Assembly: GCA_965221695.1 (NCBI GenBank)
Contig: OZ244905.1
Span: forward strand, 1,248,001 to 1,312,000
From: Gammaproteobacteria bacterium
Lineage (GTDB): Bacteria > Pseudomonadota > Gammaproteobacteria > Eutrophobiales > Eutrophobiaceae
Direction of reading: 5' to 3'
Length of the DNA stretch: 64,000 bases
Part shown: one piece after another, positions 1 to 64,000 of the stretch
How the letters are laid out: every line of letters begins with the position of its first letter
Position numbering within the stretch: position 1 is the stretch's first letter
Notes under the pieces: model-generated
Database searches by the model: none
What the model was told of the DNA's origin: nothing
The model's input: the letters and a program-made list of their open reading frames with translations, nothing else
Made by a program: the position numbers and the translations under genes

Positions 1-738
1 TTCACGCGGGCATGGCTCGAAGCCGGTTTTCGTTTCAAACGGATCTTCTTCGTAAACCTTGTAGTCGGCTGCACGCATCGTCTTGACAATCCGATCAGCA
101 ATCCTGTCCTTGCCAATATTGCGGAACGCACCAGCAAGACGGCCCGCAACTTTAGTGTGGCCGCCTTCCAGTAGAATTGCGAGCAGGTCCGATGCATCCT
201 GGACCATATAGAGGACCACACGCGCATCGGTCGGGTTCTGTTTGAATATGCCGGGGCCAGTTTCGACTAGCACAGAGGGAACCGAGAAAAGACGGAGACC
301 CCTTTTTTCTGTACTCTGCGCGGGATCCGGTAAGGCGGCGCGCAATTCAAATAACGAGGTGTCATAAGGCAGCGATAGTGGTTTATTACCACCCTTGAGC
401 GCTCGGACCAAAAGCTGTTGAGGAACTGTCCAGTTCCCGGCGTGCAGTGATAGTGACTGTTCCGGTGATAATGCCCATTGATTTCCGAAACGCTGTTCCA
501 GGTATGACGCACAAAAATCCCAAAAGGATGTATACCAGACCGTACTCTCTCCCGCTGCCTGATCCGGCCTCGCGGCGATGTACCAGCCTTTCATTACTTC
601 CTGGAGGAAACTGTTTTTGACGAGTCGCTCGCGGTGGGTTCGCGTTAAATCGCGGGACCGAATAGCAACAACACCTCGCTCCTGTATTTTGTGCAGGACA
701 TTAAGCGATTCAGCGAGTTTTTCTGAGGGGGTTGCCAT
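1..738 (-). CDS. Fic-family protein, N-terminal part (runs off the window edge; not in ORF track)
   Basis: Manual translation from ATG 738 gives MATPSEKLAESLNVLHKIQERGVVAIRSRDLTRTHRERLVKNSFLQEVMKGWYI...ESTVWYTSFWDFCASYLEQRFG. This matches my recollection of the N-terminus of long Fic-domain proteins. The catalytic Fic motif would lie outside the window. Confidence 0.7.
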   Translation of the reverse strand, partial: MATPSEKLAESLNVLHKIQERGVVAIRSRDLTRTHRERLVKNSFLQEVMKGWYIAARPDQAAGESTVWYTSFWDFCASYLEQRFGNQWALSPEQSLSLHAGNWTVPQQLLVRALKGGNKPLSLPYDTSLFELRAALPDPAQSTEKRGLRLFSVPSVLVETGPGIFKQNPTDARVVLYMVQDASDLLAILLEGGHTKVAGRLAGAFRNIGKDRIADRIVKTMRAADYKVYEEDPFETKTGFEPCPRE

Positions 739-826
739 GTCTTACTTTTTTAGGTTATTATGCTCTACATATATTAGGTTATCATGTTTTAAATGATTTA
801 GGGCTTCGTGTCTGTCAAAATTCAGT

Positions 827-853
827 GGACCTCTGAGATTAAGTCAGAGGTGC
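827..853. repeat. Isolated terminal hairpin of the 151-bp MITE family
   Basis: ggacctctgagattaagtcagaggtgc resembles the MITE end GGAACCTCTGATTAAGTCAGAGGTTCC and lies just past the stop of the oxygenase beta gene. Confidence 0.6.
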
Positions 854-856
854 AAC

Positions 857-1339
857 TTAGATGTACATCATGATGCTGTCCAGCGGTGTGTCTGCGTTGA
901 GCAGGTCGACCCGCTTGGACTTTATTTTCAGTCCGTCTCCTGTGCGTACCAGGCGCCAGGTGACGGTACCGGCGAATGTGTCCTGTTTGCGGTGGTGGAT
1001 GACGGCGATGATGCCGGCCTTGACGATGATGTCACCCGCCGGTCCCGACGACAGGTCGATTTCCGGTTCTGACAGGATACGCATTGAGCGTACTTCAAGC
1101 TGCATGGACGGCGATAACGGGTTGTGCAGGTTGTGCCGGCGCATCGCCATCAGGGCGCGGTTGTCGTAGATAAGGGAGTCGTGCTGTTCCGGATCGGTCT
1201 GCCCCCGTTCCAGGGGCATCCAGTAATAGCCGTCTTCCGTAAACAGCGAGATCCAGGTGTCGAGATCCGCGTCATTTAGGCAGCGGGTCTCAACGCGGAT
1301 CAGGTCTTTGATTTCTTGCTGTAATTTGCCAACTGCCAT
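857..1339 (-). CDS. Aromatic ring-hydroxylating oxygenase beta subunit
   Basis: NTF2-like pattern (E.R.L...D.D.W..LF.EDG.YWMP; KIK.KRVDLLN); starts immediately after the alpha-subunit stop. Confidence 0.9.
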   Translation of the reverse strand: MAVGKLQQEIKDLIRVETRCLNDADLDTWISLFTEDGYYWMPLERGQTDPEQHDSLIYDNRALMAMRRHNLHNPLSPSMQLEVRSMRILSEPEIDLSSGPAGDIIVKAGIIAVIHHRKQDTFAGTVTWRLVRTGDGLKIKSKRVDLLNADTPLDSIMMYI

Positions 1340-1340
1340 A

Positions 1341-2654
1341 TCAGGTCATGTAGTCAAGCCAGGCGGCATACTGGTTGCGCAGCGCCAGGTCGCTGGTGCC
1401 CGTGGCCCTGAGCCGTTCCCCGTCGCGGATTTCCCTGCCGAAATGGCGCTGCATGTCTACCCATTCTATCGCGCCGGCCTCGGCGCTCTCCTGGATCCGG
1501 ATATAACAGTCCAGGTCGTCCGGACCGACCATTGATGCCGGGGAGTTGATCAGGCGGGAATAGCGCAGGGTGCGTTCCAACATGTTCGGCGGTGCGCCTT
1601 TCAGCCTGAAAGTCCAGGATTCGATGACGGTCTCGTTGACCGAGACCGGTATGACCACACGCACGGACTGTATGTTGTCGCGTACCGTACAAGATGGGTA
1701 GATCAGACCGTTGTGGCGGTTGAACGACAGTATCTCCTTGACGCGCTCACTGCCGTAGGCCCGTTCCATTGCTTCCAGGTAATCGGGATAGACCTGGTAG
1801 TGGCTGAAAATACTGGTCGTGCCGCCCATGTAACCGTGCCCGCGCGGCAGTCCGACAAAACCCATATCGTCAAAAAAGTCATAGGAACCGCCGAACGGGG
1901 CTATCACTTCCGCTTCCGGCAGCGGGGCATCGTCTGGCGGAAGCTGTTCCTTGTATTGCCTTACTGCGTCAGTAGTGCCGGCATGGGCCACCATGGGATG
2001 CATCGCATCGTGCAGGTTCTCGATGAAGAACTTCCAGTTAACCGGATGGCGAAACCGGTGACAGGTTTTTCCCGTTACTTCCACTTCGCCTGCCGGCGCG
2101 CGGTCGACCATGTTATCAATCGTGTCGCGCATATCGCCGAGGAAATCCGGCAGGTCAGAGCCTGTTGCGGACAGTGACGCAAACACAAACCCGCGATATT
2201 GTCCGCACCGGGGAACCCGGGGCATGCCGAATTCTGCCGCGTTGCGGTCGAAACCCACATCCCTATAGCCGGCGGGACTTGGCTGTGAACGCAATGTGCC
2301 GTCGGTACGGTAGGTCCAGCCGTGATAGGGGCATTTGAATAGTTTGCCCACGTGGCCGGCGCGTGCCTGGCAGACCTGGGCGCCCCGGTGCCCGCAACGG
2401 TTCACCAGTACATTAATATCTTTGCCATTCATGTCCCTGACCATGATGACGGGGGTCAGGCCAATGGTCGTGGTGATATAATCACCGGCGGACCTAACCT
2501 GGCTTTCATGGCCGACATAGATCCAGGCTCGTCCCCAGATACGCGCTATTTCCAGTCTGAAAATCTCTTCCTTGACGTAAACGTCACGGTGTACGCGGGC
2601 CGGATCGACGAGTGACTTCAGAACGTCTGGACTGTCGTAGGAATCAGGTTGCAT
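1341..2654 (-). CDS. Rieske aromatic ring-hydroxylating oxygenase alpha subunit
   Basis: Rieske motif CGHRG...CPYHGW; mononuclear iron motif NWK..IEN..D..H....H. Confidence 0.93.
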   Translation of the reverse strand: MQPDSYDSPDVLKSLVDPARVHRDVYVKEEIFRLEIARIWGRAWIYVGHESQVRSAGDYITTTIGLTPVIMVRDMNGKDINVLVNRCGHRGAQVCQARAGHVGKLFKCPYHGWTYRTDGTLRSQPSPAGYRDVGFDRNAAEFGMPRVPRCGQYRGFVFASLSATGSDLPDFLGDMRDTIDNMVDRAPAGEVEVTGKTCHRFRHPVNWKFFIENLHDAMHPMVAHAGTTDAVRQYKEQLPPDDAPLPEAEVIAPFGGSYDFFDDMGFVGLPRGHGYMGGTTSIFSHYQVYPDYLEAMERAYGSERVKEILSFNRHNGLIYPSCTVRDNIQSVRVVIPVSVNETVIESWTFRLKGAPPNMLERTLRYSRLINSPASMVGPDDLDCYIRIQESAEAGAIEWVDMQRHFGREIRDGERLRATGTSDLALRNQYAAWLDYMT

Positions 2655-2685
2655 GCCTGACAGGTTACCAGAATTAGCGGGACGC

Positions 2686-2717
2686 CCAAAACAAAAAGCC
2701 GGACGATGTCCGGCTTT
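2686..2717 (-). terminator. Rho-independent terminator of the alpha operon
   Basis: Stem aaagccggac-gat-gtccggcttt followed by a U-tract on the minus strand, downstream of rplQ. Confidence 0.8.
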
Positions 2718-2752
2718 GAATTGATACAGCTTTTGTTATTATTATTATTTGA

Positions 2753-2903
2753 GGAAGCTCTGAACAAGTCTATCCTGGACTTGTCAGAGCACGCAAAACA
2801 AAAATGCGATTTTTGTTGTGCTCTCAAATTCAATGACTTATCGTCATCGAATTTGGCAATACATCCCTGTATCGCAGGAAACTCTGATTTAATCAGAGTT
2901 TCC
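2753..2903. mobile_element. 151-bp MITE, copy 1 (target duplication TTGA)
   Basis: Imperfect terminal inverted repeats GGAAGCTCTGAACAAGTC / GATTTAATCAGAGTTTCC; TTGA at both 2749-2752 and 2904-2907; homologous to copies at 47317 and 60384. Confidence 0.85.
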
Positions 2904-2907
2904 TTGA

Positions 2908-3306
2908 TCAACTTTCCGTGTCGTTGTTATTTTCTTCCGAGGTCGGTATGGGCCGGTCAACCAGCTCCACAATGGCCATCGGCGCTTTGTCGCCGACTCT
3001 GTAACCACATTTCAGTATGCGCAGGTAACCGCCCGGCCTGCTTTTGTAACGCGGCCCCAGTTCGTTAAACAGTTTTGTCACTGTGGGCCTGTCGCGCAGG
3101 CGCGAGAATGCGAGCCTGCGTCTGGCTACGGAATCGGTTTTTGCGAGCGTAATTAATGGTTCGGCCACCCGGCGCAGTTCCTTCGCTTTGGCCAGGGTGG
3201 TCTTGATCACTTCGTGGCGCACCAACGATGCGGCCATGTTGCGAAACATGGCTTTGCGGTGACTGCTGTTCCGGTTCAGTTTCCGACCACTTTCTCTATG
3301 ACGCAT
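2908..3306 (-). CDS. rplQ: 50S ribosomal protein L17
   Basis: [25 protein letters not shown]. Confidence 0.99.
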
Positions 3307-3324
3307 AGCTATACTCTGTTGCGA

Positions 3325-4341
3325 TTAGTGTGAGAGGGCCGACAGTTCCCTTTCCTCGTACAGATCGGAAGGGGGCCAGTTTTCCAGTCTCATACCAAGC
3401 GAAAGTCCGCGGGAAGCAAGCACGTCCTTAATCTCGGTCAGGGATTTCTTGCCAAGGTTCGGAGTCTTTAATAATTCCATTTCAGTTCGCTGGATCAGGT
3501 CGCCAATGTAGTAGATGCTTTCCGCCTTCAGACAGTTTGCTGATCGCACCGTAAGTTCCAGATCATCGACAGGACGCAGCAGGATGGGATCTATTTCCGG
3601 CTCGTCAGAAACTATCGGGGCTTCATGTGCTTGCTCGGCTTCCAGGTCAACAAAAATGGATAACTGGTTGCGTAGGATCAGAGCCGCTTCACGGATGGCT
3701 TGTTCCGGATCGATAGCGCCGTTGGTTTCCACTTCCAGGATCAGTTTATCCAGATCTGTCTGCTGTTCCACACGGGCGCTCTGCACATCGTAGGAAACGC
3801 GTTTTATTGGACTGAAGGATGCGTCCAGTTTCAGCCGACCTATACTCTGCGCGATATCTTCATCCGGGCTGCCGACTACGACCGGGCGATAACCGCGCCC
3901 GCGCTCTACGATTATGCTCATATTCAATTCGCCGGCGCGGGTGAGATGAGCGATCAAGTGCTCCGGATTTGCAATCTCCACATCGTGGTCCAGCTTGATG
4001 TCACTCGCCCTGACTTCTCCCGGTCCGGTCTTGTTTAAAGACAAAGTGGCATCATCTTTGGCGTTTAAGTTGATTGCCAGGTCTTTCAGGTTCAGCAGGA
4101 TATCCGTAACATCCTCGTGCACACCGTCGATGGTTGTGTACTCATGCAGCACACCTTCGATTTCTACTTCGGTTATTGCGCAACCGGACATGGATGACAA
4201 TAAAACCCGACGCAGGGCATTGCCCAGGGTATGGCCAAAACCGCGATTCAGCGGCTCTATGGTAATTTTCGCTAATGTCGCGCTGATATTTTCCACATCA
4301 ACCCGGCGCGGCTTCAATAATTCACTGAATGTAGAGGGCAT
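3325..4341 (-). CDS. rpoA: RNA polymerase alpha subunit
   Basis: [18 protein letters not shown]; [12 protein letters not shown]. Confidence 0.99.
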
Positions 4342-4359
4342 ATATTGTTCCTGTATCTG

Positions 4360-4980
4360 CTACTTGGAATAAAGTTCTACGACTAACTGTTCGTTTATAT
4401 CCGACGGCAATTCACTGCGCTCTGGCATGGATTTGAATGTTCCCTCCATCTTCTTGGCGTCAACCTCGACCCATTCGGGAAACCCGATCTGTTCCGCAAC
4501 GTTGAGCGCATCCTGGACACGCAGTTGATTCTTGCTTTTTTCCCTTATCTCGACCTTATCTTCAGGTTTGACCTGATATGACGGAATGTTTACCGACTGT
4601 CCGTTCACCAGCACTGATTTATGGCTCACCAGTTGCCTGGCTTCGTTGCGCGTGCAGCCAAACCCCATCCTGAACACCACATTGTCCAAGCGGCACTCGA
4701 GAATCTGCAACAGGTTCTCGCCGGTTGAACCTCGGCGCCGAACCGCTTCTTTATAATAGCGGCGGAACTGCTTTTCCAGCACTCCGTAGATGCGCCGCAG
4801 TTTCTGTTTTTCTCTGAGCTGTACCGCGTAATCCGACAGCCTTTTAGACCTGACCCCTTGCTCTCCGGGCGGCTTGTCAATCTGGCATTTGGATTCAATA
4901 GGCCGGGCGCGGCTTTTCAGAAACAAGTCAACGCCTTCGCGCCGACTCAGCTTGCATTTTGGTCCAAGGTAACGAGCCAT
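4360..4980 (-). CDS. rpsD: 30S ribosomal protein S4
   Basis: [16 protein letters not shown]; [14 protein letters not shown]. Confidence 0.99.
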
Positions 4981-5366
4981 CAGACGCGCCTTTTTTTCGG
5001 TGGACGGCAGCCATTATGGGGAATAGGCGTTACGTCGGTGATATTGGTGATTTTGTAACCCAATGCGTTCAGCGCGCGCACTGCCGACTCACGCCCTGGC
5101 CCCGGACCTTTGATGTTCACATCCAGGTTCTTCACGCCGAAGTCCTTTACTACTTCGCCAACCTTTTGCGCAGCGACCTGGGCCGCAAAGGGCGTACTTT
5201 TCCGTGACCCGCGAAAGCCGCTGCCGCCGGCCGTGGCCCAGGCAAGGGTATTGCCTTGCCGATCGGTAATATTGATGATGGTATTGTTGAAAGACGCGTG
5301 GACATGCGCGATGCCGTCCACTACCGTTTTCTTGACCTTTTTTCTGGCGCTTCTCGGTTTAGCCAT
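4980..5366 (-). CDS. rpsK: 30S ribosomal protein S11
   Basis: HASFNNT; [18 protein letters not shown]. Confidence 0.99.
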
Positions 5367-5382
5367 TCACTTTCTCTTCGTG

Positions 5383-5739
5383 TTATTTTTTGATGATACG
5401 GCGCGGTCCTTTGCGCGTTCTCGCGTTGGTGCGGGTGCGCTGGCCGCGCAAAGGCAATCCGCGACGATGGCGGATACCCCGGTACGCTCCCAAGTCCATC
5501 AGCCGCTTAATGTTCATGGATACGTCTCTGCGCAAATCACCTTCCAATTCATATTTCGTGACTGCTGCGCGCAATAAATCCAACTGGTCTTCACTGAGCG
5601 CAGAGACCTTGACATCAGGCGCTATGCCTGCAGCGGAACAGATCTTTTGAGCCGTTGTATTGCCTATACCGTAGATATGAGTCAACGATATGCCAACATG
5701 CTTTTGATCAGGAATATTGATGCCTGCTATACGAGCCAT
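5383..5739 (-). CDS. rpsM: 30S ribosomal protein S13
   Basis: [10 protein letters not shown]; [14 protein letters not shown]. Confidence 0.99.
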
Positions 5740-5830
5740 AGGTTTTCTCTCTCATGCATTTTCCGACATGGTAACGGGATTGAATTCAATCCCCGAATGA
5801 TCCCGACAGAGTCTTGTGGCGCCATGCAGG

Positions 5831-5944
5831 TCACCCCTGCCTCTGCTTGTGACGCGGGTCCGAGCAAATCACCCAAACACGGCCCCGCCTGCGAATTATG
5901 CGGCAGTTACGGCAGATCTTTTTTACCGAAGCTCTGACTTTCAT
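5831..5944 (-). CDS. rpmJ: 50S ribosomal protein L36, Zn-binding form (below the ORF-track cutoff)
   Basis: Manual translation [37 protein letters not shown], located between secY and rpsM. Confidence 0.98.
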
Positions 5945-5956
5945 TTCACTCTCCCG

Positions 5957-7303
5957 TTACGCACGTCGGCCGTGGCTTTTCAGATTCGCTTTCTTCAAAG
6001 CGCCTTCATACTGATGTGACATCAGGTGCGCCTGGATTTGTGCCATAAAGTCCATAACCACCACCACGATGATCAATAATGAGGTCCCGCCGAAATAAAA
6101 CGGCACGTTGTACTGCAGGATCAGGAACTCCGGCAGCAGGCACACAAAAGTGATGTAGATAGCGCCGACCATGGTCAGTTTCGTCAATACCCCATCCAGA
6201 TAGCGGGCTGTTTGTTCTCCGGGTCTCATACCGGGAATGAATGCGCCTGATTTTTTCAGGTTATCCGCGGTTTCCCTGGGATCAAACACGATGGCAGTGT
6301 AGAAGAAGCAAAAGAAAATGATGCCCGCAGCATAAAATGCCACATAGATGGGCTGCCCCGGTTGAAGCAGGGTCGCCAGGTCCTGTAACCAGCGCATTTC
6401 CCGAGCCTGGCCCGCCCAGCTTGCCAGGGTGCCGGGGAACAGTATCAGGCTGGAGGCGAATATCGGGGGAATGACGCCCGCCATATTCAGTTTTAAGGGC
6501 AGGTGGCTGGACTGGCCCGCGTACATCTTCCGTCCGACCTGGCGCTGGGCATAGTTCACGGTTATCCTGCGCTGCCCGCGTTCGACAAATACGACAAAAC
6601 CTGTGACGGCAATAGCCAGGGCAAACAGGGTAAAAACCATAATCAGGTGCAGCTCGCCGGTGCGTGACAGTTCCAAGGTGCCGCCGACCGCGGCCGGCAG
6701 CCCTGCGACGATGCCTGCAAAAATGATCAGAGAGATGCCGTTGCCCACGCCCCGCTCGGTAATCTGTTCCCCCAACCACATCAGAAACATGGTTCCGGTT
6801 ACCAATGTGGTCACCGCGGTGACGCGAAAACCTATGCCCGGGTCGATCACGACAGACCCCCCCATGACTTGCTGGCTTTCCAGGGCCAACGACACGCCCA
6901 AGGCCTGGAACGTGGCCAGCAACACCGTCCCGTAGCGCGTGTATTGGGTAATCCTGCGCCGTCCTGATTCGCCTTCCCGGCGCAACTGCTTCAGGCGCGG
7001 GTCCACGAATGACAATATCTGCATGATGATTGAAGCCGATATGTAGGGCATGATGCCAAGGGCAACTACCGACAGGCGTTCCAGCGCGCCGCCGGAAAAC
7101 ATGTTGAACATATCAAGGATAGTGCCCCGTTGCTGCTCAAACAGTTGCGCCAGCGCATCCGGGTTAATCCCCGGAACGGGTATGAACGTGCAGATCCGGT
7201 AAATAAACAGAGCAAACAGGACAAAAAGCAGGCGCCGGCGCAACTCCGTCACCTGGGTCAATCCGGCCAGTCCGCCCGGTATTGCAGGATTTTTTGCCGC
7301 CAT
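5957..7303 (-). CDS. secY: Preprotein translocase SecY
   Basis: [13 protein letters not shown]; [14 protein letters not shown]; [12 protein letters not shown]. Confidence 0.99.
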
Positions 7304-7315
7304 GCGCCGAACTCC

Positions 7316-7750
7316 CTACTCTTCGAACTTCCCGCCGGCTGCCTCAATGGCAGCCCGCGCCCCTTTTGTGGCCCGCAATCCTTTGATGGTCACCGCTTTG
7401 TCGATTGTCCCGCCAGCTATGATTTTCACCCGCTTGATTTTTCCGGAGATCAGACCGGCTTGCCGCAATGCGTTCAAATCGATGACCCCGTCGCCGGCCT
7501 GTTCCAGCTCAGCGAGGCGGATTTCATCGGTGATTCGGGCCAGATAGGACCGGAACCCGACCTTGGGGAGACGTCGCTGCAAGGGCATCTGCCCACCTTC
7601 AAAGCCCACCTTATGGTATCCGCCTGAGCGCGACTTCTGGCCTTTGTGACCACGACCCGCAGTCTTGCCGTTGCCGGATCCGATGCCTCGTCCTACCCGT
7701 TTTGCAGCGCGCTTGGAACCGCTAGCAGGTTTAATCGTATTAAGTCGCAT
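7316..7750 (-). CDS. rplO: 50S ribosomal protein L15
   Basis: [24 protein letters not shown]. Confidence 0.99.
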
Positions 7751-7768
7751 ATTGACGCCCGTATTGCC

Positions 7769-7960
7769 TCAGATTTCATCCACAGCGAGTAAATAGGCCA
7801 CTTTATCGATCATACCGCGGTTTTCCGGGTTATCAGCCACCGTTACCGAATGGCCTATGCGGCGCAACCCCAGCCCCGCAACACAGGCTTTGTGTTTTGC
7901 GGTCCTGCGATTGACGCTGCGTTTCAGCGTGACCTTAAGCTGTTTCGTTTTTCTTGTCAT
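7769..7960 (-). CDS. rpmD: 50S ribosomal protein L30
   Basis: [17 protein letters not shown]; operon position. Confidence 0.98.
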
Positions 7961-8469
7961 GATTTACCGGTAATTTCCTCTAACGGTTTACCGCGTTTTG
8001 CCGCAAAATATTCCGGTTCCGATATCGAACGCAGACCTTGCATCGTCGAGCGAACCACGTTAATCGGATTGGTCGAACCGGTACATTTCGCCAACACATT
8101 ATGGATGCCGGCGCATTCGAACACCGCCCGCATGGCGCCGCCGGCAATGATGCCAGTGCCTTCGGATGCGGGTTGCATGTACACCCGGGCAGCGCCGTGC
8201 CGCGCGCTCACCGCGTAATGCAGGGTATCGCCGTTAAGCGGGATGCTGATCATGTTCCGGCGCGCTTTTTCCATCGCCTTCTGTATCGCCATCGGCACCT
8301 CGCGAGCTTTGCCGCGACCGAAGCCAACCTTGCCGTTGCCATCGCCAACCACGGTCAACGCGGTAAAACCGAATATACGTCCGCCCTTGACGACCTTGGC
8401 CACCCGGTTGACCGCAACCAGTTTCTCCAGTAAGTCTTCGTTTCCAGTAATGGATTCTGCTACTGCCAT
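7957..8469 (-). CDS. rpsE: 30S ribosomal protein S5
   Basis: [12 protein letters not shown]; GTGIIAGG. Confidence 0.99.
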
Positions 8470-8491
8470 GCTGATTCTCTCTCTTCGCCTG

Positions 8492-8845
8492 TCAGAATTT
8501 CATGCCTTTCGCCCTGGCTGCGTCCGCCAGCGCTTTTACCCTGCCGTGGAACTTGAAGCCGGAACGGTCAAAAGCAACTACGCTGATACCGGCCTTCAGG
8601 GCGCGTTCCGCAACCACCTGGCCCACTACATCGGCAGCTTCTTTGTTGCCGCCGCTTTTGACCTTGGCGCGTATTTCCTTGTCCAGGGTAGACGCGCTTA
8701 CCAGCACTTCAGCGCCGCTCGGCGCGATCACCTGCGCATAGATATGCCTGGTTGTGCGGAATACGCACAGGCGGTTCACGCCCTTCGACTTGATGCGCCT
8801 GCGTGACTTTACCGCTCTCCTTAACCTTGCTGTCTTCTTTTTCAT
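8492..8845 (-). CDS. rplR: 50S ribosomal protein L18
   Basis: [20 protein letters not shown]. Confidence 0.99.
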
Positions 8846-8860
8846 ACGGGTTAATCCGAA

Positions 8861-9394
8861 TCAAGCCTTCTTCGCTTCTTTGCGCAGGACCTGTTCATCA
8901 GCGTAACGCACACCCTTCCCCTTATAAGGCTCAGGCGGCCGGTAACTGCGCAGGTTCGCGGCCACCTGACCGACCTTCTGCTTATCAGCTCCGCTCACCA
9001 CGATCTGGGTCTGGCTGGGAGTTTCAATGGTGATTCCGGCGGGAACATCCAGTTCCACCGGATGGGAAAACCCAAGGGACAGGCTGATACTACCCGGGTT
9101 TGCCTGCGCCCGATACCCTATGCCGGTGATCTCGAGCTTTATCTCAAAACCTTCTGACACGCCAGTGACCATATTCTGCATAATCGCTCTTGTCGTCCCG
9201 GCCAGGGACCGGGCTGTTTTGGAACTATCCTTTGCCGAGAACTTCAGCAGTTTGCCGTCCTGTTCCATATTCACCAGCGCGTGTAGCGTATGGGTCAGTT
9301 CGCCTTTTCCACCCTTGATACTCACCTGTTCGCCGTTCATGTTGACTTCAACATTGTCCGGGACGGTTATCGGATTGTTGGCTATTCTCGACAT
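8861..9394 (-). CDS. rplF: 50S ribosomal protein L6
   Basis: RPPEPYKGKGVRY. Confidence 0.99.
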   Translation of the reverse strand: MSRIANNPITVPDNVEVNMNGEQVSIKGGKGELTHTLHALVNMEQDGKLLKFSAKDSSKTARSLAGTTRAIMQNMVTGVSEGFEIKLEITGIGYRAQANPGSISLSLGFSHPVELDVPAGITIETPSQTQIVVSGADKQKVGQVAANLRSYRPPEPYKGKGVRYADEQVLRKEAKKA

Positions 9395-9473
9395 GTTTTA
9401 TCTCAGCATGGATAATGTGCAATATCTCTATCTGTTGTTGTCTTTCTCTAGGCGGTCCGGCGTAATATCCGGT

Positions 9474-9869
9474 CTAAGCCACGATGCAGATAACCTCGCC
9501 GCCAATTCCCAACTGCCTGGCGCTCCTGTCCGTCATAACGCCTTTAGATGTGGAGATGATAGCCGTGCCCAAGCCCCCATATACCCGGGGCAACTTGTCA
9601 CAGGAACTGTAACGGCGCAAACCGGGCGAACTCACGCGCTGCAACATCTCGATCACGGGCTTGCCCTCAAAATATTTCAGTTGCACAGTCAGCACCGGCT
9701 TGGCCTGATCGTCGCTCGCGCTAAAGTTGGCAATATAGCCCTCTTCGTGCAGAATTTTGGCAACGGCCAGTTTCAACTTTGACGAAGGCATACTGACTTC
9801 CCGCTTCAGCCTCTCCTGGGCGTTGCGCACCCGGGTCAGCATGTCTGCTACTTGATCCTGTAAACTCAT
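9474..9869 (-). CDS. rpsH: 30S ribosomal protein S8
   Basis: [11 protein letters not shown]; STSKGVMTD; GGEVIC. Confidence 0.99.
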
Positions 9870-9896
9870 CTCATATTTGCTCTTTGTGTCGGCAAC

Positions 9897-10202
9897 TTAC
9901 CAACTTGCCTTGACCAGACCGGGTACATCGCCGCGCATGGCCGCCTCGCGCAACATGTTCCTACCCAGTCCGAATTTACGGTAATACCCGTTCGGCCGCC
10001 CCGTTAAGCTGCACCGATTCCTTAACCGGGAGGGGCTAGAATCTCTGGGCATTTTATTCAGTTTTATCCTGGCCTCCTTGCGTTCTTGCGAGGTCAACGA
10101 CATATCTTTGATAATGCGTTTTAAAGCCGCGCGTTTTTCTGCGTATTTTTCAACCAGCCGCTCCCTTTTGCGTTCCCGGTTAACCATTGATCTTTTTGCC
10201 AT
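9897..10202 (-). CDS. rpsN: 30S ribosomal protein S14 (long, non-Zn form)
   Basis: [18 protein letters not shown]; PGLVKASW. Confidence 0.99.
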
Positions 10203-10229
10203 AAATCTGTTCTGCCTTGTGTGGGCGGG

Positions 10230-10769
10230 TTAACTCCTAAGCGGAAAATTAAATGCCTGTAGCAAGGCCTTTGCCTCCTCGTCGGTGTTTGCCGAAGTTG
10301 TAATCGTTATGTCCAGACCGCGCAACGTATCAATCTTGTCATAATCGATTTCAGGAAAAATGATCTGTTCCTTAACGCCCAGGCTGTAATTACCGCGCCC
10401 GTCAAATGACCGCGGGTTCAAGCCGCGAAAATCCCTGATCCTGGGAATTGCTATTGAAATAAGCCGATCCAGGAACTCATACATGCGATCACGGCGCAGC
10501 GTGACCATGCAACCGTTTGGAAAACCCTTTCTGACCTTGAAGTTCGCCACGGACTTCCTGGCCTTAATCAGTATCGGTTTCTGCCCGGCGATACGCGCCA
10601 TGTCATCCAGCGCATGTTCAATCATTTTTTTATCGGTCATCGCCTTGCCTAATCCCATGTTCAAGGTGATCTTGGTTATCTTTGGCGCCTGCATCGGCGA
10701 TGTATAGCCAAATTGTTCCATCAGTTGCGGGGCAACTGTGTTCCGATAATGTTCTTTAAATCTTGACAT
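10230..10769 (-). CDS. rplE: 50S ribosomal protein L5
   Basis: PRIRDFRG; [10 protein letters not shown]; start placed at ATG 10769 (MSRFKEHY). Confidence 0.98.
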
Positions 10770-10783
10770 TCTGAGAACGCCGC

Positions 10784-11104
10784 TCAAACATCGACCACTT
10801 CGTTATTGGACTTGAAATAACGGACCTTGCGGCCGTCCTCCAAAAATCTGAATCCGATACGGTCCGGCCTGTTGGACACCGGATTCCACAAAGCAATATT
10901 GGATATCGAAAACGGCATCTCCTTCTCGATAATGCCGCCAGGGGTTCCGCGTGCAGGATTGCCCTTGGTGTGGCGTTTGGCCATGTTGACATTTTCGACT
11001 ACGACCTTGTGATTACTCATATTGACATTCAGCACCAGACCGCGTTTGCCCTTGTCTTTGCCGGCAATCACGACAACTTCATCACCTTTTCTTATCCTGT
11101 TCAT
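10784..11104 (-). CDS. rplX: 50S ribosomal protein L24
   Basis: KOW motif [16 protein letters not shown]. Confidence 0.99.
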
Positions 11105-11118
11105 GATCGGCGCTCCAA

Positions 11119-11487
11119 CTACAGGACCTCGGGCGCAAGAGAAACGATTTTCATAAAATTCTCACTCCTCAACTCACGGGTAACCGGGCCGAATATCCGG
11201 GTGCCGATTGGCTGCAACTGGTTATTGAGCAGCACTGCGGCATTGCTGTCGAATCGAATCAGCGAACCATCCGGCCTTCTGACTCCCTTTCTGGTGCGCA
11301 CGACTACTGCGTTGTACAGCTCTCCTTTTTTTACCTTGCTTCTCGGGACGGCCTCCTTGATGCTGACCTTTATCACGTCGCCAACCCGGGCATAGCGCCT
11401 TTTCGAACCGCCCAGGACTTTAACGCACATGAGCCGGCGCGCGCCGCTGTTGTCAGCGGCTCCCAATACTGTTTGCATCTGGATCAT
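11119..11487 (-). CDS. rplN: 50S ribosomal protein L14
   Basis: MIQMQT..ADNSGA; [10 protein letters not shown]. Confidence 0.99.
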
Positions 11488-11506
11488 TGTTGCGCTCCGT
11501 CCGGTA

Positions 11507-11773
11507 TCATATTTCCTGGGCTTTGCTTACGATACTACGCAAGCGCCAAGCCTTGTTCTTGGAAATGGGCCTGGACGCTTCTATTATCACCATATCGCCT
11601 TGTTTGCACTCGTTATTTTCATCATGGGCAAGCAACTTGGTAGTGCGCCGTATATATTTGCCATATAGCGGATGCTTTACGGTCCTTTGGATATTGACGG
11701 CAATCGACTTGTCCATCTTGCTGCTCACAACTTTGCCGGTCAGTGTCCTGGCTGTGTTCCCGGTTTCACTCAT
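11507..11773 (-). CDS. rpsQ: 30S ribosomal protein S17
   Basis: G.VVS.KMDKS; HPLYGK. Confidence 0.99.
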
Positions 11774-11966
11774 CTTGTTTCGCCTTCTCGTTTAATACAG
11801 TCTTAATCCTGGCAATTTCCCGCCGCACTTTCTTGAAATGGCTCGGGTTGCCAAGCTGGCCAGAACCTTTCTGCATACGCAGGTTGAACTGTTCGCGCAG
11901 TTGCTCCACGAGCAACTCCTGCAGTTCACTAGGGGTCCTGGCTCTCAGTTCTGCGGCTTTCATCAC
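11766..11966 (-). CDS. rpmC: 50S ribosomal protein L29
   Basis: MKAAELR; FNLRMQ; RREIARIKT. Confidence 0.98.
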
Positions 11967-12376
11967 AAAATCGTCCTGTTAACGAACACCGTTTTGACCG
12001 GCAGTTTGGCCGAAGCGAGTTTGAAGGCATCTCTTGCCAGCTCTTCCGATACACCTTCAATCTCATACAACACCTTGCCGGGCCGAATAACGGAAACCCA
12101 GTATTCGACATTGCCCTTGCCCTTGCCCTGACGAACCTCAAGAGGTTTTGTCGTTATCGGCTTGTCCGGGAAAATTCGGATCCAGACCTTACCTCCGCGC
12201 TTGACTTTACGAGTGATCGTTCTGCGAGCAGCCTCAATCTGGCGCGCGGTGATGCGTCCGCGGGTTGTCGCTTTGAGTCCGAACTCGCCGAAACTAACCT
12301 TGTTGCCATTGCCGGCAAGCCCGCGATTCCTACCCTTGCTCTGTTTTCTGAATTTAGTTCGTTTCGGTTGTAACAT
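11963..12376 (-). CDS. rplP: 50S ribosomal protein L16
   Basis: [11 protein letters not shown]; WIRIFPDKP. Confidence 0.99.
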
Positions 12377-12380
12377 GGGT

Positions 12381-13052
12381 TCAGCTCCCGATTACAGGCG
12401 CATCGTCCTCACTCTGGTCTTGCCCGTTGAATACTTCACCCTTGAATATCCATACCTTCACGCCGATAACGCCATAGGTCGTATTCGAGTTGGCGACACC
12501 GTAATCAATATCGGCCCGCAAGGTATGCAAGGGCACACGCCCTTCCCGATACCATTCCGAACGGGCTATTTCCGCGCCGTTCAGCCGGCCACTGACACAA
12601 ATTTTTATACCTAACGCGCCAAGCCTCATGGTATTGGTCACCGCCCGTTTCATGGCTCGCCTGAACATGATCTTCCTCTCGATCTGCTGGGCAACACTCT
12701 CCGCCACCAAGCTCGCGTCCAGTTCGGGCTTCCTGATTTCCTGCACGCTGACCTTCGCCCTGACTCCCATCATCCGCGAGACCTCCTGACTTAAACGCTC
12801 AATATCCTCCCCCTTCTTGCCAATCACGATGCCGGGCCTTGCGCTGTGTATGATCACCTTGATTTCGTTGGGAGGACGTTCGATCTGGATGCGGCTCACC
12901 GATGCGTTGACCAGTTTTTTTCTCAGATATTTACGCACCTGCAAGTCCGTATTCAGGTACTTGGCATAATTTTTCGAGTCGGCGTACCAGGTGGAAGTCC
13001 AATCCTTGATAATGCCGATACGGATTCCCGTAGGATGTACTTTCTGCCCCAT
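12381..13052 (-). CDS. rpsC: 30S ribosomal protein S3
   Basis: MGQKVHP; [15 protein letters not shown]. Confidence 0.99.
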
Positions 13053-13058
13053 GCTGTT

Positions 13059-13394
13059 TTACTCTGTTTTCTCTGTGACCGTTATGACCAGGTGACTCGT
13101 GCGCTTGAAAATCCTGTCCGCGCGTCCGCGCGCTCGGGTGCGCAAGCGTTTGTGGGTTGGCCCCTTGTCAACGCTGATTGCGCTGATTTTCAGTTCGTCT
13201 ATATCAGCAGCCTCGTTGTGTTCGGCATTTGCGATCGCCGACTCGAGAACTTTTTTGACGATGGCGGCGGCTTTCTTATTGCTGTAAGCCAGGATATTAA
13301 TTGCCCGCTCCACCGGCAGGCCGCGCACCTGATCGGCGACCAGGCGCAGTTTCTGTGGCGCCATCCGCACATATTTAAGACATGCTGTCGTCAT
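13059..13394 (-). CDS. rplV: 50S ribosomal protein L22
   Basis: SAIANAEHN; RARGRA. Confidence 0.99.
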
Positions 13395-13410
13395 GTTCTA
13401 TCGCTTCTGC

Positions 13411-13689
13411 CTACTTTGTGGTTTTTTTATCGGCGGCGTGGCCGCGGAATGTCCGGGTAATGGCAAATTCACCCAGTTTGTGGCCGACCATGTTCTCGGT
13501 GATGAACACCGGCACGTGGTCGCGTCCGTTATGTATCGCTATGGTCAGCCCGACCATGTCCGGCACTATCATCGATCTCCTGGACCAGGTCTTAATCGGG
13601 CGCTTATCACTTTTCTCCCTGGCAGTCTCTACCTTGGCCATCAGGTGATGGTCTATGAACGGCCCTTTTTTAATCGAACGCGGCATCAC
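13411..13689 (-). CDS. rpsS: 30S ribosomal protein S19
   Basis: PRSIKKGPF; MVGHKLGEF. Confidence 0.99.
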
Positions 13690-14510
13690 TGTTTCCTTTT
13701 ACGAATAATCATGTTGTCGGTGCGCTTGTTTTTCCTCGTCTTGTAACCCTTGGTCGGGTAGCCCCAGGGCGTGCACGGGTGCCGCCCGCCTGATGAACGT
13801 CCTTCGCCACCGCCATGGGGGTGGTCAACCGGGTTCATAGCCACGCCGCGCACCGTGGGCCGTATCCCGCGCCAACGTTTGGCCCCGGCCTTGCCCAGTT
13901 TTTGCAACGAATGCTCAACATTGCTTGCCTCGCCGATGCTGGCCCGGCAATCCAGCGACGCTTTCCTCACCTCGCCCGAGCGCAGGCGCAAGGTTGCATG
14001 TGAACCTTCCCGCGCAACCAACTGCACAGCCGCGCCAGCGCTGCGAGCGAGCTGCGCGCCCTTGCCGGGCTTCAATTCCACGCAATGGATGGTGGCGCCC
14101 ACCGGAATATTGCGCAGCGGTAAACAGTTCCCGGGCGCAATATCGGCGCGCGGCCCGGACATCAGGACCGCTCCGACCCCGACCCGCGCCGGGGCAATGA
14201 TGTAACGGCGCTCGCCGTCCGCATAACATAACAGAGCAATGTGCGCGGTGCGGTTGGGATCGTATTCAATTCGCTCTACCCTGGCTTCTATGCCGTCTTT
14301 GTCCCGCTTGAAATCGATAATTCGATAGCGTTGTTTAGCGCCGCCGCCCCGATGTCTTACAGTAATCCGGCCATGATTGTTGCGACCCGCGGTCCTGCCC
14401 TGCTTTTCGACGAGCGGCTGGTACGGAGCGCCCTTGTGCAGGCCCGGATTGACCACCTTGACCATGCCGCGACGGCCGGGCGATGTGGGTTTAGGGTTGA
14501 CTAACGGCAT
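13686..14510 (-). CDS. rplB: 50S ribosomal protein L2
   Basis: [17 protein letters not shown]. Confidence 0.99.
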
Positions 14511-14522
14511 TTCTCATCTCTC

Positions 14523-14819
14523 CTATGCGCCCATAAAGTCTATATCGAACCCGGGTTTCAGCCTGACGTAGGCCTTCTTCCAGTCCGGACGTTTGCCGGG
14601 GGCGCGCCGGAACATCTTGCTCTTGCCGCGCACGTTCAAAACCTGAACCGACTCGACTTCAACCTCGAACATTTTCTCCACAGCTTTTCTGATCTCCGGT
14701 TTGCTGGCGTCACGCATGACCTTAAACACGAATTGCCCGTGTTTATCCGCAGTATATGTGCTTTTTTCCGTCACGCGCGGTTCCAGCAGAACTTTCATCA
14801 GCCTTTCGTCAGTCATCAT
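14523..14819 (-). CDS. rplW: 50S ribosomal protein L23
   Basis: P.VTEKS; WKKAYVRL. Confidence 0.99.
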   Translation of the reverse strand: MMTDERLMKVLLEPRVTEKSTYTADKHGQFVFKVMRDASKPEIRKAVEKMFEVEVESVQVLNVRGKSKMFRRAPGKRPDWKKAYVRLKPGFDIDFMGA

Positions 14820-14860
14820 CCCGGCCTGTGCATTGTGTCTTTCAGAAAGTAATTCACAGT

Positions 14861-15052
14861 TTACCCTCCTGTTTCAGAGCTTATGTGCTGACTCGGGCGA
14901 AGATCCTGTTTTAGCAGCGGCCAAGCGTCTTCATAGGGCATAATATCTTCGTGTCCGTGCTTGGTAGAGTGCCAGTGGGCGTCTATACCATCCCACCCAT
15001 TTCCCTGAAAAACATGACCGCACTCAGGACATATCTTGCGTTCATCTGTCAT
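14861..15052 (-). CDS. Small C2H2-like zinc-finger protein inserted between rplD and rplW
   Basis: 63 aa with CPEC-x14-HWHSTKHGH. Co-oriented with the operon; the ATG overlaps the end of rplD and follows a purine-rich GGGGGAAAGGG. It fills an abnormal 222-bp rplD-rplW gap. Confidence 0.75.
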   Translation of the reverse strand: MTDERKICPECGHVFQGNGWDGIDAHWHSTKHGHEDIMPYEDAWPLLKQDLRPSQHISSETGG

Positions 15053-15701
15053 CTGAGCCCTTTCCCCCGTCTTCTGTCTTCTGTGCGCCTAACCATTTTT
15101 CTACTGATTTCAGGGCTGGCTTGGTTATCAGCGCCCGGTCAAACCCGATCAGCGAATAAGGATCGAGCTCATGGACGCTGATGACGGCCACGCGGGCCAA
15201 GTTACGGGTCGACAAGCGCAGTTCCTCGCTGATGGTATCGGTAATGATCAATACTTCTTCCAGGCCCAGTTCTGCCAGCATTGCCAGCGCAGCTTTTGTT
15301 TTGGCCGAATCGATATTCAATTTATCGATGCACAGCAGTCGCTCCTGGCGAACCAGTTCCGAAAAGATGGCGCGCAGCGCGCCACGGTACATTTTCCTGT
15401 TTATTTTCCTGGCGTGCCGACGCTGATTGTTTGTGAAGGTGACACCGCCTCCACGCCACAGCGGACTCCGGATAGTGCCTGCCCTGGCCCGACCCAGACC
15501 CTTCTGGCGCCAAGGCTTTTTTCCGCCTCCTCTTACGGCCGAACGGTTTTTCATCGACTTGGCCGCTGATCTGCCCGTCGCCAGGTAAGCAGTCAGCGCC
15601 TGGTGCACCAGAGGCTCATTGTATGCGACGGCAAATACCTCATCGGCGACGGTGATGCTTCCCGTCTGTTTCTTTCCCGCTTTGTGCAATACCAGTTTCA
15701 C
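15042..15701 (-). CDS. rplD: 50S ribosomal protein L4
   Basis: KPWRQKGLGRARAG..RSPLWRGGG; start placed at GTG 15701; short C-terminal extension. Confidence 0.98.
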   Translation of the reverse strand: MKLVLHKAGKKQTGSITVADEVFAVAYNEPLVHQALTAYLATGRSAAKSMKNRSAVRGGGKKPWRQKGLGRARAGTIRSPLWRGGGVTFTNNQRRHARKINRKMYRGALRAIFSELVRQERLLCIDKLNIDSAKTKAALAMLAELGLEEVLIITDTISEELRLSTRNLARVAVISVHELDPYSLIGFDRALITKPALKSVEKWLGAQKTEDGGKGSDDR

Positions 15702-15717
15702 CCTAGCCCTCCCGCAT

Positions 15718-16359
15718 TCAGAGCGACTTGACCGAAGGCCTGACAACCAGGGTTCCGCCTGCCGCGCCAGGCACGGATCCCTTGACCAGCACCAGGTTCC
15801 GATCCGGGTCAACCTTGATAACTTCCAGGTTCTGCGCAGTCTGTTTTACATTGCCCATATGTCCCGCCATCTTCTTGCCGGGGAAAACCCGACCGGGCGA
15901 CTGGTTCTGCCCTATCGAGCCGGGAGCCCGATGCGCGCGGGAATTGCCGTGACTATTGCGCTGGCTGCTGAAGTTGTGCCGCTTTATCACACCCGCATAA
16001 CCTTTTCCGATTGTCTTTCCCGTTACATCCACTTTCTGCCCGACCTGGAAAATCTCCACAGTGATGTCCGAACCGGTAGCGAATTCTTCGCCCTCGCTAC
16101 CATTCAGCCTGAATTCGTGTAAACCCTCAGCGGTCTCGACCCCGGCTCTGGCCAGCGCGCCCACCAAGGGTTTGTTGATCAGGCTGCGGCGTTTGCTCCC
16201 ATAAGCGACCTGCAACGCACTGTAACCACGCTGTTCATCAGTCGCCAGAGCGGTAACCCTGTTAGGGGTCGCCTCAATCACCGTTACCGGCACGGACTGG
16301 CCGGCTTCGGTAAATATCCGGGTCATGCCCCGCTTTTTGCCTACGATGCCAATCGTCAT
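15718..16359 (-). CDS. rplC: 50S ribosomal protein L3
   Basis: GKKRGMT; [15 protein letters not shown]; start placed at ATG 16359. Confidence 0.98.
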
Positions 16360-16428
16360 AATACTCACACCCGTTGCGAGCTCTTACCTTTGTTATGTAA
16401 ATTTTGCCAACTGACCTGCGCCCCACAC

Positions 16429-16517
16429 CATTCCTGGATAAACGGGAATCCAGTAGAACAAAGGGTCGCTCTCCGGGCGACACTGTATTTGACTGGACTC
16501 CCGCTGCTGCGGGAGTG
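16429..16517. repeat. dRS3/RPE-like palindromic doublet (ATTCCY-N8-GGGAAT type)
   Basis: cattcctggataaacgggaatccagt ... actggactcccgctgctgcgggagtg; a partial second copy lies at 57071-57125. Confidence 0.7.
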
Positions 16518-16583
16518 GCACAAGGGAATGCCCTGACCTGTGCCAACAGTTACATGCTTGTGCAAAGACTTGATCATGGAGGT

Positions 16584-16898
16584 TTAGCTCAGCCTGATCT
16601 GGACATCCACGCCTGCGGCAAGGTCCAGTTTCATCAACGCGTCAACCGTCTTGTCAGTGGGGTTGACGATGTCCACCAGGCGCTTATGAGTCCTGATTTC
16701 ATACTGATCTCTGGCATCCTTGTTCACGTGGGGCGATATCAGCACCGTATATCGCTCTTTTTTTGTCGGCAACGGGATAGGGCCTTTCACATGGGCGCCG
16801 GTGCGGCGCGCAGTCTCGACGATTTCCCGGGTCGACTGATCGATCAGCCGATGGTCGAACGCTTTCAATCTTATTCGTATAACCTGTTCTGTTGCCAT
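16584..16898 (-). CDS. rpsJ: 30S ribosomal protein S10
   Basis: [14 protein letters not shown]; GPIPLPT; SPHVNK. Confidence 0.99.
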
Positions 16899-16925
16899 GA
16901 TTTTTCGCTCTATAACCGGGTCTGC

Positions 16926-19031
16926 TCAAGCCGCTTTTCGTTTTGTGAGTTCTTCTGCAATCCCGGGAGGAACAGGTATGTATTTCAAGAATTCCATGGT
17001 GTATGTCGCGCGCCCCTGGGTGGCCGAACGCAACGCTGTGGCATAACCGAACATCTGCTCAAGAGGAACTTCCGCCTTGATTATCCTGCCTGCAGCGGAG
17101 CTTACTGTTTCCGACAGGATGCCGCGCCGTCGGCTCAAATCGCCGGTCACGGAACCCAGGTAATCTTCCGGGGTAACGACTTCCACTTTCATAACTGGTT
17201 CCAGCAGTGTTGGCGCGGCGCGCAGGGCGCCGTCCCTGAAGCCTATGGAACCGGCAATCTTGAAGGCCATTTCGCTGGAATCCACTTCATGGAAAGAACC
17301 ATCATACAAGGTGACTTTGACATCCACCACCGGGTAGCCGGCGATAATGCCGCTCTCCATCTGCTCCTGAATGCCCTTGTTTACGGCCGGGATATATTCC
17401 TTCGGTATGGCGCCGCCGACAATATTGTTGATGAACTCGAAGCCTTGACCCGGTTGCTGCGGCTCAATTTTCAATATGACATGACCGTACTGGCCGCGTC
17501 CGCCGGACTGACGCACAAACCGCCCTTCCGCCTTATCCACTGATTTGCTAAGGGTTTCGCGATATGCCACCTGGGGCCTGCCGACATTGGCGTCGACCTT
17601 GAATTCCCGCTTCAACCGGTCCACGATGATCTCGAGGTGCAACTCACCCATGCCCGATATGATGGTTTGCCCGGACTCATCGTCGGTATGCACACGGAAC
17701 GAGGGATCCTCCTGCGCCAGTTTACCCAGGGCAATACCCATTTTTTCCTGGTCAGGCCTGGTTTTCGGTTCCACAGCGACGGATATGACCGGATCTGGAA
17801 ACTCCATCCTTTCCAGAATAATGGCATTATGCGTCGGGCATAAGGTGTCACCCGTGGTCACGTCCTTGAGCCCGACAGCGGCGGCAATATCACCCGCCCT
17901 TACCTCGTTTATTTCCTCCCTGGAGTTGGCATGCATTTGCAGGATCCGCCCGATACGCTCTTTCTTGTCTTTCACCGTGTTCAGAATCGTGTCGCCAGAC
18001 TTGAGAACACCGGAATAGACCCGGAAAAAAGTCAATGACCCGACAAACGGATCCGCGGCAATCTTGAATGCAAGCGCCGCAAATGGCTCATCATCGGAAG
18101 ACTGCCGGGAAATTTCGGTTTTGGGATCGTTTGCCAGCGCGCCCTTTACGGCAGGCACGTCAACAGGCGCGGGCAGGTAGTCGATGATTGCATCCAGCAT
18201 GCACTGCACGCCCTTGTTCTTGAATGCCGACCCGCATAGCGCCGGCACTATCTCGTTGCTCAAGGTCCTTTTCCTGATACCTTGCTTGATTTGTTCCACT
18301 GACAGGTCGCCTTCTTCCAGATAGAGTTCCATTAATTCCTCATCCGCCTCGGCGGCGGCCGCCACCAGTGTTTCGCGGGCTTCCCGACAGGCGTCGATCA
18401 TATGCTCTGGAATATCTCCTTCGGTAAAGTTCATGCCCATGCTGACATCATCCCAGTGAATCGACTTGCCGCGCACAAGGTCGACAATGCCTTGATACCT
18501 GTCTTCTGCGCCGATGGGTAGTTGCAACGGCACAACATCACTGCCGAGGCGATCCCTTATCTGCTCGACCACCCTGAGAAAATCCGCGCCGGAGCGATCC
18601 ATTTTATTGATGAAGGCCAATCTTGGCACGTTATACTTATCCGCCTGGCGCCATACTGTTTCTGATTGCGGCTCAACGCCGCCAACTGCGCAGAACACCG
18701 CGCAAGCGCCATCCAGGACCCTCAGCGATCGCTCAACCTCAATGGTAAAATCCACGTGCCCGGGGGTGTCGATGATGTTGATCCGGTGTTCCGGATACTG
18801 GCCCGCCATACCTTTCCAAAAACAGGTTGTCGCCGCCGAAGTGATCGTGATGCCTCGCTCCTGTTCCTGCTCCATCCAATCCATGGTGGCGGCGCCGTCA
18901 TGCACCTCGCCTATCTTGTGGGAAACGCCTGTGTAATACAGGATGCGTTCCGTGGTGGTCGTTTTACCGGCATCTATGTGAGCCATAATGCCGATATTAC
19001 GGTAACGTTCTATAGCTGTGCTGCGCGCCAT
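16926..19031 (-). CDS. fusA: Elongation factor G
   Basis: AHIDAGKTT; RGITI; DTPGHVDF. Confidence 0.99.
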
Positions 19032-19056
19032 GGCTGAATCACTCCTTTACCTGCTA

Positions 19057-19530
19057 TCACCATCGGTAATGGGAGAAGGCCTTGTTGGCCTCAGCCATCT
19101 TGTGGGTGTCTTCTCTCTTTTTTATCGCGGTCCCCTTGTTCTCCGAAGCGTCCAGAATCTCGCCCGCCAGGCGCAGTCCCATACTTTTCTCTCCACGATT
19201 CTTTGCGGCATCAACCAACCAACGCATAGCCAGCGTTATACTGCGCTCCGCGCGCACTTCAATCGGAATCTGGTAGGTAGCGCCGCCTACCCGCCTGGAT
19301 TTCACTTCAACCACCGGCTTCACGTTATCCAGCGCCTCGATAAACACCTCCAGTGAGTTCTCCGTTTTTTTTCTGGCGCCGATTTGATCGAGCGCGCCGT
19401 AAACGATTTTTTCCGCGATGGATTTCTTACCACTGCGCATGACCATGTTGATAAACTTTGCCAGGACCGTATTGTGGTACTTCGGATCCGGCAAGATTTC
19501 CCGTTTTTCGGCTTCTCTTCTTCTGGACAT
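19057..19530 (-). CDS. rpsG: 30S ribosomal protein S7
   Basis: [10 protein letters not shown]; [10 protein letters not shown]. Confidence 0.99.
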
Positions 19531-19564
19531 GACAGGCGCTTAGCAAATGGGTGAAGTATTACGT

Positions 19565-19939
19565 TTATGACTTGGGTTTCTTTGCGCCGTACTTGGAGCG
19601 GCGCTGGCGCCTATCAACTACGCCGGAGGTATCCAGAGTGCCCCGCACCGTATGGTAGCGCACGCCCGGCAGATCCTTTACCCGGCCGCCGCGTATCAGA
19701 ATGACGGAGTGTTCCTGCAGATTATGTCCCTCGCCACCGATATAGGTGGTCACTTCATAACCGTTGGTGAGCCGCACCCGGGCAACCTTGCGCAGAGCGG
19801 AGTTGGGTTTTTTCGGCGTGGTGGTGTAGACGCGGGTACACACCCCGCGTTTCTGGGGACAACTGTCAAGAGCAGGCACATTGCTCTTTGCCCGTTGCCG
19901 TTTTCTCGGCTTGCGCACCAACTGACTGATTGTAGCCAT
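19565..19939 (-). CDS. rpsL: 30S ribosomal protein S12
   Basis: [10 protein letters not shown]; [10 protein letters not shown]. Confidence 0.99.
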
Positions 19940-20140
19940 GAATAACTCTTCGTTTTAACCTGTTGTAGTTAACCGCGCCGCATGCGTGGTTTCCAGCAGC
20001 GCTGTAAATCAGCGCGTCCTAAGACATACCGGGCTTACGCTGATTGATAAAACAAAAAAACAACCACTACATCGGTCGTTTTTTGCCGCTGAATGGAAGG
20101 TTGGACACTTGTGTCCTTCAGCTTCCCAAAAAGAAGCGGG

Positions 20141-20170
20141 ATTTTAACCCGATATAAATCAGTATGTCAA
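20141..20170 (-). promoter_or_regulatory. Putative sigma70 promoter of the str operon
   Basis: Minus strand TTGACA-18 bp-TAAAAT followed by a GC-rich discriminator (CCCGC). Confidence 0.65.
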
Positions 20171-20191
20171 GAACAAGAAGAGAAAAAATCT

Positions 20192-20266
20192 TAAACCGAA
20201 TATCTCACCGATTCGCTTGTTAACATCAGAGTGATCATCGCATCAATCGGTGAGATATTCGGGTTA
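20192..20266. repeat. 75-bp element with 22-bp inverted ends (MITE-like or hairpin)
   Basis: taaaccgaatatctcaccgatt ... aatcggtgagatattcgggtta (1 mismatch), with TA at both ends. Confidence 0.65.
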
Positions 20267-20298
20267 GCGTACGCATCGTTTGTGCTTTAACGTTTCCA

Positions 20299-20331
20299 CT
20301 GGGGGCGCGGACGTCTCGCCCGAGCCCCCAG
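20299..20331. repeat. REP-like palindrome (GGGAGCGCGGGCGTCCCGCCCGC type)
   Basis: ctgggggcgcggacgtctcgcccgagcccccag; related copies at 52147-52196 and 62731-62754. Confidence 0.55.
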
Positions 20332-20356
20332 GGAAACAAGTGACCGATGTCTGGCG

Positions 20357-20403
20357 CTTCTACGCGCTCTCACCAGTCCTGGATGGACTTGTTCGAAGAT
20401 TCC
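20357..20403. repeat. Decayed left end of the 151-bp MITE abutting the rpoC stop codon
   Basis: Minus strand TAA|GGAATCTTCGAACAAGTCCATCCAGGACTGGTGAGAG versus consensus GGAAACTCTGAACAAGTCCATCCTGGACTTGTCAGAG. Confidence 0.75.
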
Positions 20404-23400
20404 TTAACTGGAAAGAGTGCTGGTAGCGTATTCCGCCGAATCTTCCCGCGTCGGAGGCAGGATAATTACCTCCGTGCCATCGCTGCCATCCCCGTCTTCC
20501 ACAGCATGTTCCTTGAGACCTTGCTGTACTTCCATTTCATCCTCAGCGCGCTGTTTTCTCCGCTCGTTATGGTACGCAAGCCCTGTGCCTGCCGGCACCA
20601 GGCGACCAACGATGACGTTTTCCTTCAATCCGCGCAGGTCATCCCGTTTGCTGTTGACGCTGGCTTCAGTCAGCACTCGGGTAGTCTCCTGGAACGATGC
20701 CGCTGAGATAAATGATTCGGTAGACAGTGACGCCTTGGTAATACCCAGCAACACCGGTTCCCATTGCGCCTCCAGCTTGTCGTTCGTCCGCAGCTCCTCA
20801 TTCTCATTCATGACCCTGGCTTTCTCCATCTGTTCGCCCTTGAGAAAAACTGATTCGCCCGGATCTGTGATTTCGACCTTGCGCAACATCTGCCTGACAA
20901 TGATTTCGATATGCTTGTCGTTAATCTTAACGCCTTGCAAGCGGTAGACCTCCTGGATTTCGTTCACGATATAATTCGCCAAGGCATGCGCGCCCTTCAA
21001 CCTGAGGATATCATGGGGTGTCGGGGGACCGTCAGCGACTGCCTCGCCTTTTTCCACATGCTCTCCCTCAAACACATTGATGTGACGCCATTTCGGCACC
21101 AGCAACTCATGGTCTTCTCCATTTTTGTCGGTGATAACCAAGCGCTGTTTGCCTTTTGTATCCTTGCCGAAACTTACCAAGCCGCTCGCTTCAGCCAGGA
21201 TCCCCGGCTCCTTGGGTTTTCTGGCTTCAAACAGATCGGCAACCCTGGGCAGACCACCGGTGATATCGCGGGTTTTCAGCGACTCCTCCGGCATTTTAGC
21301 GATCTCATCGCCGACTTTTACCTCAGCGCCTTCGCGCACACTAATAATCGTCTTCGATTTCAGTGGATAATGCGCGGGAATGGATGTGTCAGGAAAGGTC
21401 AACTGCGCTCCATCCGCATCCACGAGGATCACGACCGGACGCATTTCTCTTGCGTCACTGGGACGTTCCTTGGGATCCATGATCATCATGTTGGTCAAGC
21501 CAGTGATCTCGTCAATGTGTCGGGAAACAGTCTTGCCTTCGACAATATCGGCGAATCGGACCGTGCCCGAAACCTCGGTGATGAGCGGGCGTGTATGCGG
21601 GTCCCAACTGGCGATTTTCACGCCGGGTTCCACCACATCGCCGTCTTGTACGGTAAGCACCGCCCCGTACTCAAGCTTGTAACGCTCGCGCTCTCTGCCG
21701 ACCTCATCCAGCAACGACACATCCCCGGAGCGTGATACAACCACGCTGTTGCCGCTCTCTTGCTCAAGCAGTTTGACGTTATCCAAACGCACGCTGCCGC
21801 CGTATTTCACGTCGATGCTGCTGGTCGCAGCCACCCGGGAGGCGGCGCCGCCTATATGGAATGTTCTCATCGTTAATTGCGTGCCGGGTTCGCCGATCGA
21901 TTGCGCAGCCACGACGCCGACAGCCTCGCCAATATTAACCAGATGGCCGCGCGCCAGATCTCTGCCGTAACAGCGCGCGCAGATCCCATAACGGGTCTCA
22001 CAGGTTATCGGCGAACGCACCTCTACCTCATCAACGCCGTTTTCATCCATCAGTTCGGCCAGTTCCTCATCCAGCAAAGTACCGGCAGGAATAATTATCT
22101 CCTCGGGAGAACCAGGTTTGGTGATATCACTGACCAGGACCCGCCCCAGCACTCTTTCCCGCAGAGGTTCGACAACATCTCCTCCTTCAATCAGGGAAGT
22201 CAGCTTGATGCCGGCCTCCGTGCCGCAATCGTCTTCAGTGACGACCAGGTCTTGGGCAACATCCACCAGACGCCGGGTCAGGTACCCGGAATTGGCGGTT
22301 TTCAAGGCTGTATCCGCAAGACCTTTGCGCGCGCCATGGGTGGATATAAAATACTGGAGCACATCAAGACCTTCTCTGAAGTTCGCAGTGATAGGTGTTT
22401 CAATGATCGAACCATCTGGTTTTGCCATCAGTCCGCGCATGCCGGCCAGTTGTCTGATTTGGGCTGCAGAGCCGCGCGCGCCGGAATCTGCCATCATGAA
22501 AATCGAATTGAACGAGGGCTCATCAACCTCGGCGTCATTCTTGTCTCGGACTGTTTCCACACCCAGCTTGTCCATCATGGCCTTGGCTACCTGATCGCTG
22601 GTACGCGACCAGATATCGACCACCTTGTTATAGCGCTCGCCGTTGGTGATCAACCCTGAGGTATACTGCTGCTCGAACTGTTTGACATGCTCTTCCGTCT
22701 CGCCAATGATGTCGCTCTTGTCTTCCGGAACTACCATATCATCAACACCGAAGGAAACGCCGGCGCGGGTCGAGTAATGAAACCCGGTGTACATCAGTCG
22801 ATCTGAGAATATAACGGTTGTTTTCAGGCCAAGTCGCCGATAGCAGACATTAATCAGCCTGGAAATGGAGCGTTTGTTAAGAACCTGATTGACCAGTGAA
22901 AACGGCATCTCCTCGGGCAAAATACGCGACAGCAATGCCCTGCCGACCGTGGTTTCTACGCGCTCGTAATTTGGCAGCGCATCGTTATCGCGGTCGTTGC
23001 CGGGCGCTGCCTGCCTGATGCGCACACTGATCTTTGCGTGCAAATCAACTGCGCCGCATTCGTATGCGCGATGGACTTCGTCCACATCGACGAACACTTT
23101 GCCGGCGCCTTTTGCCTGCGCCGACTCCCGGGTCATGTAATACAGCCCAAGCACTACGTCCTGGGTGGGCACGATAATGGGTTCGCCGTTAGCAGGCGAT
23201 AGAATATTATTAGTGGACATCATCAAGGTGCGCAATTCCAGTTGCGCCTCAATGGAAAGCGGGACATGCACGGCCATCTGGTCGCCGTCGAAATCCGCAT
23301 TGAATGCCGTGCACACCAAGGGGTGCAACTGGATTGCCTTGCCTTCGATCAGCACAGGCTCAAACGCCTGGATGCCGAGGCGGTGCAGGGTGGGCGCCCG

Positions 23401-24672
23401 GTTCAGCATGACCGGGTGCTCGCGGATAACCTCTTCCAGGATATCCCAGACTTCAGGCCCTTCTTTCTCCACCAGTTTTTTTGCCGCCTTAATGGTTGTG
23501 GCCAATCCCCTGCCTTCCAACTTGCTGAAAATAAAGGGCTTAAACAACTCCAGCGCCATTTTTTTGGGCAAGCCGCACTGGTGCAGCTTTAGGGTAGGGC
23601 CCACCACAATGACCGATCGCCCTGAATAGTCGACCCGCTTGCCCAACAGGTTCTGGCGGAAGCGGCCTTGTTTGCCTTTGATCATATCGGCCAGGGATTT
23701 CAAGGGCAGTTTGTTGGCGCCGGTAATGGCCCGGCCTCGGCGTCCGTTATCCAATAGCGCGTCAACCGCCTCCTGCAACATGCGCTTCTCGTTACGCACG
23801 ATAATATCGGGCGCGTTCAAGTCCAGCAAACGCTTCAAGCGGTTGTTGCGGTTGATTACCCGGCGATACAGGTCATTCAGATCAGAGGTGGCAAAACGCC
23901 CGCCGTCCAATGGGACCAACGGCCGCAAATCAGGGGGCAGCACCGGCAGCGCTTCCATGACCATCCACTTCGGGTGGTTGCCGGAACGCTGGAAAGCTTC
24001 CAGCAGTTTGAGCCGTTTTGAAAGTTTTTTCAGCTTGGTTTCCGACTTGGTCTGCGGCATTTCCTCGCGCAGTTTCTTTATCTCGGCGTCGAGGTCTATA
24101 TTAGCCAGCAGCTCGCGGATCGCCTCAGCGCCCATTTTTGCCTCGAACTCATCGCCATACTGTTCAATAGCCTCAAGATAACTGTCTTCCGCCAGCAACT
24201 GTCCAGGCTGCAATTGGGTCAGGCCCGGATCAATGACTACATAGGCTTCAAAGTACAATACCCGCTCTATCTCGCGCAGAGTCATATCCAACAGCAGTCC
24301 CATCCGGGATGGCAAAGACTTCAGGTACCAGATATGCGCAACGGGGCTGGCCAACTCGATATGTCCCATACGCTCGCGCCGCTCCTTGGAAAGTGTGACT
24401 TCCACGCCACATTTCTCACATTTCACGCCGCGGTGTTTCAGACGCTTGTACTTGCCGCACAAACATTCGTAATCCTTGACCGGGCCAAAGATTTTTGCGC
24501 AGAACAAACCGTCCCGTTCCGGCTTGAAGGTACGGTAATTGATGGTCTCCGGTTTTTTGACTTCTCCCATCGACCAGGAATGGATCTTATCAGGCGACGC
24601 CAAGCCGATGACAATAGCATCGAACTCTTCGATCTGGTTCTGTTGTTTCAGCAGCTTTAATAAATCTTTCAA
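20404..24672 (-). CDS. rpoC: RNA polymerase beta' subunit
   Basis: NADFDGD; Zn-finger CLCGKYK...CEKC. Confidence 0.99.
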
Positions 24673-24683
24673 TGTTCACTACC

Positions 24684-27600
24684 TCATTCAAGTTCTATGT
24701 CTATGCCCAGGGACTTGATCTCCTTCAGCAGAACGTTGAAGGACTCGGGCATGCCGGCTTCTATCTGGTGATTGCCATCGACGATGTTCTTGTACATTTT
24801 CGTACGGCCGTTCACGTCGTCGGACTTGACTGTCAGCATTTCCTGCAAGGTATAAGCGGCGCCGTATGCCTCCAGCGCCCAGACCTCCATTTCGCCAAAA
24901 CGCTGGCCGCCGAATTGAGCCTTACCGCCCAGGGGTTGCTGTGTTACCAGACTGTAGGGCCCGGTGGAACGGGCATGCATCTTGTCGTCAACAAGATGGT
25001 TGAGTTTCAACATGTACATGTACCCCACAGTAATCGGCCGGTCGAACGGGTCGCCGGTCCTGCCGTCATACAAAATGCTCTGGCCGTCGCGGCTCAGCCC
25101 GGCCAGTTCAAGCATGTCCTTGATTTCCTGTTCGCTGGCCCCGTCAAAAACCGGTGTGGCGATGGGCACACCATCCTTGAGGTTCTCCGCCAGGTGCAGA
25201 ATTTCGTCATCAGAAAGCTGGTCCAGTTGCTCCGTTCTGCCGCCGCTGTCGTTGTAAATCTTTTCCAGCAGCGCGCGCAGGTCTTTGGTTTTCTGCTGCG
25301 CAGCAAGCAGCGCGCCGATGCGCTGTCCCAGGCCCTTGGCGGCCCAACCCAAGTGGGTTTCCAACACCTGGCCCACGTTCATGCGGGAAGGCACGCCCAG
25401 AGGGTTCAATACGATATCTACTGGTGTTCCATCCTCCAGATAAGGCATGTCCTCTACGGGTATGATGGTGGAAATAACGCCTTTGTTGCCATGCCGGCCC
25501 GCCATTTTGTCACCAGGCTGGATATGCCGTTTGACCGCAAGATAAACCTTGACGATCTTCAATACACCGGGCGCTAGATCGTCTCCAGTGGTCAACTTGT
25601 CTCGCTGGTCCTTGAACTTGTCGTCAAATTCCTCCTTGAGCTGGCGCAACTGCTCTGCGGCCTGTTCCAGAATGCGAGTCTGCGCATTGCTGCGAAAACG
25701 AATTTCAAACCATTTGTCGCGGGGGGTATCCGCCAGAAATTCACTCTTGATGACCGTGCCGCGCTTGTATCCGTTCGGCCCGCCCTCTGCCTTCTTGCCG
25801 ACGAGATTGCGTTCCAATCTTTGGTATACCCCGTCTTCCATGATTCGCAACTGGTCGTTCAAATCCTTTCTGATCCGATTCAATTCCGCCTCTTCAATTT
25901 CCATGGCCCGGGCATCTTTTTCCACACCGTCGCGGGTAAATACCTGCACATGTATCACCGTGCCGTTCATGCCTGAGGGCACCCTCAGGGAGGTATCTTT
26001 GACATCGGAAGCCTTCTCGCCAAATATCGCCCGCAGCAGTTTCTCTTCCGGGGTGAGTTGCGTCTCGCCTTTCGGCGTCACCTTGCCGACCAGGATATCG
26101 CCGGGGCTGACCTCTGCGCCGATATACACGATGCCGGATTCATCCAGCTTGCTCAAGGCGCTCTCGCTGACATTCGGGATATCCGCGGAAATCTCCTCCG
26201 GACCAAGCTTGATATCCCGCGCGACGCAACTGAGTTCTTCAATATGAATACTGGTGTAGCGTTCATCCTTGACCAGTCGCTCGGAAATCAGGATGGAGTC
26301 CTCGAAGTTATAGCCGTTCCAGGGCATGAATGCGACCATGAGATTCTGCCCCAGGGCCAACTCTCCAAGATCCGTTGCGGGACCATCAGCCAGCACATCC
26401 TTGCTGGCAATCATGTCGCCCGGTTTGACCAACGGCTTCTGGTTGATGCAAGTGTTCTGGTTGGAGCGGGTATACTTGACCAGGTTGTAGATATCGACAC
26501 CTGGATCCCCAGGCGCTATCTCTTCATCATTCACGCGCACGACGATACGACTGGCATCGACGGAATCAACCACGCCGCCGCGATCGGCGGTCACCGTGAC
26601 ACCGGAATCCTTTGCTACCGTCCGTTCAATGCCGGTTCCGACCAGCGGTTTCTCGGCGCGGATCGTCGGCACCGCCTGGCGCTGCATATTGGAACCCATC
26701 AATGCCCTGTTGGCGTCATCATGTTCCAGAAAGGGAATTAGCGCCGCCGCGACCGATACGATCTGCCGCGGTGAAACGTCCATGTATTCGACCCGATCAG
26801 GCGTGGACATGGTGAACTCGTTCTGGCGTCGGCATGACACCAGTTCGTCGGTCAGCCTTCCGTCAGCATCCAGGTTCGAGTTGGCCTGGGCGATCATGTA
26901 GTCTCCTTCTTCAATGGCAGACAGGTACTCGATATCGTTGGAAACCTTGCCGTCCTGAACTTTTCTGTAAGGCGTTTCCAGAAAACCGTATTCATTCGCG
27001 CGCGCGTACACCGCAAGGGAATTTATCAGACCGATATTGGGTCCTTCCGGCGTTTCGATGGGGCAAACCCGGCCATAGTGGGTCGGGTGCACATCCCGTA
27101 CCTCAAACCCGGCCCTTTCCCGGGTCAATCCGCCGGGACCCAGCGCGGAGATACGCCGTTTATGGGTAATTTCTGACAACGGATTGTTCTGGTCCATGAA
27201 CTGGGAAAGCTGGCTCGAGCCGAAAAACTCCTTGACCACCGCCGAAACAGGTTTCGCATTGATGATCTCCTGGGGCATCAGCCCTTCAGATTCAGCCAGG
27301 CTCAGCCGCTCTTTGACCGCGCGCTCCAGCCGTACGAGTCCGATCCTGAACTGGTTCTCGACCATCTCTCCGACGCTGCGCACCCGGCGGTTGCCCAGGT
27401 GGTCAATATCATCAACCGTGCCTTTGCCATTGCGAATGTCCATCAATGTCCGCAACACATCGATGATGTCCGAGCTGTCGCCCAGTTCTTCGCGCATCTT
27501 CTTGGACGTCTCATCGTTCCGTTCGCTGAAATATTTTCCGTCATAGATTACGCCCGGCCCGGTGACCTCCTGGCGGTTAACCCGGCGATTGAACTTCATC

Positions 27601-28826
27601 CGTCCGACTGCGGACAGGTCATAACGATCCTGGGAGAAAAACAGGTTTTTGAACAGATTTTCCGCTGATTCCTTGGTCGGCGGTTCACCCGGACGCATGA
27701 CCCGGTAGATTTCAATCTGCGCGTCCTGTTGCGACGCAGTCTGGTCCATGCGCAGCGTATCGGCAATAAACGGTCCGCAATTCAGGTCGTTGACAAACAG
27801 GGTTTCCAGTTCCAGCTTGCCCTGCTGACGCAGGGAATCCAGAGTTTCCTGTGTTATCTCGGTATTGGCCTGCGCCAGGATTTCACCGGTCTCCATATCG
27901 ACCACATCTCTGGCAAGCGCCTTGCCGATGAGGAATTCATCGGGCACTTTCAGTTCCTTGAGTTTAGCTTTTTCCAGGGCGCGGATATGTCTCACGGTAA
28001 TGCGCTTTTCACTTTCTATGATTACATTTCCAGCTTTGTCCGCGATATCGAAGGTAACTGTTTCGCCGCGCAAGCGTTCCGCTATCAGTTTCAGATAGAT
28101 GCCGTTCTGATCGATCCTGAACTGGTCCGTTTCAAAAAATATGTCCAGGATGTCCTGGGAGGTATAACCCAACGCCTGCAACAATATAGTAGCGAGTATC
28201 TTGCGACGCCGGTCGATACGGCAAAATACAATGTCTTTCGGGTCAAATTCAAAATCCAACCAGGACCCGCGATAAGGAATCACCCTGGCGGAATAAAGCA
28301 GTTTCCCCGATGAGTGGGTCTTGCCCTTATCGCTTTCAAAAAACACGCCGGGCGACCTGTGCAACTGGAATACGATCACCCGCTCCGTGCCGTTGATCAC
28401 GAATGTTCCGGTTTCCGTCATCAGCGGAAGCTCGCCCATATAGACTTCCTGCTCCCTGATATCTTTTACTACCCTGTTGCTCAGGCCCGCGTCCTTATCA
28501 AAAATAACCAACCTTACCCTCGCCTTCATCGACGCCGCGTAAGTGAGCCCTCTCATTTTGCATTCTTTGACGTCAAACTGCGGTTGCTCCAGCCTGTAGC
28601 TGACATATTCCAGGCTGGCATTACCGGAATAACTGTCTATCGGAAAAACAGATTGGAACGCGGCATGCAAACCGGCGTTTTGCCGTTGTTCGGGCGCGCG
28701 GCCGGATTGCAGAAATTCGTCGTAGGAATTTCTCTGGGTCGCCAGCAGGTAAGGCACATCCAGTATGCTTTGTCTTTTTCCGAAATCCTTGCGCAGGCGT
28801 TTCTTTTCAGTATAGGAGTAGGTCAT
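24684..28826 (-). CDS. rpoB: RNA polymerase beta subunit
   Basis: [21 protein letters not shown]; [12 protein letters not shown]; [11 protein letters not shown]. Confidence 0.99.
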
Positions 28827-28980
28827 TACATACCCTCTTCATGAAGAAAAGTGAGGAAAGTGGCTGGCGTCGGAAGTAAATATGCCCAGGCAGATCGCGG
28901 GCAGGCAGCCGCCTCCATAGATTTTCCGAACGCGGGCAGCGCAAACGATACCGACCTGTTCATGCAGGTCCCTGACAACA

Positions 28981-29002
28981 GGGACAGATTCAAATCTGTC
29001 CC
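28981..29002. repeat. REP-like palindrome GGGACAGATT-CA-AATCTGTCCC
   Basis: Perfect 10-bp stem in the rplL-rpoB spacer; related copy at 45787-45810. Confidence 0.6.
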
Positions 29003-29061
29003 GGTCTTGCGCCGATTGCCGTGTTGTTGGCAGGCGTGGCCAAAAATACGACACAGTTGAA

Positions 29062-29442
29062 CTATTTAAGTTCAACTGTGGCGCCGGCCTCTTCCAACTT
29101 CGCCTTTGCCTCTTCGGCCTCCTCCTTGTTTACCGCTTCCCTGATTGTAGCCGGCACGCCTTCCACCAGATCTTTCGCTTCTTTCAACCCCATACCGGTA
29201 ATAGCCCGTACTACCTTGATAACAGGCACCTTGCTGTTGCCGAAGCTGCTCATGACCACATCGAATTCGGTTTTTTCCTCAGCTTCCTCCACTACCGCAG
29301 CAGTTCCGGCTGCAGCCACGGCGGCAACAGGCGCAGCAGCGCTTACGCCCCATTCTTCTTCCAGTTCCGAGATAAGACCCACCAGGTCAATGACCGGCAT
29401 ACTGCTCAGGGCCGCTTTGATTTCATCTTTTGAGACAGACAT
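29062..29442 (-). CDS. rplL: 50S ribosomal protein L7/L12
   Basis: EEKTEFDV; [10 protein letters not shown]; [11 protein letters not shown]. Confidence 0.99.
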
Positions 29443-29478
29443 TTTCTACTCCTCTTCGATACACTAACTGAATATGGG

Positions 29479-30003
29479 TTATGTGGCTTGCTGCTCACGG
29501 CGAGCGTCAAGCACACGCAACAATTTCGCCTCCGGCTCCGACAGAACGCGCAGGAATTTACTGAGCGGCGCCTGCATTAAGCCGAGCAACATGGATCGCG
29601 CCTGATCCTGGGTCGGCATATTCGCAACGCTTTCAATCTGAGCGCTATCAAGCAGTTGCCCGTCAACGGCAATCAGCCTGACAACCAGCTTTTCATTTTC
29701 CTTGGCAAAGTCGCGAATCACCTTTGCCGCCGAGCCCGGTTCCTCATTGGAAAAAGCCAGCAGCAGCGGGCCGGAAAGCGTCTCGCGCATACATTCAAAC
29801 TTTGTTCCTTCCAAGGCGCGGCGCGCCAGGGTATTCCGCACCACCCTGAGATAAATCCCGGCAGAACGGGCCGAGGACCGCAACGCCGTCATCTCGGCAA
29901 CGTCCAGCCCCTTGTACTCTGCTGCAATGGCCGCGGGCGCCGCAGCGGCGACTGCTGCCACCTCAGCCACAACGGCCTCCTTCTGTTTCAGTGTAAGACT
30001 CAT
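29479..30003 (-). CDS. rplJ: 50S ribosomal protein L10
   Basis: RVVRNTLARRA; operon position. Confidence 0.98.
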   Translation of the reverse strand: MSLTLKQKEAVVAEVAAVAAAAPAAIAAEYKGLDVAEMTALRSSARSAGIYLRVVRNTLARRALEGTKFECMRETLSGPLLLAFSNEEPGSAAKVIRDFAKENEKLVVRLIAVDGQLLDSAQIESVANMPTQDQARSMLLGLMQAPLSKFLRVLSEPEAKLLRVLDARREQQAT

Positions 30004-30020
30004 AATTCCATCTCCGGTTC

Positions 30021-30707
30021 CTAGCCGACTTCGTCAACCGCGATGCCGGGACCCATGGTGGTTGAAAGACTGATTTTCTTCAGATATACACCCTTGGAAG
30101 CGCTTGGTTTCGCCTTTTTCAGATCCGCCAGCAGGGCATCCAGATTTTCCTTCAACGCCTCTGTGGCGAACGATGTCTTGCCAATTCCGCAATGGATAAT
30201 ACCGTTTTTATCTGTGCGGTAACGTACCTGACCCGCTTTGGCATTGCGCACCGCATGACCGATATCCTTGGTCACCGTGCCCACTTTCGGGTTGGGCATT
30301 AAACCCCGGGGACCGAGGATTTTGCCCAGCTTGCCGACTACCGGCATGGCATCCGGCGCGGCAATCACAACATTGAAGTCCATCAACCCACCCTGTACCT
30401 GCTCTGCCAGGTCCTGCAGACCGATGTATTCGGCGCCGGCGGCCTGGGCCTGGTCCGCCTGTTCTCCCTGGGCAAATACGGCCACTTTAACGACTTTGCC
30501 CGTACCTTGCGGCAGAACGGTCGAGCCCCTGACGATTTGGTCAGATTTTCTAGGGTCCACACCGAGGTTGACAGCCACCTCAACCGTCTCGTCAAACTTT
30601 GCATTTGCGTTCTCCTTGAGCAGGTTGAGAGCCTCCATCGCTGCATAGGATTTCCCGGTGTCGATTTTTTCCCTGGCCTCACGCGTACGTTTCGATAATC
30701 TTGCCAT
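30021..30707 (-). CDS. rplA: 50S ribosomal protein L1
   Basis: [15 protein letters not shown]; STTMGPG; start placed at ATG 30707. Confidence 0.99.
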
Positions 30708-30708
30708 A

Positions 30709-31155
30709 TCAGGCCACCTCGGTCTCAATACCCATGCTTCTCGCGGTGCCGGCAATGGTAAGCACAGCCGCGTCCAAGCCGCCCGCGGTCAGATCAGGCT
30801 GCTTGGCTTTGGCAATTTCCTCCAGTTGCGCGCGCGTCACCTTGCCGACCTTTTCCTTATTGGGCTCGCCACTACCGCCTTCAATGCCCGCGGCCTTTTT
30901 CAGCAAGTAGGAAGCCGGAGGCGTTTTCGTTACAAAAGAGAAACTCTTGTCCGTATACACGCTGATAATCGTCGGCACCGGCAAGCCTTCCTCCATATTC
31001 TGGGTCTGCGCATTGAATGCTTTGCAGAACTCCATGATATTCAAGCCATGCTGGCCCAGAGCCGGACCAACCGGCGGACTCGGGTTTGCCTGCCCCGCCT
31101 GCACCTGCAACTTGATATAAGCGCTGATTTTCTTTGAACCGGTTTTTTTTGCCAC
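30709..31155 (-). CDS. rplK: 50S ribosomal protein L11
   Basis: [15 protein letters not shown]; GTARSMG. Confidence 0.99.
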
Positions 31156-31191
31156 TGTCTTACTCCCGCATATCGCGCAGCGATATTGCCT

Positions 31192-31725
31192 CTACTCTTT
31201 TTCCACTTGGGTGAACTCAAGCTCTACCGGCGTTGAGCGCCCGAAGATCAATACGGAAACCACCAATCGACTCTTTTCATAATTCACTTCTTCCACCACA
31301 CCGTTAAAATCCGTAAACGGCCCATCGTTGACCCGCACCACTTCGCCCGGCTCGAACAATACCTTTGGCCTGGGTTTGTCCGCTCCGTCCTCGACCCGCT
31401 GCAGGATGGAATTCGCCTCAGCAGTGGAGATAGGCGCCGGATTGCCCGTTGTCCCGCCGATAAAGCCCAGCACCCGGGGCGCTTCCTTGACCAGATGCCA
31501 GGTCGCATCGTTCATTTCCATCTGCACCAGCACATAGCCGGGGAAAAACTTGCGATCACTCTTGCGCTTCTTGCCGTCCCGCATTTCCACGACTTCCTCG
31601 GTAGGCACCAGTATCTCGCCGAACTGTTCCTTGAGTTCGCTTCGTTCAATACGCTCCATGAGCGAACGCATCACATTCTGTTCATGGCCGGAATAAGCCT
31701 GCACCACATACCATTTAAGCGCCAC
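31192..31725 (-). CDS. nusG: Transcription factor NusG
   Basis: WYVVQAYSG; FPGYVLV; [10 protein letters not shown]. Confidence 0.99.
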
Positions 31726-31729
31726 CGAC

Positions 31730-32104
31730 CTACCCTCCCGGACCGCCGATCAATGACCTGATTGCCCAACCCAGTACCGAGTCCAACGCCCATAGTATGA
31801 GGGCGGCCAGGATAACCACTCCAATGACAAGCAGCGTCGTCTGTAGCGTCTCCGGGCGGGTCGGCCAGACAACCTTGCGCACTTCGTGTTGGGCCTCCTG
31901 CAGGAAATTCCAGAGTTTTCTGCCAGGTTCCGTCTGCAAGCCAATCCAGGCGCCGACTCCTGTTGCCGCCAGCAATCCCACTACCCGCAACGGCGTTGAC
32001 TGATCCTCAAAGACATAGAATCCAACCAGAGCGGCGATGACGACCAGCGCGGCAATGACCAGTTTTATCAGGTCATATTTCACGTTTACTGTCTCTGAAC
32101 TCAT
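31730..32104 (-). CDS. secE: Preprotein translocase SecE (3-TM form)
   Basis: [13 protein letters not shown]. Confidence 0.97.
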
Positions 32105-32148
32105 CAGTCAAACACCAGGCCGCCCCGGTCAGGCGCGGCTTGTCCTGT

Positions 32149-32224
32149 TGGCAGGCCAGGAGGGAATCGAACCCCCAACCTGCGGTTTTGGAGACCGCCG
32201 CTCTGCCAATTGAGCTACTGGCCT
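32149..32224 (-). tRNA. tRNA-Trp(CCA)
   Basis: Cloverleaf; anticodon loop CTCCAAA; GTTCGA T-loop; encoded CCA end. Confidence 0.97.
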
Positions 32225-32263
32225 ATCGAGAATAAACAAAAGATATTTACGGATTACCGCCGG

Positions 32264-33454
32264 TTATTCGATAATTTTGCTGACCACGCCGGCGCCTACG
32301 GTGCGGCCTCCTTCACGGATCGCAAAACGCAAGCCCTCTTCCATCGCGATCGGCGATATCAGGTCCACAACCATGCTGATGTTATCGCCCGGCATCACCA
32401 TCTCTGATCCCTCCGGCAAATCCACCGCGCCGGTCACGTCTGTGGTCCGAAAATAAAACTGCGGTCGGTAATTATTGAAAAACGGTGTGTGACGCCCACC
32501 CTCTTCCTTGCTCAGCACATACACCTCGCATTCAAACTTCGTATGCGGCGTGATGCTGCCCGGTTTGCAGACCACCTGACCGCGTTCCACATCGGTGCGT
32601 TTCGTTCCACGCAGCAATACGCCGACGTTGTCACCGGCCTGGCCTTCGTCCAGCAGCTTGCGAAACATCTCCACGCCTGTGCAAGTAGTTTTGTCGGTGT
32701 CGCGTATTCCGACGATTTCCACTTCTTCCCCGACCTTGATTATGCCGCGCTCCACCCGGCCTGTGACGACCGTGCCACGGCCACTGATGGAAAAGACATC
32801 TTCGATGGGCAGCAGGAAAGGCTGGTCTACCGGGCGTTCCGGGATCGGAATGTACTCATCCATTGCTTCAATGAGACGGTCGATGGATTTGGCGCCCATT
32901 TCACTATCTTCACCGTTCAACGCCTGCAATGCGCTGCCTGTTATCACCGGCGTGTCGTCGCCGGGAAACTCATAGGTGTCAAGCAACTCGCGCACTTCCA
33001 TTTCGACCAGTTCCAGCAATTCTGCATCGTCCACCTGGTCGGCTTTATTCAGGTATACAACTATCTTCGGCACGCCCACCTGGCGCGCCAGCAGGATGTG
33101 TTCACGAGTCTGCGGCATTGGCCCGTCCGCAGCGCTCACTACCAGCACCGCGCCATCCATCTGCGCCGCGCCGGTAATCATGTTCTTGACGTAATCCGCG
33201 TGGCCCGGACAGTCTACATGGGCGTAGTGACGGTTCTCACTCTCATACTCAACGTGCGCAGTCGCAATGGTAATGCCGCGTTCGCGCTCTTCCGGCGCAT
33301 TATCAATCTGGTCATACGCCTTGACTTCACCGCCAAAGCGTTCAGCCATTGACATGGTAATGGCAGCGGTTAAAGTTGTCTTCCCGTGATCTACGTGACC
33401 GATTGTTCCCACGTTGACATGGGGTTTAGTTCGCTGAAATTTTTCCTTGGACAT
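32264..33454 (-). CDS. tuf: Elongation factor Tu
   Basis: GHVDHGKTT; DCPGHADY; located behind the tRNA cluster (tufB position). Confidence 0.99.
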
Positions 33455-33495
33455 GCAATATTCTCCTCAGGTTGTTAAACGTAAAATGTCATTCA

Positions 33496-33571
33496 TGGAG
33501 CCCATAACCGGATTTGAACCGGTGACCTCTTCCTTACCAAGGAAGCGCTCTGCCGACTGAGCTATATGGGC
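33496..33571 (-). tRNA. tRNA-Thr(GGT)
   Basis: Anticodon loop TTGGTAA; GTTCAA T-loop; CCA end. Confidence 0.97.
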
Positions 33572-33586
33572 ATCGACCTCAGCTCT

Positions 33587-33660
33587 TGGAGCGGGTGATG
33601 GGAATCGAACCCACGCCGTCAGCTTGGAAGGCTGAAGTTCTACCATTGAACTACACCCGC
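33587..33660 (-). tRNA. tRNA-Gly(TCC)
   Basis: Anticodon loop CTTCCAA; 74 nt; CCA end. Confidence 0.97.
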
Positions 33661-33738
33661 CTGGTAAAACTCGCCCGGAAGCGCCACTACGTCGCCGGCA
33701 TCCTGCCTCTGCGCTGTTTTCCTACCCCCTGCGCCAGT

Positions 33739-33823
33739 TGGTGGAGGGGGTAGGATTCGAACCTACGAAGGCTTTGCCAACAGATTTACAGTCTGCCCCC
33801 GTTGACCGCTTGGGTACCCCTCC
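33739..33823 (-). tRNA. tRNA-Tyr(GTA)
   Basis: Anticodon loop CTGTAAA; long variable arm; CCA end. Confidence 0.97.
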
Positions 33824-33842
33824 GGGCTTAAGCAAGCCGGTT

Positions 33843-33871
33843 ATTATCATTTATTTGAGTCAAGCTGTCAA
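33843..33871 (-). promoter_or_regulatory. Putative sigma70 promoter of the tRNA-tuf operon
   Basis: Minus strand TTGACA-17 bp-GATAAT, about 20 bp before tRNA-Tyr. Confidence 0.75.
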
Positions 33872-34014
33872 CATGCAAATCTGCTCGATTCATAAAAAAT
33901 CGAAATTTAAAGAATTGGCGTCCATGTTATGAGGGAATCCAGCAGCAAGTCGGATGAGAGTTAGCCGACTCTATCTTCACGGGGCACAGCAGATCATCCT
34001 ATGGCCGGATCTTA

Positions 34015-34041
34015 GGAGTCTCTGATCAAATCAGAGATTCC
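34015..34041. repeat. Isolated MITE terminal hairpin, likely the terminator of the permease operon
   Basis: ggagtctctga-tcaaa-tcagagattcc, 7 bp past the permease stop. Confidence 0.6.
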
Positions 34042-34048
34042 CTCAGTG

Positions 34049-35341
34049 TCAACCCCGCGCATCAGCGAAAACCACTCGGGCCAGCAGAGAATAACATAAT
34101 GCGGCGCTTAACATGGAGTCGAATGCAGATACAGTCGTCAAGGTAATATAGCCCTGCACGCTTGCGATACCCACCAGGAACCCTGCTCCCCAGGCCAGGA
34201 ACGCCGGGATATTATAGGCTGGGAGTAACGCAAGCTTCTCAGCCGTGTAGTTTTGCTTGTTGACAATAAAAAAGTCACAGATATAGATGCCGCAAAGACT
34301 CGGAATACAGATTCCCAACACGCTGATATACGGAATAAAGAAAGTCACGATGTCAAATACCGACAGCAATGTGGCCAGGACGCCAAACAACGCTGCGCTC
34401 CACCAGAACTTTATCCGCTTCATGGAGGCGGCTACCGACAAGCCGGCCGAATAAAGCATCCCTACATTGCTGGACACCGTGGAAAAAACCAGTACCACTA
34501 ACGCGCCCACACCGATACCTAGGGAAAGCATGATTTTGATCAAGTCCTGTTCTCCGGACAGTACGCTGGGTATCGCGGTAACCGTCAACACAGTTGGAAA
34601 TGAAATGCCCAATGCCAGGTAAACTGCGATAAGCGCCCGCCTTTCGTGGCGCGCATAGCGCAAGTAATCAGGCAAAGTGACAATACCGCCGCTGTAAGCG
34701 CCAATCACAATTGACATTGCGCCGCCGACACCCAACGTGCCGGCGCCGGCGCCGTACAATCCCTCGATATTGCCCGCTGCCAACGCCTTGTATGCGCCAT
34801 ACAACAGGATGGCTGCGAGTATCGGCACCACCAGCAAAGCCATTTTCTCTATTGCATGGAAGCCGTAGATAGTAATCCCCACCATCAGCAACCCGCCGCT
34901 TACGGCAAGCCAGTGCGCGGATATATCCGCGCCGGTAACGATGGAGACTATCTCCCGGGTCGCTGCGCCAAACAGGTTGCACAGTATCGCAAACCAGAAA
35001 AACATCACCAGCGCTATCAGGATATTGGCAAAGCGATAGCCGCTGGCGCCGAATGAATAACGAAGTATCAGGTAGGTCGACAACTTGGAACGTGTGCCTA
35101 CCATAGCGGCCAACACCCCGGTGACCGCCAACACCTGGCAACCCAGAATAAAACCGACCACACCAGGATAGAACCCCGCGCCCTCGCTGATTTTTGATGC
35201 CATCAAAAACCCCGGAACTGCGATGGTGCCGCCGATAATGATGACGGCAATACGATAGGCGCTGGCGCGATCATTTTCCGGCACAGGCTGGTGGGAATAA
35301 TCGTCGCCAGGGTAGAACCTGGAACCGGAACCCGCAGTCAA
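34049..35341 (-). CDS. Cytosine/purine permease (NCS1/CodB-like)
   Basis: About 12 hydrophobic segments; G.R.KLSTYLI.RYSFG..G; PDY.RYA. Confidence 0.85.
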   Translation of the reverse strand: MTAGSGSRFYPGDDYSHQPVPENDRASAYRIAVIIIGGTIAVPGFLMASKISEGAGFYPGVVGFILGCQVLAVTGVLAAMVGTRSKLSTYLILRYSFGASGYRFANILIALVMFFWFAILCNLFGAATREIVSIVTGADISAHWLAVSGGLLMVGITIYGFHAIEKMALLVVPILAAILLYGAYKALAAGNIEGLYGAGAGTLGVGGAMSIVIGAYSGGIVTLPDYLRYARHERRALIAVYLALGISFPTVLTVTAIPSVLSGEQDLIKIMLSLGIGVGALVVLVFSTVSSNVGMLYSAGLSVAASMKRIKFWWSAALFGVLATLLSVFDIVTFFIPYISVLGICIPSLCGIYICDFFIVNKQNYTAEKLALLPAYNIPAFLAWGAGFLVGIASVQGYITLTTVSAFDSMLSAALCYSLLARVVFADARG

Positions 35342-37041
35342 CGCTTTCTCAATCCGGCAGTGGCTTTTGCGTCCACCGCGTTGTCTCTTATCACAACCTT
35401 GTAAACCTGCTCCGCTGCCTGTATGGACACATAACCATCCAGGACATCGTCAAGCACGCATTGCGGATCGCGTTCAGTGGCCAGGCCATAACCACCCCCG
35501 CCGGCGGAAATACTGATAACCTGATCCCCCACCGCAACAGCAGTCCTGTATGTGCCCACCGTCCTAGCTTTTTCCGTGCCCGGGAACAGATTGAATGCGT
35601 TGGGTTCCGGACTGAGACCACCCGCCAAGGCCCAAGGGCGTGTTTTACTTTTCTTGGTGATCGACAAAAAATGCCCCGGCCAGACAAACCGGATATCCCT
35701 GTGTATTCCCAGCCCGCCCCGGTATTTCCCGGCTCCGCCACTGTCGCAGCGCAATTCTACCCGCTCAAACTGCATGCCTGTTTTTGCTTCGAGCGCCTCG
35801 ATTGGCGTGTTACGCACCATGGTGGTTGAAACATGGTTCAACGCATTGGCGCCGTCATGATCGGCCGCCGCGCCCCAGCCGACGGGCTCATTATTGCTTA
35901 GCGCATAAGGCCGGCCGCTATTTGCGTCATTACCGTACATCATAAACCCGGGCACATCGCCGCCGGAACAAGCGGCGATACGCGCCGGCAAGGCTTTTGC
36001 CAGCGCTTTGAATATGAGTTCCAACGCTACCATGGCCGACCACAACGTATAGGTGGCAGCCGGATAAACAGCATGAAACAGGTTTCCCGGCGGGGCGATT
36101 ACCTCGAGTGGACGGAAACAACCGGCATTGCTCGGATGCGTGGGCGCCGTCAAGATTTTCAGGGCCACTTTACAAACGGTCTGGGTCAAGCCGTAAGGAA
36201 TATTGACAGGCCCGGTTACCGCATCCGGGGAGTCGCTGAAGTCCACGATAAACCTTTCATCTTCGACACTCACCCTGACACGCAGCGGAATAATATCATC
36301 GTTTATTCCATCATCATCTATCAGGTCCTCGGCCTCCCAGGTACCGTTGGGTATACTCAACAATGCCTTCCTCGTCACCCTCTCACCATAGTCAAGGATC
36401 CCGGCTATAGCCTGCTCCAGGGCTTGCTTGCCGAATTTAGCCCGTATCTGTCGCAAACGCCTGATCCCTGCTTGTGAAGCCGCCACTTGTGCGTCCAGGT
36501 CGCCGAGGACATTTTCAGGCAGGCGGGAATTAAAACGAATAATGTCCAGCATTTCCTTATCCGGTTTGCCCCGTTTATACACCTTGACAGCCGGCAGGAT
36601 TAAACCTTCCTGGTGCATATCAGTAGAATCAAGCACATAACCCGGGTCTTTGGCGCCCAGGTCCAGCCAATGGGCGCGAATACAGGTAAATGCGAAAGGC
36701 TTATCCTCGCCCTCATCAAAGACGGGGGCAAACAGGGCCACATCAGCCACATGCGCTGAGCTCCAGTAAGGATAATTCAATACGATGATATCCCCGGGTT
36801 CCATGTTCTCCAGGCCGATACGTTCGCAGCCCTTTTTAACGGCATAATCATTTGCTCCGAGAAAGAAAGCGAGTCCGGGCGCATCGGCGATCAACTCCAA
36901 TTCGCAGTTGTAGATGGAGATGCCAAAATCGAGCACTTCGTAAATGACCGGACTGAAGGCCGTGCGTATCAGCGTGCGCCGCATTTCTTCAGCCGCCGAA
37001 TTAAGATAACTGTGAATTACGCCAATTGTTGAGCTATCCAT
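35338..37041 (-). CDS. Hydantoinase B/oxoprolinase family subunit
   Basis: EEM...L.RTAFSPVIYE..D; HW.D.G; EGL..P; DSGGAGKYRGG.G. Confidence 0.93.
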   Translation of the reverse strand: MDSSTIGVIHSYLNSAAEEMRRTLIRTAFSPVIYEVLDFGISIYNCELELIADAPGLAFFLGANDYAVKKGCERIGLENMEPGDIIVLNYPYWSSAHVADVALFAPVFDEGEDKPFAFTCIRAHWLDLGAKDPGYVLDSTDMHQEGLILPAVKVYKRGKPDKEMLDIIRFNSRLPENVLGDLDAQVAASQAGIRRLRQIRAKFGKQALEQAIAGILDYGERVTRKALLSIPNGTWEAEDLIDDDGINDDIIPLRVRVSVEDERFIVDFSDSPDAVTGPVNIPYGLTQTVCKVALKILTAPTHPSNAGCFRPLEVIAPPGNLFHAVYPAATYTLWSAMVALELIFKALAKALPARIAACSGGDVPGFMMYGNDANSGRPYALSNNEPVGWGAAADHDGANALNHVSTTMVRNTPIEALEAKTGMQFERVELRCDSGGAGKYRGGLGIHRDIRFVWPGHFLSITKKSKTRPWALAGGLSPEPNAFNLFPGTEKARTVGTYRTAVAVGDQVISISAGGGGYGLATERDPQCVLDDVLDGYVSIQAAEQVYKVVIRDNAVDAKATAGLRKR

Positions 37042-39088
37042 TGATATTGCCAGGTGTATGAATCAGCAGGTGGCCAAAGTCATCAACGTGACAGGTTTGA
37101 CCAGTGAATATCACCGCCGTTGCGGTGCCGTCATCGATAATGGCAGGGCCGTCCAGGCGTGCGCCCGGTCGCAACCGGCGCCGTTCAACAACGGAAAAAT
37201 CTTTCAGCTTTCTATCCGCGAAACAATACGCGTTACGCCTGCTGTCAGGTATCTCACTCCCTGCGTCGGCGCTAGTACCATTCAATTTTTTCAATTCCGG
37301 CTTGGCGCCGTGGCCAAAACCGGATACGCGCAGGTTGACCAGTTCCAGCGGATAATCGGTTTTGTGTCCGTAACGTTGTTCGTGAGCCGCGTCAAAAAGC
37401 GTATGTAGGGTTTCACAAGACGGCATACCCTCCACCTGTATTTTGAGCGTATGTTCCTGCCCCAGGTAACGCATTTCCAGGAACCGAAGTAATGTTTGCT
37501 GTTCGACTTTTGCGCCCTGGGCCGCCAGGTTATCCCTTGTCTCGATTTCCAAGGCTTGCAGGGTTTTCTCCAGTTCGGCCAATACTGAGCGCTTGATTTC
37601 CACGAGAAACGTCTGTGACACATCCGTAGCCAGGTCTGACATCAGCATGCCCCAGGCTGAAAATGCCGCCGGCACAGTCGGGATAATGGTGTCGGGTATA
37701 GCCATTTCCAGCGCCAATAACGGCGCAATCATCGGGCCGGCGCCGCCATAAGCAAGGATAGTCAACTCTTTTGGGTCCTTGCCCTGTTCTACCGTAATCT
37801 CACGCACTGCGCCTTCGGTCTGCGCCACCAATACGGAAAAAACACCCGCCGCAGTCTGTAACACATCGGTTTCCATCTCGCTTGCGAGTTGGGTTTCCAG
37901 TCCTTCACGCGCGGCGGCCACATCCAGGCGCAACTGGCCCTTGAGAAAATTATCCGCATCGATATATCCAAGCAGCAACGCGGCATCCGTCAAGGTTGGT
38001 TGAGTCCCGCCACGGCCATACGCAATCGGACCGGGCTCGGCCCCGGCGCTGTGCGGACCCAACCTGAGCATACCTTCTTCATGCCAGGCAATAGAACCGC
38101 CGCCTGCGCCAATGCAACTGATATCATAGCCGGACACCAGGACCGGAATATTTTGCAGTCGGGTTTCGTGTATCACACTGGGTTGCGCATCATCGAGCAC
38201 GCAGGCATCCAAGCTGGTGCCACCAAAGTCCATAGTCAATACACGCGCTATGTTTAAGCGCTGTGCCAGGTAAGATGCGCCGATGATACCCCCGGCCGGC
38301 CCGGACATGACACTATCGAGAGGCCGTTGTTTTGCCGCAGTCGCCGTCATCGTGCCGCCGCTGCTGCGCATTACCAGGAATTTTCCGTTAAACCCCCTAC
38401 CTTCCAATGCGGTCTGCAAATTGTCGATATATTTCTCGAAGATAGGGCGAATATACGCATCCAATACGGTAGTACAAGTACGTTCATATTCGCGGTACTC
38501 ACGCGCTATACGGCACGACACGGACACGGCAACAGTCGGAAAATTGTCCTTGATTATCCTCGCAACCTGTAGCTCATGGGCCGGGTTTTTGTATGAATGC
38601 AAGCAGCAAATCGCGATCGATTCAACAGCCTGTTCCGCAATCATCGCGTTGACCGTGTCTACAACAGCTTGTTCATCCAGCTCGACCTCAACCTCACCGC
38701 TGACGTTGATGCGACCGGGCACGCCGGCAACACAACGGCGCTTGACCAGGGGGTCGGGACGCTGGTAGTGCAGGTTGTAGGCATGTTCGGGCGGCAATGC
38801 GCCGCGCCCCAATTCAAAGATATCCCTGAAGCCTTCGTTGGTTACGATGCCTGTGCGCGCGCCGCGGCGTTCAATGATGGCATTCAGTCCCAACGTGGTC
38901 CCATGGACAATGATCCCTGTATCTGCAAGGTCTATTTCGAGCCGATCGATCGCATTCAATACCCCGGCAGGCAAATCCTGGGGCGTGGTCAGCGCCTTCT
39001 CGAGCCGGGTCTCACCGGTTTCTTCATTGAAAAGAATCGCATCGACAAAAGTGCCGCCGATATCGACGCCTATGCTGTATTTCCCCAT
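37034..39088 (-). CDS. Hydantoinase A/oxoprolinase family subunit (ATP-binding)
   Basis: GVDIGGTFVD; HGTT; SGPAGG; DFGGTS; GAGGGSI. Confidence 0.95.
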   Translation of the reverse strand: MGKYSIGVDIGGTFVDAILFNEETGETRLEKALTTPQDLPAGVLNAIDRLEIDLADTGIIVHGTTLGLNAIIERRGARTGIVTNEGFRDIFELGRGALPPEHAYNLHYQRPDPLVKRRCVAGVPGRINVSGEVEVELDEQAVVDTVNAMIAEQAVESIAICCLHSYKNPAHELQVARIIKDNFPTVAVSVSCRIAREYREYERTCTTVLDAYIRPIFEKYIDNLQTALEGRGFNGKFLVMRSSGGTMTATAAKQRPLDSVMSGPAGGIIGASYLAQRLNIARVLTMDFGGTSLDACVLDDAQPSVIHETRLQNIPVLVSGYDISCIGAGGGSIAWHEEGMLRLGPHSAGAEPGPIAYGRGGTQPTLTDAALLLGYIDADNFLKGQLRLDVAAAREGLETQLASEMETDVLQTAAGVFSVLVAQTEGAVREITVEQGKDPKELTILAYGGAGPMIAPLLALEMAIPDTIIPTVPAAFSAWGMLMSDLATDVSQTFLVEIKRSVLAELEKTLQALEIETRDNLAAQGAKVEQQTLLRFLEMRYLGQEHTLKIQVEGMPSCETLHTLFDAAHEQRYGHKTDYPLELVNLRVSGFGHGAKPELKKLNGTSADAGSEIPDSRRNAYCFADRKLKDFSVVERRRLRPGARLDGPAIIDDGTATAVIFTGQTCHVDDFGHLLIHTPGNING

Positions 39089-40345
39089 TTACCGATCATC
39101 CCTGATCACAGTTCCACCTTGCATGACAAAAAATATGTTTCTCAAGTTGCCGAGGTCGTCAACAGGATTTCCTGGCGTGGCGATAAAGTCGGCCCTGGCT
39201 CCGGGTTTGATGACGCCAAGGCTGTCATCATTCAGCAGCTTCGCCGCATTCACGGTCGCAGTCTGGAGCGCCTGTAACGGACTCAATCCGACATCCAGGT
39301 AATGTTCCAGTTCACGAATCCCAACGGGTATCCCGTCATCAATATCGCCCGGTGGGATATCCGTTCCGCTTACCAGGGTAACCCCTGCGTCCACAGCGTT
39401 TTTTATACTCTGCAAGTGATCGGAAGAAGCGGACATTGCCTTGCAGATAGTCCATTTCTCGAAACCATGCTCTTGCATCCAGTCTTTGGAACGGGTCACA
39501 CTGAGTGTAGGCACGATAAACGCATCAGCTTCTTTGAGCGCTGCGGCTGCCGACTTGTCCAGGTTGTATGCATGTTCAAAACAGCGCACGCCGGCCTTCA
39601 GCCCGGCCATAATCGGTTCGGAGTCGCCGGCATGGGCGCATACATAGGTGCCCTTGCTCCGGGCAACCTCGACCGTGGCTCGAATTTCTTCAGCGGACAT
39701 TTGCGCTTCGGAGAACGTTTCGTCCTTGTGAGCGATGCCGCCGGTCAGGAATATCTTGATATGGTTTGCGCCCGCCAGCAGGTCAAGCCGGCACTTCTTC
39801 CGAAAATCATCCGCCCCATCCGCTTCGGCGGTAAACCCATGACCATGGCCCCCACTCACGGAAACCCCTAGACCGGCAGAAAAAATGCGCGGGCCGGTCA
39901 CCCAACCGGCGCCAATTGACTTGCGCAATGCAATATCGGCGCGGTTCAACTCGCCCACCGTGCGCACCGTGGTAATACCGGCCTGCAATGCATCCTGTCC
40001 CCTGCGATAAGCGCGATAGGCGGACAGGGCCGGATCCTCATTGGGATCACTCAAATGAAACGGGAAGATAATCGTCAGGTGGGTATGACAACTGATCAAG
40101 CCGGGCAAGAGATACGCGCCGCGCATGTTGATAATCGCGGAGTTACCGCTTTCGTCTGCTGCGCTATCGACGGCCATAATCCTGCCGTCGGCCAGTGTAA
40201 CCGCGGCCGCACGAACATGCCCGCTCTGCACATCAACAACGCGACAATTATTAAGGATGGTCGTCAAGGCAAGATAGACCCGCACGCATTTTTCAGTATT
40301 GGTAAAAGTATATCCATTTGACGAAATTGCCTTAACTGATACCAA
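39089..40345 (-). CDS. Metal-dependent amidohydrolase (Xaa-Pro dipeptidase-like TIM barrel); true start possibly TTG 40267
   Basis: PGLI.CHTH; GITTVR; AHA; EHA; GTD; G.I.PG..AD. Confidence 0.9.
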   Translation of the reverse strand: MVSVKAISSNGYTFTNTEKCVRVYLALTTILNNCRVVDVQSGHVRAAAVTLADGRIMAVDSAADESGNSAIINMRGAYLLPGLISCHTHLTIIFPFHLSDPNEDPALSAYRAYRRGQDALQAGITTVRTVGELNRADIALRKSIGAGWVTGPRIFSAGLGVSVSGGHGHGFTAEADGADDFRKKCRLDLLAGANHIKIFLTGGIAHKDETFSEAQMSAEEIRATVEVARSKGTYVCAHAGDSEPIMAGLKAGVRCFEHAYNLDKSAAAALKEADAFIVPTLSVTRSKDWMQEHGFEKWTICKAMSASSDHLQSIKNAVDAGVTLVSGTDIPPGDIDDGIPVGIRELEHYLDVGLSPLQALQTATVNAAKLLNDDSLGVIKPGARADFIATPGNPVDDLGNLRNIFFVMQGGTVIRDDR

Positions 40346-40533
40346 GTACTATACTACAATTCAAGCAGTATCAGAACTGTTCTGTCCCAACAGCAACAGC
40401 TCCTGCTGATTATAACGCGAAAGAATTCAGGCGCTGTTTTGCCGTAACAAGCGCCAGCGCTTAACGCTAGAAGGATTAACTGTCGCATGCTTATCGAGGT
40501 AACACTGTTCGTATAGTATACGGAGGGGGTCAC

Positions 40534-42624
40534 ATGTATTTAAGCAACAACGTATCACAACTTTTCCTGTTCAAATTCCCGCGCATGGGACAACTGCTTA
40601 CGCTGGTTTTTCTCATTTGCATGCTTGCGCCTCCGGTTCCGGTCAAGGCCCAAACCGGTCTGGTCATTGAAGAAATTGTCGTCACCTCCAGAAAACGTGA
40701 AGAAAACCTGCGAGACATTCCCGATTCGCTGACCGTCTTCAGCGATACTGTCATCGAAAGGGCAAATATCACCAGCATTCGCGATTTTGCCGATTTAACA
40801 CCCAACCTGACAATCATCGACCAACTCCGTCCCGGCACCCAGACCATGACGATACGAGGGATGACTACTGTGCAGAACGGTGAATTGCCGGTTGCGTTTA
40901 TTGTCGATGGGGTCAATGCGCCCTCGATGAATTTCATCAACCAGGAATTGGTTGATATCGAGCGTATCGAAGTATTGCGCGGGCCCCAGGGCACCTTGTA
41001 TGGCCGCGGCGCGGTAGGCGGGGCAATCAACATTATTACCAAATCACCGTCAGATGATTTGGAGATCAAGGCTAAAGCATCCTATGGCCGTGGCGATGCG
41101 CTGTTTGCCGGCGCCACGGTGTCTGCGCCACTCAGCGAGACTATGCGCCTGCGGGTCTCAGCCAGCCACCGGGATGAAGACGGACTGATCGATAATGTCG
41201 GCGCGGGAACCGAAGCCGATCCGATCAACGAGCAATCAGTCCAGGGCCGGCTTACTTTCCAGCCAACGGACAAGCTCTCCTTTGACCTGCGCGGCCGTTA
41301 CCTGAACGGTGATGCCGGGGGCATCTACCTGGTCACGATTACCACCGATCAAATTGACGACTTCTCCATACCCGTCAGCAGCAACCTGAATGGCGAAGAC
41401 GAGCGCACGATAGGCTCCACCTCACTGAAGATCGATTATACCTTTGATAACGGCATCACACTGACATCGATCAGCGCCTACAATGAAACGGACTCCTACT
41501 TTTTCGGCGATGGCGACTTCTCCACCGCCACCTTGTTTGCCCAATGGTGGGAAATCGATGTCGAAGCCTTTAACCAGGAATTGCGGTTGACATCCGCCGG
41601 CGATAGCTCTTTGCGCTGGATTCTGGGCGGCTTTTACCAGGACAGGGAAGACAAGGAATTTACCGATTTTGGCCTTGAAGCGCCGGGACCATCGGTAATT
41701 CCATTTCCGGGTGGCTCCAGGGAAGTCCGGGATAGAGAATCATGGGCAGTTTTCGGACAGGTAGACTACGACATCACCGAACAACTGGCATTGTCAGCAG
41801 GCCTGCGTTACGACGAGGAGGACAATACAACTGATCTCGGCCAGTTGGGAATTACCCCGAGTAAAACCTTTAACGAGTGGCAACCAAAGGTCTCGCTATC
41901 GTATGACTGGAATGAAAACCTGATGACTTATTTCACCTTTGCCCGCGGTTTTCGTCCGGGTGGTTTTTCAAACAGTTCAGGCGTGCTTTATGAAAACGAA
42001 GTATCCGATAACTTTGAGATTGGCGCCAAGGCTTTCATGCTGGACTCGCGCGTGCAATTATCCGCTGCGGTGTTCTATATCGACTTTAACGATCAGCAGC
42101 ATTTCTTTTCCCGCGTCACGCCAGCCGGGGTGCAACGTTTTATCATCAATATTGCGGAGACCACCAATATCGGCGCCGAGGTGGAATTGGCCTTAAGAGT
42201 GGTTGAGGGGCTGGATTTGAACTTCGGTTTTGGTCTGACCGACACTGAAATAGACGATTTTGACGGTTCCGGAATGTTTGAGGGCAATAACACGCCACAG
42301 GTCAATAACTTTTCGATCAATGCCTCAGCCCAATACACAAAACCTGTCTCCGGTCCCTGGCAACTGGTCGGACGGCTGGATTATGAACATCGCGGCGAAG
42401 TCGACTGGGACCTGAACAACTATGTGACGACACCGAGCAAGAACTACCTCAACTTGTACGCGGCAATTGAGAATGCTAACTGGTCGTTGTTCGTCTTCGG
42501 AAAAAACGTTCTGGATGAGCAACAACCGACAGCAATGGGAACCGATGTATTCGGCCCCGGCATCCATCTGAGAACGCCAAGCAGGCCAGCGTCCTACGGG
42601 GTCGGGATAAAAGCGGATTATTAG
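40534..42624 (+). CDS. TonB-dependent receptor
   Basis: TonB box EEIVVTSRKREE; IERIEVLRGPQGTLYG; C-terminal aromatic residue. Confidence 0.95.
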   Translation: MYLSNNVSQLFLFKFPRMGQLLTLVFLICMLAPPVPVKAQTGLVIEEIVVTSRKREENLRDIPDSLTVFSDTVIERANITSIRDFADLTPNLTIIDQLRPGTQTMTIRGMTTVQNGELPVAFIVDGVNAPSMNFINQELVDIERIEVLRGPQGTLYGRGAVGGAINIITKSPSDDLEIKAKASYGRGDALFAGATVSAPLSETMRLRVSASHRDEDGLIDNVGAGTEADPINEQSVQGRLTFQPTDKLSFDLRGRYLNGDAGGIYLVTITTDQIDDFSIPVSSNLNGEDERTIGSTSLKIDYTFDNGITLTSISAYNETDSYFFGDGDFSTATLFAQWWEIDVEAFNQELRLTSAGDSSLRWILGGFYQDREDKEFTDFGLEAPGPSVIPFPGGSREVRDRESWAVFGQVDYDITEQLALSAGLRYDEEDNTTDLGQLGITPSKTFNEWQPKVSLSYDWNENLMTYFTFARGFRPGGFSNSSGVLYENEVSDNFEIGAKAFMLDSRVQLSAAVFYIDFNDQQHFFSRVTPAGVQRFIINIAETTNIGAEVELALRVVEGLDLNFGFGLTDTEIDDFDGSGMFEGNNTPQVNNFSINASAQYTKPVSGPWQLVGRLDYEHRGEVDWDLNNYVTTPSKNYLNLYAAIENANWSLFVFGKNVLDEQQPTAMGTDVFGPGIHLRTPSRPASYGVGIKADY

Positions 42625-42717
42625 TCCAGCCCGGACTTCTCACAAGTTCGCGAGCCCGGATGGCGCCCAAGCGGCGACAGGAGGCCTTTAGCCCGGCTTT
42701 ATCCATAAGCTTTCATC

Positions 42718-42802
42718 ATTTTACCCCTACTTTTTACGTTTTTCTCGTATTTTTACCCTTACTTTTTACATTATTATATGTTATTTTGCCCCTACTTTAT
42801 AC
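42718..42802 (+). repeat. Three 20-bp direct repeats upstream of the AAA ATPase
   Basis: attttacccctactttttac / tttttacccttactttttac / attttgcccctactttatac, starting at 42718, 42750 and 42783. Confidence 0.8.
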
Positions 42803-42866
42803 ATAAAGACTTGGCTGGCCGAAATAGCACGGCTATTGGAAAACTGATTGCTACTAATAAAACCGG

Positions 42867-44231
42867 ATGTACCGAACACACCTGGAACATATCTATGACT
42901 GGGCAACGCGCAAGACGCGCAAGCCGCTTATTATTCGCGGCGCCCGGCAAGTCGGTAAAACCACACTGGTCAGGTTGGCCTGCGAACGGTTAAATCTGTC
43001 ATTAGTTGAATTAAATCTCGAAGACCAGCACGACTTTATCAAGCTGCTGCCACAAAACGACCCGCACAAGGTTTTGCAGGCGATTGCACTGGCTGATAAC
43101 CTGCCAACTCTTGAACCCGACAAACACCTGATATTTTTTGATGAAGCTCAGGCTTGTCCCAGGCTGATCCCGTTCCTGCGATATTGCTTTGAGAGAGCGC
43201 CCGAATATCGCATCATACTTACCGGTTCCTTACTTGAGTTCGTTCTACGCGCACAAAATTTTTCCTTCCCTGTTGGTCGTGTTGAGTTTCTCTACCTGGG
43301 GCCGATGACCTTCGAGGAATATCTTGGCGGTATCGGCAAGCAGGTGTTGGCAGAGCGTATAGGAGGGTTCAGCCTAACCGAACCACCTGACGAGGCTGAA
43401 CACAGCCTGTTAATGAAAGAGCTACGCTTGTTCCTGATCATCGGGGGAATGCCGGAGGCCATCAATACATTTCGTGACACGGCTTCTTTTCTGGAGGTTG
43501 AACGTTGTAAGCAGGGAATTATCACTGCTTACCAGGCGGATTTCTACAAGTACCGGGGCGCGACCGAGGTGGAACTGGTGAACCGGGTATTTGCCAGCAT
43601 TCCGTTGCAAATTGGTGAAAAAACCAAATATACGCGCCTGGTGCAAGGGCAGCGGAGTGAAAAAGTAAAACATATTGTGGATCTGCTTGAACTCGCCCGG
43701 GTAATTCAGCGCTGTTACCACAGCCATGCTGATGGTCTGCCCCTGTCTGCGCAACAAAAAACCAACTTCTTCAAACTGTTGTTTCTTGATGTCGGGCTGG
43801 TCCAATCCATGCTGGGCGTATCCCTGGCGATGATAGAGTCCACCGGAGAGATCAATGAAATAGCAAAAGGTTGTCTCGCCGAGCAGTTCATAGGCCAGCA
43901 CCTGGCCTATGATGGCCCCGCGTTCCAAGCGCCGACAATCCACTATTGGGAGCGGCAGTCCAAGCACAGTGTTGCAGAAGTGGACTTCCTGGTCGCCTGG
44001 CAACAGGAAGCCTTACCCGTGGAAGTCAAAAGCGGGCATAAGGGCCATATGAAATCATTACAGCAATTCATTGCCGAGAAACGGGCGTCCCATGCCCTGC
44101 GCTTCTCTTCAGGACCGCTAATGGTCAGAGACTACAAACACGCATCCCGCCCTTTGGCTTATCGCTTCCTGAACATCCCCCCCTACCTGGTCAGCCGCTG
44201 GCGCCTTCTTGCCAATACCGCTTTTTCCTGA
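42867..44231 (+). CDS. AAA ATPase with C-terminal DUF4143/PD-(D/E)xK-like domain
   Basis: Walker A GARQVGKT; Walker B FFDEAQ; TGS; EVDF...PVEVKSG. Confidence 0.9.
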   Translation: MYRTHLEHIYDWATRKTRKPLIIRGARQVGKTTLVRLACERLNLSLVELNLEDQHDFIKLLPQNDPHKVLQAIALADNLPTLEPDKHLIFFDEAQACPRLIPFLRYCFERAPEYRIILTGSLLEFVLRAQNFSFPVGRVEFLYLGPMTFEEYLGGIGKQVLAERIGGFSLTEPPDEAEHSLLMKELRLFLIIGGMPEAINTFRDTASFLEVERCKQGIITAYQADFYKYRGATEVELVNRVFASIPLQIGEKTKYTRLVQGQRSEKVKHIVDLLELARVIQRCYHSHADGLPLSAQQKTNFFKLLFLDVGLVQSMLGVSLAMIESTGEINEIAKGCLAEQFIGQHLAYDGPAFQAPTIHYWERQSKHSVAEVDFLVAWQQEALPVEVKSGHKGHMKSLQQFIAEKRASHALRFSSGPLMVRDYKHASRPLAYRFLNIPPYLVSRWRLLANTAFS

Positions 44232-44402
44232 TTTTACAAGCGCGCCTTCAAGTTCGCATCGAATGTTGGACAGAACTGCGGGTAACACAGGATGATACGG
44301 TGCAGCTACTGGGTCATTATTTATTTCCTCTTCTTTATTCCTATCACGATCTTCGTGTATGATATACGGTGTCAATGAATAAATGACGTGAGGGGTTCAG
44401 CA

Positions 44403-45779
44403 ATGCATAAATTGATTTTTTTATTCGCCTTGTCATTGGCTTTCGTGTTATCTGGATGCGGCAACAATAGTGAAACCAGGCCAGAACTCGTAGAACCGGA
44501 GGTCGGACCGGAACCTGAGCCAGAACCGGAACCCGAGCCGGAGCCTGAACCCGAGCCGGAACCGGAACCCGAGCCGGAACCGGAGCCCGAGCCTGAACCC
44601 GAACCGGAGCCGGAACCCGAACCGGAACCAGAACCCGAACCGGAACCGGAACCCGAACCGGAGCCTGAACCCGAGCCGGAGCCTGAACCCGAACCGGAGC
44701 CGGAACCGGAACCCGAACCGGAGCCGGAGCCTGAACCCGAACCGGAGCCTGAACCCGAACCGGAGCCGGAACCCGAACCGGAGCCGGAACCCGAGCCGGA
44801 GCCTGAACCCGAGCCGGAGCCCGAGCCGGAACCGGAACCGGAGCCGGAACCCACGGCTAATTTTCCTGACATCGAATGGGCTTTGGATGCTGACCAAACC
44901 AGCGCAGCTTTAGGCGGGTCGGCGCTTGAGTTGAGTAACGATGAGGTAAAAACAGCTATCTCTGAAATTTCAGATAACTCTAATGCTTTGATTATCAGCA
45001 GTCTGGGCGTGCTTCTCGTCGATGACGATGATGACTTTATCGATTACAACTGTTCTGGCGACACCTGCGCGCCGGACCCTGACAGCAGTGATTTTGCGCA
45101 ATTTTCACCGGATATCACTCTAGACAGTTACGATTTTGAGACGCCTGATAACCAGGGTGTAATGGTCTACGGAGGCATTTCCTTTGCCCAGTTCCGTGTA
45201 GAAGGCGAATCTCAGCCGATAGTCGGCGCTAGTGAGAATCTCAGCTACGGTGGCTGGCTTGACCATCACTTTTTTGGAATTGAAGCCCGCTTTTTCAACA
45301 CCACTGAAGACTATGATCAGGTATCCCTGTACAGCTATTCATTCGGCGATTCCAGCGGCAGTAACCCTGCATCCGGCAGCAGTAAATGGAGCGGCGCTGC
45401 CATCGGCTTCAACGGGGCTGAAGAGTTCCAGAACCGCAGCCTGCTCACTGCTGATGTCACGGTATCCATTGAGGACTTCATGAATCCAATGATTGACGTC
45501 ATGTTCGACAATATCAAAGACCTCAGTACCGGCGATGCTTTTACTGTAATGGGCATTCCAATATCCTCTGTAAGTTGGGATGATGTTGAACTCATGGACG
45601 ACGGCTCTTTTGACAGGTTGGAAAATGGAGATAAAGAGCGCACAGACTTCTCTAATGATCAAGAGTTACGGAGCCGGATAGCAGGTCAATTTTACGGGCC
45701 TAATCACGAGGAGGTCGGCGGTATATTCGAGTACGCCACGATAGGCGGTTCATTCGGCGCCAAGCGTGATGCTGAATAA
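44403..45779 (+). CDS. Surface lipoprotein with a (Pro-Glu)57 stalk and a TbpB-like C-terminal barrel
   Basis: Lipobox LSGC after a hydrophobic signal; C-terminus [15 protein letters not shown]...GSFGAKR typical of TbpB-barrel Slam substrates. Confidence 0.85.
44508..44849 (+). repeat. Coding hexamer repeat (CCN GAR)x57
   Basis: 342 bp with mixed synonymous codons ccg/ccc/cct/cca and gaa/gag. Confidence 0.95.
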
Positions 45780-45786
45780 GTTAACC

Positions 45787-45810
45787 GGGGGACGGATTTA
45801 AATCCGTTCC
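45787..45810. repeat. REP-like palindrome, possible terminator
   Basis: gggggacggatttaaatccgttcc, immediately after the lipoprotein stop. Confidence 0.55.
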
Positions 45811-45824
45811 TCGTTTAAATTACA

Positions 45825-45866
45825 GGAAGCTCGGAACAACTCCTGGATGGACTTGTTCAGAGCTTC
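45825..45866. repeat. Collapsed MITE remnant overlapping the Slam start codon
   Basis: ggaagctcggaacaactcctggATGgacttgttcagagcttc. Confidence 0.7.
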
Positions 45867-47316
45867 TGTTGGGTCCCATCACCACCAATTCAGACCAGCC
45901 GGGGTTAATTCTGTCCGTATTTTACTTTTTGTCTGTCTTCTGTTCCTGAGCTGTGCCTGGACAGCCTCGGCACAAGCGCAGTATGACCGCGCCACAGGCG
46001 ATACAAGGACCGACTCAACTGACCAACTGCCCTTGTTGGATGCAGGCAAGGCCATGGACCTGGCCCGCAAGTGGATGGATGAAGGGAAACCGCAACAGGC
46101 GTTCGAGTTGTTACGCCACATAATACAGGCCGCAAAGGCGGAAGGGGATATCGATACCATCAATATCCGGTTCCTGGCGGCTCAGGCCCTGCTGAAGATG
46201 GGACGACCGGTCCATGCGGCCGTAATCCTGGGTCAATTGGCCGTGGAGCGACCGGAATTGAACCGGGTGCGCCTCGATTATGCTGCCACACTGTTCACTC
46301 TGGGCCAGGACGAACAGGCTGAGACCATCTTCCGGGAACTGCGTGGCAAGAAAGACCTGCCGGCGCCGGTGCGGCGCAACGTGGAAGGCTTTCTGGAACG
46401 CATCCGCGCGCGCCAGCGGTTCCAGGTCAACTTCGATTTCGGCTTCTGGCGTGACAATAATGTCAATCACGCGCCGGAACAGGACACTGTGCAAGTGCCG
46501 CTGTTCGGCGGGTTGGAATTCGAGCTGGATGAACAAGCGGTCAAGGCCTGGGTGGCACGCGCCGGCCTGAACCTGCGCTGGCGTCACACTTACCTGCTGG
46601 ACGGGCGCGTCTTTTTCGAGACCCGCGGCGGCGCTGCTCGCAATACCGCAATCAATGCGGATGAGCATAACCGCACTTGGCTTACTTTGTCATCCGGGCC
46701 GCGCTGGCGCTACACCATAGATCTCGCGGGTCAGCGACGGGCCGGTCTTGCGCGCGCGGACATCGGCGCCGAGCGGCGTTGGCGTGGCGGCGATAACTAT
46801 GCCGTTAGCGGCTGGGCAAGACTGGGGCTGGAACAAAACCTGGGCAGAAACTGGACCGCCGGCGTCGCCGCCCGCGTGTGGGAGACGCGTTACGACAAAC
46901 TGGACAACGAGCTGGATCCGTTCGGTCAGTCTGTAGAATTAAGCCTTACCCGACGTCTGGGTCCTGGTTACCTGCAAGCCGGCGCCAAGCTGGCGCAAGA
47001 AATGACAGCCCGCAGCAACCTGCAATGGCAGGGCTGGGGAACATCGTTGGACTACATGATGTCGCTGGGTCAAAACTGGAATCTGAAAGCGCAAGCATAC
47101 ATTGATAAACGGTATTACGACGATATATACCCCTTGTTCGGCGAACGCCGCAAAGACCAGACACTGCTTGCCTACCTGACCATCTCCAACCGGGCGATAG
47201 CGCTGGCGGGGTACCTGCCTGAACTCACGCTGGGCTGGACCCGAACGGACTCGACTATCCCGCTGTACGACCGGAACAACCGGATTCTGATGTTGGGTCT
47301 ACGCCGACTCTTCTAA
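45847..47316 (+). CDS. Surface lipoprotein assembly modulator (Slam/DUF560; type XI secretion translocon)
   Basis: Signal peptide; TPR-like helices (RPELNRVRLDYA..L); D.NVN.AP; FGERRKD; P.L.....R.DS.IPLY; terminal Phe; adjacent TbpB-like cargo. Confidence 0.85.
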   Translation: MDLFRASVGSHHHQFRPAGVNSVRILLFVCLLFLSCAWTASAQAQYDRATGDTRTDSTDQLPLLDAGKAMDLARKWMDEGKPQQAFELLRHIIQAAKAEGDIDTINIRFLAAQALLKMGRPVHAAVILGQLAVERPELNRVRLDYAATLFTLGQDEQAETIFRELRGKKDLPAPVRRNVEGFLERIRARQRFQVNFDFGFWRDNNVNHAPEQDTVQVPLFGGLEFELDEQAVKAWVARAGLNLRWRHTYLLDGRVFFETRGGAARNTAINADEHNRTWLTLSSGPRWRYTIDLAGQRRAGLARADIGAERRWRGGDNYAVSGWARLGLEQNLGRNWTAGVAARVWETRYDKLDNELDPFGQSVELSLTRRLGPGYLQAGAKLAQEMTARSNLQWQGWGTSLDYMMSLGQNWNLKAQAYIDKRYYDDIYPLFGERRKDQTLLAYLTISNRAIALAGYLPELTLGWTRTDSTIPLYDRNNRILMLGLRRLF

Positions 47317-47467
47317 GGAACCTCTGATTAAGTCAGAGGTTCCTACGATACAAGGATGTATCGTCAATATCAATGACTGTAAGGCATTGATATTGTGAGG
47401 AAAACAAAAATCGCATTTTTGTTTTCCGTACTCTGACAAGTCCAGGATGGACTTGTTCAGAGGTTCC
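47317..47467. mobile_element. 151-bp MITE, copy 2 (target duplication CTAA)
   Basis: CTAA at 47313-47316 (includes the Slam TAA stop) and at 47468-47471; differs from copy 3 at 3 positions by manual comparison. Confidence 0.9.
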
Positions 47468-47497
47468 CTAAACTTACCAAGCCCCCCACACCCGACT

Positions 47498-48781
47498 TCA
47501 GACTTCAGCCAGCGCCTCTGCAAAGACGGATAGCAGCGAATCTGCGTTGTCTTTCGAGAACGGCAACGGTGGGCGCATCTTGAGCACGTTGTCATACATG
47601 CCGATATTGCTGATCAGTACCCCTTTATCTTTCATCGCGTTGACAATGGCTTTAGTCTCTGCCGGCGCCGGTGTCTTGGCTTCCCTGTCACCAACCAGTT
47701 CGACGCCGTTGAACAAACCATAGCCGCGCACATCCCCGATCAGTTCGTGTTCGGACTGTAATGCGCGCAGGCCATCCCGAATATATTCGCCCACGACCAA
47801 TGCGTTCTCCCGCAGGTTTTCCTGTTCGATAACATCCAGCACCGCCATACCGACTGCGCACTGCACCGGGTTGCCGCCGAAGGTGTTGAAATACATGACC
47901 TGTTCGCGGAACCCGTTCACCAGGTCGGCCCGGGCCACCACCCCGGCGAGCGGGTGGCCGTTGCCCATGGGCTTGCCCATGGTAGCGATGTCCGGGGTGA
48001 CGCCGTGCAACTGGTAGCCCCACATTTTCTCACCGCTACGGGCAAAACCGGCTTGCACCTCATCGGCGATAAACAGACCGCCGGCCGCGCGTATATGGCC
48101 TATGGCCTGTTGCATGTAGTCCGGCGGCACATCGGGCAAGCCCTCTCCCGAGAACAAGGTGCAGATCAACATGCCGGCGCAGCCGATGCCCTCTTCCTCG
48201 AACTCATCGATAGCCTGTTTCACCTTGCCGGCGTAAGCAGCGGCCAGGACCTCGCCTTCGAGGCCATCAATGGGCCGGTAGCGTTCTGGGAACGGCACGG
48301 CCTTCACGTTCGGACTCGGCGAAGTTCCTCCATGAAAATAAGTAGCCAATTCGTCCACCGCCGTGGTATTGCCGTGGTACGCGCAGTTGCTGCAGATGAT
48401 GCCCTGGTTGCCGGTAGCCTGGCGCGCCATGCGCAGCGCGATCTCGTTGGCTTCGCTGCCGGTACAGACAATAAAGGCCATCGACAGGGGGTCGTCATGG
48501 AGGGCGGTCAAGCGTTCAGCGTATTCCAGCACCAGTTCGTGCAAGTAACGGTTATGTACGTTCAGGGTCTTAGACTGTTTGTACAGCGCTTCAACCACAT
48601 GCGGGTGGCAGTGTCCCACGTTGGGCACGTTGTTGTATACGTCCAGGTATTTTTTACCGTCAGAGTCGTACAGCCAGACGCCCTCGCCTCTGACGATATG
48701 CACCGGTTCGTTGTAGAACAGGGGCGCGCCGGCGCCCAGCAGGCGATAACGCCGTTCCAGGAGTTGTGTATTGTTTGTCAT
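47498..48781 (-). CDS. Class III PLP aminotransferase (AGXT2L/phospho-lyase-like subfamily)
   Basis: YLD.YNNV..VGH; TGSEAN; YHG; FIADEVQAGF.R.G; TMGKPMGNG; NTFGGNP. Confidence 0.9.
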   Translation of the reverse strand: MTNNTQLLERRYRLLGAGAPLFYNEPVHIVRGEGVWLYDSDGKKYLDVYNNVPNVGHCHPHVVEALYKQSKTLNVHNRYLHELVLEYAERLTALHDDPLSMAFIVCTGSEANEIALRMARQATGNQGIICSNCAYHGNTTAVDELATYFHGGTSPSPNVKAVPFPERYRPIDGLEGEVLAAAYAGKVKQAIDEFEEEGIGCAGMLICTLFSGEGLPDVPPDYMQQAIGHIRAAGGLFIADEVQAGFARSGEKMWGYQLHGVTPDIATMGKPMGNGHPLAGVVARADLVNGFREQVMYFNTFGGNPVQCAVGMAVLDVIEQENLRENALVVGEYIRDGLRALQSEHELIGDVRGYGLFNGVELVGDREAKTPAPAETKAIVNAMKDKGVLISNIGMYDNVLKMRPPLPFSKDNADSLLSVFAEALAEV

Positions 48782-50245
48782 CTACATGACCTCTTGTTCT
48801 TTCAATTCATCCACCTGGCGCCGGATCACGTCAATAGCCAGGTCAATGGTATCAATGTGAGTGCGGTAGGACAAAACGCAAAGCCGGAGCATATACACCT
48901 CGTCAATCAGGGTTGAGGTAAGAAATATTGTGCCCTCGCGGCGCAACGCCTCAACCAGTTTCCTGTTGAATTCATCCACATCTCCCTCAACATCGGCATA
49001 ACGGAATACCAATATGGACAGGTCAGGTTCGGGACCGACTTCAAAACCAGGCATTGACTGTATCCGCTGCCAGGCATAACGGGCCAAGAGCAGCTTTTCG
49101 CTCAACATGGCGCGGAACGGGGCTACGCCAATGAGTTTCAGCGGCAGCCACAAACGCAGCGCGCGAAAATGGCGGGTCAGTTCTGGGCTTACATCTGCAG
49201 GGGACAGTTCCTGCTCGTGCAAAGCCCTGTCCTGCAAATAGTCGGCGGTATAATAATGCGCGTTGTACAACTGTTTGCCATCCCGGATCAGCGCCGCGCC
49301 CAGGCCGAACGGTGTGTGCAACCCCTTATGGGGGTTCATCACCACCGAATCCGACAGTTCGATCCCGGCAAACTTCTGCTTAACAAAATCACACAGGATA
49401 AAAAAGCCGCCGTAGGCCGCATCCACGTGAAACCAAAGCCCATGCTCGCGCGCCAGCGCGCCGATCCTGTCAAGCTGGTCCACATTGCCCACGTCAGTGG
49501 TGCCGGCCGAACTGACGATTAGCCATGGCTCAAGTCCCGCGTCGCGGTCGGCGCGGATCATCTGCTCCAGCGCGTCCGCGTCCATACGGTAATGCGCATC
49601 GGTATGTACCGCGCGCATGACACAGCCGCCCAAGCCGGCGATATGCAAAGATTTGGCGACACAGTGATGGGTAAACCGGGTGGAATACACCACAGCCCGC
49701 GAAGTATTTTCCGCTTTCAGCCGATGGGCTTCCCGCGCCGTTACCAGGCAGGTTAGGGTGGCGATACTGCCCCCTGAAGCCAGCACGCCTTTCGCCGTGC
49801 CCGGGCTGTAGCCCACCAGTTCCGCCATCCAGTCCAACAACTGGTATTCCATGCGCACAGCGCCGGGAGAACTGGAAAACTCACCGGCATACTCGTCCAT
49901 CACCGCGGCCATGTAATCCCCCAGGGCCGAGTAATACATGCTGCACGGCGCTATATAGCCGAAGAACTTGCCGGAAACAGCGCAGAGCGCCTGGTCGTCC
50001 ACATTCTCCTTGTAAATCCGCAGGATTTCCCCGATCTCGATACCGTCTTCTGCTATGGGGAAATCATTCAGACCGGCTCCCATATCCTCGGTAAAGTTAA
50101 ACGCCGGACGCGCCGGCAAACCTTCAAGGAACCGCTCGGTATAGTCATTCACCGCGTCCAGCAACTCCCGGCGCCGGTCTGCGTCCGGTTCCATGATGCC
50201 GGCCTGTTCCGCAAAAGTGTTAATTTGCCGGATCAGGTCTTCCAT
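48782..50245 (-). CDS. Group II PLP-dependent decarboxylase (aromatic L-amino acid decarboxylase-like)
   Basis: GGS.A; H..V.K; AGTT..G.VD; WFHVDAAYGG; DS...NPHK; ELTR.FRALRLW. Confidence 0.9.
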   Translation of the reverse strand: MEDLIRQINTFAEQAGIMEPDADRRRELLDAVNDYTERFLEGLPARPAFNFTEDMGAGLNDFPIAEDGIEIGEILRIYKENVDDQALCAVSGKFFGYIAPCSMYYSALGDYMAAVMDEYAGEFSSSPGAVRMEYQLLDWMAELVGYSPGTAKGVLASGGSIATLTCLVTAREAHRLKAENTSRAVVYSTRFTHHCVAKSLHIAGLGGCVMRAVHTDAHYRMDADALEQMIRADRDAGLEPWLIVSSAGTTDVGNVDQLDRIGALAREHGLWFHVDAAYGGFFILCDFVKQKFAGIELSDSVVMNPHKGLHTPFGLGAALIRDGKQLYNAHYYTADYLQDRALHEQELSPADVSPELTRHFRALRLWLPLKLIGVAPFRAMLSEKLLLARYAWQRIQSMPGFEVGPEPDLSILVFRYADVEGDVDEFNRKLVEALRREGTIFLTSTLIDEVYMLRLCVLSYRTHIDTIDLAIDVIRRQVDELKEQEVM

Positions 50246-50269
50246 CGCAGCAGCACAGCGCGCGTGCTC

Positions 50270-52015
50270 TCAGGCGGCAGCGCCCTGCTCGAACAAGCTG
50301 TCCCGCAGGGGTGGTTTGGTCTTGGCCTGGATGCATACTTCAGGAGGAATGTCGAACACGAGCGCCTGATCGGGACCGATGCCCTCCTCGCGCAAGCAGG
50401 CAGCCATATCGTCGTCAGCCTCGGTGAACCCGGCCCGGCGGTTGAACTCCCATTCATCCTCCAGGCACTGCCAGCCCTGGTCGGCAATCTGCTGGCGCGT
50501 CACTTCCTCACCGTAGAACAAGCTGTAACAGCGACGGATTTCATCCAGGTTGGGTTGCATGAACTGGCACAGGCCGGAGGAGTCGCACACTGCGTTGACG
50601 ATCTGCGCATCCTGGGAGGCGCGTACCGCATCCTCACCCGCCAGTTCGGGGTCGATGACCAGGCCGGCAGTGTGGTCCGCGCCCATGGCGCTGGTGGAAT
50701 AGGTCACTCCCGCCGCCTTCAGCGGACGCGGGTCCCAGGCCGGCAATGCCTGCCCCTTGGCCACCGGTATGCGGTGGTGCTTGCGGTGCAGACCAATGGA
50801 CTGCGCGCCATCACCCACCAGCCTGCCGAGTTCCGTGCAGTTGCCCACCTCGTTACGCAGCAGGGACTTCGCCCCTTCCGCATCGCCCCAGTTCATGCCA
50901 CCGGAATCCATGTAAACGGCAATGGCCGCTCCCGTTTCGATGGTGTCCATGCCCAGTTCATCACACAGACGGTCCAGGTCGGCCACATCCTCCCAGTTGT
51001 TGATGGCGCAACACGAACCCAGCAGTGTCAGGGTTTCAAATTCCAATGCAGATGTCACGTAATTGCCGGCGGCATCATGGATGATGTTGGAACAGCGCAC
51101 GATGCAGCCGGTCATGCAGTTGTGCATCCCGCCGCCGCGTTCAGGGAACGCTTCATGGATGCGGGCGCCGTCGAGCCTGTCCACGTCCGGGTTGCGGCCC
51201 TCGGTGCGGTTCTTGTAGGGAAAAGTGTGCAACATGTTGGCCATGGGTACGCCGGTACTGGTGCCGCCCTTGAAGATATTGTGGCGACCATCGCTTAGAT
51301 AGGTCTTGCTGAAGGTCTTGTTATGGGCGTTGAAGCCCTTGCTGTCCGCCGCCTGCCTGATACGCGCCTTGGCCGGCTCTATCACTACCCATTTCAGACA
51401 TTTTGAACCCATTACCGCGCCGACCCCGCCGCGCGCAGCATGGCGCGCCGGATGCCGCCCCTTACTCTTGTCGGTGGTGGCGACGGACGCGGTTTTAAGC
51501 ATCATCTCGCCGGCCGGCCCGATGCTGATGGCGCAGGCATTTTTTGCGCGGCCGGCCAGGAGTTTTTCGCAACAGGCATAATTCCACAGCCCCTTGTACT
51601 CATCCGCTTCGACCAGTTCGGCTCCCTGCGCCGACACCACCAGTCCCCAGCGCCGTGCGCGGTCGGCAGGCTGGCCGGTCACGATAACGGCCCGGTAACC
51701 CAGCTTCATTAAATCCTGTCCGGGTTCGCCGCCGGTGTTGGCTTCCTTGATGCCGCCTGTTAAAGGGCTTTTACAACCCACGGACAAACGTCCCGAAGTG
51801 GGCGCCGAGGTTCCCGACAGAATGCCCGGGGCCAGTACCAGGATGTTTTCAGGCCCCATCGGGTCGCAGCCGGGATCGCACTCCTCCAACAGGATGCGCG
51901 CAGAGAGGGAACGCCCTCCGAGGTACTTCCAGTCGGCCGGAAATTCCTCTATGGTCACTTTCAGATTCGTCATATCGACCCGAATCAACCTGTCGTTATC
52001 CCAGACCCCGTTCAT
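50270..52015 (-). CDS. Aldehyde:ferredoxin oxidoreductase family (tungstopterin)
   Basis: KSPLTGGIKEAN.GG; IGPAGE; RGGVGAVMGSK.LK; C..GC...C; CDELGMDTIE; start placed at ATG 52015 with AGGAGA Shine-Dalgarno. Confidence 0.92.
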   Translation of the reverse strand: MNGVWDNDRLIRVDMTNLKVTIEEFPADWKYLGGRSLSARILLEECDPGCDPMGPENILVLAPGILSGTSAPTSGRLSVGCKSPLTGGIKEANTGGEPGQDLMKLGYRAVIVTGQPADRARRWGLVVSAQGAELVEADEYKGLWNYACCEKLLAGRAKNACAISIGPAGEMMLKTASVATTDKSKGRHPARHAARGGVGAVMGSKCLKWVVIEPAKARIRQAADSKGFNAHNKTFSKTYLSDGRHNIFKGGTSTGVPMANMLHTFPYKNRTEGRNPDVDRLDGARIHEAFPERGGGMHNCMTGCIVRCSNIIHDAAGNYVTSALEFETLTLLGSCCAINNWEDVADLDRLCDELGMDTIETGAAIAVYMDSGGMNWGDAEGAKSLLRNEVGNCTELGRLVGDGAQSIGLHRKHHRIPVAKGQALPAWDPRPLKAAGVTYSTSAMGADHTAGLVIDPELAGEDAVRASQDAQIVNAVCDSSGLCQFMQPNLDEIRRCYSLFYGEEVTRQQIADQGWQCLEDEWEFNRRAGFTEADDDMAACLREEGIGPDQALVFDIPPEVCIQAKTKPPLRDSLFEQGAAA

Positions 52016-52146
52016 ATCTGTCTCCTCGGCTGTTGCGGATTGGCTTATTATCACCACCGGAAGACTGATAGTCCAATACTTTGTCGCATGCACCGGCGCT
52101 ATATACGAGCTGTTATGTTTAATAGAAGATCTAAACAAACCCATCT

Positions 52147-52196
52147 TGGGATCGCAGGCGTTCCGCCTGCCTGCGGGCGGGACGCCCTCGCTCCCA
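52147..52196. repeat. Inverted REP doublet
   Basis: tgggatcgcaggcgttccgcctgc-ct-gcgggcgggacgccctcgctccca. Confidence 0.7.
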
Positions 52197-52274
52197 GGGG
52201 GGCGGCCAGGTTTACAAGCGCCGCGCTTGGCTATAAACATAGTCTGTCTGCTGCGAACAGGGTAATATGACTTT

Positions 52275-53498
52275 ATGCCTGGCAAGACAAAAAACATCTC
52301 CGTCGCAAACTTCAGTCTCAGCGACCTGCCTGACGATTACTACGACGACCCCTACCCTTACTACCGCGCATTGCGGGAACAGGATCCGGTACACCGCATG
52401 GCGGACGGCAGTTATTTCTTTACCCGCCACGCTGACCTGTTTCGCATCTACCGCGATGCGAAGCTGTTCATCTCCGACAAAAAGAAAATATTCAAACCAC
52501 TGTTCGGGGACACATTATTATACGAACACCATACGACCAGCCTGGTGTTCAACGACCCGCCGCTGCACACCCATGTGCGCAAAGCCATCGGCGACGCGCT
52601 CTCGCACAAGACCCTGGTGGCGATGGAACCGGGTCTGCGCCGGTTGACCGGGGAGCTGTTGGACCGCATCGAAGAGAAGAGAGAGTTCGACCTCATGGCG
52701 GATTTCGCGGCGCAGATTCCCGTCGAGGTGATCGGCAACCTGTTACGCCTGCCGCGGCAGGACCGCGGCGCGCTGCAACGCTGGGCCAACGCCATCCTGG
52801 GCGCTCTGGAATTCGACTTATCCCCGGACAAGCTTGACCACGGCAACCGCTGCGTCAAAGAGTTCCTGGATTACCTGGAAGGTCTGGTCGAAGACCGGCG
52901 CAACAATCTCTCGGATGATCACGACGACATACTGAGCCGGTTGATAAAATGGGAATCCGACGGCTTTGTACTCACCGGCAAACAGCTCTATCACCAGTGC
53001 ATTTTTATCCTGAACGCGGGCCATGAAACCACCGCCAACCTGATCGGCAACGGCGTATATTGCCTGCTCACCCACCCCGACCAACTGCGGTTGCTGAAAG
53101 ATCGGCCTGGTCTGATCGAGTCAGCAGTCGAAGAATTATTGAGATACGAAGCGCCGGTGCAGCTCGGCAACCGGCTTACGAGTACGGCTACGCAATTCGA
53201 TGACGTGATCATCCCTGCGCACACGAACCTGACTTTCGCCATTGGCGGGGCAAACCGGGACCCCGCGGTTTACCCGGACCCGGACCGGCTCGACCTTACC
53301 CGCAATCCGCGTAACCACATGGCCTTCGGCGGCGGGATTCACACCTGCGCCGGCCTCAACGTGGCGCGCCTCGAAGCCCGCATCGCCATTTCGGCATTGT
53401 TCAACCGCTTCCCCGACCTGACCCTGACCGGTTCACCGGTGCGGGACAAACGCGCCCGCTTCCGCGGCCTGCTGTCATTGCCAATGTCTGTTTACTGA
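52275..53498 (+). CDS. Cytochrome P450
   Basis: AGHETT; ExxR (EELLRY); heme motif FGGGIHTCAG. Confidence 0.97.
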   Translation: MPGKTKNISVANFSLSDLPDDYYDDPYPYYRALREQDPVHRMADGSYFFTRHADLFRIYRDAKLFISDKKKIFKPLFGDTLLYEHHTTSLVFNDPPLHTHVRKAIGDALSHKTLVAMEPGLRRLTGELLDRIEEKREFDLMADFAAQIPVEVIGNLLRLPRQDRGALQRWANAILGALEFDLSPDKLDHGNRCVKEFLDYLEGLVEDRRNNLSDDHDDILSRLIKWESDGFVLTGKQLYHQCIFILNAGHETTANLIGNGVYCLLTHPDQLRLLKDRPGLIESAVEELLRYEAPVQLGNRLTSTATQFDDVIIPAHTNLTFAIGGANRDPAVYPDPDRLDLTRNPRNHMAFGGGIHTCAGLNVARLEARIAISALFNRFPDLTLTGSPVRDKRARFRGLLSLPMSVY

Positions 53499-53512
53499 TT
53501 GTATGAACATGT

Positions 53513-53542
53513 ATATACAGGATGATTTTTCATCCTGTATAT
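53513..53542. terminator. Hairpin between the convergent P450 and MarR genes
   Basis: atatacaggatga-tttt-tcatcctgtatat (13-bp stem). Confidence 0.55.
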
Positions 53543-53566
53543 CCTTTTCATCCATATTAAACCATC

Positions 53567-54001
53567 TTACTTCTCAAGCTTATCCAGTAATCCCTCAAGC
53601 TGGGATTGCTCCTCGGCAGTCAGTACCGCTTTCAACTGCGCCTCGTAGGAAAGCGCCAGCGGAACGATCTGCGCATACATGCCGTAACCCGCAGCGGACA
53701 GGGACAGAATCGAACGGCGCCGGTCTGTTCCGGAAAACTCACGGTCGAGCAGGCCCTTGCCCAGCAGTTTCGTCACCGCCCGGCTGACCGGGACCTTGTC
53801 CATTTCTGTCTCATTACAAACTTCGTCGGCGGACAACCCCGGTTGCTGGCCGAGCACGGCCATTACCCGCCATTCGGGTATGCTCAGGTTGAACCGTTCC
53901 GAGTACAGCCGGGCAAACGACGCGCTGATCCGGTTGGTGACGATGGAAAGCCGATAAGGCAGGAATTCCTTCAGGTTAAAACCCGGGTTCTGATTTTTCA
54001 T
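53567..54001 (-). CDS. MarR-family transcriptional regulator
   Basis: FLPYRLS; EWRV.A.L; MDK..VSRAV..L; DRRRS.L.L. Confidence 0.93.
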   Translation of the reverse strand: MKNQNPGFNLKEFLPYRLSIVTNRISASFARLYSERFNLSIPEWRVMAVLGQQPGLSADEVCNETEMDKVPVSRAVTKLLGKGLLDREFSGTDRRRSILSLSAAGYGMYAQIVPLALSYEAQLKAVLTAEEQSQLEGLLDKLEK

Positions 54002-54034
54002 GCTGCTTTTCGAATCAAAATCGAAGGGGGCAGA

Positions 54035-54197
54035 CTAGTACTCTTTCCAGTCATTTCTAACGTGTTCAGCGGCCTGGGGCGATTGAGCGCAAGGCGCGCA
54101 GCGCAGGGAATGGTGCACTATTCTCTGCGGACTGCGCCTTGCCTTGGATCCACGGCTTCGCCCTGAACATGTCAGAAGCAACTTGAAAGGGTATTAG
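54035..54197. mobile_element. About 163-bp MITE-like element with long imperfect terminal inverted repeats
   Basis: ctagtactctttccagtcatttctaacgtgttcag ... ctgaacatgtcagaagcaacttgaaagggtattag (about 27 of 35 positions complementary). Confidence 0.6.
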
Positions 54198-54231
54198 ATT
54201 GATTATTCCGCCTGGAATCACTATCCGTTAA

Positions 54232-55566
54232 TCAAGATTTGAAATGCTTTTTCAGCTTTTGCCAGCACTCCACATAATTCCGTTGCCGCTGCGCCGACTC
54301 CAGCGCGAACCGGGTCGGTTGGATCATATACCGGGACTCGAACATGAAAGCCATCGTATCCGTTTGCTTGACCGGAACCAGCCTGGTATTGGAGGAACCG
54401 TCAAAAGCCGCATCGTCCGGCCCGTGGGCGGCCATGCAGTTATGCAGGCTGGCCCCGCCCGGCACGAAGCCTTCCGGCTTGGCGTCGTATACACCGTAGA
54501 TCAAGCCCATGAACTCGCTCATGATATTGCGGTGATACCAGGGCGCGCGGAAAGTATCCTCTCCCACCATCCAGCGCGGTGGGAAGATCACAAAGTCCAC
54601 ATTGGCTGTCCCGGCCGTGTCGGAAGGGGACGTCAGCACCGTGTAAATGGAAGGGTCGGGATGGTCATAACTGACCGTGCCCATGACGTTGAATAATTCC
54701 AGGTTGTACTTGAAAGGCAGTGAATTGCCCACCCAGGCGACCACGTCCAGGGGTGAGTGATCGATGGCGCACGCATACAGCCTGCCGGCAAACTTGCACA
54801 CCATCTCGAACTCGCCCTCACGGTCCTCGTAAGCGGCAACGGGCGCCTTGAAATCGCGGTCGTTAGCAAACCCGTCCGAGCCCACGGGGCCGCGTTCCGG
54901 CAGGCGCAAGTGGGCGCCGTAATTTTCGCAGACATAGCCGCGGCTGGGGCCGTCCGGCAATGCCACCGCAAACTTCATCCCGCGCGGGATCAAGATGACC
55001 TCGCCGGGGGATGCATCAAGCCGGCCACACTCCGTATGGATGTCCAGACGTCCCTGTTGCGGCACGATCAGCAGTTCACCGTCCGCATCGTAGAAATAGC
55101 GGTCTTCCATGGAGCGGTTCGCCAGGTAGTAATGGATGCCGCAACCGATCTGGGTGGCCGCGTCGCCATTGGCGGCAAATGTGACCAGGCCGTCAATGAA
55201 ATCAGCGGGCGCCTCCGGTATCGGGATGGGATCCCAGCGCATCTGGTTGGGCGGCGCCGGCACATCCGTGATAGGCCCGTTAACGATGTGCGTCTGCTCC
55301 AGGGGACGGAAATCGCGATGCATCACCGAGGGCCGGATGCGATAAAACCAGGTGCGGCGATTTGACTCGCGGGGCGCGGTAAATGCGGTGCTGCTGAGCT
55401 TCTCCGCATACAACCCGTAAGCCACCTTCTGCGGGGAGAACCTGCCCTGCGGCAAAGCCCCCGCCAGGGCCTCGGATTCATGCTCGTTGCCGAACCCGTT
55501 CAGGTATTCATACGCCTGCGCGGTGTCCACAACTTCTGCCACCGTTGGGCTGATAACTGTTGCCAT
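54232..55566 (-). CDS. hmgA: Homogentisate 1,2-dioxygenase
   Basis: [10 protein letters not shown]; YAE.LS..AFT.PR; W.YRIRPSV; DHPDPSI; PWYHRN.MSEFMGL. Confidence 0.98.
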
Positions 55567-55601
55567 GATGAATCTCCTGCGTTACTCGTTAACATACAGT
55601 A

Positions 55602-55619
55602 TAGTTACAAATGAAACTA
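55602..55619. promoter_or_regulatory. Palindromic operator (putative MarR site) upstream of hmgA/kynU
   Basis: TAGTTACAAATGAAACTA; twin site at 57180-57197. Confidence 0.75.
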
Positions 55620-55639
55620 ATTACAACAAACCATATACA

Positions 55640-55677
55640 CAAGCCTTATACTCAAGCCTTATACTCAAGCCTTATAC
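55640..55677 (+). repeat. 13-bp tandem repeat x3
   Basis: caagccttatact caagccttatact caagccttatac. Confidence 0.9.
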
Positions 55678-55759
55678 GACACAAACACGAATTGATTTTG
55701 TCGGTACATCTCTGTACCGTTGGAACCTCTGGCTTAGTCTTTAATGGGGATGCCTGTTC

Positions 55760-57064
55760 GTGAAACAAATCAACTTTACCAACGAACACAACAGCCTGGT
55801 GGCAGCCCGGCGGTTTGACCAGGCGGATGAACTGGCCGGGCTGCGCGCCGAGTTCACGTTCCCCACGAACTCCGAAGGTGAACCCTTGCTGTATTTTGCC
55901 GGACACTCGCTCGGCCTGATGCCTAATCGCGCCCGGGCGGCGCTGAATACGGAGTGCGATACCTGGGGCAAGTACGCGGTGAAAGGCCATTTTGAGACCG
56001 ATCATCCCTGGGCGCGCTCTCATACCTTTGTCGCAGACAGTCTGGCGCACATTGCCGGTGCGCAGCCGAGCGAAGTGATCGCGATGAACACCCTCACCGT
56101 CAACCTGCACCTGATGCTGGTCAGTTTTTATCGTCCAACGCAGAAACGTTACAAGATAATCATCGAAAAAAACGCGTTCCCGTCTGATCAATACGCAGTT
56201 GACTCACAGGCCCGCTTCCATGGGTTTGACCCAGATGATGCGATCGTCGAACTGCAACCGAAACCGGGACAACTGGCCATGGACGATGCTGATGTCCTTG
56301 AGCAGATCGAGGCAGTGGGTGACGAACTGGCGCTGGTGATGTTGGGCAACTGCAATTATCTCTCCGGCCAGTGTTTCGATATGCGCGCGATCAGTGCACT
56401 GGGGCACAGCATGGGCGCGATGGTCGGTTTCAACCTGGCCCACGGCGCCGGCAATATCCTGCTCAACCTGCACGATGATGACGTGGATTTTGCGGTATGG
56501 TGCTGCTACAAGTTCCTCAACGCCGGTCCCGGCGGTATTGCTGCGGCGTTCGTCCATGAACGGCATCACGGCAAGAATGATATTCCACGCTTTGATGGTT
56601 GGTGGGGCACTAAGGAGAGCGGCCGCTTCAAAATGCGCCGCAAGATAGACCGCATCCCGACCGCGGCAGGGTGGGCCATGTCCAACCCCCCTGTCTTTCA
56701 AATGGCGGCGCTGCGCGCCAGCCTGGAGTTGTTCGATGCGGCGACCATGCCCAGGCTACGCGCAAAGAGCATCGCGCTCAGCGCTTACCTTGAATGGCTG
56801 TTACGACGAAACGCCGGCGAGTTCGTAGAGGTGTTAACACCTCCTCATTGCCCGGAGAAACAAGCCCGAGGCTGCACACTGTCCTTGCGCTTCAGAAAAA
56901 ACCCCCAGGGCATGCTGCAAGTCCTGTCCGACCAGGGCGCCATCACCGACTTTCGTGAACCGGACATCATTCGCGTCGCGCCCATCCCGCTCTATAACAG
57001 CTTTGAGGATGTCTACCGCTTCAGTGAAATTGTAGCGGAGTTTTGCGGTAATAATTTGTTATGA
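55760..57064 (+). CDS. kynU: Kynureninase
   Basis: YF.G.SLGLMP; MNTLTVNLHLML.SFYRP; AFPSD.YA; LAH..GN; DFAVWC.YK.LN.GPG; GWWG; SNPP. Confidence 0.95.
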   Translation: MKQINFTNEHNSLVAARRFDQADELAGLRAEFTFPTNSEGEPLLYFAGHSLGLMPNRARAALNTECDTWGKYAVKGHFETDHPWARSHTFVADSLAHIAGAQPSEVIAMNTLTVNLHLMLVSFYRPTQKRYKIIIEKNAFPSDQYAVDSQARFHGFDPDDAIVELQPKPGQLAMDDADVLEQIEAVGDELALVMLGNCNYLSGQCFDMRAISALGHSMGAMVGFNLAHGAGNILLNLHDDDVDFAVWCCYKFLNAGPGGIAAAFVHERHHGKNDIPRFDGWWGTKESGRFKMRRKIDRIPTAAGWAMSNPPVFQMAALRASLELFDAATMPRLRAKSIALSAYLEWLLRRNAGEFVEVLTPPHCPEKQARGCTLSLRFRKNPQGMLQVLSDQGAITDFREPDIIRVAPIPLYNSFEDVYRFSEIVAEFCGNNLL

Positions 57065-57070
57065 GACAAC

Positions 57071-57125
57071 GGGCCGCCCTTCGGGCGACACAGTTTTCGA
57101 CTGGACTCCCGCTTTAATGAGAATC
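57071..57125. repeat. Partial copy of the 16429-16517 element
   Basis: gggccgcccttcgggcgacacagttttcgactggactcccgct versus gggtcgctctccgggcgacactgtatttgactggactcccgct. Confidence 0.75.
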
Positions 57126-57154
57126 CCAAGCCTTGCCCTGTAGTTGTTTAAAGA

Positions 57155-57197
57155 TTGACTTGACTTGCGCGGGCAAGTATAGTTTCATATGTAACTA
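57155..57197 (+). promoter_or_regulatory. sigma70 promoter with overlapping palindromic operator for the FAH-maiA genes
   Basis: TTGACT-17 bp-TATAGT; the -10 box overlaps TAGTTTCATATGTAACTA. Confidence 0.8.
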
Positions 57198-57215
57198 ATT
57201 TCGAGGAGACAGTTT

Positions 57216-58208
57216 GTGAAACTCGCCAGTCTTAAACAGGGAGGGCGCGACGGTACCCTGGTGGTAGTCAACCGTGACATGAGCAGTGCAGTCAAAGCGC
57301 CAGATATCGCGCCGACCATGCAGATCGCGCTGGAAAACTGGGCAACAGCAGAACCCGCCCTGACAGAAGTCTTTGACCGTTTGCAGGCAGGAAATGTTGA
57401 AGGCGCCTTCGACTTCGACCCGAAACAGGTGGACGCGCCCCTGCCCCGCTCTTATCACTGGGCGGACGGCAGCGCCTACGTGACCCATGTCGAACTGGTG
57501 CGTAAGGCCCGCGGCGCCGAGTTGCCCGCATCCTTCTGGACCGACCCGCTGATGTACATGGGCGCTTCAGATGTGTTTCTCGGCCCCTGCGATGATGTCC
57601 CGCTGGAAAGCGAAGACTGGGGCATCGACTTTGAATCCGAAATTGCGGTCTTTACCGACGATGTGCCCGCAGGCATCACTCCCGAACAGGCAAGATCGCA
57701 TATCAAGCTGATCACCATCATCAACGATGTATCGTTGAGGAACCTGATCCCCGCGGAACTGGCCAAGCAATTCGGTTTCTACCAGTCCAAGCCCCATACC
57801 GCGTTCGCGCCAGTAGCAGTTACGCCGGACGAACTGGGCGATGCGTGGGATGGCGGCAAGATACACCTGCCCTTGCATTCCACGATGAACGGCATCAAGC
57901 TCGGGTCGCCCAATGCCGGTGTGGACAATACTTTTGACCTGCCCCGCCTGATCTCTCACGCAGCCAAGTCGCGCCCACTAACGGCGGGTACAGTGATCGG
58001 ATCTGGTACCGTATCCAACGTGGGCAGTCCGGACGGGTCGTCGTGTCTCGCGGAGATAAGATGCCTGGAAACCATTGCCAACGGCAAACCCACGACCGAA
58101 TTTATGAAATTCGGCGACCGCATTGAAATTGAAATGTTCGATGACAACGGCAATTCGATTTTCGGCCGGATCGACCAGGTCATCACCCAGTATCATCCCC
58201 CCGAGTAA
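57216..58208 (+). CDS. Fumarylacetoacetate hydrolase family protein
   Basis: GGRDG.L.VV.RD; W.DGSAY..HV; IDFE.E; NDVSLRNLIP.EL; GSGTVSN; neighbours hmgA and maiA. Confidence 0.92.
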   Translation: MKLASLKQGGRDGTLVVVNRDMSSAVKAPDIAPTMQIALENWATAEPALTEVFDRLQAGNVEGAFDFDPKQVDAPLPRSYHWADGSAYVTHVELVRKARGAELPASFWTDPLMYMGASDVFLGPCDDVPLESEDWGIDFESEIAVFTDDVPAGITPEQARSHIKLITIINDVSLRNLIPAELAKQFGFYQSKPHTAFAPVAVTPDELGDAWDGGKIHLPLHSTMNGIKLGSPNAGVDNTFDLPRLISHAAKSRPLTAGTVIGSGTVSNVGSPDGSSCLAEIRCLETIANGKPTTEFMKFGDRIEIEMFDDNGNSIFGRIDQVITQYHPPE

Positions 58209-58216
58209 ACTCTAAG

Positions 58217-58257
58217 GGAAACTCTGACTTAATCAGATGTTCCTACGGTATGAGGGT
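58217..58257. repeat. Decayed right end of the 151-bp MITE
   Basis: ggaaactctgacttaatcagatgttcctacggta, 8 bp after the FAH stop. Confidence 0.7.
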
Positions 58258-58282
58258 CCATGTTAAATTTATCGGGTAAAGC

Positions 58283-58930
58283 ATGAAACTATACAGCTAC
58301 TGGCGTTCGTCTGCGGCGTACCGGGTGCGCATAGCGCTCAACCTGAAAGGGCTGGATTATGAGGTCGTACCGGTACACCTGCTGAAAGAGGGGGGCGAGC
58401 AATACCTGGCTGAATACCGGTCGAGAAATCCCCAGGGGCTGCTCCCCGCGCTGGTGGACGGCGATATCTGTCTTGGCCAATCCCTCGCGATCCTGGACTA
58501 CCTGGAAGAGCGTTACCCGGAACCGCCCCTGCTCCCACAGACCCTGGCCGAGCGTTCTTTTGCCCGGCAATTCTCCCTGGCCGTTGCTTGCGACATCCAC
58601 CCGCTGAACAACCTGCGCGTGCTGAAATACCTGAAGCAGACGATGCAACAAGAGGATGAAGCAAGGAATGCCTGGTATCACCACTGGATTAAGACCGGTT
58701 TCAGCGCGCTGGAACAACTGCTGAACGGCAGAAACCGGCAAGGCCCTTATTGTCTCGGCAGACAAGTCACCATCGCTGATGCCTGCCTGGTACCACAAAT
58801 GTATAATGCCCGCCGCTTTGAAGTATCCATGAACGACTACCCCAACCTGGTTGAAATTGAACAGGCCTGCATGGAGCTGGAGGCATTCCGGCAAGCGGCG
58901 CCGGAAAACCAGGTAGACGCGAATACTTAA
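58283..58930 (+). CDS. maiA: Maleylacetoacetate isomerase (GST zeta)
   Basis: LYSYWRSSAAYRVRIALNLK; CDIHPLNNLRV. Confidence 0.97.
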   Translation: MKLYSYWRSSAAYRVRIALNLKGLDYEVVPVHLLKEGGEQYLAEYRSRNPQGLLPALVDGDICLGQSLAILDYLEERYPEPPLLPQTLAERSFARQFSLAVACDIHPLNNLRVLKYLKQTMQQEDEARNAWYHHWIKTGFSALEQLLNGRNRQGPYCLGRQVTIADACLVPQMYNARRFEVSMNDYPNLVEIEQACMELEAFRQAAPENQVDANT

Positions 58931-59010
58931 GAAAGCGCTGAACAAGCCCATCCGGGACTTGTCAGAGCACGCACATCCCTGTACCGTTAGCGCCCCTGAC
59001 TTAATCCTAA
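58931..59010. repeat. Internally deleted 151-bp MITE derivative at the maiA stop
   Basis: TTAA|gaaagcgctgaacaagcccatccgggacttgtcagagcacgca joined to catccctgtaccg...ctgacttaatc. Confidence 0.8.
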
Positions 59011-59023
59011 AGAGAAGCAAACC

Positions 59024-59722
59024 ATGTCCGGATTTGACAAAGTTGTAAGCAGCTATGCCAAGGCGCTGGACGGCCTGCAGGACGGCATGACCATCATCGC
59101 CGGCGGCTTCGGCCTGTGCGGCATCCCCGAAGGCTGTATCGCCCGAATCAGGGAGATGGGCGTCTGCGACCTCACTATTGTTTCCAACAACTGCGGCGTG
59201 GACGACTTCGGCCTGGGCCTGTTGCTGGAAGGCAGGCAGATCAAAAAAATGGTCTCGTCCTATGTGGGCGAGAATGCCATCTTCGAGCAGCAGTTTCTTG
59301 ACGGCGAGCTGGAAGTGGAACTCACGCCCCAAGGCACGCTGGCAGAGAAAATGCGGGCCGGCGGCGCCGGCATACCCGCGTTCTACACTGCCACCGGTTA
59401 CGGCACGCCGGTGGGGGAAGGCAAGGAGGTGCGCGAATTCAATGGCCGCAAGTACATCCTGGAGGAATCGGTCACCGGTGACTTTGCTATCGTCAAGGGC
59501 TGGAAGGCGGACCGCTACGGCAACATCATCTACCGCCACACCGCGCAGAATTTCAACCCGATGGCCGCCACCGCCGGCCGTATCACGGTGGTGGAAGTGG
59601 AGGAGATAGTGGAACCCGGTGAACTGGACCCCGCCGTTATCCACACACCCGGCATCTACGTGAACCGGCTGATACAAGGCGAGTTCGAGAAACGCATCGA
59701 ACAAAAAACGATCACGGAGTAA
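59024..59722 (+). CDS. scoA: 3-oxoacid (acetoacetate) CoA-transferase subunit A
   Basis: [10 protein letters not shown]; SNN.G; SSYVGEN; PQGTLAE. Confidence 0.9.
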
Positions 59723-59726
59723 TCCT

Positions 59727-60383
59727 ATGGCGCTTTCAAGAGAACAAATGGCAATGCGGGTGGCGCGCGAATTGCGCGATGGCTATTATGTCAATCTCGG
59801 CATTGGCATCCCCACCCTGGTCGCTAACTACATACCGGATGGCATGGAAGTGATGCTGCAATCAGAAAACGGCCTGCTCGGTACAGGGCCGTTCCCCACC
59901 GAAGAACAACTGGACGCAGACCTGATCAACGCCGGCAAGCAGACCGTGACTACCGTCACCGGCGCCTCCATCTTCAATTCAGCCGAATCCTTCGCAATGA
60001 TCCGCGGCGGCCATGTGGACCTGACGGTGCTGGGGGCGTTTGAAGTGGATGTGGAAGGCAACATCGCGTCCTGGATGATCCCGGGCAAACTGGTAAAAGG
60101 CATGGGCGGCGCGATGGACCTGGTGGCTGGCGCGGACAACATCATCGTCACCATGACCCATGCCAGCAAGAACGGCGCCTCCAAGCTGCTGCGGAACTGC
60201 TCGCTGCCCCTGACCGGCGCCGGCTGCATTAACAAAGTCGTGACCGACCTGGCCTATGTGGAGATCAACGACGGCAAATTCTGGCTCAAGGAACGCGCGC
60301 CGGGCGTCAGCGTGGACGAGATTATGGCAAAGACCAGCGGCGAAATGGTTGTGCCGGAGACCACGCCGGAGATGGAAATCTAA
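59727..60383 (+). CDS. scoB: 3-oxoacid CoA-transferase subunit B
   Basis: VNLGIGIPT; QSENG (catalytic Glu); GMGGAMDLV. Confidence 0.9.
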   Translation: MALSREQMAMRVARELRDGYYVNLGIGIPTLVANYIPDGMEVMLQSENGLLGTGPFPTEEQLDADLINAGKQTVTTVTGASIFNSAESFAMIRGGHVDLTVLGAFEVDVEGNIASWMIPGKLVKGMGGAMDLVAGADNIIVTMTHASKNGASKLLRNCSLPLTGAGCINKVVTDLAYVEINDGKFWLKERAPGVSVDEIMAKTSGEMVVPETTPEMEI

Positions 60384-60534
60384 GGAAACTCTGAACAAGT
60401 CCATCCTGGACTTGTCAGAGTACGTAAAACAAAAATGCGATTTTTGTTTTCCTCGCAATATCAATGCCTTACAGTCATTGATATTGACGATACATCCTTG
60501 TATCGTAGGAACCTCTGACTTAATCAGAGGTTCC
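60384..60534. mobile_element. 151-bp MITE, copy 3
   Basis: Flanked by CTAA (includes the scoB stop) and TTAA; IHF consensus TATCAATGCCTTA at 60459-60471. Confidence 0.9.
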
Positions 60535-60606
60535 TTAAGACGCGCCCTCCTGAATAGACCTGCGTCTGACCGGACCAGCAACGAGGTTATACCAGTCAAA
60601 CAACCT

Positions 60607-60684
60607 GTTACGTACGGAAAACGTGCAAAACATCACGTTTTTCCCACGTAAAACGTGATTCTCTGCACGTTTTCCGGACATAAC
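60607..60684. repeat. 35-bp imperfect inverted repeat
   Basis: gttacgtacggaaaacgtgcaaaacatcacgtttt-8 nt-aaaacgtgattctctgcacgttttccggacataac (30 of 35 positions complementary). Confidence 0.85.
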
Positions 60685-60835
60685 GAAGAATCTGCTGGCT
60701 TTTGCCGGCAGGTATCACCCCTCCCGGCTGGTAAGAACAACACTGATGAACCTGCGGCAGGACGGCAGGGTACTGAATATCCCGTTGTACCTGCTGCACA
60801 GGTTTCCCGGGATTGTGCTTGGCCAGGCGAACTGA
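60683..60835 (+). pseudogene. C-terminal remnant of an AAA-DUF4143 gene
   Basis: The frame reads TKNLLAFAGRYHPSRLVRTTLMNLRQDGRVLNIPLYLLHRFPGIVLGQAN*; compare FLNIPPYLV at the end of the 42867 ATPase. Confidence 0.6.
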
Positions 60836-60903
60836 GGTCGAAACAAACCTGCCTGTTGAACAGAAGCAAGACATTCTATTCCCGGTTATGATATAAGATC
60901 ATC

Positions 60904-62655
60904 ATGTCCCGTTTGCCGCGAAATTTGATGCTTGCGCTCTCCTTCGGTCAGGGGTTGGCCTTACTGTTCCTCTGGCGTGCGGGGACGGGCGAGGCATGGC
61001 TGGCGCAAATCCCGGTTGTTAACTTTCCGTTGTGGACCCTGGCCATTGCCTGGCCGGCGTTGTTGTTGCTGAGCCTGGAACAGGACAACAAGGCGCAAGT
61101 CTTCAAACTGGTCAGCGCGTTTTCACTGCTGCTCATTCTGCCGGCAACCTACATCGGTTGGCAGGCATCGCCGTTTGGTGAATTCTCAATTTACTCAATG
61201 GTGTTTATATATGTCGTGACGTTGACTGTAGGGTGTTTCAAAGCCCTGATGTATTTGCAGCAGCGCGCCACCGGTTTACCGTTAACCTATGAGCAATTGT
61301 TCACTTACTCCTGGCGCAACTTCCTGGTGACCCTGCTGGCCGGCGCGTTTGTGCTCGTGGTTAGTGGACTGTTTGCTCTTTGGGGAGGCCTGTTCAGTCT
61401 GATCGGCATTGATTTTTTCGTAACGTTATTCTCAAAAGACTGGTTCCTGCATCCGATACTCGCGGTTGCTTTTGGCATTGCCGTATTTATTTTCCGTAAC
61501 CTGACCGGTGTGATTGATAATATTACCAGCCTGCTGAGCGGAATGATGCGGCTGTTGTTGCCCCTGGTACTCGTGATTATGACCCTGTTTATCGCGACCT
61601 TGCCGTTCACTGGTCTGGCGCCGCTGTGGGAAACGGGCAGGGGAACCGGCTTGTTGATATGGTTGAACGCGGTAACGCTGTTTTTTGCCAATGCGGTATA
61701 CCAGACGGGTCGCGATTTGCCTTATCCATCTCTTGCACATCGTTTAGTCTCACTCGGCACTGCCTTGCTCCCCATCATATCGGCACTGGCGCTGTATGGA
61801 CTGTGGTTGCGGATTGATCAATACGGCTGGAGCGTCGACCGTTGTTGGGCGTTTGCGATAACGATATTGCTGGGCATGTTCTCCTGCGGTTACCTGTGGG
61901 CGATCATTCGCCGGCGTTTCAACTGGATTGCGGGCCTGGCCCGCGTCAATATCACCATGGGCTGGGTGGTGGCGCTGGTGATGTTGCTGGCAAACACACC
62001 CGTGCTCGACTTTCGTTCCATCTCGGTGGCCAGCCAACTCAATCGCGTAGAAAGCGGCGAAATCGAATTGGCAGAACTAGATTTTGTGTACCTGAAGCGG
62101 CAACTCGCCCGACCCGGTTACCTGGCGCGGCAAAAGCTGGCAGAACAAGTGGCGGATATTGACCCGGACCTGGCCGAGCGCATAACACAAGGCAAAAATT
62201 ATATTGTTGGCACAACCACCGGCTTTTGGGAACGCGTCACGTATCGACCACAAGAGTTTGCAATCCCCCAGAGCTTACAGGCGCAGATTAACGAAGGAAT
62301 GCTAGGGGATCTATGGTCTGGGAGGCGCGGGGCTTTGTCTCAAAAGCCCATATTCATTCAAGTTGATTTGAATAATGATGAGAGCCCGGAATATGTTCTG
62401 GTCAGCGTCGACGCGGTCTTCCAAGACGTGTTCGGCTTCTGTTTCTTTTTCAACGGCAATACTTGGGAGAAGCACAACATCACCCAGGTCCCCTCGCACT
62501 CTATGATAGACTATACAGCCCCGGAAACCCAGGACATTGATGTTCTGGACGACGCGTTGCGCCACGGGAACATCGAGACCGTCGCGCCAACCTTCCAGTA
62601 CCTCAAAATCGGCCAACTGGTCATAAGGGTAGTGGAACCGGCACGGACGCAATGA
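60904..62655 (+). CDS. Multi-TM membrane protein, DUF4153-like
   Basis: About 11 hydrophobic segments; LRIDQYGWSVDR; ISV.SQ..R. Confidence 0.7.
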   Translation: MSRLPRNLMLALSFGQGLALLFLWRAGTGEAWLAQIPVVNFPLWTLAIAWPALLLLSLEQDNKAQVFKLVSAFSLLLILPATYIGWQASPFGEFSIYSMVFIYVVTLTVGCFKALMYLQQRATGLPLTYEQLFTYSWRNFLVTLLAGAFVLVVSGLFALWGGLFSLIGIDFFVTLFSKDWFLHPILAVAFGIAVFIFRNLTGVIDNITSLLSGMMRLLLPLVLVIMTLFIATLPFTGLAPLWETGRGTGLLIWLNAVTLFFANAVYQTGRDLPYPSLAHRLVSLGTALLPIISALALYGLWLRIDQYGWSVDRCWAFAITILLGMFSCGYLWAIIRRRFNWIAGLARVNITMGWVVALVMLLANTPVLDFRSISVASQLNRVESGEIELAELDFVYLKRQLARPGYLARQKLAEQVADIDPDLAERITQGKNYIVGTTTGFWERVTYRPQEFAIPQSLQAQINEGMLGDLWSGRRGALSQKPIFIQVDLNNDESPEYVLVSVDAVFQDVFGFCFFFNGNTWEKHNITQVPSHSMIDYTAPETQDIDVLDDALRHGNIETVAPTFQYLKIGQLVIRVVEPARTQ

Positions 62656-62730
62656 GTCCACCACCACTACCCCTGGAAGCGTCAAAATCGGCCCATTGAC
62701 CAGCACCACACACGCAATGAGCCCAGCCCA

Positions 62731-62754
62731 TGGGAGCGCGGGTGTCCTGCTCGC
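62731..62754. repeat. Single REP-like copy
   Basis: tgggagcgcgggtgtcctgctcgc. Confidence 0.55.
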
Positions 62755-62846
62755 GTGCGGGCACAAGCCCACCAATTTATAAGCCGCCCTCCTGACGCCT
62801 CATGGTTTTAACGGATTCCCTGATTGAGATACCCGTCCACCATTAA

Positions 62847-62885
62847 ACCTTGCATTTTCAAAGTCAGACTTTTAATATGCAAGGT
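62847..62885. promoter_or_regulatory. 39-bp palindrome enclosing a promoter, directly abutting the ATG
   Basis: accttgcattttcaaagtcagacttttaatatgcaaggt; contains TTGCAT-17 bp-TAATAT. Confidence 0.7.
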
Positions 62886-64000
62886 ATGAAAAGACAATAC
62901 CTTCAACTCGTAAAGGAATACCTTGGCTATTTTCCCTGCGTTGTCATAGTCGGCGCTCGCCAGACCGGTAAAAGCACGCTGATCAAAATGGCAAACGACG
63001 GTCGGGAGATTTTCGACTTGGAGTTACGGGCGGACTTCAACCAGATAGCACAAGACCCGGACCTGTTTTTACGTTTGAGCGATAAGCCCATCGCGATTGA
63101 CGAAGCGCAACTGCTGCCGGAATTATTCCCGGCGCTGAGGGTTGCCATCGATAAAGACCGGCATGCATACGGCAAATACCTGTTATCCGGCTCCGGTTCA
63201 CCGGAATTATTGACAGCTATTTCCGAGTCTCTGGCAGGTCGGGTAGGCATTATCGAGTTGGCGCCCTTCAGTTTTTCCGAGACTCAGGGTATTGATTCAC
63301 CCAATCTGCTCAGTCTGTTTGCCGACGATTTCGATCCGGATGCTCTCTCACAATCTGCCTCTTCAGTTGACCTCCATGGACTGAGTCAAGAGATCAGCCG
63401 CTACTGGTTGCAGGGCGGCTACCCTGAGCCATGGGTGCGAACATCGGGCAAATTTCAGGAAGTCTGGCATGAACAGTATCTGAAGACCTATGTAGAGCGG
63501 GATGTACTCCGGCTTTTTCCCGGACTTAATCCGACGCGTTTTAGCCGATTTATCGAATTGCTGGCCGGCTACTCCGGCTCGATAATCAATTACTCCAACG
63601 TTGCCTCATTGCTGGATGTCTCACAACCCATTGCCAGAGACTATTTCAATATTGCTCATGGCACGTTTATCTGGCGGCATCTTCCCGCTTATCATAAAAA
63701 CACGAGCAAACGCGTGTCAAAGCGTCCGCGCGGATATTTGCGCGATACGGGATTATTGCATCATATCCTGCAAATACCCTCCCACAGACGCCTGTTGTCC
63801 CACCCGCAAATGGGGTCGAGTTGGGAAGGACTGCTGATTGAAGAAATACTGCGTACGCTTAATGCGGCCGGCATCCGCCACACTGCGTACTACTACCGCA
63901 CCAGTGGCGGCGCGGAAGTGGATTTAATCCTGGAAGGCCCGTTCGGACTGATTCCTTTTGAAATCAAGTATACGCAAAGCGTCAATCCACGCCACTTGCG
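62886..64000 (+). CDS. AAA ATPase/DUF4143 protein (runs off the window edge; not in ORF track)
   Basis: Manual translation MKRQYLQLVKEYLGYFPCVVIVGARQTGKST...IAIDEAQ...LSGS...ESLAGR...GGYPE...YYRTSGGAEVDLIL...FEIK. Confidence 0.9.
   Translation, partial: MKRQYLQLVKEYLGYFPCVVIVGARQTGKSTLIKMANDGREIFDLELRADFNQIAQDPDLFLRLSDKPIAIDEAQLLPELFPALRVAIDKDRHAYGKYLLSGSGSPELLTAISESLAGRVGIIELAPFSFSETQGIDSPNLLSLFADDFDPDALSQSASSVDLHGLSQEISRYWLQGGYPEPWVRTSGKFQEVWHEQYLKTYVERDVLRLFPGLNPTRFSRFIELLAGYSGSIINYSNVASLLDVSQPIARDYFNIAHGTFIWRHLPAYHKNTSKRVSKRPRGYLRDTGLLHHILQIPSHRRLLSHPQMGSSWEGLLIEEILRTLNAAGIRHTAYYYRTSGGAEVDLILEGPFGLIPFEIKYTQSVNPRHL

What the first reader, a model, noticed from the sequence alone, without database searches (positions are those of the whole stretch)
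14861..15052. Small zinc-finger gene embedded in the S10 ribosomal operon between rplD and rplW
Seen: rplD and rplW are 222 bp apart, and the gap holds a co-oriented 63-codon ORF, MTDERKICPECGHVFQGNGWDGIDAHWHSTKHGHEDIMPYEDAW..., with a CxxC...H/H pattern. Its start overlaps the last 11 nt of an extended rplD and follows a purine-rich tract. Its first five residues (MTDER) match those of L23, yet all four non-Met codons differ (ACA GAT GAA CGC versus ACT GAC GAA AGG). Established: rplD and rplW normally abut or overlap, and the S10 operon rarely carries extra genes. Inference: translational coupling would produce the protein at ribosomal-protein levels, so it is a candidate lineage-specific ribosome-associated or Zn-responsive factor, or else a passenger gene captured in a highly expressed operon.
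Basis: partly seen in the sequence, partly recalled or inferred. Interest (0 to 1): 0.75.

Follow-up and report, generated by a model that had tools for sequence, protein, structure and literature searches.

The report
Foreign zinc-finger gene inside S10 operon
A small zinc-finger gene from a widespread but unstudied protein family was picked up by one bacterial species and landed exactly on the start of a ribosomal protein gene, so it is most likely a hitch-hiker in a highly expressed operon rather than a new ribosome component.

Summary
A co-oriented 63-codon ORF (14861-15052, minus strand) fills the 222-nt gap between rplD and rplW and overlaps rplD by 11 nt. One detail is wrong: 3 of the 4 non-Met codons differ from rplW's, not all 4.

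The ORF is a real gene. It belongs to a conserved family (332 clusters at E<=1e-3) that no Pfam, NCBIfam, PHROGs or PADLOC model reaches. The core is CPECGHxFxGNGWDGIDAHW(x4 or x7)HExxMPYExAWPL, and the predicted fold resembles a C2H2 finger (beta-hairpin knuckle plus helices).

It is foreign here. The family was found in 0 of 22 other species of the genus and 0 of 399 sampled genomes of the class. In 14 of 15 genus relatives rplD and rplW overlap by 4 or 8 nt. None of 160 homologue loci carries ribosomal protein genes nearby, and their neighbours and orientation vary. GC3 is 0.47, against 0.59-0.70 in the ten flanking genes.

The insert sits on the old rplW start (shared GATGAC; 12 of 16 nt alike). 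rplW now follows a 41-nt spacer.

Best reading: a horizontally acquired passenger, probably a nucleic-acid-binding finger. The domain is repeatedly fused to an RlmJ-like methyltransferase fold. Expression is untested.

The parts
14861..15052 (-). 63-codon gene X (P0001): a small C2H2-like zinc-finger protein of an uncharacterised family. Proposed zinc ligands are C8, C11, H26 and H34.
   Evidence: ORF and translation. Homologues. Conserved columns. AF2 model, pLDDT 83.3.
15058..15068 (-). Purine-rich SD-like tract (GGGGGAAAGGG) upstream of X, lying inside the last codons of rplD.
   Evidence: Sequence. Duplex energy with the anti-SD motif is -8.6 kcal/mol.
15042..15701 (-). rplD (L4), GTG start. 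It has a 15-residue C-terminal tail ending GSDDR*, and its last 11 nt overlap X.
   Evidence: Pfam Ribosomal_L4 at 1e-60. Start codon. Tail comparison with relatives.
14523..14819 (-). rplW (L23), with two tandem ATGs (14819 and 14816). Its SD-like pairing is weak (-4.1 and -4.6 kcal/mol).
   Evidence: Pfam Ribosomal_L23 at 9e-31. Energies.
14820..14860 (-). 41-nt spacer between the X stop and the rplW start. It has no counterpart in genus relatives and no significant fold.
   Evidence: Alignment. Fold z-score -1.03. No terminator or promoter match in the spacer.
14816..14857 (-). Possible 13-codon relay mini-ORF (GTG ... TGA TGA). Its stop overlaps the rplW ATG (ATGA). This is an inference only.
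   Evidence: Read from the sequence. GTG located at 14857, with upstream pairing of -10.8 kcal/mol.
14865..14870 (-). AGGAGG inside the last codons of X, 7 nt upstream of the mini-ORF GTG.
15038..15053 (-). Left copy of an imperfect 16-nt direct repeat (start region of X), 12 of 16 identical to the rplW start region. The first six bases, GATGAC, are exact.
   Evidence: Family D1. Only 5 of 2436 crude ORF starts in the genome match as well.
14802..14817 (-). Right copy of the 16-nt repeat (rplW start region), 236 nt from the left copy.

Best explanation
X is a horizontally acquired accessory gene. It encodes a stand-alone, roughly 50-residue C2H2-like zinc-binding domain. A beta-hairpin carries the CPEC knuckle; a short helix carries the first His, and the second His follows it; two more helices complete the domain. 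The family is widespread but patchy and appears in no curated family library. In an ancestor of this one species, a segment of about 230 bp (the X coding sequence plus about 41 nt of 3' flank) was joined by illegitimate, microhomology-guided recombination exactly at the rplW start codon, which used to overlap the rplD stop. X thereby inherited rplW's SD-like tract and its overlap with rplD. rplD gained one codon (GSDD* became GSDDR*), and rplW was pushed 236 nt downstream. X would therefore be transcribed with the S10 operon and translated by coupling to rplD (inferred, not shown). rplW translation probably depends on ribosomes arriving from X or from a 13-codon mini-ORF with a strong SD whose stop overlaps the rplW ATG (inferred). 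The most likely biochemical role of the domain is nucleic-acid binding, as a recognition module (inferred from the finger-like fold and from fusions to methyltransferase-type and nuclease-type domains). Its placement here is a passenger situation, not a ribosomal function.
For: Real, constrained gene:
- 146 hits and 332 clusters.
- In 94 aligned members H34, P9, F15, G17, G22 and I23 are invariant, and C8, C11, H26, W20, W27, Y40 and W44 are conserved at 90% or more.
- Across 160 pairs with the window gene, non-synonymous differences have a median of 0.17 per site, while synonymous sites are saturated at about 0.93 (own crude estimator).

Foreign in this genome:
- The family was found in 0 of 22 other genus species by protein search and by profile search.
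- It was found in 0 of 399 other genomes sampled from the class.
- The nearest homologue is only 76% identical.
- GC3 is 0.47 against 0.59-0.70 for ten neighbouring genes, and CAI is 0.60 against 0.66-0.79. Only 5% of 63-codon pieces of long ORFs in the genome have GC3 <=0.47.

No ribosomal link elsewhere:
- 0 of 80 and 0 of 80 homologue loci have ribosomal protein genes in their flanks.
- The 145 nearest-neighbour ORFs hit 111 different Pfam families; the commonest, DUF3800, appears 4 times.
- Orientation relative to neighbours is random: 41 same and 38 opposite upstream, 33 same and 43 opposite downstream. Only 15 of 80 loci are co-oriented on both sides.

Insertion geometry:
- In 14 of 15 genus relatives rplD and rplW overlap by 4 or 8 nt (ATGAATGA type). 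One relative has an 84-nt spacer.
- Both ends of the relatives' L4 tail are recognisable in the window's shorter tail.
- The X start and the rplW start share GATGAC and 12 of 16 nt, 236 nt apart. A match this good occurs at 5 of 2436 crude ORF starts.
- There is no second copy in the genome, and no flanking inverted repeats longer than 11 nt.

Fold:
- The AF2 model has pLDDT 83.3.
- Sub-threshold Foldseek rows are mostly eukaryotic C2H2 fingers.
- The PDB profile search matches only the CPECGxxF knuckle of designed C2H2 fingers.

Fusions:
- 34 of the 120 best homologues of a 236-residue domain carry the X domain at their C-terminus.
- That domain's model (pLDDT 89.6) matches RlmJ best: Foldseek E 3.8e-5 and VIA Z 10.6 with rmsd 4.2 over 205 residues, against 7.7 or less for the next fold class.
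- Other members are fused to a class I methyltransferase domain and to DUF429.
Against: - No expression data exist: no listed run is on record as RNA. Transcription and translation of X, and the relay mini-ORF, are inferences.
- No donor was identified. One of them might lie in a ribosomal operon.
- The compositional deviation is modest (about the 5th percentile for a piece of this length).
- The 12-of-16 start similarity was noticed after the fact. Family N-termini are often acidic/basic (MTEKRKV, MSDDKKI), so part of the match may be coincidence.
- No solved structure matches the X model significantly: best Foldseek E is 4.1 and best VIA Z is 2.7.
- Zinc binding and nucleic-acid binding are untested.
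- The fusion to an RlmJ-like fold could equally be read as a hint of an rRNA-related role.
- Only species representatives were searched, so sister strains lacking the insert were not examined.
Confidence: 0.68

Rival explanations
1. X is a lineage-specific ribosome-associated or rRNA-binding factor. Made in step with ribosomal proteins, it binds the large subunit or its precursors.
For: X lies inside the S10 operon with an 11-nt overlap and an SD-like tract. The same domain is fused in 34 of 120 relatives to a fold whose best structural match is the 23S rRNA m6A2030 methyltransferase RlmJ. C2H2-like fingers can bind RNA (general knowledge, recalled).
Against: The family is not found in 22 of 22 other genus species or in 399 of 399 sampled class genomes. 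None of 160 homologue loci lies near ribosomal protein genes. G000 has no copy of the RlmJ-like domain. The RlmJ resemblance is at fold level only, at 10-13% identity; the sequence stretch I take to correspond to RlmJ's DPPY motif reads DPDN (the RlmJ motif is recalled).
Confidence: 0.1
2. X is a recent, selectively neutral or mildly harmful insertion. It is tolerated but has no function in this host and may be poorly translated or not translated.
For: It occurs in a single species. Its GC3 and codon usage are not ameliorated. The contigs from three studies are identical, so they give no test of selection within the host. The same operon also tolerates a dispersed repeat between rpsJ and rplC.
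Against: The ORF is intact and keeps every conserved family residue. Its start sits in a favourable initiation context. A purely harmful insertion upstream of eight essential genes would be expected to be purged (inference).
Confidence: 0.15
3. X is cargo of a small mobile element (a MITE-like element, an integron cassette at a secondary site, or a homing-type element) that targets gene starts.
For: Homologues sit in variable contexts. Transposase-like ORFs lie within 4 kb in 8 of 80 loci (the IS1595 label is recalled, from N-terminal motifs). DUF3800 neighbours occur in 4 loci. A 6-nt exact, 16-nt imperfect direct repeat brackets the insert.
Against: G000 holds no other copy of any part of the insert. 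There are no terminal inverted repeats beyond chance-sized 8-11 nt arms. I saw no attC-like core by eye (not formally tested). Only 4 viral contigs and 1 of 72,556 plasmids hold a homologue.
Confidence: 0.05
4. X is a zinc-responsive factor, analogous to zinc-dependent and zinc-independent ribosomal protein paralogue switching.
For: Only the presence of a Cys2-His2 motif.
Against: X is embedded in a constitutive operon with no promoter-like site of its own. It shows no homology to any ribosomal protein. The family is unlinked to ribosomal genes elsewhere.
Confidence: 0.02

Closest known systems
Classical C2H2 (beta-beta-alpha) zinc fingers (Pfam zf-C2H2 clan)
   Same: The K-x-C-P-E-C-G-x-x-F knuckle matches designed C2H2 fingers. 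The model predicts a beta-hairpin followed by a helix bearing the first His. Most of the family has Cys2-His2 with H-x4-H.
   Different: The Cys-to-His spacer is 14 residues rather than 12 and holds an invariant GNGWDGID loop. Two extra conserved helices (MPYExAWPL) follow. The window's subclade has H-x7-H (11 of 210 members). No C2H2 Pfam model reaches threshold. X is a stand-alone bacterial protein, not an array.
Ros/MucR prokaryotic zinc-finger regulators (PF05443)
   Same: Both are bacterial. The pattern is similar: C-x2-[CD]-G-x2-F ... H-x3-4-H-x3-[TM]-P-x2-Y-x3-W-x-L. hhalign aligns the two in that register.
   Different: The profile-profile score is insignificant (probability 0.3%, E 0.19). 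MucR has a roughly 55-residue N-terminal oligomerisation region that X lacks. No Pfam hit.
Small archaeal/bacterial one-domain zinc-finger micro-proteins (e.g. HVO_ families, YnfU)
   Same: Similar size, a single zinc knuckle, stand-alone genes with scattered contexts. Weak sub-threshold NCBIfam and Atlas look-alikes were found.
   Different: All matches lie far below the curated cut-offs (12-19 bits against 36-100). Those families use four Cys; X uses Cys2-His2.
Extra genes inside ribosomal protein operons (e.g. secY, adk, map, infA in spc/alpha clusters; recalled)
   Same: A non-ribosomal gene co-transcribed with ribosomal protein genes.
   Different: Those genes are ancient and conserved across phyla. 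X is confined to one species of its genus and is of foreign composition.

Membership tests
Classical C2H2 zinc finger (zf-C2H2) | C-x2-4-C-x12-H-x3-5-H ligand spacing | tested here: not met
   The family consensus is C-x2-C-x14-H-x4-H. The window protein has C8-x2-C11-x14-H26-x7-H34.
Classical C2H2 zinc finger (zf-C2H2) | Beta-hairpin plus helix fold around the metal site | tested here: inconclusive
   The AF2 model shows strands at 6-7 and 14-15 and a helix at 23-28. Foldseek rows to C2H2 fingers have E of 4 or more and probability of 0.10 or less. Best VIA Z is 2.7.
Classical C2H2 zinc finger (zf-C2H2) | Match to a curated family HMM above its cut-off | tested here: not met
   No Pfam family reaches its gathering score for P0001 or for any of 94 members. 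The best is UPF0547, E 4e-4, below its 29-bit cut-off.
Ros/MucR (PF05443) | Profile similarity to the MucR zinc-finger domain | tested here: inconclusive
   hhalign of A2 against 9 MucR sequences gives probability 0.31% and E 0.19, in the expected register.
Four-cysteine zinc ribbon | Two CxxC knuckles | tested here: not met
   The window protein has a single CxxC. A subgroup (P0097, P0105, P0114, P0119) adds an N-terminal CxCC.
Core S10-operon gene / ribosomal protein | Conserved presence at this position in relatives | tested here: not met
   0 of 22 genus species have the gene. In 14 of 15 relatives rplD and rplW overlap.
Core S10-operon gene / ribosomal protein | Homologues linked to ribosomal protein genes elsewhere | tested here: not met
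   0 of 80 genome loci and 0 of 80 metagenome loci.
Core S10-operon gene / ribosomal protein | Physical presence in ribosomes | not testable with these tools
   This needs mass spectrometry of 50S or 70S fractions.
MITE / IS-type mobile element | Terminal inverted repeats, target-site duplication, multiple copies | tested here: not met
   Single copy in G000. Only 8-11 nt inverted arms. The 16-nt direct repeat is imperfect (12 of 16).
RlmJ-type methyltransferase (for the domain fused to X in relatives, not for X) | Fold similarity over the whole domain, and the catalytic DPPY motif (motif recalled) | tested here: inconclusive
   VIA Z 10.6, 205 residues aligned, rmsd 4.2. Foldseek E 3.8e-5. 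No Pfam or NCBIfam hit. The invariant motif reads D-P-D-N, not DPPY.

The most novel reading that the evidence does not exclude
X is an rRNA- or ribosome-binding zinc finger. In other bacteria the same domain serves as the targeting module of an uncharacterised RlmJ-like methyltransferase. In this species its capture at the rplW start codon makes it a de facto new ribosome-associated protein, produced in step with L4 and L23, and a 13-codon relay ORF has taken over the coupling to rplW. If so, this locus would be a natural, recent example of how the most conserved operon in bacteria recruits a new component.
Probability: 0.08. Interest if true: 0.75.

Novelty: new variant of a known kind. Interest (0 to 1): 0.4.

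Why it matters
Three things are of use.

1. The locus is a clean, datable case of a foreign gene entering the S10 operon. The insert replaces the start of an essential gene instead of sitting in a spacer, so it shows what such an operon can tolerate and how translational coupling can be rewired. The same operon in this genome also carries a dispersed repeat between rpsJ and rplC.

2. It draws attention to a conserved zinc-finger domain of about 50 residues. The domain has hundreds of members in Alphaproteobacteria, Acidobacteriota and some Gammaproteobacteria, and no curated library used here describes it.

3. The recurrent fusion of that domain to an uncharacterised RlmJ-like fold gives a testable lead to its function.

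None of this is a major surprise. Orphan gene insertions are common, and there is no evidence that the protein has anything to do with ribosomes.

Tried and rejected
- Curated family libraries. Pfam, NCBIfam, PHROGs and PADLOC scans of X and of family members gave only sub-threshold zinc-knuckle hits.
- PDB by sequence. Only the CPECG knuckle of designed fingers matched.
- PDB by structure. Foldseek found nothing at E<=1e-3. VIA-align wide gave a best Z of 2.7.
- ESM Atlas. It returned only unnamed small proteins and weak zinc-finger look-alikes; no structure search was possible.
- MucR relationship. hhalign was insignificant.
- Conserved neighbours. All-against-all clustering of ORFs in 80 loci, a Pfam scan of 145 nearest neighbours and orientation statistics found no conserved partner.
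- Phage or plasmid carriage. 4 viral contigs and 1 of 72,556 plasmids hold a homologue, too few to call the family mobile-element-borne.
- RNA features. No Rfam match at E<=1 in 12000-20000. The X-rplW spacer does not fold better than shuffles (z -1.03). There are no promoter-like or terminator-like sites in the insert.
- Expression. No RNA holder is listed among the 9 runs, and the runs laid were contigs only.
- Formal dN/dS. NG86 gave saturated dS for the 3 ungapped pairs. My own per-site counts are crude, and some pS values exceed 1.
- Class-wide survey of rplD-rplW spacing. Only the L23 half was run (369 of 400 genomes matched, 150 places listed). I did not run the L4 half, so I have no class-wide figure for how rare an intervening gene is.
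- Script error. The script stopped with an error after 12 of 16 rows and mis-parsed two rows (the window and L011). The remaining distances were read.
- Literature. A search for the motif strings found 0 papers. Two searches on insertions in the S10 operon gave nothing relevant in their listings. One passage of PMC1924603 was read and was only an operon table.
- Unpublished genomes. The class tallies include four genomes flagged as unpublished (G325, G337, G170, G068). The '0 of 399' statement includes them, but no specific claim rests on them.

Full report
[quoted passage not shown] The 222-nt gap holds a co-oriented 63-codon ORF, 14861-15052, whose ATG lies 11 nt inside rplD. One detail is wrong. 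Of the four codons after Met, three differ from those of rplW (ACA/ACT, GAT/GAC, CGC/AGG) and GAA is the same.

**It is a real gene of an undescribed family.** A word-indexed search returned 146 proteins at E<=0.01, the best at 6e-24 and 76% identity. An exhaustive HMMER search of 1.84 billion cluster representatives returned 332 at E<=1e-3 and 159 at E<=1e-10. Two of the listed hits are very long poly-finger proteins that match only the knuckle.

Alignments of 32 and 94 members give the core K-x-CPECGHxFxGNGWDGIDAHW-(R/K)xxHExxMPYExAWPL. H34, P9, F15, G17, G22 and I23 are invariant. C8, C11, H26, W20, W27, Y40 and W44 are conserved in at least 90% of members. Over 160 pairwise comparisons with the window gene, non-synonymous differences per site have a median of 0.17, while synonymous sites are saturated at a median of 0.93 (my own crude count; formal NG86 gave saturated dS).

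No curated model covers the family. Pfam, NCBIfam, PHROGs and PADLOC give only sub-threshold hits to the CPxCG knuckle. A full-text search for the motif strings found no paper.

**Fold.** AlphaFold2 with the 94-sequence alignment gives mean pLDDT 83.3. The model has a beta-hairpin around the CPEC knuckle, a short helix at 23-28 carrying H26, and two further helices at 40-48 and 53-61. Foldseek against the PDB finds nothing at E<=1e-3; its weak rows are mostly eukaryotic C2H2 fingers. A Foldseek-independent search gives a best Z of 2.7. A profile search of PDB sequences matches only the CPECGxxF knuckle of designed C2H2 fingers.

The ligand pattern is C-x2-C-x14-H-x4-H in most members. In a minority it is H-x7-H (11 of 210 with a readable motif), and this minority includes the window protein and its closest relatives. 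I therefore describe it as C2H2-like and do not file it under zf-C2H2.

A resemblance to Ros/MucR that I recalled was tested. I collected nine MucR genes and ran hhalign. The register is the expected one, but the score is insignificant (probability 0.3%, E 0.19).

**It is foreign in this genome.**
- The genus holds 23 species genomes. Neither the protein nor the family profile finds the gene in any of the other 22. Four of those 22 are under 90% complete: 77, 83, 88 and 88%.
- A weak hit in G030 (E 0.0047, 33% identity, two in-frame TGA) is not a family member.
- In 400 genomes drawn evenly from the class, only G000 has the family. One further genome could not be scored.
- The family was found instead in 164 stretches of the species-representative collection. 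By record titles these are mostly Alphaproteobacteria and Acidobacteriota, plus a few Gammaproteobacteria. It was also found in 95 metagenome stretches.
- X has GC3 0.47 and CAI 0.60, against 0.59-0.70 and 0.66-0.79 for ten surrounding genes.
- Genome-wide, 63-codon pieces of long ORFs have GC3 0.653 +/- 0.10, and 5% are at or below 0.47.

**No ribosomal link elsewhere.** None of 80 genome loci (+/-4 kb) and none of 80 metagenome loci (+/-3 kb where available) encodes L4, L23, L2, L3, S10 or S19. The nearest neighbours are heterogeneous: 145 ORFs hit 111 Pfam families, and the most frequent, DUF3800, appears four times. Transposase-like ORFs occur in 8 of 80 loci (the IS1595 label is my recollection). 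Orientation relative to neighbours is random, and only 15 of 80 loci are co-oriented on both sides. Phage and plasmid carriage is rare. Elsewhere, then, the gene looks like an independent accessory gene, and the operon-embedded position is peculiar to this species.

**How it got there.** I compared the junction in 15 genus relatives.
- In 14 of them rplD and rplW overlap by 4 or 8 nt. In the closest ones the sequence reads ...GAG GAT GAA TGA for rplD and ATG AAT GAC GAA AGG for rplW. One relative (G014) has an 84-nt spacer.
- L4 carries a variable acidic tail of 0 to 38 residues in the genus. The window's 15-residue tail resembles both the beginning and the end of the 31-residue tail of its closest relatives. 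The very end of rplD is therefore native.
- The window reads ...TCA GAT GAC AGA TGA for rplD (GSDDR*), with X starting ATG ACA GAT GAA CGC. 236 nt downstream comes G ATG ATG ACT GAC GAA AGG for rplW.
- The two start regions share GATGAC exactly and 12 of 16 nt overall. Of 2436 crude long-ORF starts in the genome, only 5 match the X start region as well.
- If the ancestral junction was ...GAT GAC TGA overlapping ATG ACT GAC, the insert entered right after ATGAC.

A recent duplication is unlikely. The two copies differ at 25% of positions, whereas rplD and rplW differ by only about 15% from the nearest species. The insert has no other copy in the genome and no meaningful terminal inverted repeats. 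I conclude illegitimate recombination at a microhomology, followed by retention. This is an inference. Family N-termini are often similar (MTEKRKV, MSDDKKI), so part of the match may be chance.

**Consequences for expression (all inferred).**
- X inherits the SD-like tract that used to serve rplW (-8.6 kcal/mol with a canonical anti-SD motif) and the overlap with rplD.
- No promoter-like or terminator-like site lies in the insert, and the spacer has no significant fold. Read-through to rplW and the genes that follow it in the operon is therefore expected.
- rplW itself now has only weak pairing upstream (-4.1 and -4.6 kcal/mol).
- The last codons of X contain AGGAGG. Seven nucleotides later a GTG opens a 13-codon frame (-10.8 kcal/mol), and its TGA overlaps the rplW ATG as ATGA. 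This may act as a relay that restores coupling, but it could also be coincidence.
- No RNA run was available.
- The arrangement itself is solid. Contigs from two further studies reproduce 14816-15227 and 14855-15158 without a difference.

**What the protein may do.**
- Of 223 family members with the core motif, 87 are 80 residues or shorter, 99 are 81-130, and 37 are longer. The domain usually sits at the C-terminus.
- One architecture recurs: a 236-residue domain (NQYxGDxGDxxKYGLLR ... FADPDNGL ... YHHNTR) followed by a disordered linker and the X domain.
- The 236-residue domain has 641 homologues at E<=1e-5, and 34 of the 120 best carry the X motif.
- Its AF2 model has pLDDT 89.6. It matches E. 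coli RlmJ and a DUF519 protein best: Foldseek E 3.8e-5, and VIA Z 9.5-10.6 over about 200 of 237 residues, against 7.7 or less for other Rossmann methyltransferases.
- No sequence model hits this domain.
- Other members are fused to a class I methyltransferase domain and to DUF429. Further fusions (DUF4389, a chlorite dismutase fragment, a DfrB-like SH3 domain) look heterogeneous and may include gene-calling artefacts.
- G000 has no copy of the RlmJ-like domain. Only 1 of 160 homologue loci has it, and there it is fused.

My best guess is a small nucleic-acid-recognition finger, at perhaps even odds. The RlmJ-like partner is the only hint towards rRNA. I rate a true ribosomal role at about one in ten.

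**Verdict.** The feature is an interesting but modest case. It is a foreign, uncharacterised C2H2-like finger gene that replaced the start of rplW in one species. It comes with a plausible rewiring of translational coupling and a lead to the domain's function through its methyltransferase-type fusions.

Noticed in passing
window 16369-16583 (minus strand), between rpsJ and rplC: A second insertion in the same operon. The rpsJ-rplC spacer is 215 nt here, against about 4-33 nt in the 13 genus relatives measured. It is a dispersed repeat with at least 63 further matches in G000. Some matches form tandem arrays with a period of about 120-125 bp, for example around genome positions 2943037-2943725. 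Related copies occur in 15 of 22 other genus genomes. It contains a terminator-like hairpin on the operon strand at 16481-16465. A co-oriented 70-codon ORF (16365-16577) is probably spurious. No Rfam match.
   Followed up: partly
window 14816-14857 (minus strand): A 13-codon GTG-initiated mini-ORF preceded by AGGAGG (14865-14870). Its double TGA overlaps both tandem ATGs of rplW. It is a possible coupling relay.
   Followed up: partly
window 15042-15090 and loci L004-L018: L4 carries a low-complexity acidic C-terminal extension whose length varies from 0 to 38 residues among species of the genus. In G014 (L013) rplD and rplW are separated by an 84-nt spacer containing ATGACTGAT just before the rplW start.
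   Followed up: no
proteins P0222, P0237, P0235, P0221 and 641 homologues: A large uncharacterised family of about 236 residues with an RlmJ-like predicted fold. The motif is DPDN where RlmJ has DPPY (RlmJ motif recalled). About a quarter of the best 120 homologues carry the X-type finger at the C-terminus.
   Followed up: partly
proteins P0133, P0097, P0105, P0114, P0119, P0227: Family variants. P0133 has two X domains in tandem. A subgroup has an extra N-terminal CxCC and replaces AWPLL with FWxSLC, which suggests a second metal site.
   Followed up: no
proteins P0004, P0027, P0036, P0076, P0078: Many alphaproteobacterial members share an N-terminal extension of the type RxKFxxAARELECDEDEAAFxxxLKK that matches no Pfam or NCBIfam model.
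   Followed up: no
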